Below, in pieces: positions 1 to 64,000 of a stretch of 64,000 bases of DNA. Numbering within the stretch: the stretch's first letter is position 1; every line of letters begins with the position of its first letter. Position numbers and translations under genes: made by a program. Origin of the DNA: Longimicrobiales bacterium (lineage in GTDB: Bacteria; Gemmatimonadota; Gemmatimonadetes; Longimicrobiales; Gaopeijiaceae); assembly GCA_965198065.1 (NCBI GenBank), contig CBDAON010000004.1, positions 2,432,001-2,496,000 on the forward strand, in the 5' to 3' direction. A model generated the notes under the pieces. It was not told the origin of the DNA. It saw only the letters and a list, made by a program, of their open reading frames with translations, and did not search any database.

Positions 1-135
1 CCGGAAGGTGACCGACTCGTCGGGCCCGATCGTCTCGAACTGGACCTCGCGACCCTCTAGGTCGACGGTGGCGATGCCCATCATGCGCCGGTTCTGGACC
101 GGATCCGTGACGCGGAAGAGGCTGGTGTAGAACCC
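1..135 (-). pseudogene. Inverted internal fragment of a QhpB-like beta-propeller gene
   Basis: Minus strand reads GFYTSLFRVTDPVQNRRMMGIATVDLEGREVQFETIGPDESVTFR without stops, plausibly the segment missing after SPYQ in the + strand gene; junction carries the inverted repeat GTAGAA...TTCTAC. Confidence 0.6.
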
Positions 136-136
136 G

Positions 137-807
137 CGTTTCTACGTGCGGGACGCCACGAGCGAGCAGGTCGAGATCGTGGACATCGCAGGGAAGCGGT
201 CCATCGGCTCCTTCACATTGAGCAGCGGAAACACCAGCGTCCGGATCAACGGCCTCGTGCCGAGCCCGGACGACAGCTACGCGATCCTCTTCACGCGCGC
301 CTACACCCGGCTCCCCGATCGCTATCGCATTGGAGACCCGGTCATCCTCAAGTACGACCTGGAGAGACGGGAGGTCATCGACACGATTAGCATCGCGGGC
401 GAATCTGACCGGAGCAGGGGCAATATCATCTTTTCGGACAGCGGTGAGTCGGCCTACTTCTTCGCCGAGGGGGACGTCCTGGTCCTCGAGACCGAGGGTT
501 TCACCGAGGTGGACCGCTGGGAGATCTCCCAGCCCTACGAGCCCGGCCTCGGGACCTTGGACCTGAGCTTCTCGCAGAGTCCGTATCAGGCCCGGGACGC
601 GTGGAGCGCCGGGCCACCTTCCAGGGCCGCTCCCGCATGTCGCTCGAGGTCAGCTCGGACGGGCGGTACCTCTACATCCAAAATGCCGGCAACACGATCG
701 ACATTTACGATGCCGGGACGTACGAGCACGTGCACCAGGTCGAGTTCGACGGTGACGTGACCGACTTCGTGATCATCCCGGCCGAAACCCCGCAAAGCGA
801 CCGCTAA
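137..807 (+). pseudogene. Quinohemoprotein amine dehydrogenase beta-subunit-like beta-propeller, 5'-truncated with internal break near 590
   Basis: ORFs 146-~590 and 601-807 show propeller motifs (PSPDDSYAIL, SSDGRYLYI, IDIYDAGTYE); directly upstream of an ABC exporter and a short subtilisin, as in qhp clusters. Confidence 0.6.
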
Positions 808-823
808 GCGGTCCTCCAGTCCT

Positions 824-2578
824 TTGGGACCCTCGGACCTCCGCCGGGCGTTCCGGTATCTCCTTCCCTACCGGTGGGGCCTGGTCTTCGTGCTGGTCGT
901 GAGCCTCGCGGGCACGGCCATCTCGCTCTATCTGCCGCTCCTTTCAAGGGGCCTGGTGGACGATGCGCTTCTCGGACAGGACATGCAGGCCCTCTTCCGC
1001 ATCGTGCTCCTCTTTCTGGCGATCCCAGTCGCCAGCTTCGTGCTCAACGTGGCCGCGTCGCTCATCTACACGAAGCTCTCCGCCGAGGTGCTTTTCGACA
1101 TGCGGGTGGACGTCTATCGGCACCTCCAGAGCCTCTCGCCCCGCTTTTACGCGGGCCGTGCGCTGGGCGACATCGTCTCCCGACTGAACAGCGACGTCGC
1201 CGAGATCCAGCGCATCGTGGCAGAGACCGCGCTGGCGTGGGTGACCAACACCGCCTTCCTCGTGGGCTCGGTCGCCATGCTCGTCTACCTGGATTGGCGC
1301 ACCTTCCTGGTGAGCATCGTGGTCCTTCCGCCGAGCATTGGGGTGCTCGTACGATACCGTAAGAAGCTCGAGGGGAGCGTGAGGAGGGTCCGCGAGCTGA
1401 GCGCCGATATCGGGAGCTTCCTCATCGAAACCATCCAGGGCATGAAGCTCGTGGTGGGCTCCAACGCGCAGCGGCGGGAGGTGGCGCGTTTTCGGGCCAA
1501 GAACGACGACTTCGTCCGGGCCCTCATGTCCATGCGGTGGCTCAGCTTCCTGGCGGGCGGGCTCCCCGGGCTGATCCTCATCGCCGGCACCTCGGCCGTC
1601 TTCCTCTACGGCGGCTCGCGGGTCATCGCGGGCGCGATCACGCTCGGGACGTTCGTGGCCTTCATGGCCTACCAGATGCGAGTCCTGATGCCGGTTCGCG
1701 GGCTCATGAACCTTTACGCGAGCCTGGCCGCGGCCAAGGTGTCGCTCCGGCGGGTGAACGAGCTGCTCGAGACCCCGCCGGAGGTCGTCGATCCGGAGGT
1801 GCCCGTCCAGCTCGAAGTGGCGAGGGGTGAGGTAGAGCTGGTGGACGTCACGCTCTCCTTCGGTCGGGGTGGGTCCGTGCTCACGGGGGTGAACCTGGCG
1901 GTGGGCTCGGGAGAGACGGTGGCGATCGTGGGCCCCAGCGGGAGCGGCAAGTCCACGATCGTCGACCTCATGGTCCGTCAGCTCGACCCCGACGAGGGCG
2001 CGATCCTACTGGACGGGCACGACCTGCGCACCCTGAGCCTCGAGGACCTGCGCCGACACGTCGTCCTGGTCGAGCAGGAGCCCTACGTGTTCCACGCGAC
2101 CGTGGCCGAGAACATCCGCTACGGGAGACCGGAGGCCGGCGACGAGGAGGTGCGGGAGGCCGCTCGGTCGGCGGGTCTCGCGGAGTTCATCGAGGATCTC
2201 CCCGACGGGTACGATACGGAGGTGGGTGTGAGAGGGATGACGCTCTCTGCGGGGGAGAGACAGCGGCTCGCGATCGCCCGGGCGTTTCTGGCCGACCCCG
2301 CGGTGCTGGTTCTGGACGAGGCCACGGTGAACCTCGATCCTGCCGCAGAAGAGCGAGTCATCGCCGGCTATCGGGCCGTCATGCGTGGCCGGACCACCAT
2401 CCTCATCACCCATCGCCTGGACCTGGCGCGAGCGGCGGACCGGGTAGTCGTGATCGACGGGGGTCGGGCGGTGGAGACGGGTCCGCCGGAAGCGCTCCTC
2501 GAGAAGCGGAGAGCCTTTTTCCGGATCTTCTCGGGGGAAGCCGGAGCCCGCGATGTGGCGGCGCGCTCGGGGGGATGA
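824..2578 (+). CDS. ABC exporter, fused permease/ATPase (QhpF-like)
   Basis: Hydrophobic N-terminal domain, Walker A GPSGSGKST, signature LSAGERQR, Walker B VLVLDEAT. Confidence 0.92.
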   Translation: MGPSDLRRAFRYLLPYRWGLVFVLVVSLAGTAISLYLPLLSRGLVDDALLGQDMQALFRIVLLFLAIPVASFVLNVAASLIYTKLSAEVLFDMRVDVYRHLQSLSPRFYAGRALGDIVSRLNSDVAEIQRIVAETALAWVTNTAFLVGSVAMLVYLDWRTFLVSIVVLPPSIGVLVRYRKKLEGSVRRVRELSADIGSFLIETIQGMKLVVGSNAQRREVARFRAKNDDFVRALMSMRWLSFLAGGLPGLILIAGTSAVFLYGGSRVIAGAITLGTFVAFMAYQMRVLMPVRGLMNLYASLAAAKVSLRRVNELLETPPEVVDPEVPVQLEVARGEVELVDVTLSFGRGGSVLTGVNLAVGSGETVAIVGPSGSGKSTIVDLMVRQLDPDEGAILLDGHDLRTLSLEDLRRHVVLVEQEPYVFHATVAENIRYGRPEAGDEEVREAARSAGLAEFIEDLPDGYDTEVGVRGMTLSAGERQRLAIARAFLADPAVLVLDEATVNLDPAAEERVIAGYRAVMRGRTTILITHRLDLARAADRVVVIDGGRAVETGPPEALLEKRRAFFRIFSGEAGARDVAARSGG

Positions 2579-2579
2579 G

Positions 2580-3329
2580 GTGGGGGTGAGGGGCCACCGA
2601 ACTCTCACCCTCGAGCACCCGCTGCTCCGGGGGTCGAGCGGGCGGGGGGTGAGGGTGGCGGTCATCGACAGCGGAGCGCACGCCGCGCATCCGCACGTGG
2701 GAAGGGTGGTGGGGGGCGTCGAGATCGGAGAGGACGGGGAGGTCGGCTCGGACTTCGTCGACCGGCTCGGGCACGGCACGGCCGTCGCGGCGGCAATCCT
2801 CGAGAAGGCGCCCGACGCCGAGATCTTCGCGGTAAAGGTCTTCCGTGGTAGGCTGGCAACCACGGCTCAGGCCATCCTTGGGGCGATCGACTGGGCGGTG
2901 GACCAGGGGATCGGGCTCATCAATGTGAGCCTTGGGACCGTGGAGGAGGCGCACCGGGACGCGATGGCCGCAGCCGTCGAGCGCGCGAGAGGCGCGGGCT
3001 CGCTCATCGTCTCGCCGGCCGAGCACGAGGGGAGACGCTGGCTTCCCGGGAGCCTTCCCGGTGTCATCGGCGTGCTCCTCGACTGGGAATGCTCCAGGGA
3101 CGAGCTCCGCATCCTCTCCGGAGAAGGCGATTCGGTGCGCCTCGCGGCCTCGGGCTATCCCCGCCCGATCCCCGGGGTAAGCCCGGAGCTGAACCTCAAA
3201 GGCGTAAGCTTCGCCGCCGCCAATGTGACCGGTTTCCTGGCGAGGGCGATCGAGGAGCGGGAGGGTGGACGGGGGCGGCTCCGTTCGTCACCGCCGCTCC
3301 CGGATCTCCTCGAACGGTTGAGGGAATGA
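2580..3329 (+). CDS. S8 subtilisin-like serine protease with no obvious signal/propeptide (QhpE-like)
   Basis: Catalytic motifs VAVIDSG, HGT, GVSFAA; about 250 aa; qhp-like context. Confidence 0.85.
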   Translation: MGVRGHRTLTLEHPLLRGSSGRGVRVAVIDSGAHAAHPHVGRVVGGVEIGEDGEVGSDFVDRLGHGTAVAAAILEKAPDAEIFAVKVFRGRLATTAQAILGAIDWAVDQGIGLINVSLGTVEEAHRDAMAAAVERARGAGSLIVSPAEHEGRRWLPGSLPGVIGVLLDWECSRDELRILSGEGDSVRLAASGYPRPIPGVSPELNLKGVSFAAANVTGFLARAIEEREGGRGRLRSSPPLPDLLERLRE

Positions 3330-3469
3330 AGAAGCCATTGGTCTTCGTAAGGCGGCCAGAGCGAAGCAGCTTCGATATAATGTCTAAGCCGCGTAGGGCT
3401 CAATCGGAAAGAGGCCGTGCGACGTCCAGCACCTGTCAGTAACCCGTCATCACTTGAAAGGGGGGCGAC

Positions 3470-3939
3470 ATGAGAAGCGCGATCTTCGCAGCCACTGTCC
3501 TCTTCGTGCTCGGCAGTCCGGCGCATGCCCAGCAGACTCAGCCGCCCTGCGGCCCGGCCGTTCAACTGCCGAGCGAGTTCTCCACGAATGTGGCAGCGGA
3601 CTCGCGCTGCTTCGAGATCCGGATGTACACGGCCGATACGTCGCGCGACGGCGTCGGCGATTACGAGCGTGCTATCGACGAGCTGCATCAGCGCTTCGAG
3701 AGCAAGAGGTCGCGATATTCGAGAAGCACGGCGCGGAGGTCGTCGCTGTATGGCAGAGCCTCGAGGACTCCAACACCTTGATCTGGATGCTGGCGTATCG
3801 TGACCGCGCCCATCGGGAAGAGGTCTGGGCAGCCTTTCGTGCCGATCCGGAGTGGACCGCTCTCCGAGCGAAATACCCGGTGGGTGTCAGTAGCCAGGTC
3901 TTCATGATGAGCGCGTCCGACTATTCGGCGCTCAAGTAG
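3470..3939 (+). CDS. Secreted NIPSNAP-family protein (frameshift near 3700)
   Basis: Signal peptide, FEIRMY motif, second frame FEKHGAEVVAVW...WAAFRADPEW; TATAAT at 3377 upstream. Confidence 0.75.
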
Positions 3940-4030
3940 GGCCTGGCCCACATCTTCGCGGGGATGTTGGAGCGTTTCTAGCGCTTAACCAGAGGCGCTA
4001 CGTCTTCTTGCCGCCTCCCTGAGCGCCCAG

Positions 4031-5464
4031 GAGTCAATCCCAAAGTTAGTTGAAACTGGAGCGGCCTCCGTCTCAGGCGACAGCATGTGAACGGCTCTCG
4101 GGAAGGGTGATCCCGAGGTCCTTCTGGATCGCGGCCCTGAGGAGCGGGAGGTGTCGGTACCCGAGCAACCTCCGGAGCCGTGACTAGATCTCCAGGAGCG
4201 TGGTCGCGAGCCATCGGTGCTTCTGGCTCGAGTTCTTCCAGTGGTCCACGCGTCCGCACCTCTGCTCGGCCAGGGCGTTCACGGACTCGAGCACGTTGGT
4301 GGTCTTGAGCGACTGGCCGACCAGGGGGAAGACTCCCAACCGGTGGAGGGTGAGGGTCTCCTCGAACCCCTCATCGAGACTGGCCGCCGCGGACTGGTTC
4401 ACCCCCGCGAGCTCCTGGCGCAGGGCCTTGAGGTCCTTGACGGCCTCTTCGTACGTGGGCCGCTGGTAGGCGCGCTGCAGACGCTGGCGCCAGCCCTTCT
4501 GCTCCGCTCTCGGCAGATACGAGATCACGTTCTCCCGCTTGTGCCACTGGCACCGCTGGATGAGCACCTGTCCCTTGAAGACCGCCAGGACGCCGCTCCG
4601 GAGACCGCGGGCTCCATCGATCACCACGAGCGCTCCGGCCGACAGGTCGAGACCTCGGTCCTTCAGACTCCGAAGGAAGGATCGGATCACCACGGCGTTC
4701 TCCGTGTCGGTCTGGACGAACCCGAGGAAGACCTTGTCCCCCTTGGTCGTCACCCCGAGCGCGACGACCATCTCGTCCTCGGCAAAGCTCTTGCCGTCCA
4801 GGACGAGTGCCACCCCACGTCGTAACCCGAGAGGTCCCGCTCCTGAAACTCCTTCAGCTTCGCGGCCGTGGCCTTCTTGAACTCCCGCGAGACCGTCGAC
4901 TTCGACAGCCCGATGGCTCCAGGCACCGCCTCGACCGCTGCCTCGTAGTCCCGGCACGAGATCCCGAGCAGCACCTTCCGAAACAGCCCCTCGTCCATCT
5001 CGCCGGGCGAGCCATGCAGCTGCTCATACGCCGCCAGCCTCGACTCTCCGGCCGGGCCTCGCACCCGCGGTACTCGCACCGGATGCCGCTGGCCGCCCAA
5101 CCGCACCGACCCTGGGTTATGCCCATGCCGGCAATGTCGATCGTCCTCGGTCTTCCTGGCGTGACGTTGCCCCGCCAGTTGCTCCACTTCCTCCTCGAGC
5201 ATCCGGCCCACCTCCGCCAGTCCCAGCGGAATCAGCTGCCGGATCAGCTCCACCCGAGGGTCCAGCTCCAGCGCCTCGATCTCCTCCCAACTCACCTCCC
5301 TCGGTTCCCCGAGCCGCCGGTCCTTCTTGCCCCCGCTCGACGAGCCTTGGCATCCTTCCCATCGGTGGCCTCCTTCCTCTCTTGTGATCCCGTGGTGTGG
5401 TCGCACACCCACGTTACCTGAGGTTGGAGGCCGCTTCAATTTCAACTAAAGATGGGACTCACTC
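4031..5464 (-). mobile_element. IS256-family (Mutator-type) insertion sequence, copy 1; transposase disrupted
   Basis: ~39-bp imperfect terminal IRs (GAGTGAGTCCCATCTTTAGTTGAAATTGAAGCGGCCTCC / GAGTCAATCCCAAAGTTAGTTGAAACTGGAGCGGCCTCC); motifs VIDGARGL, QRCQWHKRENV, TTNVLES; frameshifts and TAG at 4184; near-identical to 25112-26546. Confidence 0.92.
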
Positions 5465-5700
5465 CCCCGTTGCCCTTCTCGCGTTGATCTCACCCGACGA
5501 GCGCTGGTCAACGAAGGTCTCCCACTCCCGCAGGGTGATGCTGTGCGCATCGCGGTTCGGACCGAGGAAGCGCCGCCACATGTCGGCTTGGTGACGGTCG
5601 GCCTTCTGCTGACGCGGACTCTTTCGAGGTGTGCGGTGCTTCAGGTAGAGATCTAACACCTGGCCCAGTGGGCCCGGTCGGACCTATACCCGACAGGCTC
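5465..5700 (-). pseudogene. Tyrosine integrase N-terminal/core-binding fragment, cut by flanking IS elements
   Basis: LDLYLKHRTPRKS...ADMWRRFLG...ITLREWETFVDQR resembles phage integrase core-binding segments; ends at the IS256 IR. Confidence 0.5.
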
Positions 5701-6204
5701 CCAACTACGTGCGGTCCTGAGGTGATCTACCCCCCTAAAACGAGACCGAGTCCAGTTTTAGAATCTGGACGGGGTCAAGACACGAAAGGGGAGGGCACAA
5801 TGGCCGCACCAAAGAGGCTGAGTCCGGCACAGATCATCAACCGGCTACGCAAGGCAGAGGTGGCCCTGGCGAACGGCAATACGACCAAAGAGGTGTGGCG
5901 AGACCTGGGGGTGAGCGAGCAAACGTACTACCGATGGCGGCGGGAGTACGGGGGAATGAAGCTGAGCCAGGCGAAGCGTCTCAAGGAGCTCGAGGGAAGG
6001 AGAACCAACAGCTGAAGCGGGTGGTGGCAGAGCTGACGCTGGACAAGCTGATCTTGAAGGAAGCCTCCGAGGGAAACTTCTAAGCCCCGAGCGGCGCAGA
6101 CGCTGCGTGGTGCAAGTACGCCAGCGGCTTGGGGTGAGTGAGCGCAAGGCGTGCCGGGTGTTGGGCCGGTAATTGTATACTTGCCGCACAGGCGGGGGAG
6201 GGCA

Positions 6205-6378
6205 TTATATTTCTTTCATGGATGACGCATCGTTAGTCTTGGGCTTCTTTTCGAGGGTCGCGTCGATGGTTCTCATTACCTGCTTCCCGAATACCTTCTC
6301 CATGATCTCGCGGCCCGTTTTCTCGCCGATATCTCGGGGCACCGTACGCCGCCGCTTCTTCTTGGGAGTGTGAGTCAT
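6205..6378 (-). CDS. Small basic protein in IS1595 (MTHTPKKKRRR..., 57 aa)
   Basis: Protein-like ORF whose ATG shares the CATG at 6376-6379 with the transposase start. Confidence 0.5.
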   Translation of the reverse strand: MTHTPKKKRRRTVPRDIGEKTGREIMEKVFGKQVMRTIDATLEKKPKTNDASSMKEI

Positions 6379-7264
6379 GAGCAGCGTCAACCTCCTGACG
6401 TTAATGGATCGATACAACAACGATGCGAAGTGCCGTGACGCACTGGAGCGCATCCGCTGGCCGTCCGGGGTAGCCTGCCTACGGTGCGGTGACATGGACG
6501 TAGGAGAGATCGAGAGCCGGAACCAGTTTTGCTGCCGTTCATGCGACTATCGGTTCAGCGTGACGTCCGGCACGATCATGCACCGGTCTCACCTGCCGCT
6601 CCGAACGTGGTTCTTGACCATCTACCTCATGTGCGAGAGCAAGAAGGGGATGAGCGCCAACCAGCTCAAGCGCACATTGGGCGTCACCTACAAGACGGCA
6701 TGGTACCTGTGCCACCGCATCCGTGAGGCCATGGGCAACGATCCGTTCACCGGTCCCACCCTGGTCGGAGTCGTCGAGGTGGACGAGACCGTGGTCGGCG
6801 GCAAGCGCACGGGCGAGAACTGGCGCGACAACAAGCACTGGGTGGCCGGAGCCATCGAACGCGGGGGCCGCGTCCGCATCGAGCGTATCCCGAACATCAG
6901 GAAGAACACGCTCCATGCCTTCATCCGTCGTGCCGTGAAAGACGAGGCCGAGGCGATCTACACCGACGACCTCAAGTCCTACATCGGCATCGGCGACCAC
7001 GACACCCGCCACGAGACGGTCAACCACTCCGCCGAGGAATGGGTGATCGGTGACGTGCACACCAACAGCATCGAGGGCGTCTGGAGCCTGTTCAAGCGCT
7101 CTATCGTCGGCACCTTCCACAAGATGAGCGTCAAGCATATGGACCGCTACCTCGAAGAGCTGGAATGGAGGTTCAACAACAGGCACAACCCCTATGTATT
7201 CCCCGACACTCTCCGCCGCATCATGCACACCGATCCCCTGGAGTACCGCACCCTGGTAGCCTGA
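6377..7264 (+). CDS. IS1595-family transposase
   Basis: Zn ribbon (CLRCG...CRSC), HTH, VEVDET, IYTDD, HTNSIEGVW, YLEELEWRFN. Confidence 0.95.
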   Translation: MSSVNLLTLMDRYNNDAKCRDALERIRWPSGVACLRCGDMDVGEIESRNQFCCRSCDYRFSVTSGTIMHRSHLPLRTWFLTIYLMCESKKGMSANQLKRTLGVTYKTAWYLCHRIREAMGNDPFTGPTLVGVVEVDETVVGGKRTGENWRDNKHWVAGAIERGGRVRIERIPNIRKNTLHAFIRRAVKDEAEAIYTDDLKSYIGIGDHDTRHETVNHSAEEWVIGDVHTNSIEGVWSLFKRSIVGTFHKMSVKHMDRYLEELEWRFNNRHNPYVFPDTLRRIMHTDPLEYRTLVA

Positions 7265-7270
7265 ACCTAC

Positions 7271-7299
7271 TTGCGTTGTGCTCCAACGCGCTATACCCT
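7271..7299 (+). promoter_or_regulatory. Putative sigma70 promoter for IS1595 cargo RNA/gene
   Basis: TTGCGT-17 nt-TACCCT directly before the structured segment. Confidence 0.5.
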
Positions 7300-7300
7300 T

Positions 7301-7457
7301 CCCGCACGGCACAATCATGCAGGTATCCGAGTCGGGTTACCTGCTGAATACAACAGCCGGATGATCGGTCGGGAATAGCTACCCCGGCCCCGGCGAATAG
7401 GCGGGACCTCTCCGCATTGTCTGCGTGATTGTGCCAATGGCCCGGCGCCATTGCGGG
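7301..7457 (+). ncRNA. Putative structured RNA or 5' leader of unknown class
   Basis: Nested complementarity: 7301-06/7452-57, 7308-22/7421-35 (15 bp), 7356-60/7390-94, 7367-73/7383-89, 7401-04/7412-15, 7436-41/7447-52; alternative hairpin 7319-25/7338-44. Confidence 0.55.
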
Positions 7458-7492
7458 TGCCGGATTCGCCCCCACCAATTTTAGGAAAGGCC

Positions 7493-7756
7493 ATGCCAGA
7501 GCCACGTCTCCGGAACGTCGATTCCGAGAATCACCTGGAGCAACTTGTCGAGGACTTCATAACGCAGGGTTACGATGTGCTTAACCGTGGCGAGAATAGC
7601 ACACTTGTACGAAAGAAGACCTACGGCTCCGGAGCGACTCATCTCGTGGTCTTTCTTCTCACGGTGTGGTGGACGTTTGGCATCGGCAACCTGCTCTATG
7701 CCATCATCGCTCATAGTCGAGCTGAAAAGGTTCTGGTTCGCATTCGCGAATTATAA
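7493..7756 (+). CDS. Small membrane protein (87 aa), IS1595 passenger
   Basis: SD AGGAAAGG; soluble N-half (EDFITQGYDV) then hydrophobic hairpin (HLVVFLLTVWWTFGIGNLLYAII). Confidence 0.8.
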   Translation: MPEPRLRNVDSENHLEQLVEDFITQGYDVLNRGENSTLVRKKTYGSGATHLVVFLLTVWWTFGIGNLLYAIIAHSRAEKVLVRIREL

Positions 7757-7786
7757 GCCCCTAGACTAGGATCCTTCGCCAGCCCG

Positions 7787-8242
7787 TCACAGGTCTCCCC
7801 TGTGCCGGATCAGAAGTTTGCCCATGTTTGATTCCAACCAGACCCGAAGCCGCTCCCTGTTGTAGGTGCCCTCACTGAGCATAGCTCCGGGGCTACTCTC
7901 AAACTTCTTTAAGATCTCGAAGCGAACGCTCATCTTGACCGCTGGTTTCATGCCGATGGTGGCGTGTTGTAGATAATTGTCAATAATCGCACCGGCAGTA
8001 ATGTAGTCCGCTGTGCCGTCCGGCTTAGGATGTTTCCGTGACCTTTGAAGTCTTCCCCAAGTAAACAACAAGACGCCCAGCAGGACCGCAAAAGGCGCAA
8101 ATTCGGTGTAGAGGTTCATTGGCTCGAGCCACGCTGCCCACGCGCCTCCATCGTCGATGAGGCCAGGGATGCCCCAAATCCCGAAGACGATACCGATCCA
8201 TTCCCATGGCCCGCGTGGCCGCCAACTCGCCTTTCGCCGCAT
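7787..8242 (-). CDS. Hypothetical membrane protein, IS1595 passenger
   Basis: 151-aa ORF, two N-terminal hydrophobic segments, lower GC, preceded by a promoter in the IR. Confidence 0.65.
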   Translation of the reverse strand: MRRKASWRPRGPWEWIGIVFGIWGIPGLIDDGGAWAAWLEPMNLYTEFAPFAVLLGVLLFTWGRLQRSRKHPKPDGTADYITAGAIIDNYLQHATIGMKPAVKMSVRFEILKKFESSPGAMLSEGTYNRERLRVWLESNMGKLLIRHRGDL

Positions 8243-8248
8243 CCAGGC

Positions 8249-8277
8249 ACTTTAACCGCATCCATGCTGTGCGTCAA
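8249..8277 (-). promoter_or_regulatory. Inward promoter with -35 inside the right IR of IS1595
   Basis: TTGACG-17 nt-TAAAGT, 6 nt before the ATG at 8242 (leaderless-type spacing). Confidence 0.6.
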
Positions 8278-9140
8278 GTATACAATTACCGTTGGGCCAG
8301 GCACGCTCGACGCAGCGTCGGATACCGAAGCGAAGCGAAGATGAGGAGGTGCTGAGAGAGGACGTGGTGAAGGTGGCTCGCAGGTTCGGGCGCTGCGGGT
8401 ACCGGATGGTGACGGGGATGCTGAGGACGGAGGGCTGGGCCGTGAACCACAAGCGGGTGGAGCGGATCTGGAGACAGGAGGGGCTCAAGGTGCCAAGTAA
8501 GCAGCCGAAACGAGGGAAGGCTGTGGCTGACCGACGGTTCTTGTATCCGACTGCGGCCCCTGTACCGACACCATGTATGGGCGTATGACTTCGTGGCGGA
8601 CCGGACGCATGATGGACGGCCGCTCAAGATGCTGACGGTGCTGGATGAGTACAGCCGGGAGTGCCTGGCGATCGTGGTGACTCGCAGGCTTCAGGCGGAC
8701 GATGTTCTGCAGACGCTGAGCGAGCTGTTTGCCGAGCACGGTCCACCGGCGAATCTTCGCTCCGACAACGGTCCGGAGTTCACGGCCCGAGTGGTTCGGC
8801 AGTGGCTCGGTGAGCTAGGCGTGAAGACGCTGTTCATCGAGCCGGGCAGCCCGTGGGAGAACGGCTACAATGAGAGCTTTAACGGCACGCTCCGAAACGA
8901 GCTGCTGAAGCGCGAAATCTTCCATTCGCTGGAGGAGGCGAAGGTGCTGATCGAGCAGTGGCGGCGCGAATACAACACGCATCGACCGCACAGCTCTCTG
9001 GGTTATCGACCCCCGGCCCCCGAAGCGATCCGGCCAGACCCAAAGCTGCTCAACCTACCTCTGCTTCTTGGACCACCCCCCAGCCAAAAGGAGGTGCTTG
9101 GACTAACACTCTAGGTGGTACCGCTTTTGGGGGCAGGTCA

Positions 9141-9927
9141 CTTCGCCACGTGTCACTCGTGAGTCGCCCTGTAGGCCTCCGGACTCTCGCGAAAATCACC
9201 CTGATCAGGCGAGTCCTCCAACCCCAAGAAGACCACGAGCGGCCGAGTGAGCGCCCGATTGACCCGGTCTTCCGAATAGGGCGCACCCGACAGGCCGTAG
9301 GGGAACGCCTGCGCAGCGTCAGGCATCGTGTACCAACCCGAGTTCGCCGCTATAGAGAGCGCGAACCGAGCGTCCGGGAGGAACAAAATCATGCGGTGGA
9401 TGAACTGACCGCCAGCGGAGTGTCCGAATAGGACGTAGTAGCCCATGACCGACGATGCCGAGGTCCGGAACGCGTCGAAGAGCTGCTCGACAGCCTCGAA
9501 ATACCACCCTGCTTCCCGCCGATCTCGGCCGAACCATGAGACGATGTTCCCTGTGTTGTACTTCCATTCCCACCGGCTGTTGAGCCGAACAAACTCTTCC
9601 TTGCCGAACTCCGGCGCGATCACCAGCAATCCGTGCTCCTGGGCGACCCCAACCCAGGCTTCCAGATAGTCCTCGGCGTTCCGGCCAGCCCCATGCACTC
9701 ACGATGACTGCGCGGAGTGAGTCGGTCATTGAGTCGGGCCTGAAATACCACACACGCGTCACGCCTTCGAGCGGCAGCTGGCTCGCCTCGATGGAGTGCT
9801 TCCCAAGCTCGATCGCAAGGGGATCCGAGAGGGTTGGCGCATCAGACTGACATCCCGACAAGGCCGCTAGCGCCGCGAACGACACTCGTCCTGCGCGTCG
9901 CCTGTCCAGATGTGTGCGCCCGTTCAA
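9141..9927 (-). pseudogene. Lipoprotein alpha/beta hydrolase, frameshifted and 3'-truncated by IS3
   Basis: Lipobox-like LSGC, HGAGRNA, GHSAGGQF nucleophile elbow, ANSGWY; frameshift near 9700. Confidence 0.7.
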
Positions 9928-10141
9928 ATCACCACCCGTGGGACTTATGGAGAGTCTGACGCCACCCTCAAAGCAATACTCACGACTGACGCGTCACGGT
10001 GCCAGAATCAGAGCAGGGGGTCCCACGAAGAACGTACACCATACGTTCCGAAAATCCTGTCGCAGAATCTGCACGGGTGGGTCTCTCTACGGGACCCATT
10101 TACACCCCCTCCTGGGGGGCATCGGTGAGTCAAATCCTGTT

Positions 10142-10417
10142 CTAGATGGGACCAACTGACCCGGCCCGACCGAGACGCTGGCAAGGAGGCTTCCGGGGAC
10201 GTAGGCTACAGCAGGAAGCGGGGCCGTAGGCCGAATCGTTACCTAGCCCTCTCGGGCAGCGTTGGCTCCCTACAAAGCCCGCGAACTCCTCAAGATGCGG
10301 TAGGCCCTTCTCTAGGATGTCACGCATCGAGCCGCGGAGTTCGTTCGGGGGACGACCGCCGCCCTTGTTGCCGGGGACCCCGCCGGGGAGGAGTGCCCCA
10401 CCGTGCTTCTGAGGCAC
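10142..10417 (-). pseudogene. Terminase small subunit-like fragment
   Basis: PQKHGGALLPGGVPGNKGGGRPP followed by a helical segment; paralog of 11431-11835. Confidence 0.4.
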
Positions 10418-10497
10418 TCTCCCGGAGCCACCAGGAAAGAACCGGGCCCCAGCGCAGGCATCATCGCCGCACCGGGGCCCGATGAGCGCGGAGGGCG

Positions 10498-11208
10498 TCA
10501 GGCTCCCGCCTCAACCAGCGTCGCGGTGTTGACCTTGGTCATCTCGGGGAAGTTCTCGTCGAGATACTTGTTCCCCTGGACCCAGGCCTCGGCGTAGTCC
10601 GGGCCGTTCCCTGCGGGGGGCAGCTCACCGTAGCCGGCGTAGATCTTGTCCATGACGTCCAGACCTTCGACCACCTCTCCGAACGGCGTGAACCCACTCT
10701 CGTCCAGGTGCGTGTTGTCCTTGAAGTTGAAGAACACCTGGGTGGTGCGGGTGTCGGTGCCGGCGTGGGCGAAGGTGATCGTGCCCCGCCTGTTCGACTG
10801 GATGAACGGATCGTCCGGGAATTTCGCGTCCCTCCACGCCTGGTCGATGGCGGGCACGCCTTTGAAGCCGAACTGGGCCATGAACCCCTCGACCACGCGG
10901 TAGAACCTGGTGTCATCGTAATAGCCGTTCTTCACCAGGTTGTAGAAGCGGTCCGCGCCGTTGGGCGACCACGCGCGGTTCACCTGGACGACGATGGGGC
11001 CCACCGACGTCTCGAAGCGCACCTGGTACGTCTCGGGCGCCGTCTCGGTGAGGTTGGCGGGGGTGAGGAGGGGGCTGTCGGCCGGCACCGCCTGCTCTGC
11101 CGGGGCGGGCTCCTGCGCGGGCGCCTCCTCCTGGGGCTCGCCTCCGCCGCAGCCACCGACCAGCGAAGCGGCGACGAGGAGGGCGAGGCTGGAGAACTTG
11201 CGTTTCAT
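10498..11208 (-). CDS. Cyclophilin-type peptidyl-prolyl isomerase, lipoprotein
   Basis: Lipobox VGGC; FYRVVEGFMAQFG, RTTQVFFN, FTPFGEVVEG. Confidence 0.92.
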   Translation of the reverse strand: MKRKFSSLALLVAASLVGGCGGGEPQEEAPAQEPAPAEQAVPADSPLLTPANLTETAPETYQVRFETSVGPIVVQVNRAWSPNGADRFYNLVKNGYYDDTRFYRVVEGFMAQFGFKGVPAIDQAWRDAKFPDDPFIQSNRRGTITFAHAGTDTRTTQVFFNFKDNTHLDESGFTPFGEVVEGLDVMDKIYAGYGELPPAGNGPDYAEAWVQGNKYLDENFPEMTKVNTATLVEAGA

Positions 11209-11430
11209 GGTAGGCTCCTGGATGAAGACGGGCCGCCCAGAATGCGCATTTGTCCGCTCCGGGCTTGGAAACAAAGCTAGCGCGATGAAGAGGGACACTG
11301 CTAGCCGGTCGGGCACAATCTGGGGCACGCGCCCGTCACGGGCGTATAGTCCAAGTAAGACTCCGCGACGGCTGTTCAGTAGCTAGTCCCATTCTGCCAT
11401 CCCTACCGAACGCCAGGTGGTCGATTACCC

Positions 11431-11835
11431 TCACGCCATCACCCTGCTGGCGAGCACGGGTATCCATGCCTTTTTGACCTTCGCGATCAAGGCTGGATCA
11501 TCGGAGAGCACGCCTTCAGTCGCGTCCCACAGCTCATCGATCAGGTCTTCGTCGTAGGCAACGGCCCGCAAAGTGTACTTCGCCGCCAAGGAGGCCAGCT
11601 TGATCGCGTCGCTGTCGGATAGGTCTCCCGCTTTGAGCTTCTCCTGCAACTCATCCAACGTGTCGTCGCGGAGTTCGGCCAACCTGTCTCTGACCTTCGA
11701 CTTCTCCCGCCCGCCACCCTTGTTGCCGTAGTTACCGCCCCTCTTGAGTGCGCCACCATGAGGCTGGGGCACCAAACCTCCGGGGTCTCGACCGGAGTCT
11801 CCCGGTGGCTTCTTGTTGTCGCTCACGGGACCCAT
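11431..11835 (-). CDS. Hypothetical phage-type protein, terminase small subunit-like
   Basis: PQPHGGALKRGGNYGNKGGGR then helical domain; adjacent to an att-like site. Confidence 0.45.
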   Translation of the reverse strand: MGPVSDNKKPPGDSGRDPGGLVPQPHGGALKRGGNYGNKGGGREKSKVRDRLAELRDDTLDELQEKLKAGDLSDSDAIKLASLAAKYTLRAVAYDEDLIDELWDATEGVLSDDPALIAKVKKAWIPVLASRVMA

Positions 11836-11896
11836 CCTCCGCCTAGTCGTGTCCCCTGATGTGCACCCCGACTGGACGGATGCCCGGCCTGGGGGG

Positions 11897-11917
11897 GTAC
11901 CGGTTTGTGTACCGGTT
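11897..11917. repeat. Direct repeat pair GTACCGGTT (integrase arm-type site-like)
   Basis: GTACCGGTT-tgt-GTACCGGTT about 100 nt from the tRNA-Val half. Confidence 0.5.
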
Positions 11918-12018
11918 CAGATCCACAAAAGGGGGTGGAGGGCTCAGCCCCCCACCCCGAACTTCGTGATGTTATTACTTGATTGTCTCGAAAACCGTGA
12001 AAAAGCCCAGCCCCTTGG

Positions 12019-12063
12019 CCCGCTTGTAAGGCAGGCGCTCTGAACCAACTGAGCTAAGCGCCC
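12019..12063 (-). pseudogene. 5' half of tRNA-Val(TAC); att scar
   Basis: GGGCGCTTAGCTCAGTTGGTTCAGAGCGCCTGCCTTACAAGCGGG: acceptor 5' strand, D-arm and anticodon arm, no T-arm. Confidence 0.85.
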
Positions 12064-12384
12064 TTCAGCACCCAACCTACTACACTACAATCATTTAAAC
12101 CATACTTCATCCTGCCATTGAGTCCGCATGCAAACATTGATTGGGCACAGAACCTGCCAGGCTACCCTCCCGATCCAGCCTCTGCCTCCCGGTTGAAAGT
12201 AGCACCTGCTCAGCGATCTGAAGAACGGCCCGACGGACGGGGAGCTAAGAGCCAGAGGTCGCCACGCCGAGAAGGCGTCGGAACTCCGAGTCTAGGTCCC
12301 TCACGTCGTTTGGGGGTGTGGCCCCGATGAAGACGGCGCTAAGGAAATTTCTGGAGAGGTAAAGCGCGTCGATGACCGCTTGAG

Positions 12385-12801
12385 TCACCGTACGAAATCA
12401 GGCGACCCGACGCTCACCCTGAAGTCTACCCCGCGCGTTAGCGTGTTCACCATGATGCAGCCGTTCTCCGCGATTCTCACGAGGCGCTCAAAGAGGTCGC
12501 TGTCGGCGCAGTCGCCGGTTACCTCCAGGGAGACGGAAGTGAATCGTGAGGGGCTATCGGCGAGAGTTCCCGTCACGAGGGTCTCTACGTCCGAAACGTC
12601 GGCCTCGCGCGCCCTGATCGCTGCGAGCATGGTGCTCATGAAGCAACCTGCGACCGCTGTCAAGAAATACTCGCCGCCCATGGGACCTTCGTCGGCGCCG
12701 CCTTTGGCCTCGGGCCGGTCGACTAGCACTTTGTGCTCTCGAATGGTCGCCTCGCTCGTCGACGGGCCAACCTGACGGACTCGGACCTTCATCTCTGCCA
12801 T
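12385..12801 (-). CDS. OsmC/Ohr-family protein
   Basis: GGADEGP, AVAGC...NGCIMVNTL two-Cys pattern. Confidence 0.88.
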   Translation of the reverse strand: MAEMKVRVRQVGPSTSEATIREHKVLVDRPEAKGGADEGPMGGEYFLTAVAGCFMSTMLAAIRAREADVSDVETLVTGTLADSPSRFTSVSLEVTGDCADSDLFERLVRIAENGCIMVNTLTRGVDFRVSVGSPDFVR

Positions 12802-12961
12802 GGTTCGCTCATTCTCCGGGTGGCATCAAATCGAGTCGCAACGCGCTCCAGCCGCACGTCCGCTCCCGCCTGACGGAGCCGCTCGGCCATCCAGGTCGTG
12901 GGTCCAAGTTGAGTCTCAGATTCGAGAACCGCTAGTAGATCGAACTGCGCCGGTACAGGTC

Positions 12962-13021
12962 TGGACACATTTTGGACACGGACGCCCCTAAAGGATCCGA
13001 AACAGACCTAAAGGATCCGAA
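12962..13021. repeat. Direct repeats TGGACAC x2 and CCTAAAGGATCCGAA x2 (att arm region-like)
   Basis: Repeats at 12962/12973 and 12987/13007, upstream of the tRNA-Cys half. Confidence 0.55.
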
Positions 13022-13088
13022 GTCTGAAAACCCGGAAAGCCCCGTCTCCACTAAGGAAACGAAGCCTTCCGAACTAGAACGAAAACCA

Positions 13089-13139
13089 GAGAGGTTACTG
13101 CAAATCCTCTATCCCCGGTTCGAATCCGGGCGGCGCCTC
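13089..13139 (+). pseudogene. 3' half of tRNA-Cys(GCA); att scar
   Basis: ACTGCAAATCCTCTATCCCCGGTTCGAATCCGGGCGGCGCCTC: anticodon loop, T-arm, acceptor 3' strand; no D-arm. Confidence 0.85.
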
Positions 13140-13437
13140 TTGGGTTAAACAGCAATACTACAATGACTTATGCAAACGGCGGAGGGCCTTCGTGGGCTTC
13201 TAGGGTCGCTTAATCCGCAACGTACTAGACACCAGGGCGCATCATGGGAAGGTGCATGACTTCAGGGCGTCTGGATCTACTCTCAGAATCTTCAGTGTGT
13301 TCTTGGTACCTCGCCCCAGAACATAAAGTGTGGGACGAGTCCAATCCGCGTCCTGTCTCGTGGAGTCTCCATCTATCGTGAGATCGCCCGAACCGACCTG
13401 AACTCCTGGCCCCTGCCGTACGGTGCCCCAACATCGA

Positions 13438-13668
13438 ATGAACGAAGATCTCAGCGACGAAGCCGATTCGCTGAATAGTGTCGCCGCCGACAGCGGAGCC
13501 GAGGTAACCTGTCCCCATCGCGGAGAGACGGCGACGATCGTGCTGGACCCTGGCGGAGGCGTGCGTCAGGAGTACATCGAGGATTGCGAAGTGTGCTGCC
13601 GACCCTGGCAAGTCCAGGTCCATTACGACGGCCTCGGGGTCGCGACTGTCACGTTGGAGCCGACCTAG
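13438..13668 (+). CDS. CPXCG cysteine-rich small protein (one Cys replaced by Arg)
   Basis: VTCPHRGE...QEYIEDCEVCCRPW. Confidence 0.75.
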   Translation: MNEDLSDEADSLNSVAADSGAEVTCPHRGETATIVLDPGGGVRQEYIEDCEVCCRPWQVQVHYDGLGVATVTLEPT

Positions 13669-14142
13669 TTCGAGTCCGGCACCACCTGCCTCAGGACGCC
13701 AGCCCCGACCATTCCGGTGGCACCGAAGCTCCCTGCTCCCAGCTTCCTGTTCCACGTTCGATCACGGCCGTACGCCGAGGTCGATCGGCCAATGCCGCCC
13801 AGCTCCGGCAGCAGGTTGACACAGCCGCAATCAATCATTTGGAACCCACATCGCCTGCAGCCTTCACGATGTCGTGATAGGCCTTGTGCGTGGCTGTCCA
13901 GACATACACGAACAACCAGGTCAACAGCCCACCTATGACCAACGTGGCGAGGGCAAGCCACATTGATTCGGCTGGCCGCCGAGCCCAGATGTAGACAACC
14001 AGAGCTATCGTGGCTAACGCAGGACTCTATCTTGAGTTGTACTGGGAGCATTAGCCGCAATAGCATCTGGCGTGAATCCTGGGCCTACTCTAACCGTAGG
14101 ATGAGACAACCGAACTGCGGCGCTCACTCTTCTTAAGGGGAA

Positions 14143-15100
14143 TGACCTGCCCCGAAGAGCGGTACCACAACCTATGTTAGTCCCAGCACCTGGGGAGGGC
14201 GGTGAAGGACGGGCATCCTCAGGAACCAGGGCGACGGCTTAATCGCCTCAGGGGCCGGGGGAAAGCCGCCGCAGGCGCTGTGGGGTCGGACGGTATCGTA
14301 CTCGCGCCTCCATTGCTCGACCAGCACGGCCGCCTCCGCCAACGAGCAGAAGATCTCCCCGTTCAACAGCTCGTCCCTGAGCTTGCCGTTGAAGCTCTCG
14401 TTGTAGCCGTTCTCCCACGGGCTGCCCGGCTCGATAAAGAGCGTCTCGACGCCCACGCGCCCCAACCACCACCGCACGGGCTTCGCGGTGAACTCCGGTC
14501 CGTTGTCCGACCTCAGATACTCGGGAGGGCCCGTGTCGGACGAACAGATCGTCCAGCACCTCGAGCACGTCGTGCGAGCGGATCTTGCGAGCCACCACGA
14601 TCGCCAGGCACTCCCTCGTGTGCTCGTCCAGCACTGTCAGCAGCTTCAGCGCACGCCCGTCGTGCGTCCTCGAGGCCACGAAGTCGTACGACCAGACGTG
14701 GCCCCGATACAGCCGGCCTCAGCCGGATGCACGATCCGTCGTTGAGCCACAGCCGACCTCGCTTCGGCTGCCGCTCCGGGACCTTCAGCCCCTCCTGCCT
14801 CCAGATCCGCTCCACCCGCTTGTGCTTCACCCCCCAGCCCTCGATGCGGAGCGTGTCCGTGACGCGTCGCTAGCCGTAGCGGCCGAATCGACTCGCGAGT
14901 CGCACGATATCACCTCGGAGCGCCCCCTCGTCACTCGCCACTTTCCTCGCCCCGCGCTGGGTCGTGCGTGGCTGCCCGAGCACCCGGCACGCTCTCCTCT
15001 CCGACGCCCCGAGCTGCTGACGTACACGCACCACACAACGTCGTCGGCCCTCGGGGCTCAGAAGTTTCCCTTGGCCGCTTCCTCCACGATCAGCTTGTCC
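14143..15100 (-). mobile_element. Divergent IS3-family element C, 5'-truncated and degenerate
   Basis: IR TGACCTGCCCCGAAGAGCGGTACC; orfB fragments with frameshifts and TAG at 14870; orfA cut at DKL by copy B. Confidence 0.85.
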
Positions 15101-16381
15101 TGCCCCCAAAAGCGGTACCACCTAGAGTGTTAGTCCAAGCACCTCCTTTTGGCTGGGGGGTGGTCCAAGAAGCAGAGGTAGGTTGAGCAGCTTTGGGTCT
15201 GGCCGGATCGCTTCGGGGGCCGGGGGTCGATAACCCAGAGAGCTGTGCGGTCGATGCGTGTTGTATTCGCGCCGCCACTGCTCGATCAGCACCTTCGCCT
15301 CCTCCAGCGAATGGAAGATTTCGCGCTTCAGCAGCTCGTTTCGGAGCGTGCCGTTAAAGCTCTCATTGTAGCCGTTCTCCCACGGGCTGCCCGGCTCGAT
15401 GAACAGCGTCTTCACGCCTAGCTCACCGAGCCACTGCCGAACCACTCGGGCCGTGAACTCCGGACCGTTGTCGGAGCGAAGATTCGCCGGTGGACCGTGC
15501 TCGGCAAACAGCTCGCTCAGCGTCTGCAGAACATCGTCCGCCTGAAGCCTGCGAGTCACCACGATCGCCAGGCACTCCCGGCTGTACTCATCCAGCACCG
15601 TCAGCATCTTGAGCGGCCGTCCATCATGCGTCCGGTCCGCCACGAAGTCATACGCCCATACATGGTGTCGGTACAGGGGCCGCAGTCGGATACAAGAACC
15701 GTCGGTCAGCCACAGCCTTCCCTCGTTTCGGCTGCTTACTTGGCACCTTGAGCCCCTCCTGTCTCCAGATCCGCTCCACCCGCTTGTGGTTCACGGCCCA
15801 GCCCTCCGTCCTCAGCATCCCCGTCACCATCCGGTACCCGTAGCGTCCAAACCGTCGGGCCACCTTCACCACGTCCTCTCTCAGCGCCTCCTCATCTTCG
15901 CTTCGCTTCGGTATCCGACGCTGCGTCGAGCGTGCCTGGCCCAACACCCGGCACGCCTTGCGCTCACTCACCCCAAGCCGCTGGCGTACTTGCACCACGC
16001 AGCGTCTGCGCCGCTCGGGGCTTAGAAGTTTTAGCTCGAGAAGGAGAACCAACAGCTGAAGCGGGCGGTGGCAGAGCTGACGCTGGACAAGCTGATCTTG
16101 AAGGAAGCCTCCGAGCTCCTTGAGACGCTTCGCCTGGCTCAGCTTCATTCCCCCGTACTCCCGCCGCCATCGGTAGTACGTTTGCTCGCTCACCCCCAGG
16201 TCTCGCCACACCTCTTTGGTCGTATTGCCGTTCGCCAGGGCCACCTCTGCCTTGCGTAGCCGGTTGATGATCTGTGCCGGACTCAGCCTCTTTGGTGCGG
16301 CCATTGTGCCCTCCCCTTTCGTGTCTTGACCCCGTCCAGATTCTAAAACTGGACTCGGTCTCGTTTTAGGGGGGTAGATCA
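15096..16381 (-). mobile_element. IS3-family element copy B (same as A, no IS1595) with internal micro-inversion
   Basis: Near-identical to 5723-9140; orfA starts 16304; 16039-16111 is inverted. Confidence 0.9.
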
Positions 16382-16902
16382 CCCGCCTCTCGCTGCAAAT
16401 AAGTGTTATGCAGGTGCGAGATGTACACGACGTAGTAGCCAGGTCCATCGAGTCTGTGCTCTTCACCATAGGCACTGGGCACTTGCTGACACTCCTGTTC
16501 GTGAGTCAAGAGTTCGTCGCCGCGGGAGCTCCCCCTGTTTCCCACTTCCACACCCTGGGCGGTATGTTGCTGGCCGGGCACTCTCTGGAGAACGCTTCTG
16601 GCGGCGCCGCACTGGGCTTCATTGCAGTCGCCCTTGGCACCTTGACGCTGAACTATGTGCTGTACCGGGCGAGGCTCGTGCCTCGATGGATATCCGCATT
16701 CGGTCTTCTCGCAGGCGCATCGCTTCTGGCGGCGCGCGTAATGGCGATATCTGGTCTCGAGCTCTCCCCAGCTACCGTGACCATACTGGATGCGCCGATC
16801 TTCCTGGAGGAAATGGTGGTCGCGGTATGGCTGATCGTCAAAGGCTTTGATGCATCGGCATTGGCGGGAGGGCCTCAAGGACTGGTGCACTCGACCGAGT
16901 AG
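16382..16902 (+). pseudogene. DUF4386-like membrane protein, 5'-truncated by IS3
   Basis: LYRARLVPRWISAFG, APIFLEEMVVAVWLIVKGF. Confidence 0.75.
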
Positions 16903-16984
16903 CACATCGCGGTGCGCACTCTAACAAGGCGCCAGGCTCGCGCGCTTCGCTTGCGCGGACGACGCTGGTTCGGAGCCAGACCGC

Positions 16985-17038
16985 CTCATCCTCGTCCAGA
17001 ACTTCTTCGAGGAATTGAGGCAGGTGGTGCCGGAGTGA
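16985..17038 (+). repeat. Dispersed C-terminal gene-tail remnant LILVQNFFEELRQVVPE* (copy 1)
   Basis: Near-identical inverted copy at 22582-22637; 19-bp core also at 13675-13693. Confidence 0.7.
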
Positions 17039-17049
17039 GGAACAGAGAA

Positions 17050-17256
17050 GAACCTGGAGACTGGAGGAGTCGGCGGTGAAGACCCTGACTCCGACGATCG
17101 GGTTCCGCGAGACCGCGTCCTCGACGCGGCCCTGAAGGACGACAGGCGGCACCTGGGCGCTGGCGGCCGAGGCCAGCAGCAGGTACGCCCCAGGAGCACC
17201 CATCCGGACCGCGCTCGCATCACCGGCACATTGGGATGACGCGCAGGTCCATTCAC
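17050..17256 (-). pseudogene. N-terminal fragment of a secreted carboxypeptidase-regulatory-like domain protein
   Basis: Signal-like LLLASAASAQ then VLQGRVEDAVSRNPIVGVRV; truncated. Confidence 0.5.
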
Positions 17257-17274
17257 TCGCCCGCCAGAGGGCCG

Positions 17275-18459
17275 CTACCGAAGCGGAGTCGTGACGCGCG
17301 CCCCCACCATCCGCAGAGTCGCGCCCAGGGTAGTCTGCATTGCGTTGAAGCCGAGCAGGAAGTCCCAATCGGTGTACGTGACGAAGAGGTCGGTCGGCCG
17401 ATGCCAGTGGGGTCGGAGCCGCGGGCTCCGTAGCCTACCAGACCCTGCCACCCGATCTCGTAACGCCGCCGGTTCTCGCGCACGCTCACGGCTGCCACGA
17501 CGTCCATGAACGGAGTCGAGTCGGTGTTGCTCATGGCGTTGCTGAGCGCGGCCGGGAAGTCGGTGGCGAACATGCGATTGGCGTTGATCATCGCGATGCC
17601 GAGCTGCGCCGAATCTTCCCACTTCTCGGAGTTGATCTGAAACTCGACGTCCACGTCGGCGTTCCACGCCTGGTGCAGCGCGGGCGGGTTGCCCCGATCA
17701 TAGAGCACCTTGTCGTGCTGGATCATGGCGATCCAGCGGGGCTCGGGGTAGCGGCCCGAGCCTGGCGGATCCTCGATGCCCTGGAGCTCGGCCCGCTGCG
17801 CCACGTACGCCCGTGCTCCGTTGAGGCCCGTCTCCTCGTTGTTCCAGAGAGCGAAGCGCACCGAGCGCTCGGTTTGGATGTCGGGTGAGGCCAGTACGCG
17901 GGCGATCTCCATCACCAGCGCCGTACCCGAGGCGTTGTCGTTGACAGCCTCGCCGTTTCCCGCGCCCATCCATGTGGGCGCCCAGGATGACCATCTCCTC
18001 GGGGTTGGTCGTGCCCCAGTTGGTGGCGTAGACCTGCCAGCGCGACTCGTTCTGAGGCCCGTACGCATAATGGAGCCGCTCGGTCTCGTATCCCCAGTTC
18101 TAAAGCTGCGCCTCGATCCACTCGCTGGCGTGCACGTTCCCCTCGGTGCCCTGTTGCCGGTCGCCGAACTGCGCCAAGCCGCGGATCAGCTCCTTGTAGC
18201 TGTCGAAATCGAGACGCTCGACCGCCACCTGGATCATGCTGTCGGCCGGGGCCATGGGCACTCTGGAATTCGGGTTGCCGGACGCGTTGAGCACGCCGCT
18301 CGGGATCTGACGCGGTCCCGCCGCGCCCTGACCGAAAGCAGGCCCCGCCGAGGCCGCCAGCAACGCCGCCACGGCGACCGCTCGCAAGGCGGAAGGGGCC
18401 GGGAAGCAGTGGCGCGCATCTCCCGGGCTCCGGGCCACGGCGATCGGATGGGTGACCAT
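17275..18459 (-). pseudogene. M28 metallopeptidase, multiply frameshifted
   Basis: GAHMD, NDNASG, NNEETGLNG, QHD, PHWH motifs spread over several frames. Confidence 0.75.
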
Positions 18460-18513
18460 TGTATTCCTCCTCCCACGTGAGGGTGTCCGTCTGGAGCACG
18501 CGCCCCCCCTGGA

Positions 18514-21045
18514 CTACTGCTCCACCGTGAGCCGCGCCCAGTCCCACCCCTCGAGCCCCCGCTCGCTCACCGCCTTCACCGCGAGGACCGAGCCCGGCCG
18601 CACTCCCTCGAGGAGCACGGACGGGCGCCTGCTTCCTGAGCCCGGGGTCCAGGCGACCTCCCTCTCCACTTCCACTCCCGCCGCGGAGTCGTAGCGTACC
18701 GTGTATCGGGAGACCCCGGTCTCTGGAGCCGGATCCCAGGACAAGACGATCGCACTGGGCTGTCGCGCGCCAGCGGGCGTCGACTCCAGGCCCGCCAGCC
18801 GGGACGGGCTCGAAGCGAGGAGCATCAGCGTCCCGACCGTTACGCGGCTGACCTCGGCCACGAGCCGCTGGTTGACGGTCTCAAGACGGTCCGTGAACTG
18901 GTGGTAGTGTGGATTTCCGAGGACGGGGTAGGAACCGATCCCTCCCACGATGTCCCCGTACGCCTCGTAGTACGCCGCCGCGTCGGTGCTCCGGTAGTAA
19001 AGGGCGTCGTAAGTGATGAGGTCCGAGAAGAGGATCGCGGCGGCATGCTGGATGTCGCGGATCCCGGGGTTCGAGTACCGGATCGTGTTGTCCAGCCGGT
19101 GATCGTTCGCCCACCCGATCATGTCGTTGTTGAGAGCTCCGACGATCTGCTTCCCGCCCTCGACCGCCCGTCTCACGTACTCCCGGCTCCCGAGGAGCCC
19201 CGCCTCCTCACCGGTGAAGAAGGCGAACTCGATCGTGGCCGACCGCGGGTGGTCCCGCATCACCCGGGCAGCCTCGAGCAGCGCTGTCATCCCTGAGGAG
19301 TTGTCGTCCGCCCCGGGTCCCCTCTCAACGGAATCGAAGTGGCTGCTGGCGACGTAGACGAGGCCTGGATCGACCGTTCCCGGGAGTCGGGCGATCACGT
19401 TGGCGGTCCGGATCCCCTCCCTCGGCTCGAACCACTGGAGCTCGGGCTCATAGCCCCACCCGCGGAGCTGCGCCTCTAGGTAGGCGATCGCGAGCAGGTT
19501 CCCAGGCTGGGTGATGTACTTCGAGTCCATCCGGTACAGCTCGCGGGCATGCTGGTAGATCCGCTCCACGGACACCTGCCCCGTGACCAGGGCCACCTCG
19601 TCGGTGATCGGTGCGAAGCTACGTGTCCCGCGAGCCCGGAGATCCTTCTCCCGGGCGAGGTTCTCCTCGAGGCGAGTCCGAACCGCTCGCAGCGTGGCCG
19701 TGCGGTCGAGATGGACCAGATAGACCCCGCGCTCAGGGGAGATCGTATCCCCGTCCCGGTCCGCGATGATTAGGATCCTCGAGCCGTCGGGGACGATCTG
19801 CCACTCGTACTCCGGAGCGATCGTGCGGACCGTGTTGTTGTGGAAAAGCTTGGTCTGGGTGCCGGTCGTGGCGTCGTAGAGGTAGGACCGGCGGTGACGA
19901 GCTTCCCCCTTCAGCGCGAGGATCGTCTCCTCGTCCACGAAGCGGGGCCCGAGATCGTGCTGGATCTCCTTTGTGAGCTGGCGGATCTCTCCGTCCGCGA
20001 CAGCCGGGGAGGCGAAGATCTCCCAGTCGTGGACCGGGCGTGCCTGGAAGGCCACCGTGCGCCCGGAAGGCGAAAGGGCCGGAGTGCTCACCTCCATCGA
20101 GGTGCGGAGCACGAGGGCGGGCTCCGGGAGCCCGGCCGGGTCCAGGGGCAACACCTCGACGGTGTAATCCGACCCTTCCCTTCCGACGAATGCGAGGAAG
20201 GAGCCGTCGGCGGAGACCGCAGCCCCGGAACGCCCGGGGTAAAGGGTTGAGGCCCTCGTCGCGAGGTCGAGCACGACGAGGGTGGCATCACCCCCTCCAC
20301 CCCCGGTCCCCGAAGACGAAGTGAAGACCAGGTGTCGCCCTCCCGGAGCCGGGAGGATCCCGGACTTTCCTCCTTCCCCCGCGGGGAGCACCGTGAGCGT
20401 CCCCGAGGAAGCGACGATCCGGAGGATGTCCGTGGGCCTTTGCTCGCTCTCCCGGCTGGCCAGCGCATAGAAGGTGTCCTGGTCGGGGGACCCCACGAGA
20501 ACGCCGGCTACGGAGTTCGTCGGTCCCCTGGGCAGCCATCCCCTGAGGTCGATCGTTCGCTCCGGACCGCTCGGAAGCGCCCGGACACGCACGCGACGGT
20601 CCTCCACGGTCTCGCCGATCACCAGGTACGCCACGTGATCCGCTCCGGCAAACGTGGCGCCAACCCCAGGAAGGGTAAGTACTGGAGCTCCGCCAGCGCG
20701 GAGATCCACCACCCGCGTGACGGCCTCCCCGGCCTCCCGAGCCTCATAGAGGGCGTACGCGGAATTGGCGGCCACCCGGAGGTTCGCGCGACCGTCCCAC
20801 GCCACCTCCTCGACCTGGAAGAGCTCCCCGCTCAGGAGGGCGATCTCTTCGAGGTGCCCCGCCCCGCCCGGACCTGTCAGGGCTTCGAGATAACCGGTCA
20901 GAGCCTCGTCGTACGCGCCCCGGTCCCACGCGAAGTACGCCTCCTGGAGCCCCGGATCCGAGGGAAGGGGGGGCATCTGCGCGGCGAGGGGGAGCGCCGG
21001 GGCCACGATGAGGAAGGCCCCGAGGAACGCTCGAATGGATCGCAT
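18514..21045 (-). CDS. Secreted M28 peptidase with N-terminal TolB/PD40-like propeller and C-terminal FN3-like domain
   Basis: SHFDS, GADDNSSG, GEEAGLLGS, NNDM, PHYH; PALSPSG repeats; LSWDPAP. Confidence 0.88.
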   Translation of the reverse strand: MRSIRAFLGAFLIVAPALPLAAQMPPLPSDPGLQEAYFAWDRGAYDEALTGYLEALTGPGGAGHLEEIALLSGELFQVEEVAWDGRANLRVAANSAYALYEAREAGEAVTRVVDLRAGGAPVLTLPGVGATFAGADHVAYLVIGETVEDRRVRVRALPSGPERTIDLRGWLPRGPTNSVAGVLVGSPDQDTFYALASRESEQRPTDILRIVASSGTLTVLPAGEGGKSGILPAPGGRHLVFTSSSGTGGGGGDATLVVLDLATRASTLYPGRSGAAVSADGSFLAFVGREGSDYTVEVLPLDPAGLPEPALVLRTSMEVSTPALSPSGRTVAFQARPVHDWEIFASPAVADGEIRQLTKEIQHDLGPRFVDEETILALKGEARHRRSYLYDATTGTQTKLFHNNTVRTIAPEYEWQIVPDGSRILIIADRDGDTISPERGVYLVHLDRTATLRAVRTRLEENLAREKDLRARGTRSFAPITDEVALVTGQVSVERIYQHARELYRMDSKYITQPGNLLAIAYLEAQLRGWGYEPELQWFEPREGIRTANVIARLPGTVDPGLVYVASSHFDSVERGPGADDNSSGMTALLEAARVMRDHPRSATIEFAFFTGEEAGLLGSREYVRRAVEGGKQIVGALNNDMIGWANDHRLDNTIRYSNPGIRDIQHAAAILFSDLITYDALYYRSTDAAAYYEAYGDIVGGIGSYPVLGNPHYHQFTDRLETVNQRLVAEVSRVTVGTLMLLASSPSRLAGLESTPAGARQPSAIVLSWDPAPETGVSRYTVRYDSAAGVEVEREVAWTPGSGSRRPSVLLEGVRPGSVLAVKAVSERGLEGWDWARLTVEQ

Positions 21046-21221
21046 CGTCACCCCTCTGAGATGGGGCTGGGAGACCACGCCCCTCGCCTTGAGTCAGCAG
21101 ACAGAAGGTGGTCCAGATTAGTCAGCAACCTCCGGGGATTTCTTGCGGCTCGAAGAAGATGTGGCTCCCTCACTTCACGCTGGCTCCCGCTGGACGAGGA
21201 TGTGGCGGTCCGCCACTCGGA

Positions 21222-22343
21222 CTAATCGGCAGTCTTCAGCTTGAACCTTTGCATCCGTCTACCGTTCCCCGCCTCTCCGGTGTAGAGGTAGCCCCGGGAG
21301 TCGAGCACCACCATGTGCGCCCGGATGAACTCGCCCGCCTGGCGACCGGGTCTCCCAAACCTGCCTAGGATTTCCAGGTCGTTCCGCCGCAGCATCCAGA
21401 CACGTTGGTTCGTGCCATCGATGAGGTAGAGGAGGCTCTGTTCGGGATCCCGCGACAGCCCGAGGCTGAATCCACTCCCCGATCCGCGCGTCTCTGGACG
21501 GACGAAACGCTCCATCAAGTACTCGCCGCTCTGGCGGAAGACCTGAATACGGTTTCCGCGACGGTCGGCCACATAGACCAGCCCGTCGTTCGAGCCGACG
21601 ATGCCATGGACCGTGGAGAACTGCTGAGGCGGATCGTCGGGATTGACGGGATACTCATATGTGTAGTCGTCGTCCGGTGGGTTCCCGTACGCGCCCCAAT
21701 GACGGCGGTATTCGCCCGTCGCCGCATCGAAGACCACCACACGTCGGTTACGGTATCCATCCGCGATGAAGAGTTCGTTCGTACTGGGCTCCACGAAGAA
21801 GTTCGCCGGGCCTCCCAGATGAGTCGGATCGTTGCTGCCCCTATTCACGCCGGGCTCACCGATGGTGAGAACGTGGCTGCCATCCTTGGTGAACTTCATC
21901 ACGTGGAATCCATTGCTCGTGCCGAGCCAGGCGAACCCGTTGTGATCGACATAAATCCCGTGCTCCTGATCAAACCATGTATAGCCCTCGCCCGGACCGC
22001 CCCAGGCTTGCAGGACGTGACCCTCGGGATCCAGTTCGAGAACCGGAGGAGCGGGAAAACAACAATCTGCAATGGGTGGATCCTGTGCGGCTCCGATCTC
22101 CTGAGGGGTCAGACTCGACGGCATGTGAACTACCCAGAGGTGGTCGTCTTCATCCACGAAGAGCCCTCTGTTGTCGCCGAGGATCCAGTCGTTGGGCAGG
22201 GTCGGTGGCCAGGTTGGGTCCACTTCCCACTCTGGCAGTGTGGCCAATGTCTGCTCTAGTGCCTGCTGAGAAGTCTGAGCGCCGCAAGCGGCAGTCATAA
22301 GAAGCAAGGCCGTGACGCTGAAAGGCTTCACCCGATTTCTCAT
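21222..22343 (-). CDS. NHL-repeat beta-propeller lipoprotein (PAL-like)
   Basis: Lipobox TAAC; EHGIYVD, FIADGYRNRRVVVFD, VYVADRRGNRIQVF. Confidence 0.85.
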   Translation of the reverse strand: MRNRVKPFSVTALLLMTAACGAQTSQQALEQTLATLPEWEVDPTWPPTLPNDWILGDNRGLFVDEDDHLWVVHMPSSLTPQEIGAAQDPPIADCCFPAPPVLELDPEGHVLQAWGGPGEGYTWFDQEHGIYVDHNGFAWLGTSNGFHVMKFTKDGSHVLTIGEPGVNRGSNDPTHLGGPANFFVEPSTNELFIADGYRNRRVVVFDAATGEYRRHWGAYGNPPDDDYTYEYPVNPDDPPQQFSTVHGIVGSNDGLVYVADRRGNRIQVFRQSGEYLMERFVRPETRGSGSGFSLGLSRDPEQSLLYLIDGTNQRVWMLRRNDLEILGRFGRPGRQAGEFIRAHMVVLDSRGYLYTGEAGNGRRMQRFKLKTAD

Positions 22344-22581
22344 GGCCTCGCTGCTCCCTGCGAGCGGAGTGGGTTTTGGGGGTGTTGTCTGGAAAAGTAG
22401 ATCAACGTGAGGAAGACGGAGATCGCTCCCGCGACTTCTCCGACGGCGCCGGAGTCGTGGATGCTCACACAATGCAAGCTCATCCGGCACCGCGCCACCG
22501 CCCGTAGTCACGCTTTACGTTATGCACGCAAGCCCCACTGAGAGATCACTCCCAACGGCGAGGACACTCAGGTCGGCGGTG

Positions 22582-22707
22582 TCACTCCGGCACCACCTGC
22601 CTCAACTCCTCGAAGAAGTTCTGATGAGGATGAGGCGCTGGGGCTCCAAATCCGGGTCCTGAGCCGTAGCAGGGTTGGCATTCCGAGCGAAGATAAACCG
22701 GTACCCG
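22582..22707 (-). repeat. Dispersed gene-tail remnant (copy 2, longer)
   Basis: GYRFIFARN...RLIL-NFFEELRQVVPE*; matches 16985-17038. Confidence 0.7.
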
Positions 22708-22734
22708 TGAGGACTCTGATTGGTTCGTCGGTGG

Positions 22735-24511
22735 TCAGAATCCCCCTGTTCCGCCACCTCCGAAGCCTCCCCCGCTGAATCCGCCTCCCCCGCCGCCGAA
22801 CCCCGATCCGCCCGAACTGCGTGGCTGAGACGTCATCACCGATCCGGTCCGGTTGCTCATCGACGTCATGCTGCGTGACAACCCCACCGAATTGAAGTGC
22901 GCGGGGCCGTCCCCGACGTACCAGCTCGGGGGTTCGGTGTAGATGTCCTCGAACGCTCGGGCCCAGCGGCTCTCCACGCCCAGGGCCATGGCGTGTGGCA
23001 GGTAACGCTCGAACATCTGGGGCGAATCGATCATCCGCTTGAAATGATCCGCCTCGACGCGACTGAGGAACTCCTGGAAGCCCAGAATGTGCTCGAGTTG
23101 GCGTGTCCCCGCCTTCGTGCGCCGGGACATGAGGGGACCCAAGATCAGGATGGGTAAGGCCGCGCCCACGATTCCGATCGACAGCAAGCTCGGAGGCACC
23201 CCGAGGGCGTCGGCGAACGCCAAGGCAAAGAAGATCCCGAGCCCCAGCGTTACGATCCCCAGCAACATGTACCTCGCGACCACGTGGTCGGGCCGCTTCT
23301 TGTAGTACCCGGCTTCGATGAGCTGGGTGAAGATTCGCTCCTTGAGGTCCTTGATCTCCGAGTAGAAGTCGCTCTCCAGGTCCTCCGTCTTCACGCGATC
23401 GCCGGTGCCTCTGCGGAAGAGCTCGCCGAGGAGCTTCTTCTCGAACCCCGGGAGGTCGCGTGACTCCGACTTCTTGACCCGATGGAAGGTGTATTCCTCC
23501 GAAGACGTGAGCCCGAAAAGCCCCTTATCCTCCCGTCGCTCGATCCGGATGTAGCCGCGCACCGCAAGGTCGACGATCGACGCCGTGATGTCTTTCATGT
23601 CCGGTCGGTTGTCGACGAGCGTGCCGATCTCGGCTGGTGTCATGCCTTCGGGGGGCTTGTACTGTGGAGCAACGGCCCGGCGGTCGGGGTCCTTCCCCTT
23701 GGCCTTCCAATGCTTCCACATGAGGAAGAAGCTGAGGATGGGGAGAAGGAGGACCCAGTTGGCCCTGAAGGTGCTCGCGGTCCTGTCCACGATGGTGGGG
23801 CGGCGGATCACTCCCGGGTTCCAGGCCAAGTCCACGGTCAGACCCTCTCGCGGGGCAAAGCCGCGCAGGGACTGCACATAGAATCCATCTTGTATCTCTG
23901 TGATCGTGGCGTCCGACGCGGTAGATCCGTAGCTGCCGGTATACGCCCTCGCCTGGACGCCCGTGAGCGCAGCGGGGAGGTGTACGGTGACCGAGGCCTG
24001 GTCGATCGAGATCTCGGACTCGTCCCCTGTGGCGTTCCAATACAGCTCGTCGTAGCCCCCGGAGAACCCTTCACCCTCCCCGTCGAAGAACCGCAAGGGA
24101 TTCTTGACCGTGTAGCGGAAGTCGACCGTCCTGCTGGTGTTCTGGGCACCGGGCACCCACACCTTGATGCGCCGGTAGTGCCGCTCCCGGCTGGTTTCGA
24201 AGCGAAGCGTCTCGCCCGCTTCGTTCCTTACCTAGATATCGTCCAGCACCAGCCGGAAGTTAAGGCCGCTCGGGCTCTGGTAGCTGATCGGGATATCGCG
24301 GAAGACACCGTTCCAGCTCCCAGTGAACCCGTATCGGATCGACTCCAGGACGTCCATCGTTCCGTCCTCGTGGACGGTGAGCGTGACGCTGAAGTCCTCT
24401 ACCCGGAGCTCCCTCTGGGCTGCGGCGGGCGAGACCGAGAGCTCCGGCCATGGCCAGAAGGACGGTCCCAACGGCCGTCCGGAGTCTCCCGCGGAGTGTC
24501 AGCGCTCGCAC
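22735..24511 (-). CDS. DUF2207 membrane protein (5' frameshift; in-frame TAG at 24232-24234)
   Basis: ELYWNATG, ASIVDLAVRGYI, YLPHAMALGV, Gly-rich GGGFSGGGFGGGG tail; downstream of lemA. Confidence 0.85.
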
Positions 24512-24515
24512 GGTT

Positions 24516-25067
24516 CTACTCGCTCCCGCTGAAGTCGACCTTCGGGACCACACTCTCATCGTCGGGGATCTCGAAGAACTCCTCCTGTCGGAAGTTGAAC
24601 ACCCGGGCGACCACGTTCGACGGCACCTGTTGAATCTTCGTGTTGAAGTCCCGCACTACCGCGTTGTAGTAACGCCGGGCCTGCTGGGTCGCGTCCTCCA
24701 ACTCGGAGAGGGTTGCTTGCAGGTCCCGAAACCCCCCAGCCGCCTGGAGGTCGGGATACGCCTCGGCCAGCGCAAAAAGCGACTTCAGAGCGCCCGCGAG
24801 TATCCCTTCCGCCTGTGCCTTCGCGGCCGGCCCCTGCGCGCCCATCGCACTCGATCGCGCCTGAACGACGGCCTCCAGGGCCTCCTTCTCATGACTCGCG
24901 TACCCTTTCACCGTCTCCGCGAGATTCGGAATCAGGTCGTAGCGGCGCTTCAGTTGAACGTCGATATCGGCCCAGGCCGCCTCAGCCCGCTCCCGGAGCT
25001 TGACAAGAGAGTTGTACATGGCCGCGAAGCCAACGACGGCCACGCCGATGACGACCAACTCCCACAT
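24516..25067 (-). CDS. lemA: LemA family protein
   Basis: YNSLV...WADIDVQLKRRYDLIPNL...AEAYPDL...RRYYNAVV. Confidence 0.93.
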   Translation of the reverse strand: MWELVVIGVAVVGFAAMYNSLVKLRERAEAAWADIDVQLKRRYDLIPNLAETVKGYASHEKEALEAVVQARSSAMGAQGPAAKAQAEGILAGALKSLFALAEAYPDLQAAGGFRDLQATLSELEDATQQARRYYNAVVRDFNTKIQQVPSNVVARVFNFRQEEFFEIPDDESVVPKVDFSGSE

Positions 25068-25111
25068 GGTCCGGCTCCATTCGTCTCGGGGAGTACGTGA
25101 GACCGAGGTCT

Positions 25112-26546
25112 GAGTGAGTCCCATCTTTAGTTGAAATTGAAGCGGCCTCCAACCTCAGGTAACGTGGGTGTGCGACCACACCACGGGATCACAAGAGAGG
25201 AAGGAGGGCCACCGATGGGAAGGATGCCAAGGCTCGTCGAGCGGGGGCAAGAAGGACCGGCGGCTCGGGGAACCGAGGGAGGTGAGTTGGGAGGAGATCG
25301 AGGCGCTGGAGCTGGACCCTCGGGTGGAGCTGATCCGGCAGCTGATTCCGCTGGGACTGGCGGAGGTGGGCCGGATGCTCGAGGAGGAAGTGGAGCAACT
25401 GGCGGGGCAACGTCACGCCAGGAAGACCGAGGACGATCGACATTGCCGGCATGGGCATAACCCAGGGTCGGTGCGGTTGGGCGGCCAGCGGCATCCGGTG
25501 CGAGTACCGCGGGTGCGAGGCCCGGCCGGAGAGTCGAGGCTGGCGGCGTATGAGCAGCTGCATGGCTCGCCCGGCGAGATGGACGAGGGGCTGTTTCGGA
25601 AGGTGCTGCTCGGGATCTCGTGCCGGGACTACGAGGCAGCGGTCGAGGCGGTGCCTGGAGCCATCGGGCTGTCGAAGTCGACGGTCTCGCGGGAGTTCAA
25701 GAAGGCCACGGCCGCGAAGCTGAAGGAGTTTCAGGAGCGGGACCTCTCGGGTTACGACGTGGGGTGGCACTCGTCCTGGACGGCAAGAGCTTTGCCGAGG
25801 ACGAGATGGTCGTCGCGCTCGGGGTGACGACCAAGGGGGACAAGGTCTTCCTCGGGTTCGTCCAGACCGACACGGAGAACGCCGTGGTGATCCGATCCTT
25901 CCTTCGGAGTCTGAAGGACCGAGGTCTCGACCTGTCGGCCGGAGCGCTCGTGGTGATCGATGGAGCCCGCGGTCTCCGGAGCGGCGTCCTGGCGGTCTTC
26001 AAGGGACAGGTGCTCATCCAGCGGTGCCAGTGGCACAAGCGGGAGAACGTGATCTCGTATCTGCCGAGAGCGGAGCAGAAGGGCTGGCGCCAGCGTCTGC
26101 AGCGCGCCTACCAGCGGCCCACGTACGAAGAGGCCGTCAAGGACCTCAAGGCCCTGCGCCAGGAGCTCGCGGGGGTGAACCAGTCCGCGGCGGCCAGTCT
26201 CGATGAGGGGTTCGAGGAGACCCTCACCCTCCACCGGTTGGGAGTCTTCCCCCTGGTCGGCCAGTCGCTCAAGACCACCAACGTGCTCGAGTCCGTGAAC
26301 GCCCTGGCCGAGCAGAGGTGCGGACGCGTGGACCACTGGAAGAACTCGAGCCAGAAGCACCGATGGCTCGCGACCACGCTCCTGGAGATCTAGTCACGGC
26401 TCCGGAGGTTGCTCGGGTACCGACACCTCCCGCTCCTCAGGGCCGCGATCCAGAAGGACCTCGGGATCACCCTTCCCGAGAGCCGTTCACATGCTGTCGC
26501 CTGAGACGGAGGCCGCTCCAGTTTCAACTAACTTTGGGATTGACTC
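25112..26546 (+). mobile_element. IS256-family insertion sequence, copy 2; transposase disrupted
   Basis: Inverted near-identical copy of 4031-5464 with the same IRs, frameshift near 25760 and TAG at 26391. Confidence 0.92.
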
Positions 26547-26838
26547 CGCAATGTTTCCAGTTCAATAGGCACCACGGCTCATTCCGGAGCGCGCAGCGTT
26601 CCTGGCGTGGGACCCCGGGCTCTGACAGCACTAGAAGGGCCCTGAGAGTGGCTGCGGTCCGGCGCTGAGCCGTCTACCGAGTGTTTTCCTCGCCGCTGAA
26701 ATCCCCGCGAAGTTGGGCACGGGATGGACTCGCTCTCCACGCATGTGGTAATCGATGGGAGTCGGCCGTATCGTGAAGTGCCTCTAGAGGTGAGGACATG
26801 CATCACGAGCGCTTAGGCTCGAGCACTGGGCCATTCGG

Positions 26839-27762
26839 GTGGAGCCACTCGAGTTCCGGGACGTACGTGCGGACAGCTTACACCGCGAAGGCTCGGGGGC
26901 CGTGTCGACCGGCGTAGCGCAAAAGATCAACCGTGAACTGGCGGTGCTGTTGGGATGGGGGCGCGCCGTCCTACTTCAGTTCGCACATCCATTGGTCGCG
27001 GCGGGCGTCGCGGACCACAGCGGGTTCCGCGAAGACCTGGTGGGATACGTGCGACGGACGCGCCGTACCGTCGGCGCGATGCTCGCGCTCACCTTCGGCG
27101 GCGAGGACGACGCTCGCGCGGCGGCGGCCCGCATCAACGCCGTCCACGATCGCATTCACGGCACGCTGGGGAAACCGAGCGGAGCCTTCCCCGCCGGGAC
27201 GCGGTACTCCGCGCGCGACCCGGAGCTCCTCCGGTGGGTGCACGCCACCCTGCTGGACTCCGTGCCGCTCGCCTACGAGCGGTTCGTCGGCCCGCTCTCG
27301 CCGGCGGAGAAGGACCGCTACTGCGCGGAGGCGACCATGGTGGGACCGCTCATTGGGATCCCGGACGCACTGCTGCCGACCTCGGTCGCCGAGCTCGAGG
27401 CCTACCTGGGAGAGATGTACTCGAGCGGCGTAATCGTGGTCACCGACACCGCCCGCGCGCTCGCGGCCGGGCTGCTGTCGCCGCCGCTGGGCATCGCGGG
27501 CCGGCCCCTGGTGGGGCTCTCCCGTCTGACGACCATCGGGCTACTGCCCGCCGCTATCCGGAACGCGTACGGATTCGCGTGGGCAGCCAGGGACGAGTGG
27601 GCCCTCGAGTGCTCGACCTCGCTCCTTCGCGGCGTGCGGATGATCCTCCCGCAGGCGCTTCGCGAGTGGCCGGCAGCGAGGGCGGCTTGTGCTTCCTTCG
27701 GGGGGCAGAGTCCTCGACGATGTCGGCTCGGTCTAGCAGTCGGAGAGAAGGAGGGACCGTGA
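26839..27762 (+). CDS. DUF2236 / MpaB-like oxygenase family protein
   Basis: GRAVLLQFAHPLVAAGVADHS, INAVHDRIHG, YSARDPELLRWVHATL. Confidence 0.88.
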   Translation: MEPLEFRDVRADSLHREGSGAVSTGVAQKINRELAVLLGWGRAVLLQFAHPLVAAGVADHSGFREDLVGYVRRTRRTVGAMLALTFGGEDDARAAAARINAVHDRIHGTLGKPSGAFPAGTRYSARDPELLRWVHATLLDSVPLAYERFVGPLSPAEKDRYCAEATMVGPLIGIPDALLPTSVAELEAYLGEMYSSGVIVVTDTARALAAGLLSPPLGIAGRPLVGLSRLTTIGLLPAAIRNAYGFAWAARDEWALECSTSLLRGVRMILPQALREWPAARAACASFGGQSPRRCRLGLAVGEKEGP

Positions 27763-28075
27763 AGAAGCTGATCCTCCTCGTCGTGATCGCCGGCCTACTG
27801 GGTGGGCGACTTCGGCACCCGCCCTTCAGTCATGTGCTTCGGTCGGGCGCGCCGGCGCGGCGGGTGGGCGGTCGAAACAGAGCCGGGGCAGAGGAGAACC
27901 GGATCTACCTCTCGGCGCGATGACCCATCGGGCCGTCCCTTGCTGACGCCACGCGTGCCGATCGGCGGAGGGGGGTGCCCGATGGTCATGCCCACCAGCC
28001 TGTGGTAGCTTCTCCCGGACGGAGCGACGCGGAGGCACCGATCCGACCACGGCCGCGCGCCATCCGGAGGGCGAG

Positions 28076-29287
28076 ATGACTGAACGACCGTGTGGCTTCT
28101 TCCCGAGCGCGATTCTGGTGGGTGGGCTCGTCGCCCTCCCGTTCACAGCCGCGGCGCAGCCGGGCGGCGGCGGCACCCAGGTCCAGCCCGGAGAGCCGTG
28201 TCCCCCCGGGATGACCCAGATCCGCCCCGGGAACTGCCGGGCTCCCGAGTTCGCGCCCCCGAGCATCGTGGACTACGGGCCCCGCTCGACGCTTATCGTC
28301 GAGGAGCACTCGGTCCCGAGCGCGCGCTATCCGGTGGTGGATGTCCATGGCCATGCCGGGAACGTCGCGAATCCGGGCGTGATGGACGAGATGATCGCCT
28401 CGCTCGACGCGCTGAACGTCCGCGTGTACGTGTCGGCCGACAACGTTTCGGGAGAACGTCTCCAGCGCGCTCTGGACGCCGTCGCGGCCAGCCCCCACAG
28501 GGACCGCTTCCGCATCCTCGCGGGAATCGACTTCCGGAACGTGGGACCGGGGTGGGGCGAGGAGGCCTCCCGCCAGCTTGAGGCGGACATCCGGGCGGGG
28601 GCCATCGGGGTCGGCGAGATCCCCAAGAGCTTCGGGCTGACCACGACGAAGGCGGACGGCTCTCGGCTCCGGATCGACGATCCCGAGATCGATCCCGTGT
28701 GGGAGACCGCGGCGCGCCTGGGCATTCCTGTTTTCATCCACACGGCGGAGCCCCAGGAGTTCTTTCAGCCCCTGACGTTCGAGAACGAGCGCTGGCTAGA
28801 GCTTGCCCTCTTCCGTGACCGCCGGAATTACGAGCCGGGGCAGGTGACCTTCGAGGAGCTGATGGTGGAGCGGGACAACCTGTTCCGGCGCCACCCGGAC
28901 GTGCGCTTCGTTGCGGCCCACCTGGGTTGGCACGCGAACGACCTGGGGCGGGCGGCGCGCATGCTGGACGAGTTTCCGAACGTGACCGTGGAACTTGGCG
29001 CCGTCCTGTACGATCTGGGCCGGCAGCCAAGGGCCTCGCGGGAGTTCTTCATCCGGTATCAGGACCGGATTATGTTCGGGAAGGACTCGTTCCAGCCGTC
29101 CGAGTATCCCTATTACTGGAGGGTGCTCGAGACGGCGGACGAGTACTTCGACTACTACCGCGACTACCACGCGTTTTGGAAGCTGTATGGGATGGACCTC
29201 CCCGACGAGGTTCTCCGCAAGGCTTATTACGGGAACGCTCTGCGCATCTTCGGGGGACTTCCGCAGGACGGCTGGCCGGAGCTTTAG
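28076..29287 (+). CDS. Secreted amidohydrolase-family protein
   Basis: VDVHGH, PVFIHTAEP, AHLGW, DRIMFGKD. Confidence 0.9.
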   Translation: MTERPCGFFPSAILVGGLVALPFTAAAQPGGGGTQVQPGEPCPPGMTQIRPGNCRAPEFAPPSIVDYGPRSTLIVEEHSVPSARYPVVDVHGHAGNVANPGVMDEMIASLDALNVRVYVSADNVSGERLQRALDAVAASPHRDRFRILAGIDFRNVGPGWGEEASRQLEADIRAGAIGVGEIPKSFGLTTTKADGSRLRIDDPEIDPVWETAARLGIPVFIHTAEPQEFFQPLTFENERWLELALFRDRRNYEPGQVTFEELMVERDNLFRRHPDVRFVAAHLGWHANDLGRAARMLDEFPNVTVELGAVLYDLGRQPRASREFFIRYQDRIMFGKDSFQPSEYPYYWRVLETADEYFDYYRDYHAFWKLYGMDLPDEVLRKAYYGNALRIFGGLPQDGWPEL

Positions 29288-29437
29288 GCGGCCCGATCCC
29301 GGCGTTATCCCCGGCCTCCTGCCGGGCGCGCTCGAGCCACCGCCCGGAGGGGTCCGAGCCCCGGGTTAAGACGTGCGCGTGCCCCTCGAGGATTCCCAGG
29401 CCGCCACGAAGTTCCTGACCTCGTACCGGTTCGAGCC

Positions 29438-30619
29438 ATGGCGACTGACACCTGGATCGTAGCGAGCGCTCGCACCCCCATCGGATCCCTGGGGGGCACG
29501 CTCAGCTCCGTCCCGGCCCCCATGCTCTCGGCGGCGTGTGTCTCGGCCGTGATCTCCAGAGCGGGTGTTGCCCGAGAAGAGGTCGATGAAGTGATCATGG
29601 GGAACGTGGTCAGCGCGGGGATCGGTCAGAACCCGGCGCGTCAGGCGGCGATCCGGGGGGGCCTTCCTCCTTCCGTCGGGGCGACGACCGTGAACAAGGT
29701 CTGCGGCTCGGGTCTCAAGGCGGTGATGCTGGCGGACCAGGCGGTTCGCGTGGGCGAACGGGGGGTGGTCATCGCGGGCGGCATGGAGAGCATGAGCCTC
29801 GCGCCGTACCTGCTCCCGCGCGCGCGCCAGGGGTACCGGATGGGGCATGGCCAGCTCCTGGACTCGATGGTGCACGACGGTCTCTGGGACGTCTACGGCG
29901 GCGAGCACATGGGCCATTACGGGGACGCCTGTGCCGCGAAGCACGATTTCACTAGGGAGGAGCAAGACGACTTCGCGGTCCGGAGCTACGAGCGGGCGAT
30001 CGACGCGGCGGAGCGAGGGATCTTCGCGCGGGAGATCGTGCCCGTCGAAGTGCCGATTCGCGGAGGCTCGACCTGGGTAGCCGAGGACGAGGAGCCCGGT
30101 CGTTTCAACGAGGCGAAGCTTCGCTCGCTGCCGCCGGCCTTCGGCGATGACGGCACGGTCACGGCCGGCAACGCATCCAGCGTGAACGATGGCGCCGCGG
30201 CCGTCCTCGTGGCCTCGAAAGAGCGATGCGCGAGCTTGGGTCTCACGCCCGTCGCGCGGATCGTGGGCTCGGCGACCTTCAGCCAGGAGCCGGAGTGGTT
30301 CACGACCGCACCGATCGGGGCGATCCAAGAGTTGCTCCGCCGGGTCGATTGGACGGTCGATGACGTCGACCTGTTCGAGATCAACGAGGCGTTCTCCAAC
30401 GTGCCGATGGCAGCGCAGAAGGCCCTCGGCATCGCGGACGAGAAGCTGAACGTGCTCGGCGGCGCGGTGGTGCTGGGACACCCGATCGGGGCAAGCGGCG
30501 CGAGGATCCTGGTGACGCTTCTGAACGCGCTGGGCGAACGCGACGGGCGGCGGGGCGTGGCCAGCCTCTGCCTCGGCGGTGGCGAAGCGGTCGCGATGGC
30601 CGTGGAAAGGGCTGACTGA
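29438..30619 (+). CDS. Acetyl-CoA C-acetyltransferase (thiolase)
   Basis: NKVCGSG, NEAF, GHPIGASG, CLGGG. Confidence 0.95.
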   Translation: MATDTWIVASARTPIGSLGGTLSSVPAPMLSAACVSAVISRAGVAREEVDEVIMGNVVSAGIGQNPARQAAIRGGLPPSVGATTVNKVCGSGLKAVMLADQAVRVGERGVVIAGGMESMSLAPYLLPRARQGYRMGHGQLLDSMVHDGLWDVYGGEHMGHYGDACAAKHDFTREEQDDFAVRSYERAIDAAERGIFAREIVPVEVPIRGGSTWVAEDEEPGRFNEAKLRSLPPAFGDDGTVTAGNASSVNDGAAAVLVASKERCASLGLTPVARIVGSATFSQEPEWFTTAPIGAIQELLRRVDWTVDDVDLFEINEAFSNVPMAAQKALGIADEKLNVLGGAVVLGHPIGASGARILVTLLNALGERDGRRGVASLCLGGGEAVAMAVERAD

Positions 30620-30642
30620 CCCGCGCTCGTCTTCGATCGCGG

Positions 30643-32094
30643 TCAGCGTGCGGCGACCTCTCGACCTCGCCGCTCCCGCGGCCGGAGGACCCAGGACTTG
30701 GGGGCCAGCCCCGGAGCGATCCGGGCCAGGTCCACGTCCGGATCGATCAGCCGGGCGCTCGGGCGACCGTTCAGGCTCACGAACGCGTCCGCCCGGACCT
30801 CGGGACGGACGCCCGTCTCCGCCTCGACCTCGTCGCGGATGTGGTGGGCCAGCTCCAGGATCATGTCCGGCTGGAACGCCATCTGCTTCTCCTGCTGCGT
30901 CGTGAGAAGACCAGCCGGATACACCTCCCACGAAAGGGCCGAGGCGGGATCCCGAACGCGGTACACGACCGAGCCGGACTTCTCCACGAGCATCACCCGC
31001 CAGGAGAAGCGATACCCCTCTTCTGTCCAGAGCACGGGCCCCTCGTACGCGAGATGGCGAAGCGGCACGAGGAGCTGCACGGCGAAGAAGCCGACGAGCG
31101 CGGTCCGCAGACCTCGCGGCGCGAGCCCCACGTCTCCTGGCTGCGGCGCGGCGCGGGGAGACCCGGCCAGCGGATCGGGCGTGCGGAGGGCTCGGCGGTC
31201 CCGAGCTCGCCCAAGTGCGAGGGACCTCACGAAGCGGCCTGCCCGCCGGAGCTCGTCCGCGTCGAAGAACACGATCGTGGACGCGATCATGATCCACGGG
31301 AACATTCCGATCGGGAAGAGCGCGGCGGTGGCCACGTGAAAGCCTACGACCGCGATGTATGCCCATGGACGGACCCGCCGGATCGAGAGCAGCACGGGGA
31401 CCGAGAGATCGAAGGCCGCGCCTCCCCAGCTCATCGTGTACGCCACCCACGGCTCGTCGAACAGGGCCCCCAGGATCGGAAGCCCCGTTCTTGAAGAGAG
31501 CTAGATGCGGAGTGGGAGCGCCGCGAAGAGCCAGTCTCCGTTCAGCTTGGCCATCCCGGCGAACACATAGACGATCGCGATCTGGAGTTGGAGCGCCCGG
31601 AAGATCCACGTCGGGGCTGCCCCGCCGCCGGTCTCTTCCCCCAAACGTCCCCAGCGATCCAGGGGCAGGAAGATCAGGAGGAAGGACACGAGCGAGACGA
31701 AGTAGTAATGGTTCAGGTACGTGGCCTTGTCGAGCAGCTCCACGTATGTGAACGAGAGGAAGAACCCCACGGCCGCCGGGCGGTAGAGGCGTCCCGCCGC
31801 GACGAGCAGCACGCACGCCATCTGAACGCCGAAGACTGCGTAGAGCCAGTCGCCCGGAAGCGGCCGAACCCACTCGAAGAAGAGGTAATGGAAGTGGAAG
31901 TCGGGATCGACGTACTGGCTCTCGACCCATCCCTTCGCTACGAAGCGGGCCGCGCCCGAGAACATGAGGAGGCCGAACGCGACGCGGAAGACGACGAGCA
32001 GAAGGGGAGAGACTCCGATCGGTCCGGCGACGCTCGCCGGTCGGGGCCGCACCGCGGAAGCCGCCCGTGCGCTCCCTGCCGCCTCAGTCGCCAT
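30643..32094 (-). CDS. HTTM-domain, vitamin K-dependent gamma-carboxylase-like membrane protein (in-frame TAG at 31501-31503)
   Basis: DKATYLNHYYF, YVFAGMAKLNGDW, IGMFPWIM, EEGYRFSWRVML, SLNGRP...IDPDVDL. Confidence 0.88.
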
Positions 32095-33214
32095 CGCTGT
32101 CGCTGAAGGTGATCGTGATCCCGAGCTGCGTGGACATCTCGCTCTTCAAGAGGACGACGAGCTCCCTCATCTCGTCGTACGCGGCCTCGGCCGTGGCCGG
32201 GTCGTCAAGGACCGCGACCTCGAGCGGTCCGTCGATCGCGCGGAGGGCATCGAGCGCGGTGTCGAACTGACGGGAGATTCTCGCCGAGAGCCGCCCCTCG
32301 CCCTCGGCGGGATCGAGGTAGTCCAGGTAGTCGTCCAGCCCGGCCTCGAAGGTTCGCCGGATCCCCTCGACGCTCGCGATCAGGAGCTCGAGCGAGCGCC
32401 CACTCAAGGGGACTTCCACGTCTTCCGCCCGCGCGATCCCGTCCGTTGTCCGGCCCGTGGGACGGCCGAGCCAGTCCCTGGTCGCGATCTCGTGAAGCTC
32501 GACCACGCGGTTGGCCAGGCGACTGATCGATCCCTGGACGTCCGCGCCGTCCGAATCGTTCTCCCGAAACGTCCGGACGTAGTTGTCGCCGTCCGGGGCC
32601 CAGTGCGATCGGAGCTCCCCGGCCGTCCGCACGAGGGCTTCCGCGACCGCGCGCAGATACTCCGCCCGGGCCGGCTCCTCGACGAAGGATTCGACGACGG
32701 TGCCGTCGGGGTCCTCGCTCGCCGGCTCGTCTAGGGGCGTGCTCCCGATGAAGATCAGATGCTCGATCGCGCCCAGCCCCTTCGACGTGGACCCGATCTC
32801 GGCGATGAAGTCGGCGTCGATCGGCCCGGCCGTACCTGCGGCCCGTGCCGCGATCACCTCCTCGATGAAGTCGGCCCGAGCCGGCCGCCGCTCGATTGAG
32901 TTGTGAATGATGAGGAGCCCCTCGAACTGAAAGAGCTGAACGGACCGCCACGCGAGGTCGGTCGCCAGCCAGCGCTCCCGGACGAGGACAAGCGACTCCC
33001 CCGACGGTTCCGCCGCGAACCGCGCGACGGCGCTGTCCAGCCGAGCCGCCTCGCGCACGAGGGCCTCGTGGGCCGGAAGGATCACGTTCATCCCGATCTC
33101 GTCCAGCATGGCACCACGGTCGAATCGCGGGCCGAAGCAGCCTCCAACGGCGACGGCAAGGACCAGAGTGCCGCTGGTCACGAGTCGGGGCGCGAGCTTC
33201 GAGGGCCGGCGCAT
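32084..33214 (-). CDS. Imelysin-family lipoprotein
   Basis: Lipobox VGGC; KGLGAIEHLIF; C-terminal LGITITFSDSDGD. Confidence 0.85.
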   Translation of the reverse strand: MRRPSKLAPRLVTSGTLVLAVAVGGCFGPRFDRGAMLDEIGMNVILPAHEALVREAARLDSAVARFAAEPSGESLVLVRERWLATDLAWRSVQLFQFEGLLIIHNSIERRPARADFIEEVIAARAAGTAGPIDADFIAEIGSTSKGLGAIEHLIFIGSTPLDEPASEDPDGTVVESFVEEPARAEYLRAVAEALVRTAGELRSHWAPDGDNYVRTFRENDSDGADVQGSISRLANRVVELHEIATRDWLGRPTGRTTDGIARAEDVEVPLSGRSLELLIASVEGIRRTFEAGLDDYLDYLDPAEGEGRLSARISRQFDTALDALRAIDGPLEVAVLDDPATAEAAYDEMRELVVLLKSEMSTQLGITITFSDSDGD

Positions 33215-33218
33215 GGGC

Positions 33219-34604
33219 TCAGAGAGACTCGAGGAATCGGATCAGGGCGGCCCGCTCCCGGGCCTCGAGCCGAAGGAACCGCTCGCGCGCCCCGTCGGCC
33301 TCTCCCCCGTGCCAGACAATGGCCTCCGAGAGGGTGCGGGCGCGACCGTCGTGCAGATAATAGGCGTGTCCGTTCACCGCCTGGAAGAGCCCGATTCCCC
33401 AGAGAGGCGCCGTTCGCCATTCCTTCCCATCCGCCTCGAAGTCGGGGCGGCCGTCCGCCAGGCCCTCGCCCATGTCATGCAGGAGGAGGTCGGTGTAGAG
33501 ATGGATGGTCTGCCCCGATAGAGCCGGGAGGGAAGGGTGGTCTCCGGTTCGGAGTGTGGGGGTGTGGCACGAAGCGCACCCCGTCTCCAAGAAGGTCGCG
33601 TACCCCCGTGCGGCCGTTGGGTCGTCGGGGCCTCGCATGGCCGGAACGGCCAGGGAGCTGGCGTAGAGGACGACCTTCCGAAAGTCATCCTCCGGGATCT
33701 CCGGCTGGCCCCCACCCGGCGCGCGGCCGCACTCGGGCTGTTGGACCCCGCAGTCGTTCTCGGGAAAGAGGGGCGTCGTGATCCCCATGTCTCCGAGGAA
33801 GGCGCCGGCAGCCTGCTGGGCCACGGTCGGCTGGGACGCCTTCCACCCGAAACGGCCGATCACGGTGCGCCCGAGCTCTTCGTCCCAGACCCGGTTGGGC
33901 CGGCCGGAGATACCGTCGCCGTCCACATCGTCGGGATCCGCCCTCGAAACGATCTCCGACTCCGGGACGGCCTCGAGGAGCCCGAGCCCGATCATCTGGG
34001 GAGCGAGCCTCGCGGAAAGGAGAACGTCCGCGGTCAGGTCGCCGTACGAAAGGTCGGTCAGCGAGATCACCGGACGCCGGAGGGACCAGGGCGTGCCGTC
34101 GGCGTAGCTCCCCTCCACGGTCTCGTAACCGATCGTGACCCTCCCTTCTCGGGGGACTCCGGGGATCACCTGATCCTGGAGCTGACCGCCGTAGGTCGGC
34201 TCCGGGGCGGGGCCGCCCGGCCCCGTCCTCCCGGGCACGCTCAGGCGAACGAGGAGCCCGGTCCCGAGCTCCCCCGGGGCTTCCGGAGGACGGCCGCGCC
34301 CGTCCTTCAGGTGGCAGCCCGCGCAGGATCGGGCGTTGAAGAGGGGCCCCAGGCCGTCCCTCGCCTCGGTGGAGGCCGGCGCTCCGACCCAGTTCTGGTT
34401 GAAGAACGAGTTCCCGACGAAGAAGAGGAGCTCGCGATCGCGATCGAGCCCGGGCGCGGGCTGCGAGAAGGCGTTCGGCGTGGCGTCGAGGACCGTCGCC
34501 TGCCCGCCCAGGAGGAAGGGGGGGGACGGAGGCGGAGCGCTACACGCCGCGAGGATGGAGGCCAGGATCACCCAGGTGCGAGTCACACGACCGTGGGTTG
34601 GCAC
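33219..34604 (-). CDS. Di-heme oxidoreductase (DHOR) family lipoprotein
   Basis: Two CxxCH (CAGCH, CASCH), DGLGPLFN, GRFGWKA, YLHDGRARTL. Confidence 0.92.
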   Translation of the reverse strand: MPTHGRVTRTWVILASILAACSAPPPSPPFLLGGQATVLDATPNAFSQPAPGLDRDRELLFFVGNSFFNQNWVGAPASTEARDGLGPLFNARSCAGCHLKDGRGRPPEAPGELGTGLLVRLSVPGRTGPGGPAPEPTYGGQLQDQVIPGVPREGRVTIGYETVEGSYADGTPWSLRRPVISLTDLSYGDLTADVLLSARLAPQMIGLGLLEAVPESEIVSRADPDDVDGDGISGRPNRVWDEELGRTVIGRFGWKASQPTVAQQAAGAFLGDMGITTPLFPENDCGVQQPECGRAPGGGQPEIPEDDFRKVVLYASSLAVPAMRGPDDPTAARGYATFLETGCASCHTPTLRTGDHPSLPALSGQTIHLYTDLLLHDMGEGLADGRPDFEADGKEWRTAPLWGIGLFQAVNGHAYYLHDGRARTLSEAIVWHGGEADGARERFLRLEARERAALIRFLESL

Positions 34605-34607
34605 CGG

Positions 34608-35793
34608 TCACCCGGGAAGCGCCGTATTGATCGTGAGCCCCATGACGGTCCCCGCCTCCGCGATACGATCCCCCAGGTCCTGGAGGAGGTAGACGGCCTC
34701 CAGCACGGAGGGACGGGAGGCCGGGTCCACGATCGCGCGATCGAACGGCACGGGAATCCGCTCGATCGCGTCCGCGGCGCCGCTCGCGAGCGTATGCATC
34801 TCGGCCGATAGCTCGGGGTCCGCGCGCTCGATCAGCGCCAGCATCCCCGGACCCTCGATCACTGTTCCTTCGGTCCGCAGGTACCGTCCGTACAGCACGT
34901 TCCGGATCCCGCTCCAGTTCGCGAGGATGTCCCGGTGTGTGTTGTCGGAGAAGCAGGAGTGCTCGTCTTCCTGGTCCTGGTTGTCGTACGCAGTGAACAT
35001 TCGCTCACCCGCGAGTTCCGATTTGGAGAGGACTCCGATCCCCACGAGCATTCTGCGGACAGCCTCGCCCGACTCGAGCGCGGAGAGGGAAGCCCGATAG
35101 TTGTTGGCCTCCCCGGGCGCCCATTCGGCGACCAGCCCCTCCAGCTGCTCCACCAGGAGCGCGCTCACGACCGACAGATACCGGGCCCGCCGCTCCGCGT
35201 TCGGCGCCTCGCCCGCCACGTAGTCCGTGTGACTCCGCTCGCCGGGTCCGCTTGGGCTCAGGTCCTGCCCCCAGAGGAGGAACTCGATCGCGTGAAAGCC
35301 CGTGCTGATGTTCTTCGGCTCCCGCTTCGTTCAGCGAGGTCAGGAGCTCCCGGTCGACGACGGGATACGCTTCCGGCTGGTTTATGATTCCGCTCTCCGG
35401 CGCGCCCCGGACGTAATCCACGTACCCCTCGTCCAGGGGCCACGCGTTCAGGAGCGTCTCAGGGCCACCCACCCGATCGATGGGTTCCCCGTAGAAGCGG
35501 AAGCCTCGGTTTGTCCGTAAGGCTCCCGGGCCGCGAGCCAGGCGGCACGAGCGCTCCGGAGCGTCGCTTCCGTGGGTGAGGCCACCAGGGCCTGAATCGC
35601 GTTGTCCAGGGCCTCCGCGGCCCGAAACGAGTCCTCGTAGCTCGCATGGGCGATGGACGAGTAGGTCTCGATCACGGCCACGCGGAGCGACTCGAGCGCG
35701 GCCGAGTCGTCGTCGCACCCGCCGAGCGGGAACGTCAGGACGCACCCCGATGCCACACCAAACGGAGATTCTGAGACTGAGAATCGTTCTCAC
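34608..35793 (-). pseudogene. Imelysin / IrpA-like iron-regulated lipoprotein (several frameshifts; start approximate)
   Basis: AREPYGQTEA, LNAWPLDEGYVDY, GFHAIEFLLWGQD, EDEHSCFSDNT across frames. Confidence 0.8.
35778..35792. promoter_or_regulatory. Fur-box-like 7-1-7 palindrome TGAGAATCGTTCTCA
   Basis: At the imelysin operon start, downstream of minus-strand TTGACC(35836-41)-18 nt-TAGGAT(35812-17). Confidence 0.7.
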
Positions 35794-35860
35794 ATCCGCC
35801 ACGATTGGGTTATCCTAGACGTCCAGGGCCCTCCGGGTCAAGGCTTCACGGTACCGGCGG

Positions 35861-37213
35861 TTAGGGTGCCTCGGCGACCAGAAGCTCCCGGAGCTCATCC
35901 GGGTTAGGCCCGAGGCGGACCGTAGCCTCCTCGGCCGCGCGCCAGAGCGGGGAGCCGGCGTCCCAGTCACCGCGTTCGCTCCAGTCGGGCCGTTCGTCGG
36001 GGCTCTGTCCCGTGGCGCGCTGAACCGTGTCCGGAAACTTCGCGGGATCCGCGGTGGATGAGGAGGAGGCCGGGGCCCGGTCCCCCTTCGGTGCGGGCGG
36101 CCTCGAGACCCAGGTATCCCACGGCCGTGTGGGGATCCATCAGATAGCCGCGCTCACGGAGCACGCGGTCCATCGCCGCGAGCACGGCTGCGTCCTCGTG
36201 TCGGGTGGCGAGGATACGAGCGCGAAGGGCGGAGACATCCTGTCCGTAGACGACGAGAAGGCGCTCCAGGTTACTCGGGCGGGCCACGTCCATGGCGCTC
36301 GACACAGTCTGGACGGAGGGCTCGTCGGTGAGCGCTCCGCTCTGGTAGAAGCGCTTCATGGCGGCGTTCACGTTGCTCGCGGCCACGAACGTACCGAACG
36401 GGACGCCCATCTCGGCGGCCAGCACCCCCGCCGTCAGGTTTCCGAGGTTCCCCGACGGAACGCACTGACCGTCACGCCCTCTCGCGCGTCTCTGGGGAGC
36501 GAGCTCCATCCGTAGACGTAGTAGAAAGCCTGGGGAACGAGCCGCCCCACGTTCACCGAGTTCGCTGACGTCAGTGTTGCCTCGATTCCGAGACAGGGGC
36601 GGGCCAGAATGTCCTTTACCATCCGCTGACAGTCGTCGAAGGTCCCGTCGATCTCCACCGGGATCACCCCTGCATCGGGCTCGCCGTCCCAGGTGGCCGG
36701 CTCCTGGATCTGGCGCCGCTGCACTTCGCTCAGGCGGTCGAGGACGACGACCCGAACGCCCGGGAGCCTGTGTACGGCGTGAGCGACGGCCCCTCCCGTG
36801 TCGCCCGACGTGGCAACGAGAATGAGGATCGGACCCTCGCTGGGAGAGCGAAGCTCGGAGAGCAGGCGAGCCAGAAAGCGGGCCCCGAAGTCCTTGAACG
36901 ATCCCGTCGGTCCGTGGAAGAGCTCGAGGATCCACGTGGCCGGATCCAGCTGGACGACAGGGAGGGGGAAGTCGAAGGCGCTCTCCGATATCCTCCGGAT
37001 CACGTCGTCCGACAACGCCGAACCGAACGAACGGAGCGCCAGGTGCTCAGCCAGCCTGGGGAAAGGCCACCCGACGATCTCCTCGAGTTCCCGCGGAGCC
37101 AGCCGGGGCAGGTCCGTAGGCTGGTAGAGGGCACCGTTCGGAGCCGGGTCGTCCAACACCGCGCGCCGGAGCCTGACCTCGGTGAAGGGCGGGCGCGTGG
37201 ACACCAACTTCAC
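35861..37213 (-). CDS. thrC: Threonine synthase (frameshifted in this assembly)
   Basis: ELFHGPTGSFKDFG, ATSGDTG, SANSVN, VPSGNLGN, MDVARPSN, DPHTAVG. Confidence 0.88.
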
Positions 37214-38175
37214 GCGGCTTCCTCTCCTCCCGACCCTTCCACTCGTGCTCCCCGAGGAGAGACGGGTGACAGATGGACAGACGCCCGGAGCCCGGTCGTG
37301 GCGGCGAAGGCACTCTCCATCGCGGTCGCGACGGCTTCGGCGCTCTCGGAGCCGCGGCACAGGGAGAGCATGGCGGGCCCCGCCCCCGAGATCCCGCAGG
37401 CGAGAGCTCCCGCCTCGAGCGCCGCCGTCCGGACCGCTTCGAACCCCGGGATTAGGTGTGCGCGGCGGGGCTCCGCCACCCCGTCCACGAGCGACTCGCG
37501 GAGGAGCTCCCAGTCGCCCTCGTGCAGGGCGTGCACGAAGGCGGCAGTCCTTCCCCACTGGCCCACGGCCTCGGCGAGAGAAACGGTGTTCCCGAGCGCC
37601 TTCCGCGCCGCGCGGGTGCTCACCCGGATCTCGGGGTGGAGGAGCGCCACGTGCAGCCCGTCCGGGATCGGGAGTCGAACCACGGGTCGGGAGGACGAGG
37701 GTCCCACAAGCACGAGGCCGCCGTAGAGGGCCGGGGCCACGTTATCCAGGTGGGGGCCGCCGGAGACCGCGGCTTCGCCCTCGGTCGAGCACCGGAGGAG
37801 AAACTCGAGCGACGCCCCGGTCCCAAGGAGCGCGTCCGCCGCGACGACGCCCGCGACTGCGCTGGCCGCGCTCCCGCCCATCCCGCCCGAGAGGGGGAGC
37901 CCCTTCACGATCGAGACCTCAATCCCGTCGCTCTCCCGTCCGGTGGCCTTGAGGAGCGCTCGGATGGCCACCGTGGCGGAGTTCCTCCGAGGGTCCTTCG
38001 GGATGCGCCCTCCGTCCCCGGAGATGCCCGTGATCCGGAGGCCCGGCCGGTCGCTCGACCGGGCCGTGACCCGGTCTCCTGGGGCCTCGAGCGCCAGCCC
38101 GAAGATATCGAAGCCGCAGATCACGTTCCCTACCGTGGCCGGAGCGAACGCCGTCTGGACCGCGTCAGGACTCAT
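37210..38175 (-). CDS. thrB: Homoserine kinase
   Basis: PATVGNVICGFD, PLSGGMGGSAAS, HLDNVAP, ISGAGP. Confidence 0.93.
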   Translation of the reverse strand: MSPDAVQTAFAPATVGNVICGFDIFGLALEAPGDRVTARSSDRPGLRITGISGDGGRIPKDPRRNSATVAIRALLKATGRESDGIEVSIVKGLPLSGGMGGSAASAVAGVVAADALLGTGASLEFLLRCSTEGEAAVSGGPHLDNVAPALYGGLVLVGPSSSRPVVRLPIPDGLHVALLHPEIRVSTRAARKALGNTVSLAEAVGQWGRTAAFVHALHEGDWELLRESLVDGVAEPRRAHLIPGFEAVRTAALEAGALACGISGAGPAMLSLCRGSESAEAVATAMESAFAATTGLRASVHLSPVSPRGARVEGSGGEEAA

Positions 38176-40681
38176 CGAACGGCTTCCGGAGCCCGTGGGT
38201 TACCCGCTCCGCCGCGAACACCACGTCCGTCATGAGACCGGCCGCGGTGACCTTCGCACCGGCGCCCGGCCCCTGGATAAGCATGGGGTGCGTCGTGTAC
38301 CGGAGCGAACGGATCTCGAGCACGTTTTCGGTGCCGCGTATGCGAGCCGCTGGCTGGTCCAGCGGGACCTCGACCATCCTCACCTCGGCCCCGGACTCGT
38401 CCACCCGTGCCACCGTGGCGAGCCGACAGCCCTTCACGGCGGCTTCCTGGCTCTTCTGGGCGAACTCGTCGTCCAGCTCCGGCAGGAGGTCCATGAACGC
38501 CTCCACGGACGGCGCCTCGAAGAGCCGTAGCGGGAGGATCGGGTCCACACGCACGTCACCGGGATCGATCTCGAAGCCGGCCGTGCGGCCGAGGATGACG
38601 ATCTTACGGAGAACGTCCGTCAGCCCCAAGTCGTCCCTCGGATCGGGCTCGGAGATCCCCCGCTCCTTGGCTTCCCGGACGGCCTCACTGAACGGCTTTC
38701 CGCGATTCACCTCGTCGAAGAGGAACGTGAGCGTTCCGGAGAGCACGCCCGACATCTCCGTGATCCTGTCGCCGCTCCGCCTCAGCTCCGCCACCGTCCG
38801 GACGATCGGGAGACCCGCTCCCACGGTGGTCTCGTGGTGGATGCCCCGGCCTCCCTGCGCGGCTCGCAGGAGCTCCTTGTATTCCTGGGACGAACGGGAG
38901 AAAGCGATCTTGTTGGCCGTGACGACCGCGGCGCCGAGCTTGAGGAAATGGGCGTAACGCCCGGCCACCTCTGCGCTCGCGGTACAATCGACGACCACGA
39001 GGGGGTCGCCTGTCACGATGTCGTCCACGAGCGTCGCGGGGCTTTGCTTCCCCCCGTCCAGGAGCTCCCGCCAGCGGGACGGGTCCAGCCCCTCCAGGTC
39101 GGCGATCGCCCGGGAGCTGTTCGCGATGCCCACCAGCACGGGTCGGATCGAATGAGGCGCCAGCGCGTCCGCGGCGTGCTCGCCGATCTGCGCGAGGAGC
39201 GCTCCACCCACGCTCCCGACGCCCAGGACCGCGATCCGCACCGGGTAGAGCTCGCCAGGAGGGGCGAAGAACGCGCGATGGACCGCGCGGAGAGCAGGCC
39301 CTTCCTGCCTGGCGGCCACGACCCAGGAGATGTTCCGCTCGGAGGAGCCCTGGGCCACGCCGTCCACGTTCACCTTCGCGGCACCCAGCGTTGAGAATAG
39401 GCGCCCGGCAATCCCCGGGGTGTCCCGCATGCCCTCTCCGACGATCGCGAGGACGGATCGATCCTCCTCCATCACGGGATCGCGGAGCAGCCCGGCCTCC
39501 CTTTCGCGCCGGAATTCCGCCTCGATGGCGGTGACTGCGCGACCCATCCGGTTCCTGGGCACCGCGAAGGACACGGAGTGCGCGCTCGAGTCCTGCGTGA
39601 AGAGGAGCGAGTCCACGTCCGCTGCTCGGAGGGCGCGAAAGAGCCGCTCGCACGTTTCGGTAGTTCCGAGGGACTCGACCCCCTCCAGGCGGATGAGCAC
39701 GACGTCGCGGATGGCCGACATCCCACGGACCGGGTGATAGGGATCCCGCTCCTGCCGTTCCATGACGAGGGTCCCCGGCAGCGTGGGATCGATCGTGCTA
39801 CGGATCCGCAGGGGAATCCCCGCCTTCCGGGCCGGCTCCACGGCCGGCGCGCAGATGACCTCGGCTCCGAAGTGCGCGAGCTCCAGGAGCTCCTCGTATC
39901 CGATCTCCCGGATCGGCCGCGCGTCGGGCACGGCCCTTGGGTCGGCGGTGAGGACGCCGTCCACGTCAGTCCAGATCTCCACCCGCTCCGCGCGGAGGGC
40001 CGCCCCGACGAGGGTGGCTGTGTAATCTGAGGCCCCCCGCCCGAGCGTCGTGGTCTCTCCCCCAGCCGTCGCTCCGATGAATCCAGTGACCACCGGAACG
40101 CCCGAGCTTCCCGGGAGATCAGCCCGGATCCGCTCGTGCGAGAGCTTCGAGTCCACCCGCGCCGACCCGAAGCGATCGTCTGTGGCCACGAGTCGCCGGG
40201 CGTCCACGTCCCGGGCCGGGGTCCCCTGGGCACGCAGGCATGCGGCGACCAGCATGGAGGAGAGGAGCTCCCCGTAGGCCAACAGGCGGTCCCGGGTGCG
40301 GGGGCTGCACTCGCCCAGGAGCTCGGCCCCGCGTGCTAGCCTCCGGATGTCCTCGAAGGCTTCGGAAAGGCGGGCCTCGAGCGCCGCACGCTCCTCGGGC
40401 GCGGCCACGCCGGCCAACACCTCCCGGTGCCGGTCCTCGAGCTCCCGAACGCGGTCCTCGTAGGCGGGAGAGCCCCCACCGGCCAGGTCCGCGATCGCGA
40501 CGAGCACGTCCGTCGTCCCCCCCAACGCCGACACGACGACCACGGGGTTCGACTCCCGACGTGCGCGCGCGACGAGCCCGGTGATCGACCGGATCCGGTC
40601 GGGGTCGCTGAGGGAGCTACCTCCAAACTTGAGGACCCGCGTTGCGGGCGTGACCGCTTGATTCACGATTGGCTCATCCAT
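38165..40681 (-). CDS. thrA: Bifunctional aspartokinase/homoserine dehydrogenase
   Basis: KFGGSS, TTLGRGASD, WTDVDG, ACT domains, GVGSVG, ETTVGAGLP, GPGAG. Confidence 0.95.
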   Translation of the reverse strand: MDEPIVNQAVTPATRVLKFGGSSLSDPDRIRSITGLVARARRESNPVVVVSALGGTTDVLVAIADLAGGGSPAYEDRVRELEDRHREVLAGVAAPEERAALEARLSEAFEDIRRLARGAELLGECSPRTRDRLLAYGELLSSMLVAACLRAQGTPARDVDARRLVATDDRFGSARVDSKLSHERIRADLPGSSGVPVVTGFIGATAGGETTTLGRGASDYTATLVGAALRAERVEIWTDVDGVLTADPRAVPDARPIREIGYEELLELAHFGAEVICAPAVEPARKAGIPLRIRSTIDPTLPGTLVMERQERDPYHPVRGMSAIRDVVLIRLEGVESLGTTETCERLFRALRAADVDSLLFTQDSSAHSVSFAVPRNRMGRAVTAIEAEFRREREAGLLRDPVMEEDRSVLAIVGEGMRDTPGIAGRLFSTLGAAKVNVDGVAQGSSERNISWVVAARQEGPALRAVHRAFFAPPGELYPVRIAVLGVGSVGGALLAQIGEHAADALAPHSIRPVLVGIANSSRAIADLEGLDPSRWRELLDGGKQSPATLVDDIVTGDPLVVVDCTASAEVAGRYAHFLKLGAAVVTANKIAFSRSSQEYKELLRAAQGGRGIHHETTVGAGLPIVRTVAELRRSGDRITEMSGVLSGTLTFLFDEVNRGKPFSEAVREAKERGISEPDPRDDLGLTDVLRKIVILGRTAGFEIDPGDVRVDPILPLRLFEAPSVEAFMDLLPELDDEFAQKSQEAAVKGCRLATVARVDESGAEVRMVEVPLDQPAARIRGTENVLEIRSLRYTTHPMLIQGPGAGAKVTAAGLMTDVVFAAERVTHGLRKPFDES

Positions 40682-40685
40682 GAGC

Positions 40686-40722
40686 AAAAAATCACCCCGA
40701 CCTGTTCAGGTCCGGGGCGGGG
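40686..40722 (-). terminator. Attenuator terminator upstream of thrA
   Basis: CCCCGGACCTGAACAGGTCGGGG hairpin followed by TGATTTTTT, immediately before thrA. Confidence 0.75.
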
Positions 40723-40755
40723 CGTCGACCTATGTTCTGAGCAGCGAATCTCAGA

Positions 40756-40866
40756 TCACGGTCGTGCGCCTTCCCGGCCCCCCCCCGTCGTCGCGGAGGT
40801 GGTGAGCCGGCATGTCGTGCCCGTGGCGCCGAAAATCTCGCTGTCCCGGAATTGCATGACTGACAT
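40756..40866 (-). CDS. thrL: Thr-rich leader peptide (thrL-like)
   Basis: MSVMQFRDSEIFGATGTTCRLTTSATTGGGREGARP: 7 Thr within 13 codons, upstream of the terminator and thrABC. Confidence 0.7.
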   Translation of the reverse strand: MSVMQFRDSEIFGATGTTCRLTTSATTGGGREGARP

Positions 40867-41039
40867 GTATCGCCCCCCGGCCCCACGGGTGTCAAGGGCA
40901 GGAGGCTGCCCCGGGAGTGGGTCCGAAGCGACGCCCATCCGCCCGGCGGCGAGGCCCACCCTCGTCCCGGCTTGAGTCAGCCGCCCGGGATGCGTAAAGT
41001 TGTTCAGATGCAGCGGATCCCCGAGGCACCCCGGAGCCC

Positions 41040-41600
41040 ATGACCGAACCTCCGCGCACCCCCCCCGAGCCTGAGTCGCCGCGGTCTAGCGGCGAGGACG
41101 GCTCTCCTCGCGGCGAGGCGGCCCCCTCGCGGCGTCCCGAGGACGTGGCTTCGCTGGTCCGCACTATCCAGAAGGACGCGGCGGAGCGCGAGCAGGTCCG
41201 ACGTACCCCCTCCCCCCGCGGGCGACAGTCCCGGTGGTGGTACTTTGCGCTCGTGTTCACGTTGGGCGCGAACCTGTACGTATGGATCGGGCAGCCGGAC
41301 TGGGTGGTCGGTGCGCCGACTGGGCCCCAGACCGCGGCCGAGGAAGAGGGCATCCTCCGCTTCCGGATGTACGTGCAGGGCCAACGGATCGAAGCGTACT
41401 GGCGTGAGAACGGGGCGTTCCCCGAGCGGTTGGAGGACACCGGGGAGCCGCTCGAGGGGATGCGGTACCAGCGCACGGGCCCGGACTCTTGGGAGCTCCT
41501 GGGGGAGATGGGCCAAGCCGGCTTGATCCTGCGCTCCTCCATGTCCATGGGCGAGTTCATCGGGAATTATCAGGAACCGTTGGGAGTGGATGGAGCCTGA
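41040..41600 (+). CDS. Hypothetical membrane-anchored protein, pseudopilin/GspG-like C-domain
   Basis: Single TM then IEAYWRENGAFPERL. Confidence 0.6.
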   Translation: MTEPPRTPPEPESPRSSGEDGSPRGEAAPSRRPEDVASLVRTIQKDAAEREQVRRTPSPRGRQSRWWYFALVFTLGANLYVWIGQPDWVVGAPTGPQTAAEEEGILRFRMYVQGQRIEAYWRENGAFPERLEDTGEPLEGMRYQRTGPDSWELLGEMGQAGLILRSSMSMGEFIGNYQEPLGVDGA

Positions 41601-42070
41601 GGCCCCCGGGAGCGCGCCGAACCCGCTCCCTGTTCTCCCGCCGCTCGTCTTTCTCCTCGTCGCGCTGCTTCTTCTGGGGGTCGCGCTCCCCCGCGTCAGG
41701 AGCAATCCAGGCTGGAGACATCGCCTCGGAGGCGTTTCGGGACGTCAGCGCGCTCCGGAGCGCGGCATCGGCCTACCTCCTCGCCCACGGAGACTGGCCG
41801 CCGGGGATCTCTGCCGCGGAAGGGCCCGGCCCCCTCGCGCCCTACCTCCCCTCCGGCTTCTCGTTTCGGAAGGAGCGATACGAAGTGAGCTGGAAGCACT
41901 GGCCCCTTCCCGGAGGGCTCCCACCGGGAGGGGACTCCGTGTCCGTGGTCGGCGTCTCCCTGCGCACTCCGAGTGCGGCCGTATCGAGCGGAGTCGTTCG
42001 AGCCTTGGGCGCCGGGGTCGGTCGGTTTACCGTCGGAGAGACCACGACGATCATCCTCGAAGGGCTGTAG
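41590..42070 (+). CDS. Pilin-like membrane protein (frameshift near 41710)
   Basis: Hydrophobic helix ending ALPR, then AASAYLLAHGDWPP...LAPYLP. Confidence 0.55.
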
Positions 42071-42101
42071 CGCCAGCTCGGCCCGACACGCTTCCCGATC
42101 C

Positions 42102-42878
42102 GTGACGCCCTGGGTTCGCCGGCTCCTCATCGCCAACGTAGCGGTCTTCGTCGTCGCGCCGCCCCCGCTCGGCGTCCTGGGGCTGATCCCCGAAGGGCTG
42201 GCGGAGTTGCTGGTCCTGGTCCCCGCACGAGCTCCCACGCGGCCCTGGACGGTTCTCACGTACCAGTTCGTCCACGTGGGCTTCTTGCACCTCATCTTCA
42301 ATATGATCGGGCTTTTCTTCTTCGGGCCCCGCCTCGAAGAGAGGGTCGGAAGCCGGCACTTCTTCGCCCTCTACCTGGTTAGCGGGGCGTTCGGGGCGCT
42401 CTTCTCGGTCGTCACGCCGAACGTGGCCATCGTTGGGGCGTCCGGCGCCGTCTTCGGGGTTCTCCTGGGGTTCGCAAGGTACTGGCCGCGTGAGCGGATC
42501 CTGATCTATGGAATCTTCCCGGTCCAAGCCCGGATCCTGGTGATCATCCTCGCGGTGGCCTCCATCTGGTTGGGGGTCAGCGGCGGAGGGAACGTCGCCC
42601 ACTTTGCCCACTTAGGAGGCTTCGTCGGCGGGTGGTCGTACCTGAAGCTCCTCGAGTGGAACTCCCCGGCGCGAAAGTTCCGACAGAAGGTCGAGGCCGT
42701 GGTCCCCCCCCGTCCCGGAGCGAGGGATCTGAAGCGGTGGGAGGAAGTCGATCGGGAGCGCCTCCACCCCCTGAACCGGGAAGAGTACGATCGGGTGCTG
42801 GAGAAAGCCCGTGCCCTCGGGCCACCATCGCTGACCTTCCAGGAGCGGGCCTTCCTCGAACGCTTCACCCAGGACTAG
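42102..42878 (+). CDS. Rhomboid intramembrane serine protease
   Basis: HLIFNM, GASGAVFG, AHFAHLGG. Confidence 0.93.
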   Translation: MTPWVRRLLIANVAVFVVAPPPLGVLGLIPEGLAELLVLVPARAPTRPWTVLTYQFVHVGFLHLIFNMIGLFFFGPRLEERVGSRHFFALYLVSGAFGALFSVVTPNVAIVGASGAVFGVLLGFARYWPRERILIYGIFPVQARILVIILAVASIWLGVSGGGNVAHFAHLGGFVGGWSYLKLLEWNSPARKFRQKVEAVVPPRPGARDLKRWEEVDRERLHPLNREEYDRVLEKARALGPPSLTFQERAFLERFTQD

Positions 42879-42945
42879 CCGGTCACAGAGAGAGAGGGAA
42901 GAGCCGCTGGGCGCGACCGACCCCGGGGCGCACCCCGCCGGGTTC

Positions 42946-43320
42946 TTACTCGAGGTTGGGTGGCTTCCGGAGCCTCTTGGTGGCGCTCTGCCGATGTTTC
43001 TCCTCCAGGCGCCTCTGCTTTTCGGAGGCAGAGGGCGTTGTCGGGATTCGCTTTGGGGGCCTGGCCCGACGCTGCGTGAGCCGCCCGCGGAGGCGCTCCA
43101 GGGCGAGGGCGCGGTTCCGGTGCTGGCTTCGCTCATCCCTGGCGATGACCACGATCCCGGTCGGGCCGTGGGTGAGGCGAACACCCGATTCCGTCCTGTT
43201 CTGGTGCTGGCCGCCCTTGCCCCCGGCGCGGAAGGTATCCACCCGGCACTCCGCGAGGAGCTCCTCGTCCGACTCGGGGACGAGCTCCGACTCCGGTCCG
43301 GACGCCGGACGGCGTGTCAC
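42946..43320 (-). CDS. Ribosome-rescue peptidyl-tRNA hydrolase (ArfB/YaeJ-like)
   Basis: GGKGGQH, RSQHRNR, basic C-terminal tail. Confidence 0.8.
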
Positions 43321-44468
43321 GTGGCGGGTTCGCTCACCGCCTCGCGGATCAGGACGAGGATCGCGTCAGACTCGCCGCCACCACCCGGCACCGAGAAAAG
43401 GGTCGCCTGCCCGGCCCGGGGACCGAGCCCCCGACCCTCGGGCGGCAGACGCACGTCGCTCGAGACGGACCCCTGTGCGTGGCTCGTGACCGCCTCCACG
43501 GCTGCGGCGATCCGGACTCCGTCCTCGGGCTCGAAGAGATCCCACAGGCTCGTACCCTGGGCCTGCCGGGAATCGGTGCCGAGAAACGAGAGGGCAGCTC
43601 GGTTCGCGTCCACCACCCGGCCCCCGACGTCCGCGAACAGGACCCCAAGGGACTGGGAGTCCCGAAGAGCGCGAAAGGCTGCGGCTTCCGCAGCCGTCTC
43701 CCGCGCCGGCCGGTCCGACGACACGTCCTCGACGGTTCCCTCCACGTATTCGATGACGCCCGAGGGCCCCCGATGGGCGCGCGCCGTGTTGCGGATCCGG
43801 ATGGCCCGGCCGCTGGATGTCCGGAGCCCGCTCTCGAATCCGAGGACCACTCCGTGCTCCCGCAGGAGGTCGAGGAAGCGCTCCCGATCCCTGGGCGAGA
43901 CGAAGAAGTTTCGGGCATGCACCTGTCCGAGCATTTCCTTCGGGGGGAACTCGAGCGCTCGGATCAAGGCCGGGTTCGCCTCGATGTACTCGCCCTCTTC
44001 CGTGACCCGGTAGAGGCCCAGGGGGAGGTGGTCGAACATTCCCCGGTGCCGCTCCTCGCTCTGTCGAAGGGCTTCCTGCGCCCGATGGCGCTCCACCGCG
44101 TAGCGAAGCGATCGTTCCAGGGCCTCGGCGTCCCCGGTCCCCTTCACGAGATAGTCCGCCGCCCCCGACTTCATCGCCTGGAGGTCCACGTCCCGGCTTC
44201 CCTTGCCGGTGAGCAGGATGATCGGCGTACGGATGGCCTGGGAGCGAGCCTGCTCGAGAAGGTCCACCCCGGTGCCCCGGTCCAGGAAGTAGTCCAGGAG
44301 ACAGACGTCGTGCCGGCGCTCGGCCAGGAGCTTCAGCCCCTGATCGAACGTGGAGGCCCACTCCACCTCGGGGATCGGCCCGTCGAGCTGACCCAGCAGG
44401 GCCTGGGTCATGAGGAAGTCGGACTCCTCGTCGTCGATCAGCAGGACCCGAAGGGTGGACCGGTTCAT
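43317..44468 (-). CDS. Response regulator receiver + two PAS domains, no output domain
   Basis: LLIDD, LLDY, LTG, DYLVK; two PAS-like segments (EANPA, DANRA). Confidence 0.82.
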
Positions 44469-44697
44469 GGCAGGACCGCTGGGGATTCGTGGGCCGAGCG
44501 CGGTTCTCCCGAAGGTAGAGGAAGCCCTCGCGGGGGGAAAGCCTCTTAGGGCACGCTTTTACGGCCGGGGAAACAGTGGCTCGGCCCGTTTGCCCGCGTT
44601 AGCTTCGCCCGGTCGTACGTGGGGGCCGGCGAACGACCGGTCGCCAGCGAGTGCGCAAGGAGACCGGGTGAGGGGCGGCGCGAGGCGCGAGGGGAGG

Positions 44698-45804
44698 ATG
44701 GCGAGGAAGCTCACGGAAAGACTCGCGGCGCAGGGCGATTGGGGGCCTGGTGCCCGATTCCTAATGGTGCTGGCCAGCGCGGTCGTGGTCGTCGCCGGCC
44801 TCCGGGCGGGAGCTCCGATCCTGCTCCCCACGGCCATCGCGATGTTCCTGGCCATCCTCTCGGTTCCCATCATGCTCTGGCTCCAACGGCGGCGCGTGCC
44901 GGCCGCGCTCGCGATCGTCCTGACCCTGCTCGTGGTTGTGACGATCTTCGGGGGAATGGTGCTCCTCGCCAGCCGGTCCGTGGCCGAGTTCCAGAGCGCC
45001 CTGCCGGACTACGTCGCCTTCTTCCAGCTGCGCTTCGACGGGTTTCTGAGCGCGCTCGAGGCCCGCGGCATTCCGGCGCGCGAATACCTATCGGCCGAGG
45101 CGGTGAGCAGCCAGGCGCTCACGAACTTCGTGCAGGGGATGTTCGGCCGCGTGGCCACGTTCTTGTCCACGACGCTGATCGTCTTCTTCCTGCTTCTCTT
45201 CATGCTCGCGGAGGCGTCGGTCTTTCCGCGGAAGTTCCGGGCGGTCCTGGGCGACGAGGCCGGTGACCTGAGCCGCTTCTCCAAGATCACGAACGAGGTC
45301 TTCGAGTATCTCGTCATCAAGACCCTGATCAGCCTCGCCACCGGCATCTGCATCGGGTTCTGGGCCTGGATCATGCGCCTCGAGTTTCCGATTCTCCTCG
45401 GGCTGGTGGGATTCCTAATGAACTACGTGCCGACGATCGGGTCGATGATCGCGGCGATCCCGGCGATCCTGCTGGCCCTCCTCCAGCAGGGGACCCTGGG
45501 GGTCGCGCTGTTCGTAGCGATCGGGTACGTGGTGATCAACGTGGTCTTCGGGAACCTGCTCGAGCCGTACATCCAGGGGCGTCGACTGGGGCTCTCGACC
45601 CTCGTCGTCCTCCTCTCCCTTATCTTCTGGGCGTGGGCCTGGGGACCGATCGGGGCCCTCCTGGCCGTTCCACTCACGATGGTCGTGAAGATCATGATCG
45701 AGAACACCCGCGACCTGAGGTGGGTCGCCATCCTGTTGGACAAAGAGCCGCCGCCGCTAACCGCCACGGGGCCGGCCGCGATTGACCGGGACGAGGGCGT
45801 GTGA
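44698..45804 (+). CDS. AI-2E family transporter
   Basis: NYVPTIGS, GNLLEP, WGPIGALLAVPLT. Confidence 0.92.
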   Translation: MARKLTERLAAQGDWGPGARFLMVLASAVVVVAGLRAGAPILLPTAIAMFLAILSVPIMLWLQRRRVPAALAIVLTLLVVVTIFGGMVLLASRSVAEFQSALPDYVAFFQLRFDGFLSALEARGIPAREYLSAEAVSSQALTNFVQGMFGRVATFLSTTLIVFFLLLFMLAEASVFPRKFRAVLGDEAGDLSRFSKITNEVFEYLVIKTLISLATGICIGFWAWIMRLEFPILLGLVGFLMNYVPTIGSMIAAIPAILLALLQQGTLGVALFVAIGYVVINVVFGNLLEPYIQGRRLGLSTLVVLLSLIFWAWAWGPIGALLAVPLTMVVKIMIENTRDLRWVAILLDKEPPPLTATGPAAIDRDEGV

Positions 45805-46310
45805 GAGCGGAGATCGCCGGCGAGGCATTCCCCCACCTGCCCGATGCGGCGCGCCTTTGGACGTTCGGGGTCAGCCGCCCGCTCGAGCCCCGAGAGGAGG
45901 ATCGCCTACTCGCGGTCGTGGATGCGTTCCTCGAGGGGTGGAGGGCCCACGGGCATCCGCTTGCCGCGGCCCGGGAGTGGCGTTACGGCCGCTTTCTCCT
46001 CGTCGGCGTGGACGACTCCGTCACGCCCCCCTCCGGCTGCTCCATCGATGCCCTGGTCCGGGCGCTCGGCGAGATCGAGGAGGAGCTGGGGCTCGAGATC
46101 GTCGGAAGCGCCCCGATCTGGTACTGGGATCAGGGCGAGCTCCGCCGAGTCTCACGCGCGGCGTTCCGGGAGGCGGCGGCCCGCGGGACGGTGACTGGGG
46201 ACATGGTTGTGTTCGACCCGTCCGTGACTCGGGTGGGGGAGCTCAGGGCGGGGAAGTGGGAGCTCCCGGCCGATCGGAGCTGGCACCGGCGATACCTCCC
46301 GAACCGGTAA
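45801..46310 (+). CDS. Conserved hypothetical protein with SGCSID motif
   Basis: WRAHG and PSGCSIDAL motifs; overlaps the AI-2E stop. Confidence 0.75.
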   Translation: MRAEIAGEAFPHLPDAARLWTFGVSRPLEPREEDRLLAVVDAFLEGWRAHGHPLAAAREWRYGRFLLVGVDDSVTPPSGCSIDALVRALGEIEEELGLEIVGSAPIWYWDQGELRRVSRAAFREAAARGTVTGDMVVFDPSVTRVGELRAGKWELPADRSWHRRYLPNR

Positions 46311-46383
46311 CCTCGGCCGCGCCGCCCGGGTCCGATGGGCCCCAGTGGCCCTCCCCCTCTTCTTCCGCCCGCTACGGCCCTGC

Positions 46384-47397
46384 TCAGCGGCTGGCCAGCA
46401 CCTCTTCCAGATACCTCGCGGCTTCGCTCTCGGCCCAGAACCACTTCATGCCGGGTTGACCCGAGACGAATCCCACGTGCCCGCCGTGCCGCGGGAGGGC
46501 AGCGACGATCCACGGATTCCGCTCGATCGCTGTCCGAGGGATCGACTCGGGCGGCAGGAACGGGTCGTCCATCGCGTGGAGGACGAGGGTCGGTACCCGA
46601 ACCCTCTCCACGACGGGTCCCGAAGATGCCTCGCGGTAGTACTCGTCCGCTCCGCCGAATCCGTGGAGAGGCGCCGTCGCCACCTCGTCGAACTCCCGGA
46701 GCGTACCGGCGGAGAGGACCCGGTCCAGGTCCAGGATCGGGTCCAGCACCTTGCGCTTCGCCCGGATCTTTCGCTTGAGGGACTCGAGGAAGTACCGCGC
46801 GTATAGCCGCCCCATCGGAGTTCCCTCGAGCATGCCGCTCCCGGCCGCAAGGTCGAACGGTACCGAGATCGCGGCGGCCCCGGCCAGGTGTCCGGGGACC
46901 GCGGCTTCCCTCTCGCCCAGGAATCGGAGCAGCACGTTTCCGCCGAGGGAGAAGCCGATCGCTCCGATCGCCCGGCCCGGGAACCGGGCGTGCAGGTAGT
47001 CCAGGACGAGGGCCAGATCCGCCGTGTCCCCCGAGTGATAGAAGCGCGGCAGGCGGTTCATCTCGCCGGAGCACCCGCGGAAGTTCATACCGACCGGGCG
47101 GAGGCCCCGCCGGGCGACCTCGGACATGGCGAGACGCATGTACGCGCGGCCGGTAGACCCTTCCAGGCCATGGAGCACGAGGACGATCGGAGCGCCGGGG
47201 CGGGGGTCGGCCCCGAGGTCCAGATGGAGGAAGTCGCCGTCGGGCGTGTCGAAGTGGATCCGCTCCAACGGCGCGCGCGGACGGGGCCGAAGATAGCGTC
47301 CCCCCAGCGTCTGGAGGTGCGCTCCCGGAAGCCACCAGGCCGGTCGGAAACGCTTCGGCTGAAACCGCAGATGAGGTGAGTGCGGTGCGAGGGTCAC
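46384..47397 (-). CDS. YheT-like alpha/beta hydrolase
   Basis: HGLEGS, NFRGCSG, GFSLGGN, DDPF, GGHVGF. Confidence 0.9.
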   Translation of the reverse strand: MTLAPHSPHLRFQPKRFRPAWWLPGAHLQTLGGRYLRPRPRAPLERIHFDTPDGDFLHLDLGADPRPGAPIVLVLHGLEGSTGRAYMRLAMSEVARRGLRPVGMNFRGCSGEMNRLPRFYHSGDTADLALVLDYLHARFPGRAIGAIGFSLGGNVLLRFLGEREAAVPGHLAGAAAISVPFDLAAGSGMLEGTPMGRLYARYFLESLKRKIRAKRKVLDPILDLDRVLSAGTLREFDEVATAPLHGFGGADEYYREASSGPVVERVRVPTLVLHAMDDPFLPPESIPRTAIERNPWIVAALPRHGGHVGFVSGQPGMKWFWAESEAARYLEEVLASR

Positions 47398-47547
47398 GCG
47401 GCGGATCGCGCTCGAGTCGACTCTGCAGTTAGGCAGGCGCTCCGGCTCCCCCGGAAAAGGGAGCGTCCCGCTTGTTAGCTTCCAGTGAATCCTCGAAGAT
47501 TAACCGTTTCGCTCCGAGGACGCCGCGAATCCACTTCCCGGAGGCTC

Positions 47548-49629
47548 ATGAGGCGCCCGACCCTCCCGCGCTCGCTGACGCCCGTCGCGCTCCTGCTGAC
47601 GCTCCTAGTCGGTGCGGGGTGCTGGTCCGCTGCCCGGATCCCCGTTCCCAGCCCCCAGCTCCCTCCGAGCGACGGGCTCCTCGGATCGCCGGCCCTTCAG
47701 GAGGTGGTGGACCTCCAGGTCCGCCGAGACGGCGGAGCGCTCGTCGAGCGGCTCTCCAGCCCGGACGCGGCGGTTCGTGCCCGCGCAGCCCTCGCGCTCG
47801 CTTCGGTTCAGGATCCCCTGGCGGAGGGAGCGCTCCAGCTCCTCCTGGACGACCCTGTGGTCACTGTCCGTGGGAACGCCGCTTTCGCCCTGGCCCAGAT
47901 CCCCGCCATGGACGGAGGCGCTGCCCTCTCGCTCGCGCTGGCCTCGGAGGACGATCCTGGAGTGCGAGACCGGCTCGTCTCGGCGATCGGCCGCAGGGGA
48001 GCGCCGGAGGCGGTCGTGTCTCTCGTTGGTGGAGAGCCGGATGCCCCGCACAGAGCGCTATGGACGCTCGCCCTCGCAGAAGGGGGGATCCGCGGTATCC
48101 GGGACGAAGCTCTCGTCGCGGCTCTCACCGATCGCATCCTCGACCCCGATCCCGAGGTTCGCTTCGCCGCGGGATACTACTTCGGCCGCGTCTCGACGGC
48201 GGGGCCGTGGATCGACCGGGCACCACTGGTCCGTGACGCACTGGACGGCTACCGGCCGGACGAGCCGACCGCCATGTACCTCGTGCTGGGGCTGGCCCGC
48301 GTCGGTGACCCCGCCTTGGACCGCGATCGACTTCTCCACTGGCTGGCGAACGGCGAGGACTGGCGGATCCGGGTGGGAGCGGCGGACGCCGTGGGGAATC
48401 CCCGGTGGCTGGAGGACCCGGTGGTCGTGAACGCCCTCTTCCAGGCGTTGGCGGATCCCGTCGAGCACGTCCGAGCCACTGCCGCCTCGGCCATCGGGAT
48501 CCTGATCTTCAGCTCGCCCGACGCTCGGGCGCGAGCCGCGGCGATGATGGACGGGCCGGCCGAGGAGTGGAGGACCCAGGCCTCGTTCGCTCAAGGCCTC
48601 GTGGCCGCGGGGCTCACCGACATGGTCCGCTCCTGGACCGAGCGGATGGCGGGCGTCCATCCCGTGGCCGCCCGCATGGGGATCGAGGCGCTTGCCGCGG
48701 CCGACGGCTCAGACGTGACCTCCAGGCTCTTCGACCTGGCGGGGCACCCCGAGCCCGAGGTTCGGGCCGCCGCTCTCCGGATCCTAGGTCAGCGCTGGCA
48801 GAGGGAGGGAGGCACCTCCGATACGCTCCAGCCCTATTTCGAGCTGTTCCGCGAGCGACTCGCGGACGAAGCCAACCTGCCCGCCGCGCGCGCCGCGGGG
48901 GTGCTGGCGAATCCCGCATTCGAGCGCTTTGGGTCGGCGGCGCTCGTTCAGAACACCTTCCTCCGACAACGGCCGGGAGGGGACCCGAACCGGCTGATTC
49001 CCCTGGTGGAAGCGATGGGCATGCCCTCGGTGCCGTTCCTCCGGGAGCTGCTCGACGACTCGGACTACCGGGTGCGACGGGGTGCCGCGCTCGCGCTCGA
49101 GCGACTCACGGGAGAACCCGTCGTCGCTGCCCTCGTGGCCGCTCCCGACCCGGAGCGCGAGATCGACTGGGATGCGCTCGCCCGACTGGGTGGGGCGCCC
49201 CGCTTGGAGGTGGAGACGGATCGCGGGACGATGGTGATCCGCCTCCTCGCCGAGCAGGCGCCCCTAACGGTCCAGAGCTTCGTGGAGGAGGTGGAAGCCG
49301 GGTTGCACGACGGCGTCTCGCTCCACCGCGTGGTCCCGAACTTCGTCGTCCAGGGCGGCGACTTCGGCATGGGGGACGGAACGGGCGGTCCCGGGTACGC
49401 GCTCAGGACCGAGATCACGTCTCTCTCGTTCCGCCGTGGGGTCCTCGGGATGGCCTCCAACGGCAAGGATACGGAGGGATCCCAATTCTTCGTGACGCAC
49501 TCCGATCAGCCTCACCTTGACGGCAGCTACACGGCCTTCGGTTGGCTCGAGAGCGGGGAGGAGGTGCTGGATCGGATCCAAGAGGGCGACTGGGTGGTCC
49601 GTATGCGAGTCCTTCCTACGGGATCCTGA
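47548..49629 (+). CDS. HEAT-repeat + cyclophilin-type PPIase lipoprotein
   Basis: Lipobox GAGC; VRARAALALA-type repeats; HRVVPNFVVQGGD, GKDTEGSQFF, PHLDGSYTAFG. Confidence 0.9.
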   Translation: MRRPTLPRSLTPVALLLTLLVGAGCWSAARIPVPSPQLPPSDGLLGSPALQEVVDLQVRRDGGALVERLSSPDAAVRARAALALASVQDPLAEGALQLLLDDPVVTVRGNAAFALAQIPAMDGGAALSLALASEDDPGVRDRLVSAIGRRGAPEAVVSLVGGEPDAPHRALWTLALAEGGIRGIRDEALVAALTDRILDPDPEVRFAAGYYFGRVSTAGPWIDRAPLVRDALDGYRPDEPTAMYLVLGLARVGDPALDRDRLLHWLANGEDWRIRVGAADAVGNPRWLEDPVVVNALFQALADPVEHVRATAASAIGILIFSSPDARARAAAMMDGPAEEWRTQASFAQGLVAAGLTDMVRSWTERMAGVHPVAARMGIEALAAADGSDVTSRLFDLAGHPEPEVRAAALRILGQRWQREGGTSDTLQPYFELFRERLADEANLPAARAAGVLANPAFERFGSAALVQNTFLRQRPGGDPNRLIPLVEAMGMPSVPFLRELLDDSDYRVRRGAALALERLTGEPVVAALVAAPDPEREIDWDALARLGGAPRLEVETDRGTMVIRLLAEQAPLTVQSFVEEVEAGLHDGVSLHRVVPNFVVQGGDFGMGDGTGGPGYALRTEITSLSFRRGVLGMASNGKDTEGSQFFVTHSDQPHLDGSYTAFGWLESGEEVLDRIQEGDWVVRMRVLPTGS

Positions 49630-49753
49630 GTTCTCCACCATCGACTTGGCCCTCGATCGACGGGCCCGGTAGCGGCTCTTCTCGCCAGCGCGTCGTCTCT
49701 CCCCTGGGAGCCTCCGCACGCAAGGGAGAAACGGCCGTGCCCGATTCCGCCAT

Positions 49754-49823
49754 GTAAACACTGTTATAATGTTTTTCCGTTGGAGCACTTGATCTGGTCT
49801 GGAAGCGGTTTACACTGTTCACC
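49754..49823 (+). promoter_or_regulatory. Two putative TetR operators overlapping promoter elements
   Basis: GTAAACACTGTTAT (with TGTTATAAT extended -10) and GTTTACACTGTTCAC (with TTGATC-16 nt-TACACT, 7 nt before the ATG). Confidence 0.65.
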
Positions 49824-50477
49824 ATGTCCACGCCCCGGGATCGAATTCTGGTCAGCGCCGTCGACCTCTACATCGAGGACGGGTTCGACGGCTTCTCCAT
49901 GCGGAAGCTCGCCCGCTCGCTCGGCGTGACTGCCCCCTCCCTATATCGGCATTTTCAGGGGAAGGAGGAGCTTCTCCTCGAGGTCGTGAAGGAAGCCTAC
50001 AAGGTCATGGCCCAGTACCTCCACCGGGCCCTGGGGGGCGAAACCCCGGCGGAGCGATTCCGTATGGCCGGGGAGAGATGCCTGAGCTTTGCGCTCGAGC
50101 ACCCCCGGTATTACGAGATCCTGTACTCGTACGTCGAGCTGCTCGGCCTGGACGGGGTCCCCGTGGAGCTCCAGGAAGTTTGCAACGCGATTTACCAGTT
50201 CTGGCACGATCGGGTGCGGGAGTGCGTGGACGAGGGGCTACTCATGCCGGAAGAGGCGGCCGTCATCGGTCAGACCTTCTGGGGCCTCTCCCACGGCCTC
50301 ATCTCACTCTATCACCAGAAGATGCTGAGGCTCACGGAAGGAGAGTTCCGGCAGATGTACGTCCGGTCGATGGGCCATCTGCTAGGTGGCGTAGGCACGG
50401 AGCGGTGGAGGGCGGCCCGGCAACCGGGCGCGAACGGAATGGGTGGAGGTGGGGATGAACAGAGAGGAGAAGCGTAG
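49824..50477 (+). CDS. TetR/AcrR family regulator
   Basis: FSMRKLARSLGVTAPSLYRHF; C-terminal WGLSHG. Confidence 0.93.
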   Translation: MSTPRDRILVSAVDLYIEDGFDGFSMRKLARSLGVTAPSLYRHFQGKEELLLEVVKEAYKVMAQYLHRALGGETPAERFRMAGERCLSFALEHPRYYEILYSYVELLGLDGVPVELQEVCNAIYQFWHDRVRECVDEGLLMPEEAAVIGQTFWGLSHGLISLYHQKMLRLTEGEFRQMYVRSMGHLLGGVGTERWRAARQPGANGMGGGGDEQRGEA

Positions 50478-52029
50478 GATGGCGCCTTTGGCGAAGAGAG
50501 AGGGTAGCCGAGTGAACGACACGATCCGAATTCTACCGACCATGGGCGGCTCGCTTCAGAGGTCCCGGGGATCCCGGGCCTCGTGGCTCCCGGTCCTCAT
50601 TGCTCTTGCCGTCCCGGGTGGGCTCTTCGGCCAGGAGGGCCCGGCGGCGGGGACGCCCCCTATCTCGCTCGCGCTCGACGGCGCGATCGACATGGCCCTG
50701 CGGTCGAGTCGAGACCTCGAGATCGCGCGCCTCGGCCTTGAGGTAGCCGAGGAGCAGGTGTCGGAGGCGTGGGGCGAGGTCTATCCCACGATCGATCTCT
50801 CCACGACCTACAGCCGGAACCTCTCGCCGGCCGTGTCGTTCCTCCCCGCCCTCATCTTCGATCCGACGGCCTCGCCGGACGAGCTCATCCCGATCCAGTT
50901 CGGGGCCGACAACGTCTGGGCCAACAGCGTGTCGGTCGAGCAGCCGATCTTCCGGGCCAGCGCCTTTATCGGGGTGGGCGCGGCGGGCACGTTCCGGGCC
51001 TTCCAGGAGGAGGGGGTCCGAAGCGCTCTCCACCAGGTCGTGACCCGGGTCCGGGTGCTCTACTACGAGCTTCTCCTCGCGCAGGAGCAGGCACGCCTCA
51101 TCGATCGGTCGGTGCGGCGGGTCGTCCAGTCCCTCGAGGAAACCCGAGCCCTCAACCGGGCCGGGCTCGCGTCGGACTACGACGTCCTTCGCCTGGAGGT
51201 GGAGCTCGCGAACGTGGAGCCGCAGCTTCGCCTGGCCCAGAACCAGCTAGGTCGGACGGAGCGGCAGCTCGTGACCGAGCTGGACCTTCCAGCCGAAACC
51301 ACCGTCCAGGTGGAGGGATCTCTCGCCGAGATCGATCTCGAGCCGGGGGCGACGAACACCGAGGCCAACGCGCGCATCCTGAGCCTGGTCGGCGTGGAGG
51401 TTCCTGCTACGGTCACGATGGACGATCTGGACCGTCTCTACGAGGAGGCGCGCCTCACGAACGCCGGCGTCCGGCAGGCCGGTCTGAATGTCGAGCTCAG
51501 GAACACGGAGCTCCGGCTCGAGCAGGCCGAGTATCTGCCGCAGATAGCCTTGTTTGGGAGCTACGACATCCAGGCCCAGCAGAACGGGCGCGCAGACTTT
51601 TTCGGAGCGGGACGCGACCGGACGTATGGGCGGTCAGCAGGCCTCCGGGTCACCCTGCCAATCTTTTCCGGGCTCCAGCGAGCGGCCCGTGTGGACCAGA
51701 GACGGGTAGGGCTGCGCTCTGCGGAGGTGAGCCGGTCGCTCGCGGAGGACCATCTCCGGGACGACCTCCGGACGGTGCTCGAGGATGCGGACGAGGCCCG
51801 GCTCCGAGCCCAGAGCCAGCGTCTGGCGGTGGAGCAGGCGCGGCGGGGTTTCGAGATCGCGAGCGCGCAGTACCGGGAGGGATTGGGAAGCCAGCTGGAG
51901 CTGACGGACGCCGAGGTGGCGCTCCGCCAGAGTGAGTTCAACTACGCACAGGGGGTGTTCGATTACCTGTCCGCCCGCGCGCGGCTTGACGAGGCCGTGG
52001 GCGTCGTGCCGATGCCGACGGTGCCGTGA
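50455..52029 (+). CDS. TolC-family outer membrane efflux protein (start uncertain)
   Basis: YPTIDL, GLASDYDVLRLEV, GLGSQLELTDAEV. Confidence 0.9.
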   Translation: MNREEKRRMAPLAKREGSRVNDTIRILPTMGGSLQRSRGSRASWLPVLIALAVPGGLFGQEGPAAGTPPISLALDGAIDMALRSSRDLEIARLGLEVAEEQVSEAWGEVYPTIDLSTTYSRNLSPAVSFLPALIFDPTASPDELIPIQFGADNVWANSVSVEQPIFRASAFIGVGAAGTFRAFQEEGVRSALHQVVTRVRVLYYELLLAQEQARLIDRSVRRVVQSLEETRALNRAGLASDYDVLRLEVELANVEPQLRLAQNQLGRTERQLVTELDLPAETTVQVEGSLAEIDLEPGATNTEANARILSLVGVEVPATVTMDDLDRLYEEARLTNAGVRQAGLNVELRNTELRLEQAEYLPQIALFGSYDIQAQQNGRADFFGAGRDRTYGRSAGLRVTLPIFSGLQRAARVDQRRVGLRSAEVSRSLAEDHLRDDLRTVLEDADEARLRAQSQRLAVEQARRGFEIASAQYREGLGSQLELTDAEVALRQSEFNYAQGVFDYLSARARLDEAVGVVPMPTVP

Positions 52030-52105
52030 TCGTGGGAAGCACGAGACCGTACGCCACGCGGACGGGTGCGATGGGACACCAGAACGCGAACTGGAGCTGA
52101 CTCGA

Positions 52106-53257
52106 ATGGCAACGATGTGGAAGGAGCGGGAAGAGAGGGGGTCGCGGCTGAATTCGCGTAGGGGCGGGGGCGTCCGCCTGGCGCTCCTGCCCGTCCTCGC
52201 GCTGGCCGCCGCCTCCTGCGGCGGCGCCGCCGGAGCGCCGGGAGCCCAGGCGGATGAGGCTGCGTTCCAGCGGGTGATCAACGTGGAGGTCCTCCCGCTC
52301 GCGAGCCGTGGTTTCGAGCAGCGGGTGCGCCTGACGGGCACGGCGCAGGCCAACCTCGACGTAACGCTCTCCGCCGAGGAAGCCGGAGTCGTCCGCGAAG
52401 TGCTCGTGGAGAAGGGTGCCACGGTGAGCGAGGAGCAGGCGCTCTTCCGGATCGACGACCGGATCCTCCGCGCGCAGGTGGCCGAGGCCGAGGCGCGGGA
52501 GGCGCTGGCCCGGGAGACCTGGGAGCGCCGGCGACGCCTCTTCGAGGTGGACGGGGTCGGGTCCGAGCTCGCCTACCTCGAGGCGCGCTACCAGGCGGAG
52601 CAGGCGACGGCCCAGCTCGCCACCTTGAACGAGCGCCTCAACCGGACGGTCGTTCGAGCGCCGATCGGGGGAATCCTCGAGGACCGCCACGTCGAGGTGG
52701 GCTCGCTCGTGGCCCCCGGGGTTCCGGTGGCCCGGGTCGTCCAGGTGGACCCGATCAAGGTGACGGGAGGCGTGCCCGAGCGATACGCGGCCGACGTGAC
52801 CCGGGGCGCGTCGGCAGCCGTGAGCTTCGACGTGCTTCCCGGGCAGACGTTCCAGGTCCCGGTGCGTTATGTGGCGGCCACGGTGAACCCGGAGAATCGC
52901 ACGTTCGCGGTCGAGCTCACGGTTCCGAACCCGGGGCGTGCCATCAAGCCCGAGATGGTGGCGAACATCGAGATCGTCCAGCGGAACCTGGATCAAGCCA
53001 TCGTGATTCCACAGGAGGCGGTGGTCCGGGTCGAGGGCGGGTACGTGGCGTTCGTGGTCGAGGACGAGGGGAGCGCGACCGTCGCGAAGGTGCGACCCCT
53101 CGTGCTGGGGACGAGCCAGCGGAACCAGGTCGTGGTGGAGGGAGGGCTTTCGCCCGGGGACCGGCTGATCGTGGCGGGCCAGGCCCAAGTAGCGGACGGG
53201 GACCAAGTGCGAATCGTCGGTACACGCGACGGCGGGTCCACGGAAGCTGACCGATGA
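52106..53257 (+). CDS. RND efflux periplasmic adaptor (MFP)
   Basis: Lipobox AASC; VRAPIGG, IKPEM, GLSPGD. Confidence 0.9.
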   Translation: MATMWKEREERGSRLNSRRGGGVRLALLPVLALAAASCGGAAGAPGAQADEAAFQRVINVEVLPLASRGFEQRVRLTGTAQANLDVTLSAEEAGVVREVLVEKGATVSEEQALFRIDDRILRAQVAEAEAREALARETWERRRRLFEVDGVGSELAYLEARYQAEQATAQLATLNERLNRTVVRAPIGGILEDRHVEVGSLVAPGVPVARVVQVDPIKVTGGVPERYAADVTRGASAAVSFDVLPGQTFQVPVRYVAATVNPENRTFAVELTVPNPGRAIKPEMVANIEIVQRNLDQAIVIPQEAVVRVEGGYVAFVVEDEGSATVAKVRPLVLGTSQRNQVVVEGGLSPGDRLIVAGQAQVADGDQVRIVGTRDGGSTEADR

Positions 53258-56200
53258 CGGACCGAGAGAAGGGGCTGACCGAAGAAGTGCGGGAGGACGA
53301 TCCGCAGTTCCTAGCGAGGTTCAAGGAGTTCGGGCTCACGAGCTTCTCCGTGGGCCATCAGACCAGCGTCGTCGTGCTCTTCCTGATCGTGTCGGTGGCG
53401 GGGTTCTTCTCGTATCTGAGGATCCCGAAGGAATCCGCCCCTGAGATCACGATGCCGATGATCGCGATCAACACGATGTATCCGGGCGTCTCACCGGCCG
53501 ACGTGGAGACGCTCGTGACCCGTCCGATCGAGGAGGAGCTGAACACGATCTCCGAGGTGCAGGAGATGATCTCGACCTCGGTCGAGGGCTACTCCTCCAT
53601 CACGGTCGAGTTCTCCGTGGGGACGGACCTGGAGGAAGCGCTCCAGCAGGTTCGGGAGAAGGTGGGTCTCGCGAAGCCCGAGCTCCCCCCAGACGCGGAC
53701 GAGCCGTCGATCGTGGAGTTCAACTTCGCCGAAGTGCCGATCATGCAGGTGAACCTGGCCGGTGATTACGGCCTCGTCCGCCTGAAGGAGATCGGAGAGG
53801 ACCTCCAAGACCGGATCGAGCAGGTCCCCGAGATCCTTAGGGCGGATCTCCGCGGCGGTCTCGAGCGGGAGGTGAAGGTCGACGTGGATTTGCCGCGGCT
53901 CAAGTTCTACGGCCTCGCGTTGGACGACGTGGTCGAGGCAATCCGGAACGAGAACGTGAACATCCCGGGCGGATCGATCGAAGTAGGGCCCGTGAACTAC
54001 CTGGTGCGGGTGGACGGCGAGTTCGTGGATCCGACCGTCATCGAGGAGCTCGTCGTAGGGACGTTCGACGGGCGGCCGGTCTACGTCCGTGACGTGGCCG
54101 ACGTCGAGTTCGGCTTCTCGGATCGGACCAGCTACGCCCGGCTGAACGGGAGCCCGGTCGTCACGCTCGACGTGGTGAAGCGGAGCGGGGAGAACATCAT
54201 CGAGGCGGCCGAGCAGGTGAGCGCGATCGTGGCCGACATGGAGCCCCTCTTCCCCCCGAGCACTCAGGTCTCGATCACTGGGGACCAATCCCGTGACATC
54301 TACATGATGGTGTCGAGCCTCGAGAACAACATCCTCTCCGGGCTGCTCCTGATCCTCGCGGTGCTGCTCTTCTTCCTCGGGCTCAAGACCGCCGCCTTCG
54401 TGGCGGTGGCGATCTCGACGTCCATGTTCCTGTCGTTCATGATCCTGGAGCTCCTCGGGATCACGATGAACATGGTCGTGCTGTTCTCGCTGATCCTGGC
54501 CCTCGGGATGCTCGTCGACAATGCGATCGTGGTGGTCGAGAACATCTACCGGTTCGTCCAGAGCGGCTGGAGCCCCGCCATGGCGGCCAGGAAGGCGCCC
54601 GGCGAGGTCGCGCTACCCGTGATCGCGTCTACAGCCACGACGCTCGCAGCGTTCACGCCGCTCATGTTCTGGCCCGGCCTGGTCGGCGAGTTCATGGGAT
54701 ACCTGCCGCTGACGCTGATCATCACGCTCTCGAGCTCGCTCTTCGTGGCGCTCGTGATCGTGCCCGTGCTCTGCGCCGTCTTCCTGAAGCCCAAGGGGAC
54801 CCCACCGCGGCCGCTGACGCCTACGGCGAAGTGGACGCTCGTCATCGGGACGAGTCTGGCGCTCCTCCTGATTGCCGCCGGGAACCCAGCCACGGCGGGC
54901 CTTCTGGCCGCGACGGGCGTGGGGCTCTACCTGCTGAACCGGACGGTGCTGGAGCGCGCGTCCGCGCGTTTCCAGTCGGACTGGATCCCCGCGTTGATCG
55001 CTCGCTACGAGCGTGTGCTCCGCTGGTCGCTCGACCACCGTGGGGCGGTCGTGGGGCTCGCGGCATTGGTGTTTGTCACGACCTTCGGCGTGTTCGCGGT
55101 CTTCAACAACGGGGTCGAGTTCTTCCCCGAGGACATTCCCCCCAGCCAGATCGTGGTGGACGTCGAGGCTCCCGCAGGGACGCGAGTGGTGTTCAGTGAC
55201 GGCGTGGCGACGACGCTCGAAGACGAGGTCCGGGTGGTCGAGGGGTTCGAGGACGTGGAGTCCATGGTTACGACGTCGGGGAGCGGTGGGGGCGGCGCGG
55301 CCGCCATGATGGGGGGAGGAGGGCCCGGAGGCGAGAACACGGCGCGCATCACGCTGTCGATGGTTCCGTTCCAGGATCGCCGGCGCGACGGGTTCCGGAC
55401 GCTGGCGCTCCTCCAGGAAAACCTGGGGACGGGGATCGCCGGCGCGGAGATCAGCGCGGACATGCCCGACCAGGGGCCGACCGGGGGCGCACCCGTGAGC
55501 ATCGAGATCGTGGGGGAGGACCCCGCGGTCCTCAAGCAGCTCTCGGACCGCATGCTGGACGTGCTCCGGAACGCGCCCGTGGCCGAACGGCTGGTGAGGC
55601 TCGAGAGCGATCTGGACGAGGCGCGCCCCGAGCTCGCCATTCACGTGGACCGGGAGCGCGCGTCCCTGTACGGGCTCTCGACCTTAGACGTGGGCGGCGC
55701 CGTGCGCGGTGCGATCCAGGGGATCGAGGCCGCGAAGTACCGCACGGGGAACGACGAATACGACATCGTCGTCCGCCTGGCCGAGACATGGAGGAACGAG
55801 CTCTCCGCGCTCGAGGACCTCGTAATCGTCGCGGAGGGGGGTGCCCAGGTGCCGCTCGTGTCCGTCGCGACCTGGGACGTCCAGGACGGGCTCGGCTCGA
55901 TCCGCCGGAAGGACATGGACCGGCTGGCCGCGATCACGTCCGACGTGCGCGCGGGCCTGAACCAGAACGCGGTTCTGATGGAGGTGCAGGAGACGCTGGC
56001 CCCGTTTGCCGCGGACGAGATCCCGCTCGGATACCAGCTCCGGTATACGGGGCAGCTCGAGGAGCAGATGGCGGCGCAGGAGTTTCTGACGTCTGCGTTC
56101 ATCATCGCGCTGATGGCGATCGGCGCCATCCTCATCAGTCAGTTCAACTCCGTGGTAAAGCCCGTCATCATCATGACGTCGGTGATCATGAGTACCGTGG

Positions 56201-56772
56201 GCGTGCTGATCGGGCTGATGACGTTCAACATGCCCTTCGTCATCATCATGACCGGCGTGGGAGTAATCTCGCTCGCCGGGATCGTAGTGAACAACGCGAT
56301 CGTGCTGGTCGATTACATCGACGTCTTGCGTGATCGGGACGGCCTGAGCCGGATGGAGGCGCTCGTGCGGGGAGGGATGACCCGCTTCCGGCCGGTGATC
56401 CTAACGGCAGTGACGACCGCTCTCGGTCTGGTGCCCCTGGCGGTCGGGCTCAACTTCGACTTCTTCGGCCTCTATGGCGCGCTGAACCCCGACCTGTATT
56501 GGGGTGGAGAACAGGCGGCGTGGTGGGGTCCCATGGCCGTCGCGGTCATCGTGGGGATCCTGTTCGCGACGGTTCTGACCCTGCTCGTGGTTCCGGTCAT
56601 GTACTCGCTGGTGGACGACCTAGCGAGGTTCTTCCGGACGCGGTACTTCGCGGAAAGGGTCGAGGCCGGGGTCCTGGGCGGAGCGGCGGAGCCGGCGGGA
56701 GGGACCGAATCGGTGGACGGCGACGGACGGCCCCGGCGGCCCTCGGAGGTGCCCGAGCCGGTACGGGTTTGA
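53254..56772 (+). CDS. RND efflux permease (AcrB/AcrD/AcrF family)
   Basis: GMLVDNAIVVVENI, GIVVNNAIVLVD, RFRPVILTA. Confidence 0.95.
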   Translation: MTDREKGLTEEVREDDPQFLARFKEFGLTSFSVGHQTSVVVLFLIVSVAGFFSYLRIPKESAPEITMPMIAINTMYPGVSPADVETLVTRPIEEELNTISEVQEMISTSVEGYSSITVEFSVGTDLEEALQQVREKVGLAKPELPPDADEPSIVEFNFAEVPIMQVNLAGDYGLVRLKEIGEDLQDRIEQVPEILRADLRGGLEREVKVDVDLPRLKFYGLALDDVVEAIRNENVNIPGGSIEVGPVNYLVRVDGEFVDPTVIEELVVGTFDGRPVYVRDVADVEFGFSDRTSYARLNGSPVVTLDVVKRSGENIIEAAEQVSAIVADMEPLFPPSTQVSITGDQSRDIYMMVSSLENNILSGLLLILAVLLFFLGLKTAAFVAVAISTSMFLSFMILELLGITMNMVVLFSLILALGMLVDNAIVVVENIYRFVQSGWSPAMAARKAPGEVALPVIASTATTLAAFTPLMFWPGLVGEFMGYLPLTLIITLSSSLFVALVIVPVLCAVFLKPKGTPPRPLTPTAKWTLVIGTSLALLLIAAGNPATAGLLAATGVGLYLLNRTVLERASARFQSDWIPALIARYERVLRWSLDHRGAVVGLAALVFVTTFGVFAVFNNGVEFFPEDIPPSQIVVDVEAPAGTRVVFSDGVATTLEDEVRVVEGFEDVESMVTTSGSGGGGAAAMMGGGGPGGENTARITLSMVPFQDRRRDGFRTLALLQENLGTGIAGAEISADMPDQGPTGGAPVSIEIVGEDPAVLKQLSDRMLDVLRNAPVAERLVRLESDLDEARPELAIHVDRERASLYGLSTLDVGGAVRGAIQGIEAAKYRTGNDEYDIVVRLAETWRNELSALEDLVIVAEGGAQVPLVSVATWDVQDGLGSIRRKDMDRLAAITSDVRAGLNQNAVLMEVQETLAPFAADEIPLGYQLRYTGQLEEQMAAQEFLTSAFIIALMAIGAILISQFNSVVKPVIIMTSVIMSTVGVLIGLMTFNMPFVIIMTGVGVISLAGIVVNNAIVLVDYIDVLRDRDGLSRMEALVRGGMTRFRPVILTAVTTALGLVPLAVGLNFDFFGLYGALNPDLYWGGEQAAWWGPMAVAVIVGILFATVLTLLVVPVMYSLVDDLARFFRTRYFAERVEAGVLGGAAEPAGGTESVDGDGRPRRPSEVPEPVRV

Positions 56773-56898
56773 CGGTGTGGGGCCCGGAGCGGGTTTGGCC
56801 CCGTTTCCGGGGTCGGCCCGCAGGATCGTGGAAGGATCGGGATCAGCGCTTCCGCGAGCCTTTCTGGGACCCGCGGATCGGGATGGCGGGACCGCCGC

Positions 56899-57933
56899 CT
56901 AGTGGGTCATCGCGTAGACGATGACGTTGAACCCGAGCTGGAAGGCGTAGTTCGACCGATCCCACGGATAGCAGGGTTGCTCCGCCCACTCCCAGGCGTC
57001 CCCAAGGTCGCTGTTCCAGCTGATCAGGACTAGGAGTCGTCCGGTATCGTCGAAGATGCCGCGCAGGTGCGGTTCATAGCCGTCCCGCTCGAAGTAGTAA
57101 TCCGGGTTTCCCCGGCAGCCCTGCCCATTGTTCGGGACCTGGAGAACCTCCTCGATCGGATACACGATCCTGAAGATGAGGTGATCCATCGGCATCTCAA
57201 CGATCGGATACTCCGGGAGAACCGCCGAGATGTTGTAGTAGAAGACGTCCCACTCGTAGGTGCCCCAGAAGTCGTCGATGAAGGCGAACCCGCCCGCGAG
57301 GAGGTAGCCACGGAGCCCTTCGACCTCCCGCGGCGTCAGCCCCATGCCGCCGACCTCGAGCATGTAGACCCAGGGGAACTTCCGCATGTGGGGATCGTCG
57401 AGATAGACGACGTTCTCGCACTCGAACGCGTCCATGTCCAAGATCCGCTCGAGCACGACGAGGAACTGGCGGTCCGCCTTGTTGAAGTCCACTGACCACG
57501 AGTTGCCCCGTCTCCCGAACGGGTCGCTGGAGTAGGCTCCCCGGGAGAAGTAGAACTCGCGGTAAGGGCTAGGCTCCGTCTCGAGCATGAAGTCCGGCGG
57601 GCAAGTCTGGGCCCGCGTGGTCGTGCGCGACCGGTCGAAGCCGATGTCCAAAGCGGGACGCCTCTGCGGCCACGGGACCTCGGCGGACAGGACGGACGCG
57701 AGCGACGCGGACCGCGCGGCGGCGATTCCGGCGGGGGCGTCCGCGGTAGGCCCGGCGGCGCCCGTACGTCCGTGGGCGTCGTCGGCTGCACGCGCGGCAC
57801 CGGTCCCGAGGGAGGCGTCGTCGTCGGGCCCCGTGGCCGGCGCACGGGCGTCGGCCGCCACGAGGGCCCCCACCCCCGCCGCGAGGATCGCGGCGGACGT
57901 GGCCCAGACGACTTTCCGTCGGTTGGGTCTCAT
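56899..57933 (-). CDS. DUF4159 domain protein
   Basis: LRGYLLAGGFAFIDDF, NSDLGDAWE, GFNVIVYAMTH. Confidence 0.85.
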   Translation of the reverse strand: MRPNRRKVVWATSAAILAAGVGALVAADARAPATGPDDDASLGTGAARAADDAHGRTGAAGPTADAPAGIAAARSASLASVLSAEVPWPQRRPALDIGFDRSRTTTRAQTCPPDFMLETEPSPYREFYFSRGAYSSDPFGRRGNSWSVDFNKADRQFLVVLERILDMDAFECENVVYLDDPHMRKFPWVYMLEVGGMGLTPREVEGLRGYLLAGGFAFIDDFWGTYEWDVFYYNISAVLPEYPIVEMPMDHLIFRIVYPIEEVLQVPNNGQGCRGNPDYYFERDGYEPHLRGIFDDTGRLLVLISWNSDLGDAWEWAEQPCYPWDRSNYAFQLGFNVIVYAMTH

Positions 57934-57990
57934 GAGTTTCGCATCACCCGAGCTCATCTCATCCAATGTTAAGGACCTATCGGGCTCTGG

Positions 57991-58830
57991 TCAGCCCGAG
58001 AGCTCTTCGACGATTCGGTCGCCGGCGATCCGATGCCCGACCCAGAAGCTCCCGAACTCGGCGTAGAGCGCGCTCACCTCGTCGTATCGCATCTCCGTCA
58101 CGAGCGCCTTCAGGTCGAGGGGGCTCACCGCAAAGAGAGTGACCCCCCACTCCCAATCGTCCATTCCCACGGACCCCGAAATGATCTGAGAGATCCGGCC
58201 GGCGTAGCGGCGTCCCGTGTTTCCGTGCTCCACCATGAGGGCGGCCCGCTCGGCCATGGGAAGCGAGTACCAGTTCTGTCCCACCTTTCGCCGCTTGTCC
58301 ATCGGATAGAAGCAGACGTACGGCATCTCGTCCGGCTGAGTGGGGTGGAGGCGGGCCTGGACGTACTTCTTCGCCGCCTCTTCGGCCAGCGCCTCGTCCA
58401 CCATGGCCTGCCACGACTCGGACCCCGTATCGACCCCGCGCTCCTGGGCATCCTTAAGGAGCGCGTTCGTGAGCGAGTAGAGGCCCAGCTCGACCACCGA
58501 GACGTAGTCCGCCGTCGGTACGAGCTCCTCGGAGAGCGAGCTCCCTCGGATCTCCCGCTCCACCTGGCCCAGCGCCTCGAGGGAAGAACGGAAGTGGAGG
58601 AGCAGGATGTCGGCCCCGCCGCCCACGATACGGTAGAGCCCGCTCCAACCCTCGCTTCCCAGGTCCTCCCGGCTCCGGAGGAGCTGCGCCAGATCCTCGA
58701 CCCGGGACTGGAAGCCTCCCGCCGCGCCGTCGTCCTCGAACGCGCGGGGCGCGATGGGCTCGACCCGGAAGAACTGGTGGAGGACGTACCAGCCGTCCAG
58801 GACGTAGGGAGCGAGGATCGGATGCGCCAT
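57991..58830 (-). CDS. chdC: Coproheme decarboxylase / chlorite dismutase family (ChdC/HemQ)
   Basis: GWYVLHQF, SVVELGLY, CFYPMDKRR, NWY, GSVGMDDWEWGVTL, MRYDEVSALYAEFG. Confidence 0.85.
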   Translation of the reverse strand: MAHPILAPYVLDGWYVLHQFFRVEPIAPRAFEDDGAAGGFQSRVEDLAQLLRSREDLGSEGWSGLYRIVGGGADILLLHFRSSLEALGQVEREIRGSSLSEELVPTADYVSVVELGLYSLTNALLKDAQERGVDTGSESWQAMVDEALAEEAAKKYVQARLHPTQPDEMPYVCFYPMDKRRKVGQNWYSLPMAERAALMVEHGNTGRRYAGRISQIISGSVGMDDWEWGVTLFAVSPLDLKALVTEMRYDEVSALYAEFGSFWVGHRIAGDRIVEELSG

Positions 58831-59070
58831 GGATGCGGGTCGGGCCTCGACGGGTCGTGGACGAGTCGCGCGGGGTCGCGACGCGACGCCCGGAAACGCT
58901 GCCGCTCGGAAGGTCTCCCCGCGGCGCGCCCGTGGCAAGAAGGGCCGGATGAGCGGGCGGGCGCCGGCCGAAGGGCCGGGCCGAAACGTCGGGCTGCTGT
59001 CCTGGAGCGGCCGGGCACGAACGCGCCGGGCGCCCTGGCGAGGCGGCGCCCTTCGGGGCACATTGACACG

Positions 59071-59835
59071 ATGTCCCGCCTTCTCGTCAACTGCCTGCTC
59101 TACATCACGTTCCTCGGCGCGTGCGAGCCGTCGACGGGGGCCGGGACGATCGAGATCCTGAGGGTCCTCCCGCACGATACGTCCGCGTATACGCAGGGGC
59201 TGCTCCTCCACGAGGGGCGGCTCTACGAGAGCACCGGTCAATACGGAACGTCCACCCTCCGCGAGGTGGAGATCGAGAGCGGCCGCGCGATCCGGAGCGT
59301 CGAGGTTCCGGACAACTACTTTGCGGAGGGGCTGGCGCTCGTCGGGGACCGGTTGATTCAGCTCACCTGGAAGGAAGGGGTGGCGCTGGCGTACGACCTC
59401 GAGACGTTCCGGCAGGAGGAAGGATTCCGCTACGAGGGGGAGGGGTGGGGACTCTGTTACGACGGTTCGTCACTCTACATGACGACGGGGGGCTCGATCC
59501 TCTACCGGCGGGACCCCGTCACGTTCGAGGTTCTGGACACCAAGCAGATCCTCCGGGACGGCCGCTCCCTTTCTGGCGTGAACGAGCTCGAATGCGTGGG
59601 TGACCACATTCTCGGGAACGTGTACCAGACGACCGACATCGTGCGGATCGACAAGGCGACCGGCCTCGTCGTGGAGGAAATCGACGCATCGAACGCCGTT
59701 CCTCCCGGAGGACGCCCCAGGACGGCCGACGCGGTCCTGAACGGGATCGCGTACGATCCGGCGCGCGGCGTCTACTACATAACCGGGAAGCGCTGGCCGG
59801 CCCTCTTCGAGGTCCGTTTGGTCCCCGGGAGCTGA
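59071..59835 (+). CDS. Glutaminyl-peptide cyclotransferase (beta-propeller type), lipoprotein
   Basis: Lipobox LGAC; YTQGL, ESTG, FAEG, QLTW, EGWG, NELE, VLNGIAYD, TGKRW. Confidence 0.93.
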   Translation: MSRLLVNCLLYITFLGACEPSTGAGTIEILRVLPHDTSAYTQGLLLHEGRLYESTGQYGTSTLREVEIESGRAIRSVEVPDNYFAEGLALVGDRLIQLTWKEGVALAYDLETFRQEEGFRYEGEGWGLCYDGSSLYMTTGGSILYRRDPVTFEVLDTKQILRDGRSLSGVNELECVGDHILGNVYQTTDIVRIDKATGLVVEEIDASNAVPPGGRPRTADAVLNGIAYDPARGVYYITGKRWPALFEVRLVPGS

Positions 59836-59920
59836 GGGGCCGCGCGAGGGACGTCGGGGAGCCCGGGCGACGAGCCGGGCCTACGGGCATGAGATCACCC
59901 CACCCAACGGAGGCCAGGCG

Positions 59921-60967
59921 TTGAAGACCCGCGGAGAGGCGCTGAGGGACTATGTGCTCCGTCGGCTTCTTCTCATGGTCCCCACCTTCATCGGGATCAC
60001 GTTCGCCGTGTTCCTGCTCACCCAGTTCGTGCCCGGTGGCCAGATCGACCAGCTGCGGATGAGGCTCGCGGGGGCCGGAGGAGGGGGGGAGGTCGCTGCG
60101 GGGGGGAGCGGCCAGCTCCAGCTCGTCATTCCCGAGGAGCAGCTTCAGCAGCTGAACGAGTACTACGGCTTCGACGAGCCGATTCCCGTCGCTTACGCGA
60201 CATGGCTCTGGGACGCGGTCCGCCTGGACCTGGGTCAGTCGTTCCGGTACAGCGAGCCCGTCATCCAGGTCATCGCCGACCGGCTCCCGGTCTCGATCTA
60301 CTACGGCCTGATCACCGCATTCTTCACGTACGGGATCTGCATTCCGCTTGGAATCCTGAAAGCGATCCGACATCGAACGACGCTCGACAACGCGACCTCG
60401 GTTCTCATCTTCGTCGGGTACGCCGTCCCCGGCTTCGCGCTGGGTGCGGTTCTGAGCAACCTCCTGGCCGTACGGCTGCCGATCTTTCCCCTGGGCGGCT
60501 TCCAATCCGCGGGTGCCTCGGACCTTCCGTTCTTACAGCAGGCCCTTGATGTGGTCCAGCACTCCGTGCTCCCGCTCATCGCTTACCTGGCGGGATCGTT
60601 CGCGGTCACGACGATGCTCATGAAGAACAGCCTCATCGAGAACATGAGCTCGGACTACGTGAAGACCGCACTGGCCAAGGGGCTCACGTGGAAGCGCGCG
60701 GTGTTCGTGCACGCCCTCCGGAACTCGCTCATTCCGATGGCGACGACGGTGGGAGGCCTCCTCGGCATCTTCCTCACCGGGAGCTTCCTGATCGAGCGGG
60801 TCTTCAACATCCAGGGGGTGGGCCTCCTCGCCTTCGAGGCCATCCAGGCCCGCGACTTCCCTGTCATCCTCGGCTTCCTTGTGATCTCGAGCGTGCTCCT
60901 CATGGTCGGGAACCTGTTCTCGGATCTCGCCGTGGCCTTCGTCGATCCCCGGGTTCGCTTCGAGTAG
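59921..60967 (+). CDS. Peptide ABC transporter permease (YejB/OppB-like)
   Basis: LDLGQSF, DYVKTALAKGL, HALRNS, DPRVRF. Confidence 0.92.
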   Translation: MKTRGEALRDYVLRRLLLMVPTFIGITFAVFLLTQFVPGGQIDQLRMRLAGAGGGGEVAAGGSGQLQLVIPEEQLQQLNEYYGFDEPIPVAYATWLWDAVRLDLGQSFRYSEPVIQVIADRLPVSIYYGLITAFFTYGICIPLGILKAIRHRTTLDNATSVLIFVGYAVPGFALGAVLSNLLAVRLPIFPLGGFQSAGASDLPFLQQALDVVQHSVLPLIAYLAGSFAVTTMLMKNSLIENMSSDYVKTALAKGLTWKRAVFVHALRNSLIPMATTVGGLLGIFLTGSFLIERVFNIQGVGLLAFEAIQARDFPVILGFLVISSVLLMVGNLFSDLAVAFVDPRVRFE

Positions 60968-60973
60968 ACCGAG

Positions 60974-62338
60974 ATGGCCTGGATCCGCCTCGACCCGATC
61001 ACGCGAAAGCGCCTTCAGCGGTTTCGCCGCATCAAGCGGGGGTATTACTCCTTCCTGATCCTGGCCGCGGGGATGGTCCTTTCCGTCTTCGCCCCCTATC
61101 TGGCGGAGAGTCGCGCCCTGTTCGTGTGGCACGAGGGCCGGCCGTACTTCCCGACGTTCGAGTTCTACCCGATGAACACGTTCGCCCAGGAGCCGCCGCC
61201 TGCGTGGGGGATGGGCGATCTGGAGACCGAGTACCTCAGGCTCAAGCGCGAGTGGGACCTCGAGCGCTTCCTCTACGAGCGCGAGCTGGGCGAGGTAGGC
61301 GCAGACGCGGGCGCGGCCCAGGCTCTCGACTCGGGGTACCCGAACCGGGGGAGCTACGTCATCATGCCGCCGATCCCCTGGGATCCGTTCCAGAGCGACT
61401 TCTGGCCGAACGAGATCCTGAACGAGATCGACGTCCTCCTGGAGAGGGGCGACCGTATCGGGGCGGAGCACCTCGCTCGGCGGGATGGGCTCGAAGAGCT
61501 TGGGGACGCGATCTATTCGGGTGAGATCGAGGCTCTGCTCTCCAGCCCCGAGCTGTCGTCCACCGGGGACGTCAGGGGGCTCGTGGCGACGGGAGCCATG
61601 ACATCTCTCGCCGGACTGGGGGTCGTTCCGCCGAATCCGCCCGAGTGGGATCGTCGGCACTACCTGGGCACGGACTCCCAGGGCAGAGATGTGGCGTCCC
61701 GGCTGCTCTACGGCTTCCGGATCTCGATCTTCTTCGCCCTCTTCCTGGTGCTCTTCGGTCAGGCCATCGGGACGGTGGTGGGGAGCATCCAGGGCTATGT
61801 GGGGGGCCGGTTCGACATCCTGAGCCAGCGGGCGATCGAGGTGCTCCTTTCGATCCCCATGCTCTACGTCGTGATCATCATGGCAGCGCTCTTCCAGCCG
61901 ACGTTCTGGATGCTGCTCGGGATCCTGGCGCTCACCCAGTGGATCGCGATCACCTTCTTTATGCGTACGGAGATGTACCGGGAGAAGACGCGCGAGTACT
62001 GCCTGGCCGCCCGCTCCTACGGGGCCTCGCACCTCAGGATCATCTTCCGACATCTTCTCCCGAACGCACTCACGCCGCTCGTGACGTTCACGCCCTTCGC
62101 GGTCGTCGCCGCGATCTTCGCGCTGACTGCCCTGGACTACCTCGGGTACGGCCTGCCGCCGCCCACTCCGAGCTGGGGCGAGCTGATCGACCAGGCGCTA
62201 CAGGTCGAGAACCGGGACAGGCTGTGGCTCACGTTCGCTCCGTTCGGCGCGCTCACCTTCACGCTCGTATTGGTGGTGTTCATCGGTGAGTCGGTCCGGG
62301 AGGCGTTCGACCCCAAGCAATACGCGCGCTACGAGTAG
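60974..62338 (+). CDS. Peptide ABC transporter permease (YejE/OppC-like)
   Basis: LGTDSQGRDV, YGFRIS, HLLPN, PPTPSWG, GESVREAFDP. Confidence 0.92.
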   Translation: MAWIRLDPITRKRLQRFRRIKRGYYSFLILAAGMVLSVFAPYLAESRALFVWHEGRPYFPTFEFYPMNTFAQEPPPAWGMGDLETEYLRLKREWDLERFLYERELGEVGADAGAAQALDSGYPNRGSYVIMPPIPWDPFQSDFWPNEILNEIDVLLERGDRIGAEHLARRDGLEELGDAIYSGEIEALLSSPELSSTGDVRGLVATGAMTSLAGLGVVPPNPPEWDRRHYLGTDSQGRDVASRLLYGFRISIFFALFLVLFGQAIGTVVGSIQGYVGGRFDILSQRAIEVLLSIPMLYVVIIMAALFQPTFWMLLGILALTQWIAITFFMRTEMYREKTREYCLAARSYGASHLRIIFRHLLPNALTPLVTFTPFAVVAAIFALTALDYLGYGLPPPTPSWGELIDQALQVENRDRLWLTFAPFGALTFTLVLVVFIGESVREAFDPKQYARYE

Positions 62339-62352
62339 GAGGCCATACGAAC

Positions 62353-64000
62353 ATGAAGACGAGGCGTTCGATCCGACCGACTCTCATCGCACTGGCCGCG
62401 CTGGCCGCGACCGCACCGGCGCTGGCGAAGGTTGTCGTCTCTCCCGCTCAGACGGCGGTAGAGGCCGCCCCCCAGGAGGTCGTCACGCTCCCCGACGACA
62501 TCGTCTGGGTGACGAACATGGACGACCCTGTGATCGGCTCGCCCGACGCGATCCGCGGCGGCACGATCAACCTGCCGCTGGGGGCCTACCCGCTCACGTT
62601 CCGGCTCATGGGGCCGAACTCGAACGACGCCTTCGCCGGGTGGAACCGGTCCTTCACGTTCGACTTCGGCCTCGTGAGAAGGCATCCGGTGACCGGTCGG
62701 TACATACCGAAGATGGCCACGCACTGGTCCATCCAGGACGATCAGCGGACGATCTACTTCCGACTGGATCCGGACGCCCGGTGGAGCGACGGAGAGCCGA
62801 TCACCACGGACGACTACGTCTTCACGCTGGAGATGATGCGGTCGCCGCACATCATCGATCCGTTCTACAACCAATACTCGGAGCTTTACTTCGAGTCGAT
62901 CGACAAGATCGACGACTACACGCTCAGGATCGTCGGCGCGCGCCCCAGCTGGCGTCCCCTGTACGACTACGGCGAGCTCTTTCCAACCCCCGAGCACGCC
63001 ACCGTTCTTGACGAGACCTGGGTCGACCGAACCACGAACGAGCCGCAGATCACTGTCGGGCCGTACGTCGTCTCGGAGGTGTCCCGCGGGGAGTCGGTGA
63101 CCTTCGAGCGCATCGACGACTGGTGGGGCGACGACAAGCGGTACTTCCAGGGCCTCTTTAACGTGGACAGAATTCACCTCACGATGGTCCCGCTCGAGCG
63201 GATGCTCGACTTCCTCCGGAGCGGGGACATCGACTTCATCTACGAGAGCACGGCACGGACCTGGAACGAGGAGTACGACTTTCTTGCCATTCGCAACGGC
63301 TGGATTCGTCGGGCGCGGGTGTTCCTGGAGACCCCGGTTGGCATGAGCGGTCTCCACATGAACCTCGAGGCGCCGATCTTTCAGAACAAGGACTTCCGGA
63401 AGGCGATGCAGTACCTCTTCAACTTCGAGCGCCTGAACCGGAACCTCATGTACAACGAGTATTTCCGGCTGAACTCGTTCTTCCAGGGAACTGAGTATGC
63501 CAATCCCGGCGTCCAGCCCTACCCCTTCGACCCCGTGCGAGCGAGGGAGCACCTCGAGCGGGCGGGATACCGCCGTCCGGAGGAGATCCGGAGCGGAAAC
63601 CTCTTCTCGGGGCTGGGGAACGTGGTTCGAGGGCTGCTCTTCACTCGCTCGAGCACGGACGATGTGCTCGTGAACGAGCAGGGCCAGAAAGCGAGCTTCG
63701 AGCTCGTCTACGGAACCGCGAGCTTCACCCGGCACCTGACCGTTATGCAGCAGGAGTACCGACGCGCGGGCGTAGACATCCGCCTTCGGCTCCTCGAGCC
63801 CGGCACCGCGTTCGAGCGCGGGCTCGAGCGCAAGTACGAGATGTCGATGACCGGTCGCACGGCCAATTTCTATCCGGACCCCAGGCAGTACTTCCACACG
63901 GAGTTCCAGCCGACGACCAACAACAACAACATCTGGGGATTCGGCACGGCGGTGGTGGATTCCCTTATCGCGATCTACGAGGACGACCTGGACTTCGAGG
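62353..64000 (+). CDS. Family 5 extracellular solute-binding protein (YejA-like), runs off the window
   Basis: ATG at 62353, MKTRRSIRPTLIALAALAA signal; PLTFRLMGPNSN, RLDPDARWSDGEPIT; absent from the ORF track because it has no stop in the window. Confidence 0.88.
   Translation, partial: MKTRRSIRPTLIALAALAATAPALAKVVVSPAQTAVEAAPQEVVTLPDDIVWVTNMDDPVIGSPDAIRGGTINLPLGAYPLTFRLMGPNSNDAFAGWNRSFTFDFGLVRRHPVTGRYIPKMATHWSIQDDQRTIYFRLDPDARWSDGEPITTDDYVFTLEMMRSPHIIDPFYNQYSELYFESIDKIDDYTLRIVGARPSWRPLYDYGELFPTPEHATVLDETWVDRTTNEPQITVGPYVVSEVSRGESVTFERIDDWWGDDKRYFQGLFNVDRIHLTMVPLERMLDFLRSGDIDFIYESTARTWNEEYDFLAIRNGWIRRARVFLETPVGMSGLHMNLEAPIFQNKDFRKAMQYLFNFERLNRNLMYNEYFRLNSFFQGTEYANPGVQPYPFDPVRAREHLERAGYRRPEEIRSGNLFSGLGNVVRGLLFTRSSTDDVLVNEQGQKASFELVYGTASFTRHLTVMQQEYRRAGVDIRLRLLEPGTAFERGLERKYEMSMTGRTANFYPDPRQYFHTEFQPTTNNNNIWGFGTAVVDSLIAIYEDDLDFE

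Follow-up and report, generated by a model that had tools for sequence, protein, structure and literature searches.

Introduction

The title of Chen 2011 reportedly presents sRNA-Xcc1, the RNA of Rfam family RF02221, as trans-acting. The available text of one article describes its mapping by RACE as a discrete 88-nt RNA (PMC2996969), and that of another reads it as trans-acting and lists one copy beside isrK and C4 in its Table 4 (PMC12189769). Excerpts of two preprints place it before symE in cassettes of Xanthomonas (bioRxiv 2025.06.18.660453) and upstream of an ORF6N gene (bioRxiv 2020.03.17.996009). In their available portions, neither these four sources nor PMC2864571, PMC11701678 and PMC8201110 call sRNA-Xcc1 C4-like or RNase P-processed. 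As far as these portions of the literature extend, sRNA-Xcc1 is treated as a trans-acting virulence sRNA and not as a self-addressed cassette; the Weinberg motif supplements could hold wider c4-type alignments.

C4 and CI, two phage RNAs, are hairpin-like substrates of RNase P that are recognised via their 3' ends and unstructured leaders, according to the accessible part of PMC5499578. CI acts through pairing with seqA upstream and seqC downstream, as described in the accessible part of PMC4825925.

Here we analyse a structured RNA aboard an IS1595-family insertion sequence in a 64,000-nucleotide stretch of a Longimicrobiales genome (the window). Literature searches found no such RNA on IS1595 among the entries they listed. 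From sequence comparison, we favor, with a probability of about 0.55, the reading that it is an enlarged cassette of the C4/sRNA-Xcc1 type, likely processed by RNase P, which would gate translation of variable, mostly exported cargo.

Results

An IS1595 element carries the RNA and its passenger genes

The element is 2123 bp long (6168-8290, +) and carries the RNA together with passenger genes. Its terminal inverted repeats (TIRs) have 25-nt arms that are 96% complementary, and an 8-bp target site duplication (TSD), read directly, flanks it at 6160-6167 and 8291-8298. The empty site is present in four of four public contig sets or runs from two studies, where the join skips 2131 nt with 8 ambiguous letters. 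The transposase (6377-7264, +; 295 aa) matches Pfam PF12762 (E 1.6e-35) and PF12760; with a DDE_Tnp_IS1595 transposase, TIRs and an 8-bp TSD, the element has the defining traits of IS1595. It sits within what appears to be another element (5800-6159 and 8299-9114), which we take, from its protein sequence, to belong to the IS3 family.

IS1595 elements with passengers are presumably those called "transporter IS". The window element shares with them TIRs, an 8-bp TSD, a zinc-ribbon plus DDE transposase and passenger ORFs, but differs in that its passenger is accompanied by a conserved RNA control module. This module is common to unrelated IS1595 subgroups, whose transposases are 30-34% identical, and occurs in either orientation. 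A second passenger ORF from the ORF list (7787-8242, −; 151 aa) converges with the RNA-led transcript, and a Pfam scan of it returned no family above the cut-off. At the right IS end, a promoter-like site (8277-8249, −) is directed inward toward this ORF. A basic 57-aa ORF (6205-6378, −) is divergent from the transposase start, and similar small ORFs are found near the ends of other IS1595 elements in the same genome.

The gene downstream of the RNA has a ribosome-binding site (RBS) at 7483-7490 and encodes an 87-aa DUF8108-like membrane protein (7493-7756, +); it lies on the same strand as the RNA and does not overlap it. All eight database homologues of this protein bear PF26438, named DUF8108_N, in precomputed annotation, and its top Atlas cluster is likewise DUF8108_N (0.95). 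The protein model (pLDDT 88), comprising a helix, two strands and a helical hairpin, had no match in the PDB at E<=0.001, and a literature search for "DUF8108" found no paper. When we inspected 30 loci bearing homologues of the 87-aa protein, the RNA was present at only one, L017 in a Thermoanaerobaculia genome, where an IS1595 transposase also adjoins. The idea that the RNA is dedicated to this protein, raised in an earlier reading made from the sequence only, is not supported, given this count and the many unrelated genes that follow the RNA elsewhere. The same 1/30 sets the RNA apart from the antitoxin RNAs of type I toxin-antitoxin systems, which are tied to one toxin family and are usually antisense.

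The window copy has a conserved promoter position and competing helices

A predicted sigma70-type promoter (7271-7299, +) consists of TTGCGT (7271-7276), a 17-nt spacer and TACCCT (7294-7299). A consensus promoter scan of the window did not call it. Among 68 homologues of the RNA (described below), TANNNT begins 10-14 nt ahead of the long stem, P1, 38 times, and TTG[A/C] is found 33-38 nt ahead of it 32 times. Because the hexamers stand at fixed distances before P1, we regard the promoter position as conserved and predict a start at about 7306-7308. The promoter noted in the sequence-only reading thus holds in both sequence and spacing, though the simple scan missed it, and the start it placed at 7301 is replaced by the one predicted here.

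The segment 7301-7457 folds better than its shuffles (z -4.59; 0/200 as good), in line with the strong structure first proposed for it; for 7295-7495 the z is -2.69, and -2.21 on the minus strand. At the 5' end, the leader strand P1a (7308-7323, +) pairs with 7420-7435 and is the putative upstream antisense target, similar to seqA or a1b1. Of the long stem as first described, the 15 bp at 7308-7322/7421-7435, with one G-U, are found; the proposed extension to 18 bp is not, as the minimum free energy (MFE) fold gives 16 bp with a second G-U. P1 is crossed by an 8-bp acceptor-like helix. Its 5' strand (7331-7338, +) begins with G7331, the predicted RNase P cut (+1), and its 3' strand (7439-7446) is followed by GCCA (7447-7450), the two together spanning 7439-7450 (+). 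In the family alignment 95% of the cells of this helix are paired, and it aligns with the outer stem of RF02221.

Enclosed by the acceptor-like helix, alignment and pair counts define a conserved arm (7340-7405, +). The arm comprises P3 (7340-7345/7400-7405), an internal loop of GAAUA-CAACA (7346-7355) opposite GAAUA (7395-7399) that matches AAUACAA...GAAUA of RF02221, P4 (7356-7360/7390-7394), and an apical stem (7367-7373/7383-7389) whose loop contains the palindrome UAGCUA. A variable 3' segment (7406-7437, +) follows; it includes P1b (7420-7435), which the family tests below mark as the predicted antisense strand, and when P1a is left out (fold of 7331-7450) it forms a weak hairpin of its own. 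The crossing helix, the free GCCA and P3 are additions to the earlier description. The inner arm described there is found at 7356-7394, and its competing hairpin (7319-7325/7338-7344) is better than shuffled in 50 of 68 homologues. The proposed closing stem CCCGCA/TGCGGG, which lies partly upstream of the predicted start, does so in only 28 of 67 and is not conserved. An alternative hairpin (7442-7463, +; -17.1 kcal/mol) takes up the 3' strand of the acceptor helix together with most of GCCA. In a local test such a hairpin outperforms shuffled sequence in 53 of 67 homologues, although a wide-window test is weak (38/68). By this fold model, in the window copy it would block processing by capturing the acceptor strand.

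The RNA belongs to a family with a private long helix and an invariant loop

A motif search, whose pattern included the 5' strand of the acceptor helix, had matches in 18 of 401 genomes from the phylum (none for a reversed control pattern) and in 95 metagenome stretches. These gave 99 distinct matches, of which 14 without the first G were discarded as chance, leaving 85. Twelve truncated, degenerate or mis-parsed matches were then left out of the P1 duplex test (n = 73), and eight were left out of the later set, leaving 77, or 68 at <85% identity. The homologues are related, so p-values derived from them are overstated. Of 121 genomes of the family, 12 gave hits to a covariance model built from 54 of these sequences. 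The exact long-form motif was absent from the viral contigs searched, and blastn of plasmids and phages gave no match.

Four parts are conserved: P1, the crossing 8-bp helix, the P3/P4 arm with its invariant loop, and the apical arm, which is missing from short variants. P1 joins the very start of the transcript to a segment some 100 nt further on through 16-24 bp (median 19 bp), with a sequence private to each copy. The duplex between a copy's own strands has z<-2 in 68 of 73 homologues, and own pairs stand at -31.9 kcal/mol against -16.9 for crossed pairs. Although P1a is not in the covariance model, z is <=-2 in all 17 later model hits (four duplicates excluded; one hit closely resembles a training sequence). 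The sequence-only reading had proposed a covariation check on homologues, and its outcome is positive: in a pairing alignment of 50 sequences, 16 of 27 pairs show changes at both positions, and 90.8% of cells pair compared to 81.9% in shuffled and 35-51% in slid controls. The acceptor-like helix varies little, with 5 of its 9 pairs constant throughout, and the P3a type covaries weakly with the 3' end of P1a. P1 appears in the precursor MFE of 57 of 67 homologues. As side observations, the terminal G-C of the acceptor-like helix is A-U in L301, and L302 has the apical hairpin twice.

The apical loop is of interest for its symmetry. Among 54 aligned sequences its 4-mer is AGCU in 30, GAUC in two, GGCC in one and AAUU in one, all self-complementary; single changes that break the palindrome give CGCU in four, UGCU in two and AACU in one, and the 4-mer is absent from eight sequences and unalignable in five. 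That multi-change variants of this loop (7374-7382) keep the palindrome hints at loop-loop dimerisation, with few independent cases.

The internal loop GAAUA-CAACA/GAAUA is unpaired and invariant in the 50 aligned sequences. Invariant unpaired nucleotides, together with mutually exclusive helices, are what one would expect of a riboswitch or protein-binding leader, in which this loop and a pseudoknot form a pocket that selects either the crossing helix or, in its place, the downstream hairpin or an anti-Shine-Dalgarno (anti-SD) pairing. The downstream genes fit this idea in that signal-peptide-like starts are enriched among them; a crude rule scores 31 of 59 products as apparently exported, compared to 44 of 419. 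They do not fit it in sharing no common pathway: a Pfam scan of 54 left 38 without a hit, and the others are unrelated. The identical loop also occurs in phage RF02221 members, and no riboswitch family was hit. A private P1 code and an NCCA end are not known as riboswitch features. We consider a ligand-sensing riboswitch a weaker reading than the C4-type cassette, and a sensing leader of either kind rather improbable.

The family is often found on insertion sequences and upstream of genes

The source genome has four copies of the RNA, three of them within intact IS1595 elements: that of the window and two others, which have perfect terminal repeats of 24 and 30 bp. The fourth has no flanking repeats and adjoins an apparent IS end. 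Across the family, an IS1595 transposase is present in 11 of 68 loci, in 9 of the 40 with full flanks and in 9 of 17 later model hits. This frequent association, and the fact that both strands fold, would be expected if the hairpins served transposition or recombination as DNA, or if the fold were a chance product of GC-rich sequence. Several features speak for an RNA instead: the many G-U pairs, promoter spacing on one strand and the placement before a Shine-Dalgarno (SD) sequence and ORF. Moreover, the position and orientation of the RNA relative to the IS ends vary, and most IS1595 copies of the source genome are without it. We regard a DNA-level element or chance fold as very improbable.

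An ATG with an SD and an ORF begins within 65 nt downstream of the RNA in 37 of 63 homologues, compared to 14 of 400 random sites; in the window the cargo gene with its RBS begins about 44 nt downstream. Overall, the homologues and the mutually exclusive helices support the first description of a conserved, structured, switch-like RNA carried as IS1595 cargo with its own promoter.

Some individual loci are worth recording. L071 (G000:C4:2710785-2713144) is an IS1595 element with a copy of the RNA and a frameshifted transposase; it further includes a tRNA-Gly(tcc)-like gene along with another tRNA-like piece. In L059, L066 (G000:C4:149028-150110 and 1733346-1734431, respectively) and L060, the RNA, long in one and short in the others, precedes lipoprotein-like collagen-repeat plus trypsin-like proteins. 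The unrelated loci L120 and L146 have a further hairpin-rich stretch in common just downstream of the RNA, perhaps a second module.

The core is homologous to sRNA-Xcc1

Rfam scans of the window region gave chance hits only, with RF02221, RF01695, RF03163 and the riboswitch families unmatched, and the window copy did not hit RF02221 at E<=10 (gathering cut-off, 53 bits). The best RF02221 score among the genome's copies is 23.3 bits. Elsewhere, scores of 31-43 bits, again below the cut-off, were reached by 7 of 15 loci, each of them a short or loop-variant form. When these RNAs are aligned with RF02221, its outer stem corresponds to the acceptor-like helix and its first arm to the P3 arm. The reverse comparison used a family model built without RF02221 members that exceed the cut-off. 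In 20 phage loci with 21 motif sites it recovered 20 of the sites, 16 of them at E<=0.05 and the best at 3e-6. Nineteen of these loci contain RF02221 above cut-off, and four control loci selected by pattern only gave no hits. The RF02221 closing stem and first arm, with its AAUACAA/GAAUA internal loop, are present in the family. The second hairpin with its 6-7-nt joiner appears in the MFE of 7331-7450 (segment -7.0 compared to -4.9 shuffled); this segment shows no sequence conservation and is the partner of P1a in the precursor. On these comparisons of sequence and structure, we consider the core of the RNA homologous to sRNA-Xcc1. Layouts of 6S RNA, hammerhead and other ribozymes, the c-di-AMP and yybP riboswitches and RNase P RNA were absent from the alignment, and none of these gave an Rfam score.

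The two forms share the closing stem G-Y-C-G-G-G ... C-C-C-G-R-C followed by NCC, the AAUACAAYA/GAAUA loop, a variable 3' segment before the closing stem, and placement upstream of ORFs on mobile DNA. They differ in size, as the family RNA is about 115-130 nt rather than 87 and has an extra apical arm with a GGG-UAGCU-CCC hairpin, and in cargo, which here consists mostly of exported proteins on IS1595. They also differ in their upstream partner, which here is a contiguous 16-24-bp helix 4-8 nt before G+1, whereas phage RF02221 members have a bipartite site 75-140 nt away. The novelty claimed for the RNA is therefore partial: its core belongs with RF02221, but its form is built differently and scores below that family's cut-off. 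The Rfam check that had been suggested likewise gave no real hit for the window copy, only sub-threshold RF02221 scores for short homologues.

The likeness to C4 (RF01695; targets RF03163) that the sequence-only reading saw in the inner arm pointed in the right direction but from the wrong part of the molecule, the resemblance residing in the ends and the 3' antisense segment. What the RNA has in common with C4 and CI is the ends AU|G...C-N-CC and, in its predicted fold, a closing stem whose 3' side is preceded by a hairpin and a short joiner. A complementary site upstream is a further likeness to the two-site arrangement of CI (available part of PMC4825925), and family-wide a downstream site may be another. 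Unlike C4, it has a closing stem of 8-9 bp (about 17 in C4) and a first arm with the GAAUA-CAACA loop. Unlike both, it is not accompanied by an antirepressor or icd gene or by an intrinsic terminator, and it resides on insertion sequences rather than in prophage immunity regions. Control of a phage antirepressor or replication operon does not describe its cargo, which is DUF8108-like here and elsewhere unrelated and mostly unannotated. In the viral contigs L171 and L209, a single leader holds c4-a1b1, isrK and C4, with the RF02221 member placed downstream of them.

Homology to sRNA-Xcc1 raises another possibility, that of a free sRNA acting in trans on host mRNAs, or an antitoxin for the 87-aa protein, that is merely carried by the IS. 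The available portions of PMC12189769, which describes sRNA-Xcc1 as trans-acting, and of bioRxiv 2025.06.18.660453, which places it upstream of symE in Xanthomonas cassettes, are consistent with this, as is the small membrane protein encoded here. Nevertheless, almost every copy has a variable segment that complements its own leader, the RNA accompanies the protein at a single homologue locus of 30 and otherwise precedes many unrelated genes, and it does not overlap the cargo ORF in antisense. We judge a free sRNA or antitoxin to be quite unlikely.

The ends resemble those of RNase P substrates

RNase P prefers substrates with A at -2 and U at -1. Neither this leader nor the NCC(A) end was used in the search pattern, yet NCC follows the acceptor-like helix in 55 of 68 homologues and NCCA in 37 of 68 (background 8.4% and 1.7%), and the helix is preceded by U at -1 in 45 and by A at -2 in 36 of the 68. 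The phage RF02221 class, among the matches listed, has NCC in 76 of 87 and the AU leader in 67 of 87, and the Rfam C4 consensus shows the same ends and the same hairpin plus joiner before its closing stem. The family thus has the acceptor-like stem, single-stranded leader and 3' NCC(A) that characterise C4 and CI. Folded alone, 7331-7450 forms a closed three-way junction with a free GCCA, at a z of -0.83 that is no better than shuffles. In 61 of 68 mature forms, the MFE fold shows the acceptor helix with a free 4-nt tail; the helix and P3 occur together in only 25-27 of 68. The source genome encodes rnpB.

The variable segment is complementary to the leader and, in part of the family, may pair with the ribosome-binding region

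A C4- or CI-like RNA should have a complementary target upstream in its own transcript, and P1a provides such a target in 68 of 73 homologues and in 17 of 17 later hits. In phage RF02221 members, among the matches listed, the corresponding site is 75-140 nt away and pairs better with its own RNA than with those of others in 60 of 65, and pairing to the SD region is found in 82 of 93. In the family, P1b pairs with its own downstream region better than with others' in 51 of 67 homologues and 14 of 17 later hits, but strongly (z<-2) in only 16 of 67. In the computed folds, opening the SD costs 8.2 kcal/mol with P1a in place and 10.3 kcal/mol once P1a is taken away (a rise in 40/51), and with P1b shuffled the cost is 8.3. 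A candidate anti-SD role for the 16 nt after P3 failed (33/66).

The window copy behaves differently. Pairing of its P1b with the start region is no better than chance (z +1.6; -14.5 compared to -16.5 shuffled), and its SD opens at 6.0 compared to 6.8 with P1b shuffled. RBS-site pairing thus shows as a signal at family level but not in the window copy. Because this downstream pairing is no better than chance, the target may have degenerated here and the switch may be weak or lost. An intrinsic terminator was not found after the RNA (a T5 run follows in 2 of 67), which differs from termination control in P4.

Much of this could also be produced by a cis-only conformational leader, whose long 5' helix protects the transcript and occupies the anti-SD strand, with the crossing helix and downstream hairpin as kinetic alternatives set during transcription, and with no processed trans RNA. 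P1 in most precursor folds (57/67), the acceptor-capturing local hairpin (53/67), the early competing hairpin (50/68) and the constant position 5' of a same-strand ORF (37/63 compared to 14/400) all agree with such a leader. It nonetheless leaves unexplained why a conserved NCC(A) and an AU leader stand at the two ends of one helix, and why the RNA is homologous to one that the available text of PMC2996969 describes as discrete and 88 nt long. We consider a leader of this kind unlikely. The C4/CI-type cassette is our preferred reading because the phage members have both target sites, P1a corresponds to the upstream site, and the predicted closing of the SD depends on P1b.

Discussion

Under the C4-type cassette reading, the RNA would form the 5' end of the predicted IS1595 cargo transcript, from which RNase P would excise an antisense RNA of about 120 nt. 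In a cell without the small RNA, P1a would capture P1b in cis, leaving the RBS region open and the cargo made. The helix 7331-7338/7439-7446 with its GCCA would mimic the acceptor end of a tRNA, and RNase P would cut at G7331. As the released RNA accumulates, it would bind in trans to P1a on newly made transcripts, or else to the start region itself. With P1a so occupied, P1b would be free to cover the RBS region and the cargo would be shut off; the private pairing code of each element would ensure that its own cargo alone is silenced. Processing, trans action and repression are all predicted steps. Against this reading, the 19-bp cis helix may outcompete a trans partner.

If this is right, sRNA-Xcc1, a family in Rfam with the annotation of a virulence-linked trans sRNA, gains a mechanism that can be tested, as the phage copies (93 among the matches listed) have the two-target layout and the C4/CI ends. 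It would also extend a control logic from prophage immunity to the cargo of insertion sequences, in a larger form that Rfam misses and that stands before many exported proteins. A bolder proposal, which we consider rather unlikely, is that insertion sequences took over phage-type RNA immunity, with private, RNase P-matured RNAs silencing each element's own exported-protein gene after a burst on arrival, and with apical loops dimerising by kissing. If true, this takeover and kissing-loop reading would make sRNA-Xcc1 a second class of RNAs of the C4 type. The cassette reading itself, if right, would add a new class of natural RNase P substrates as well as an RNA switch that is compact, addressed by sequence and served by a host enzyme.
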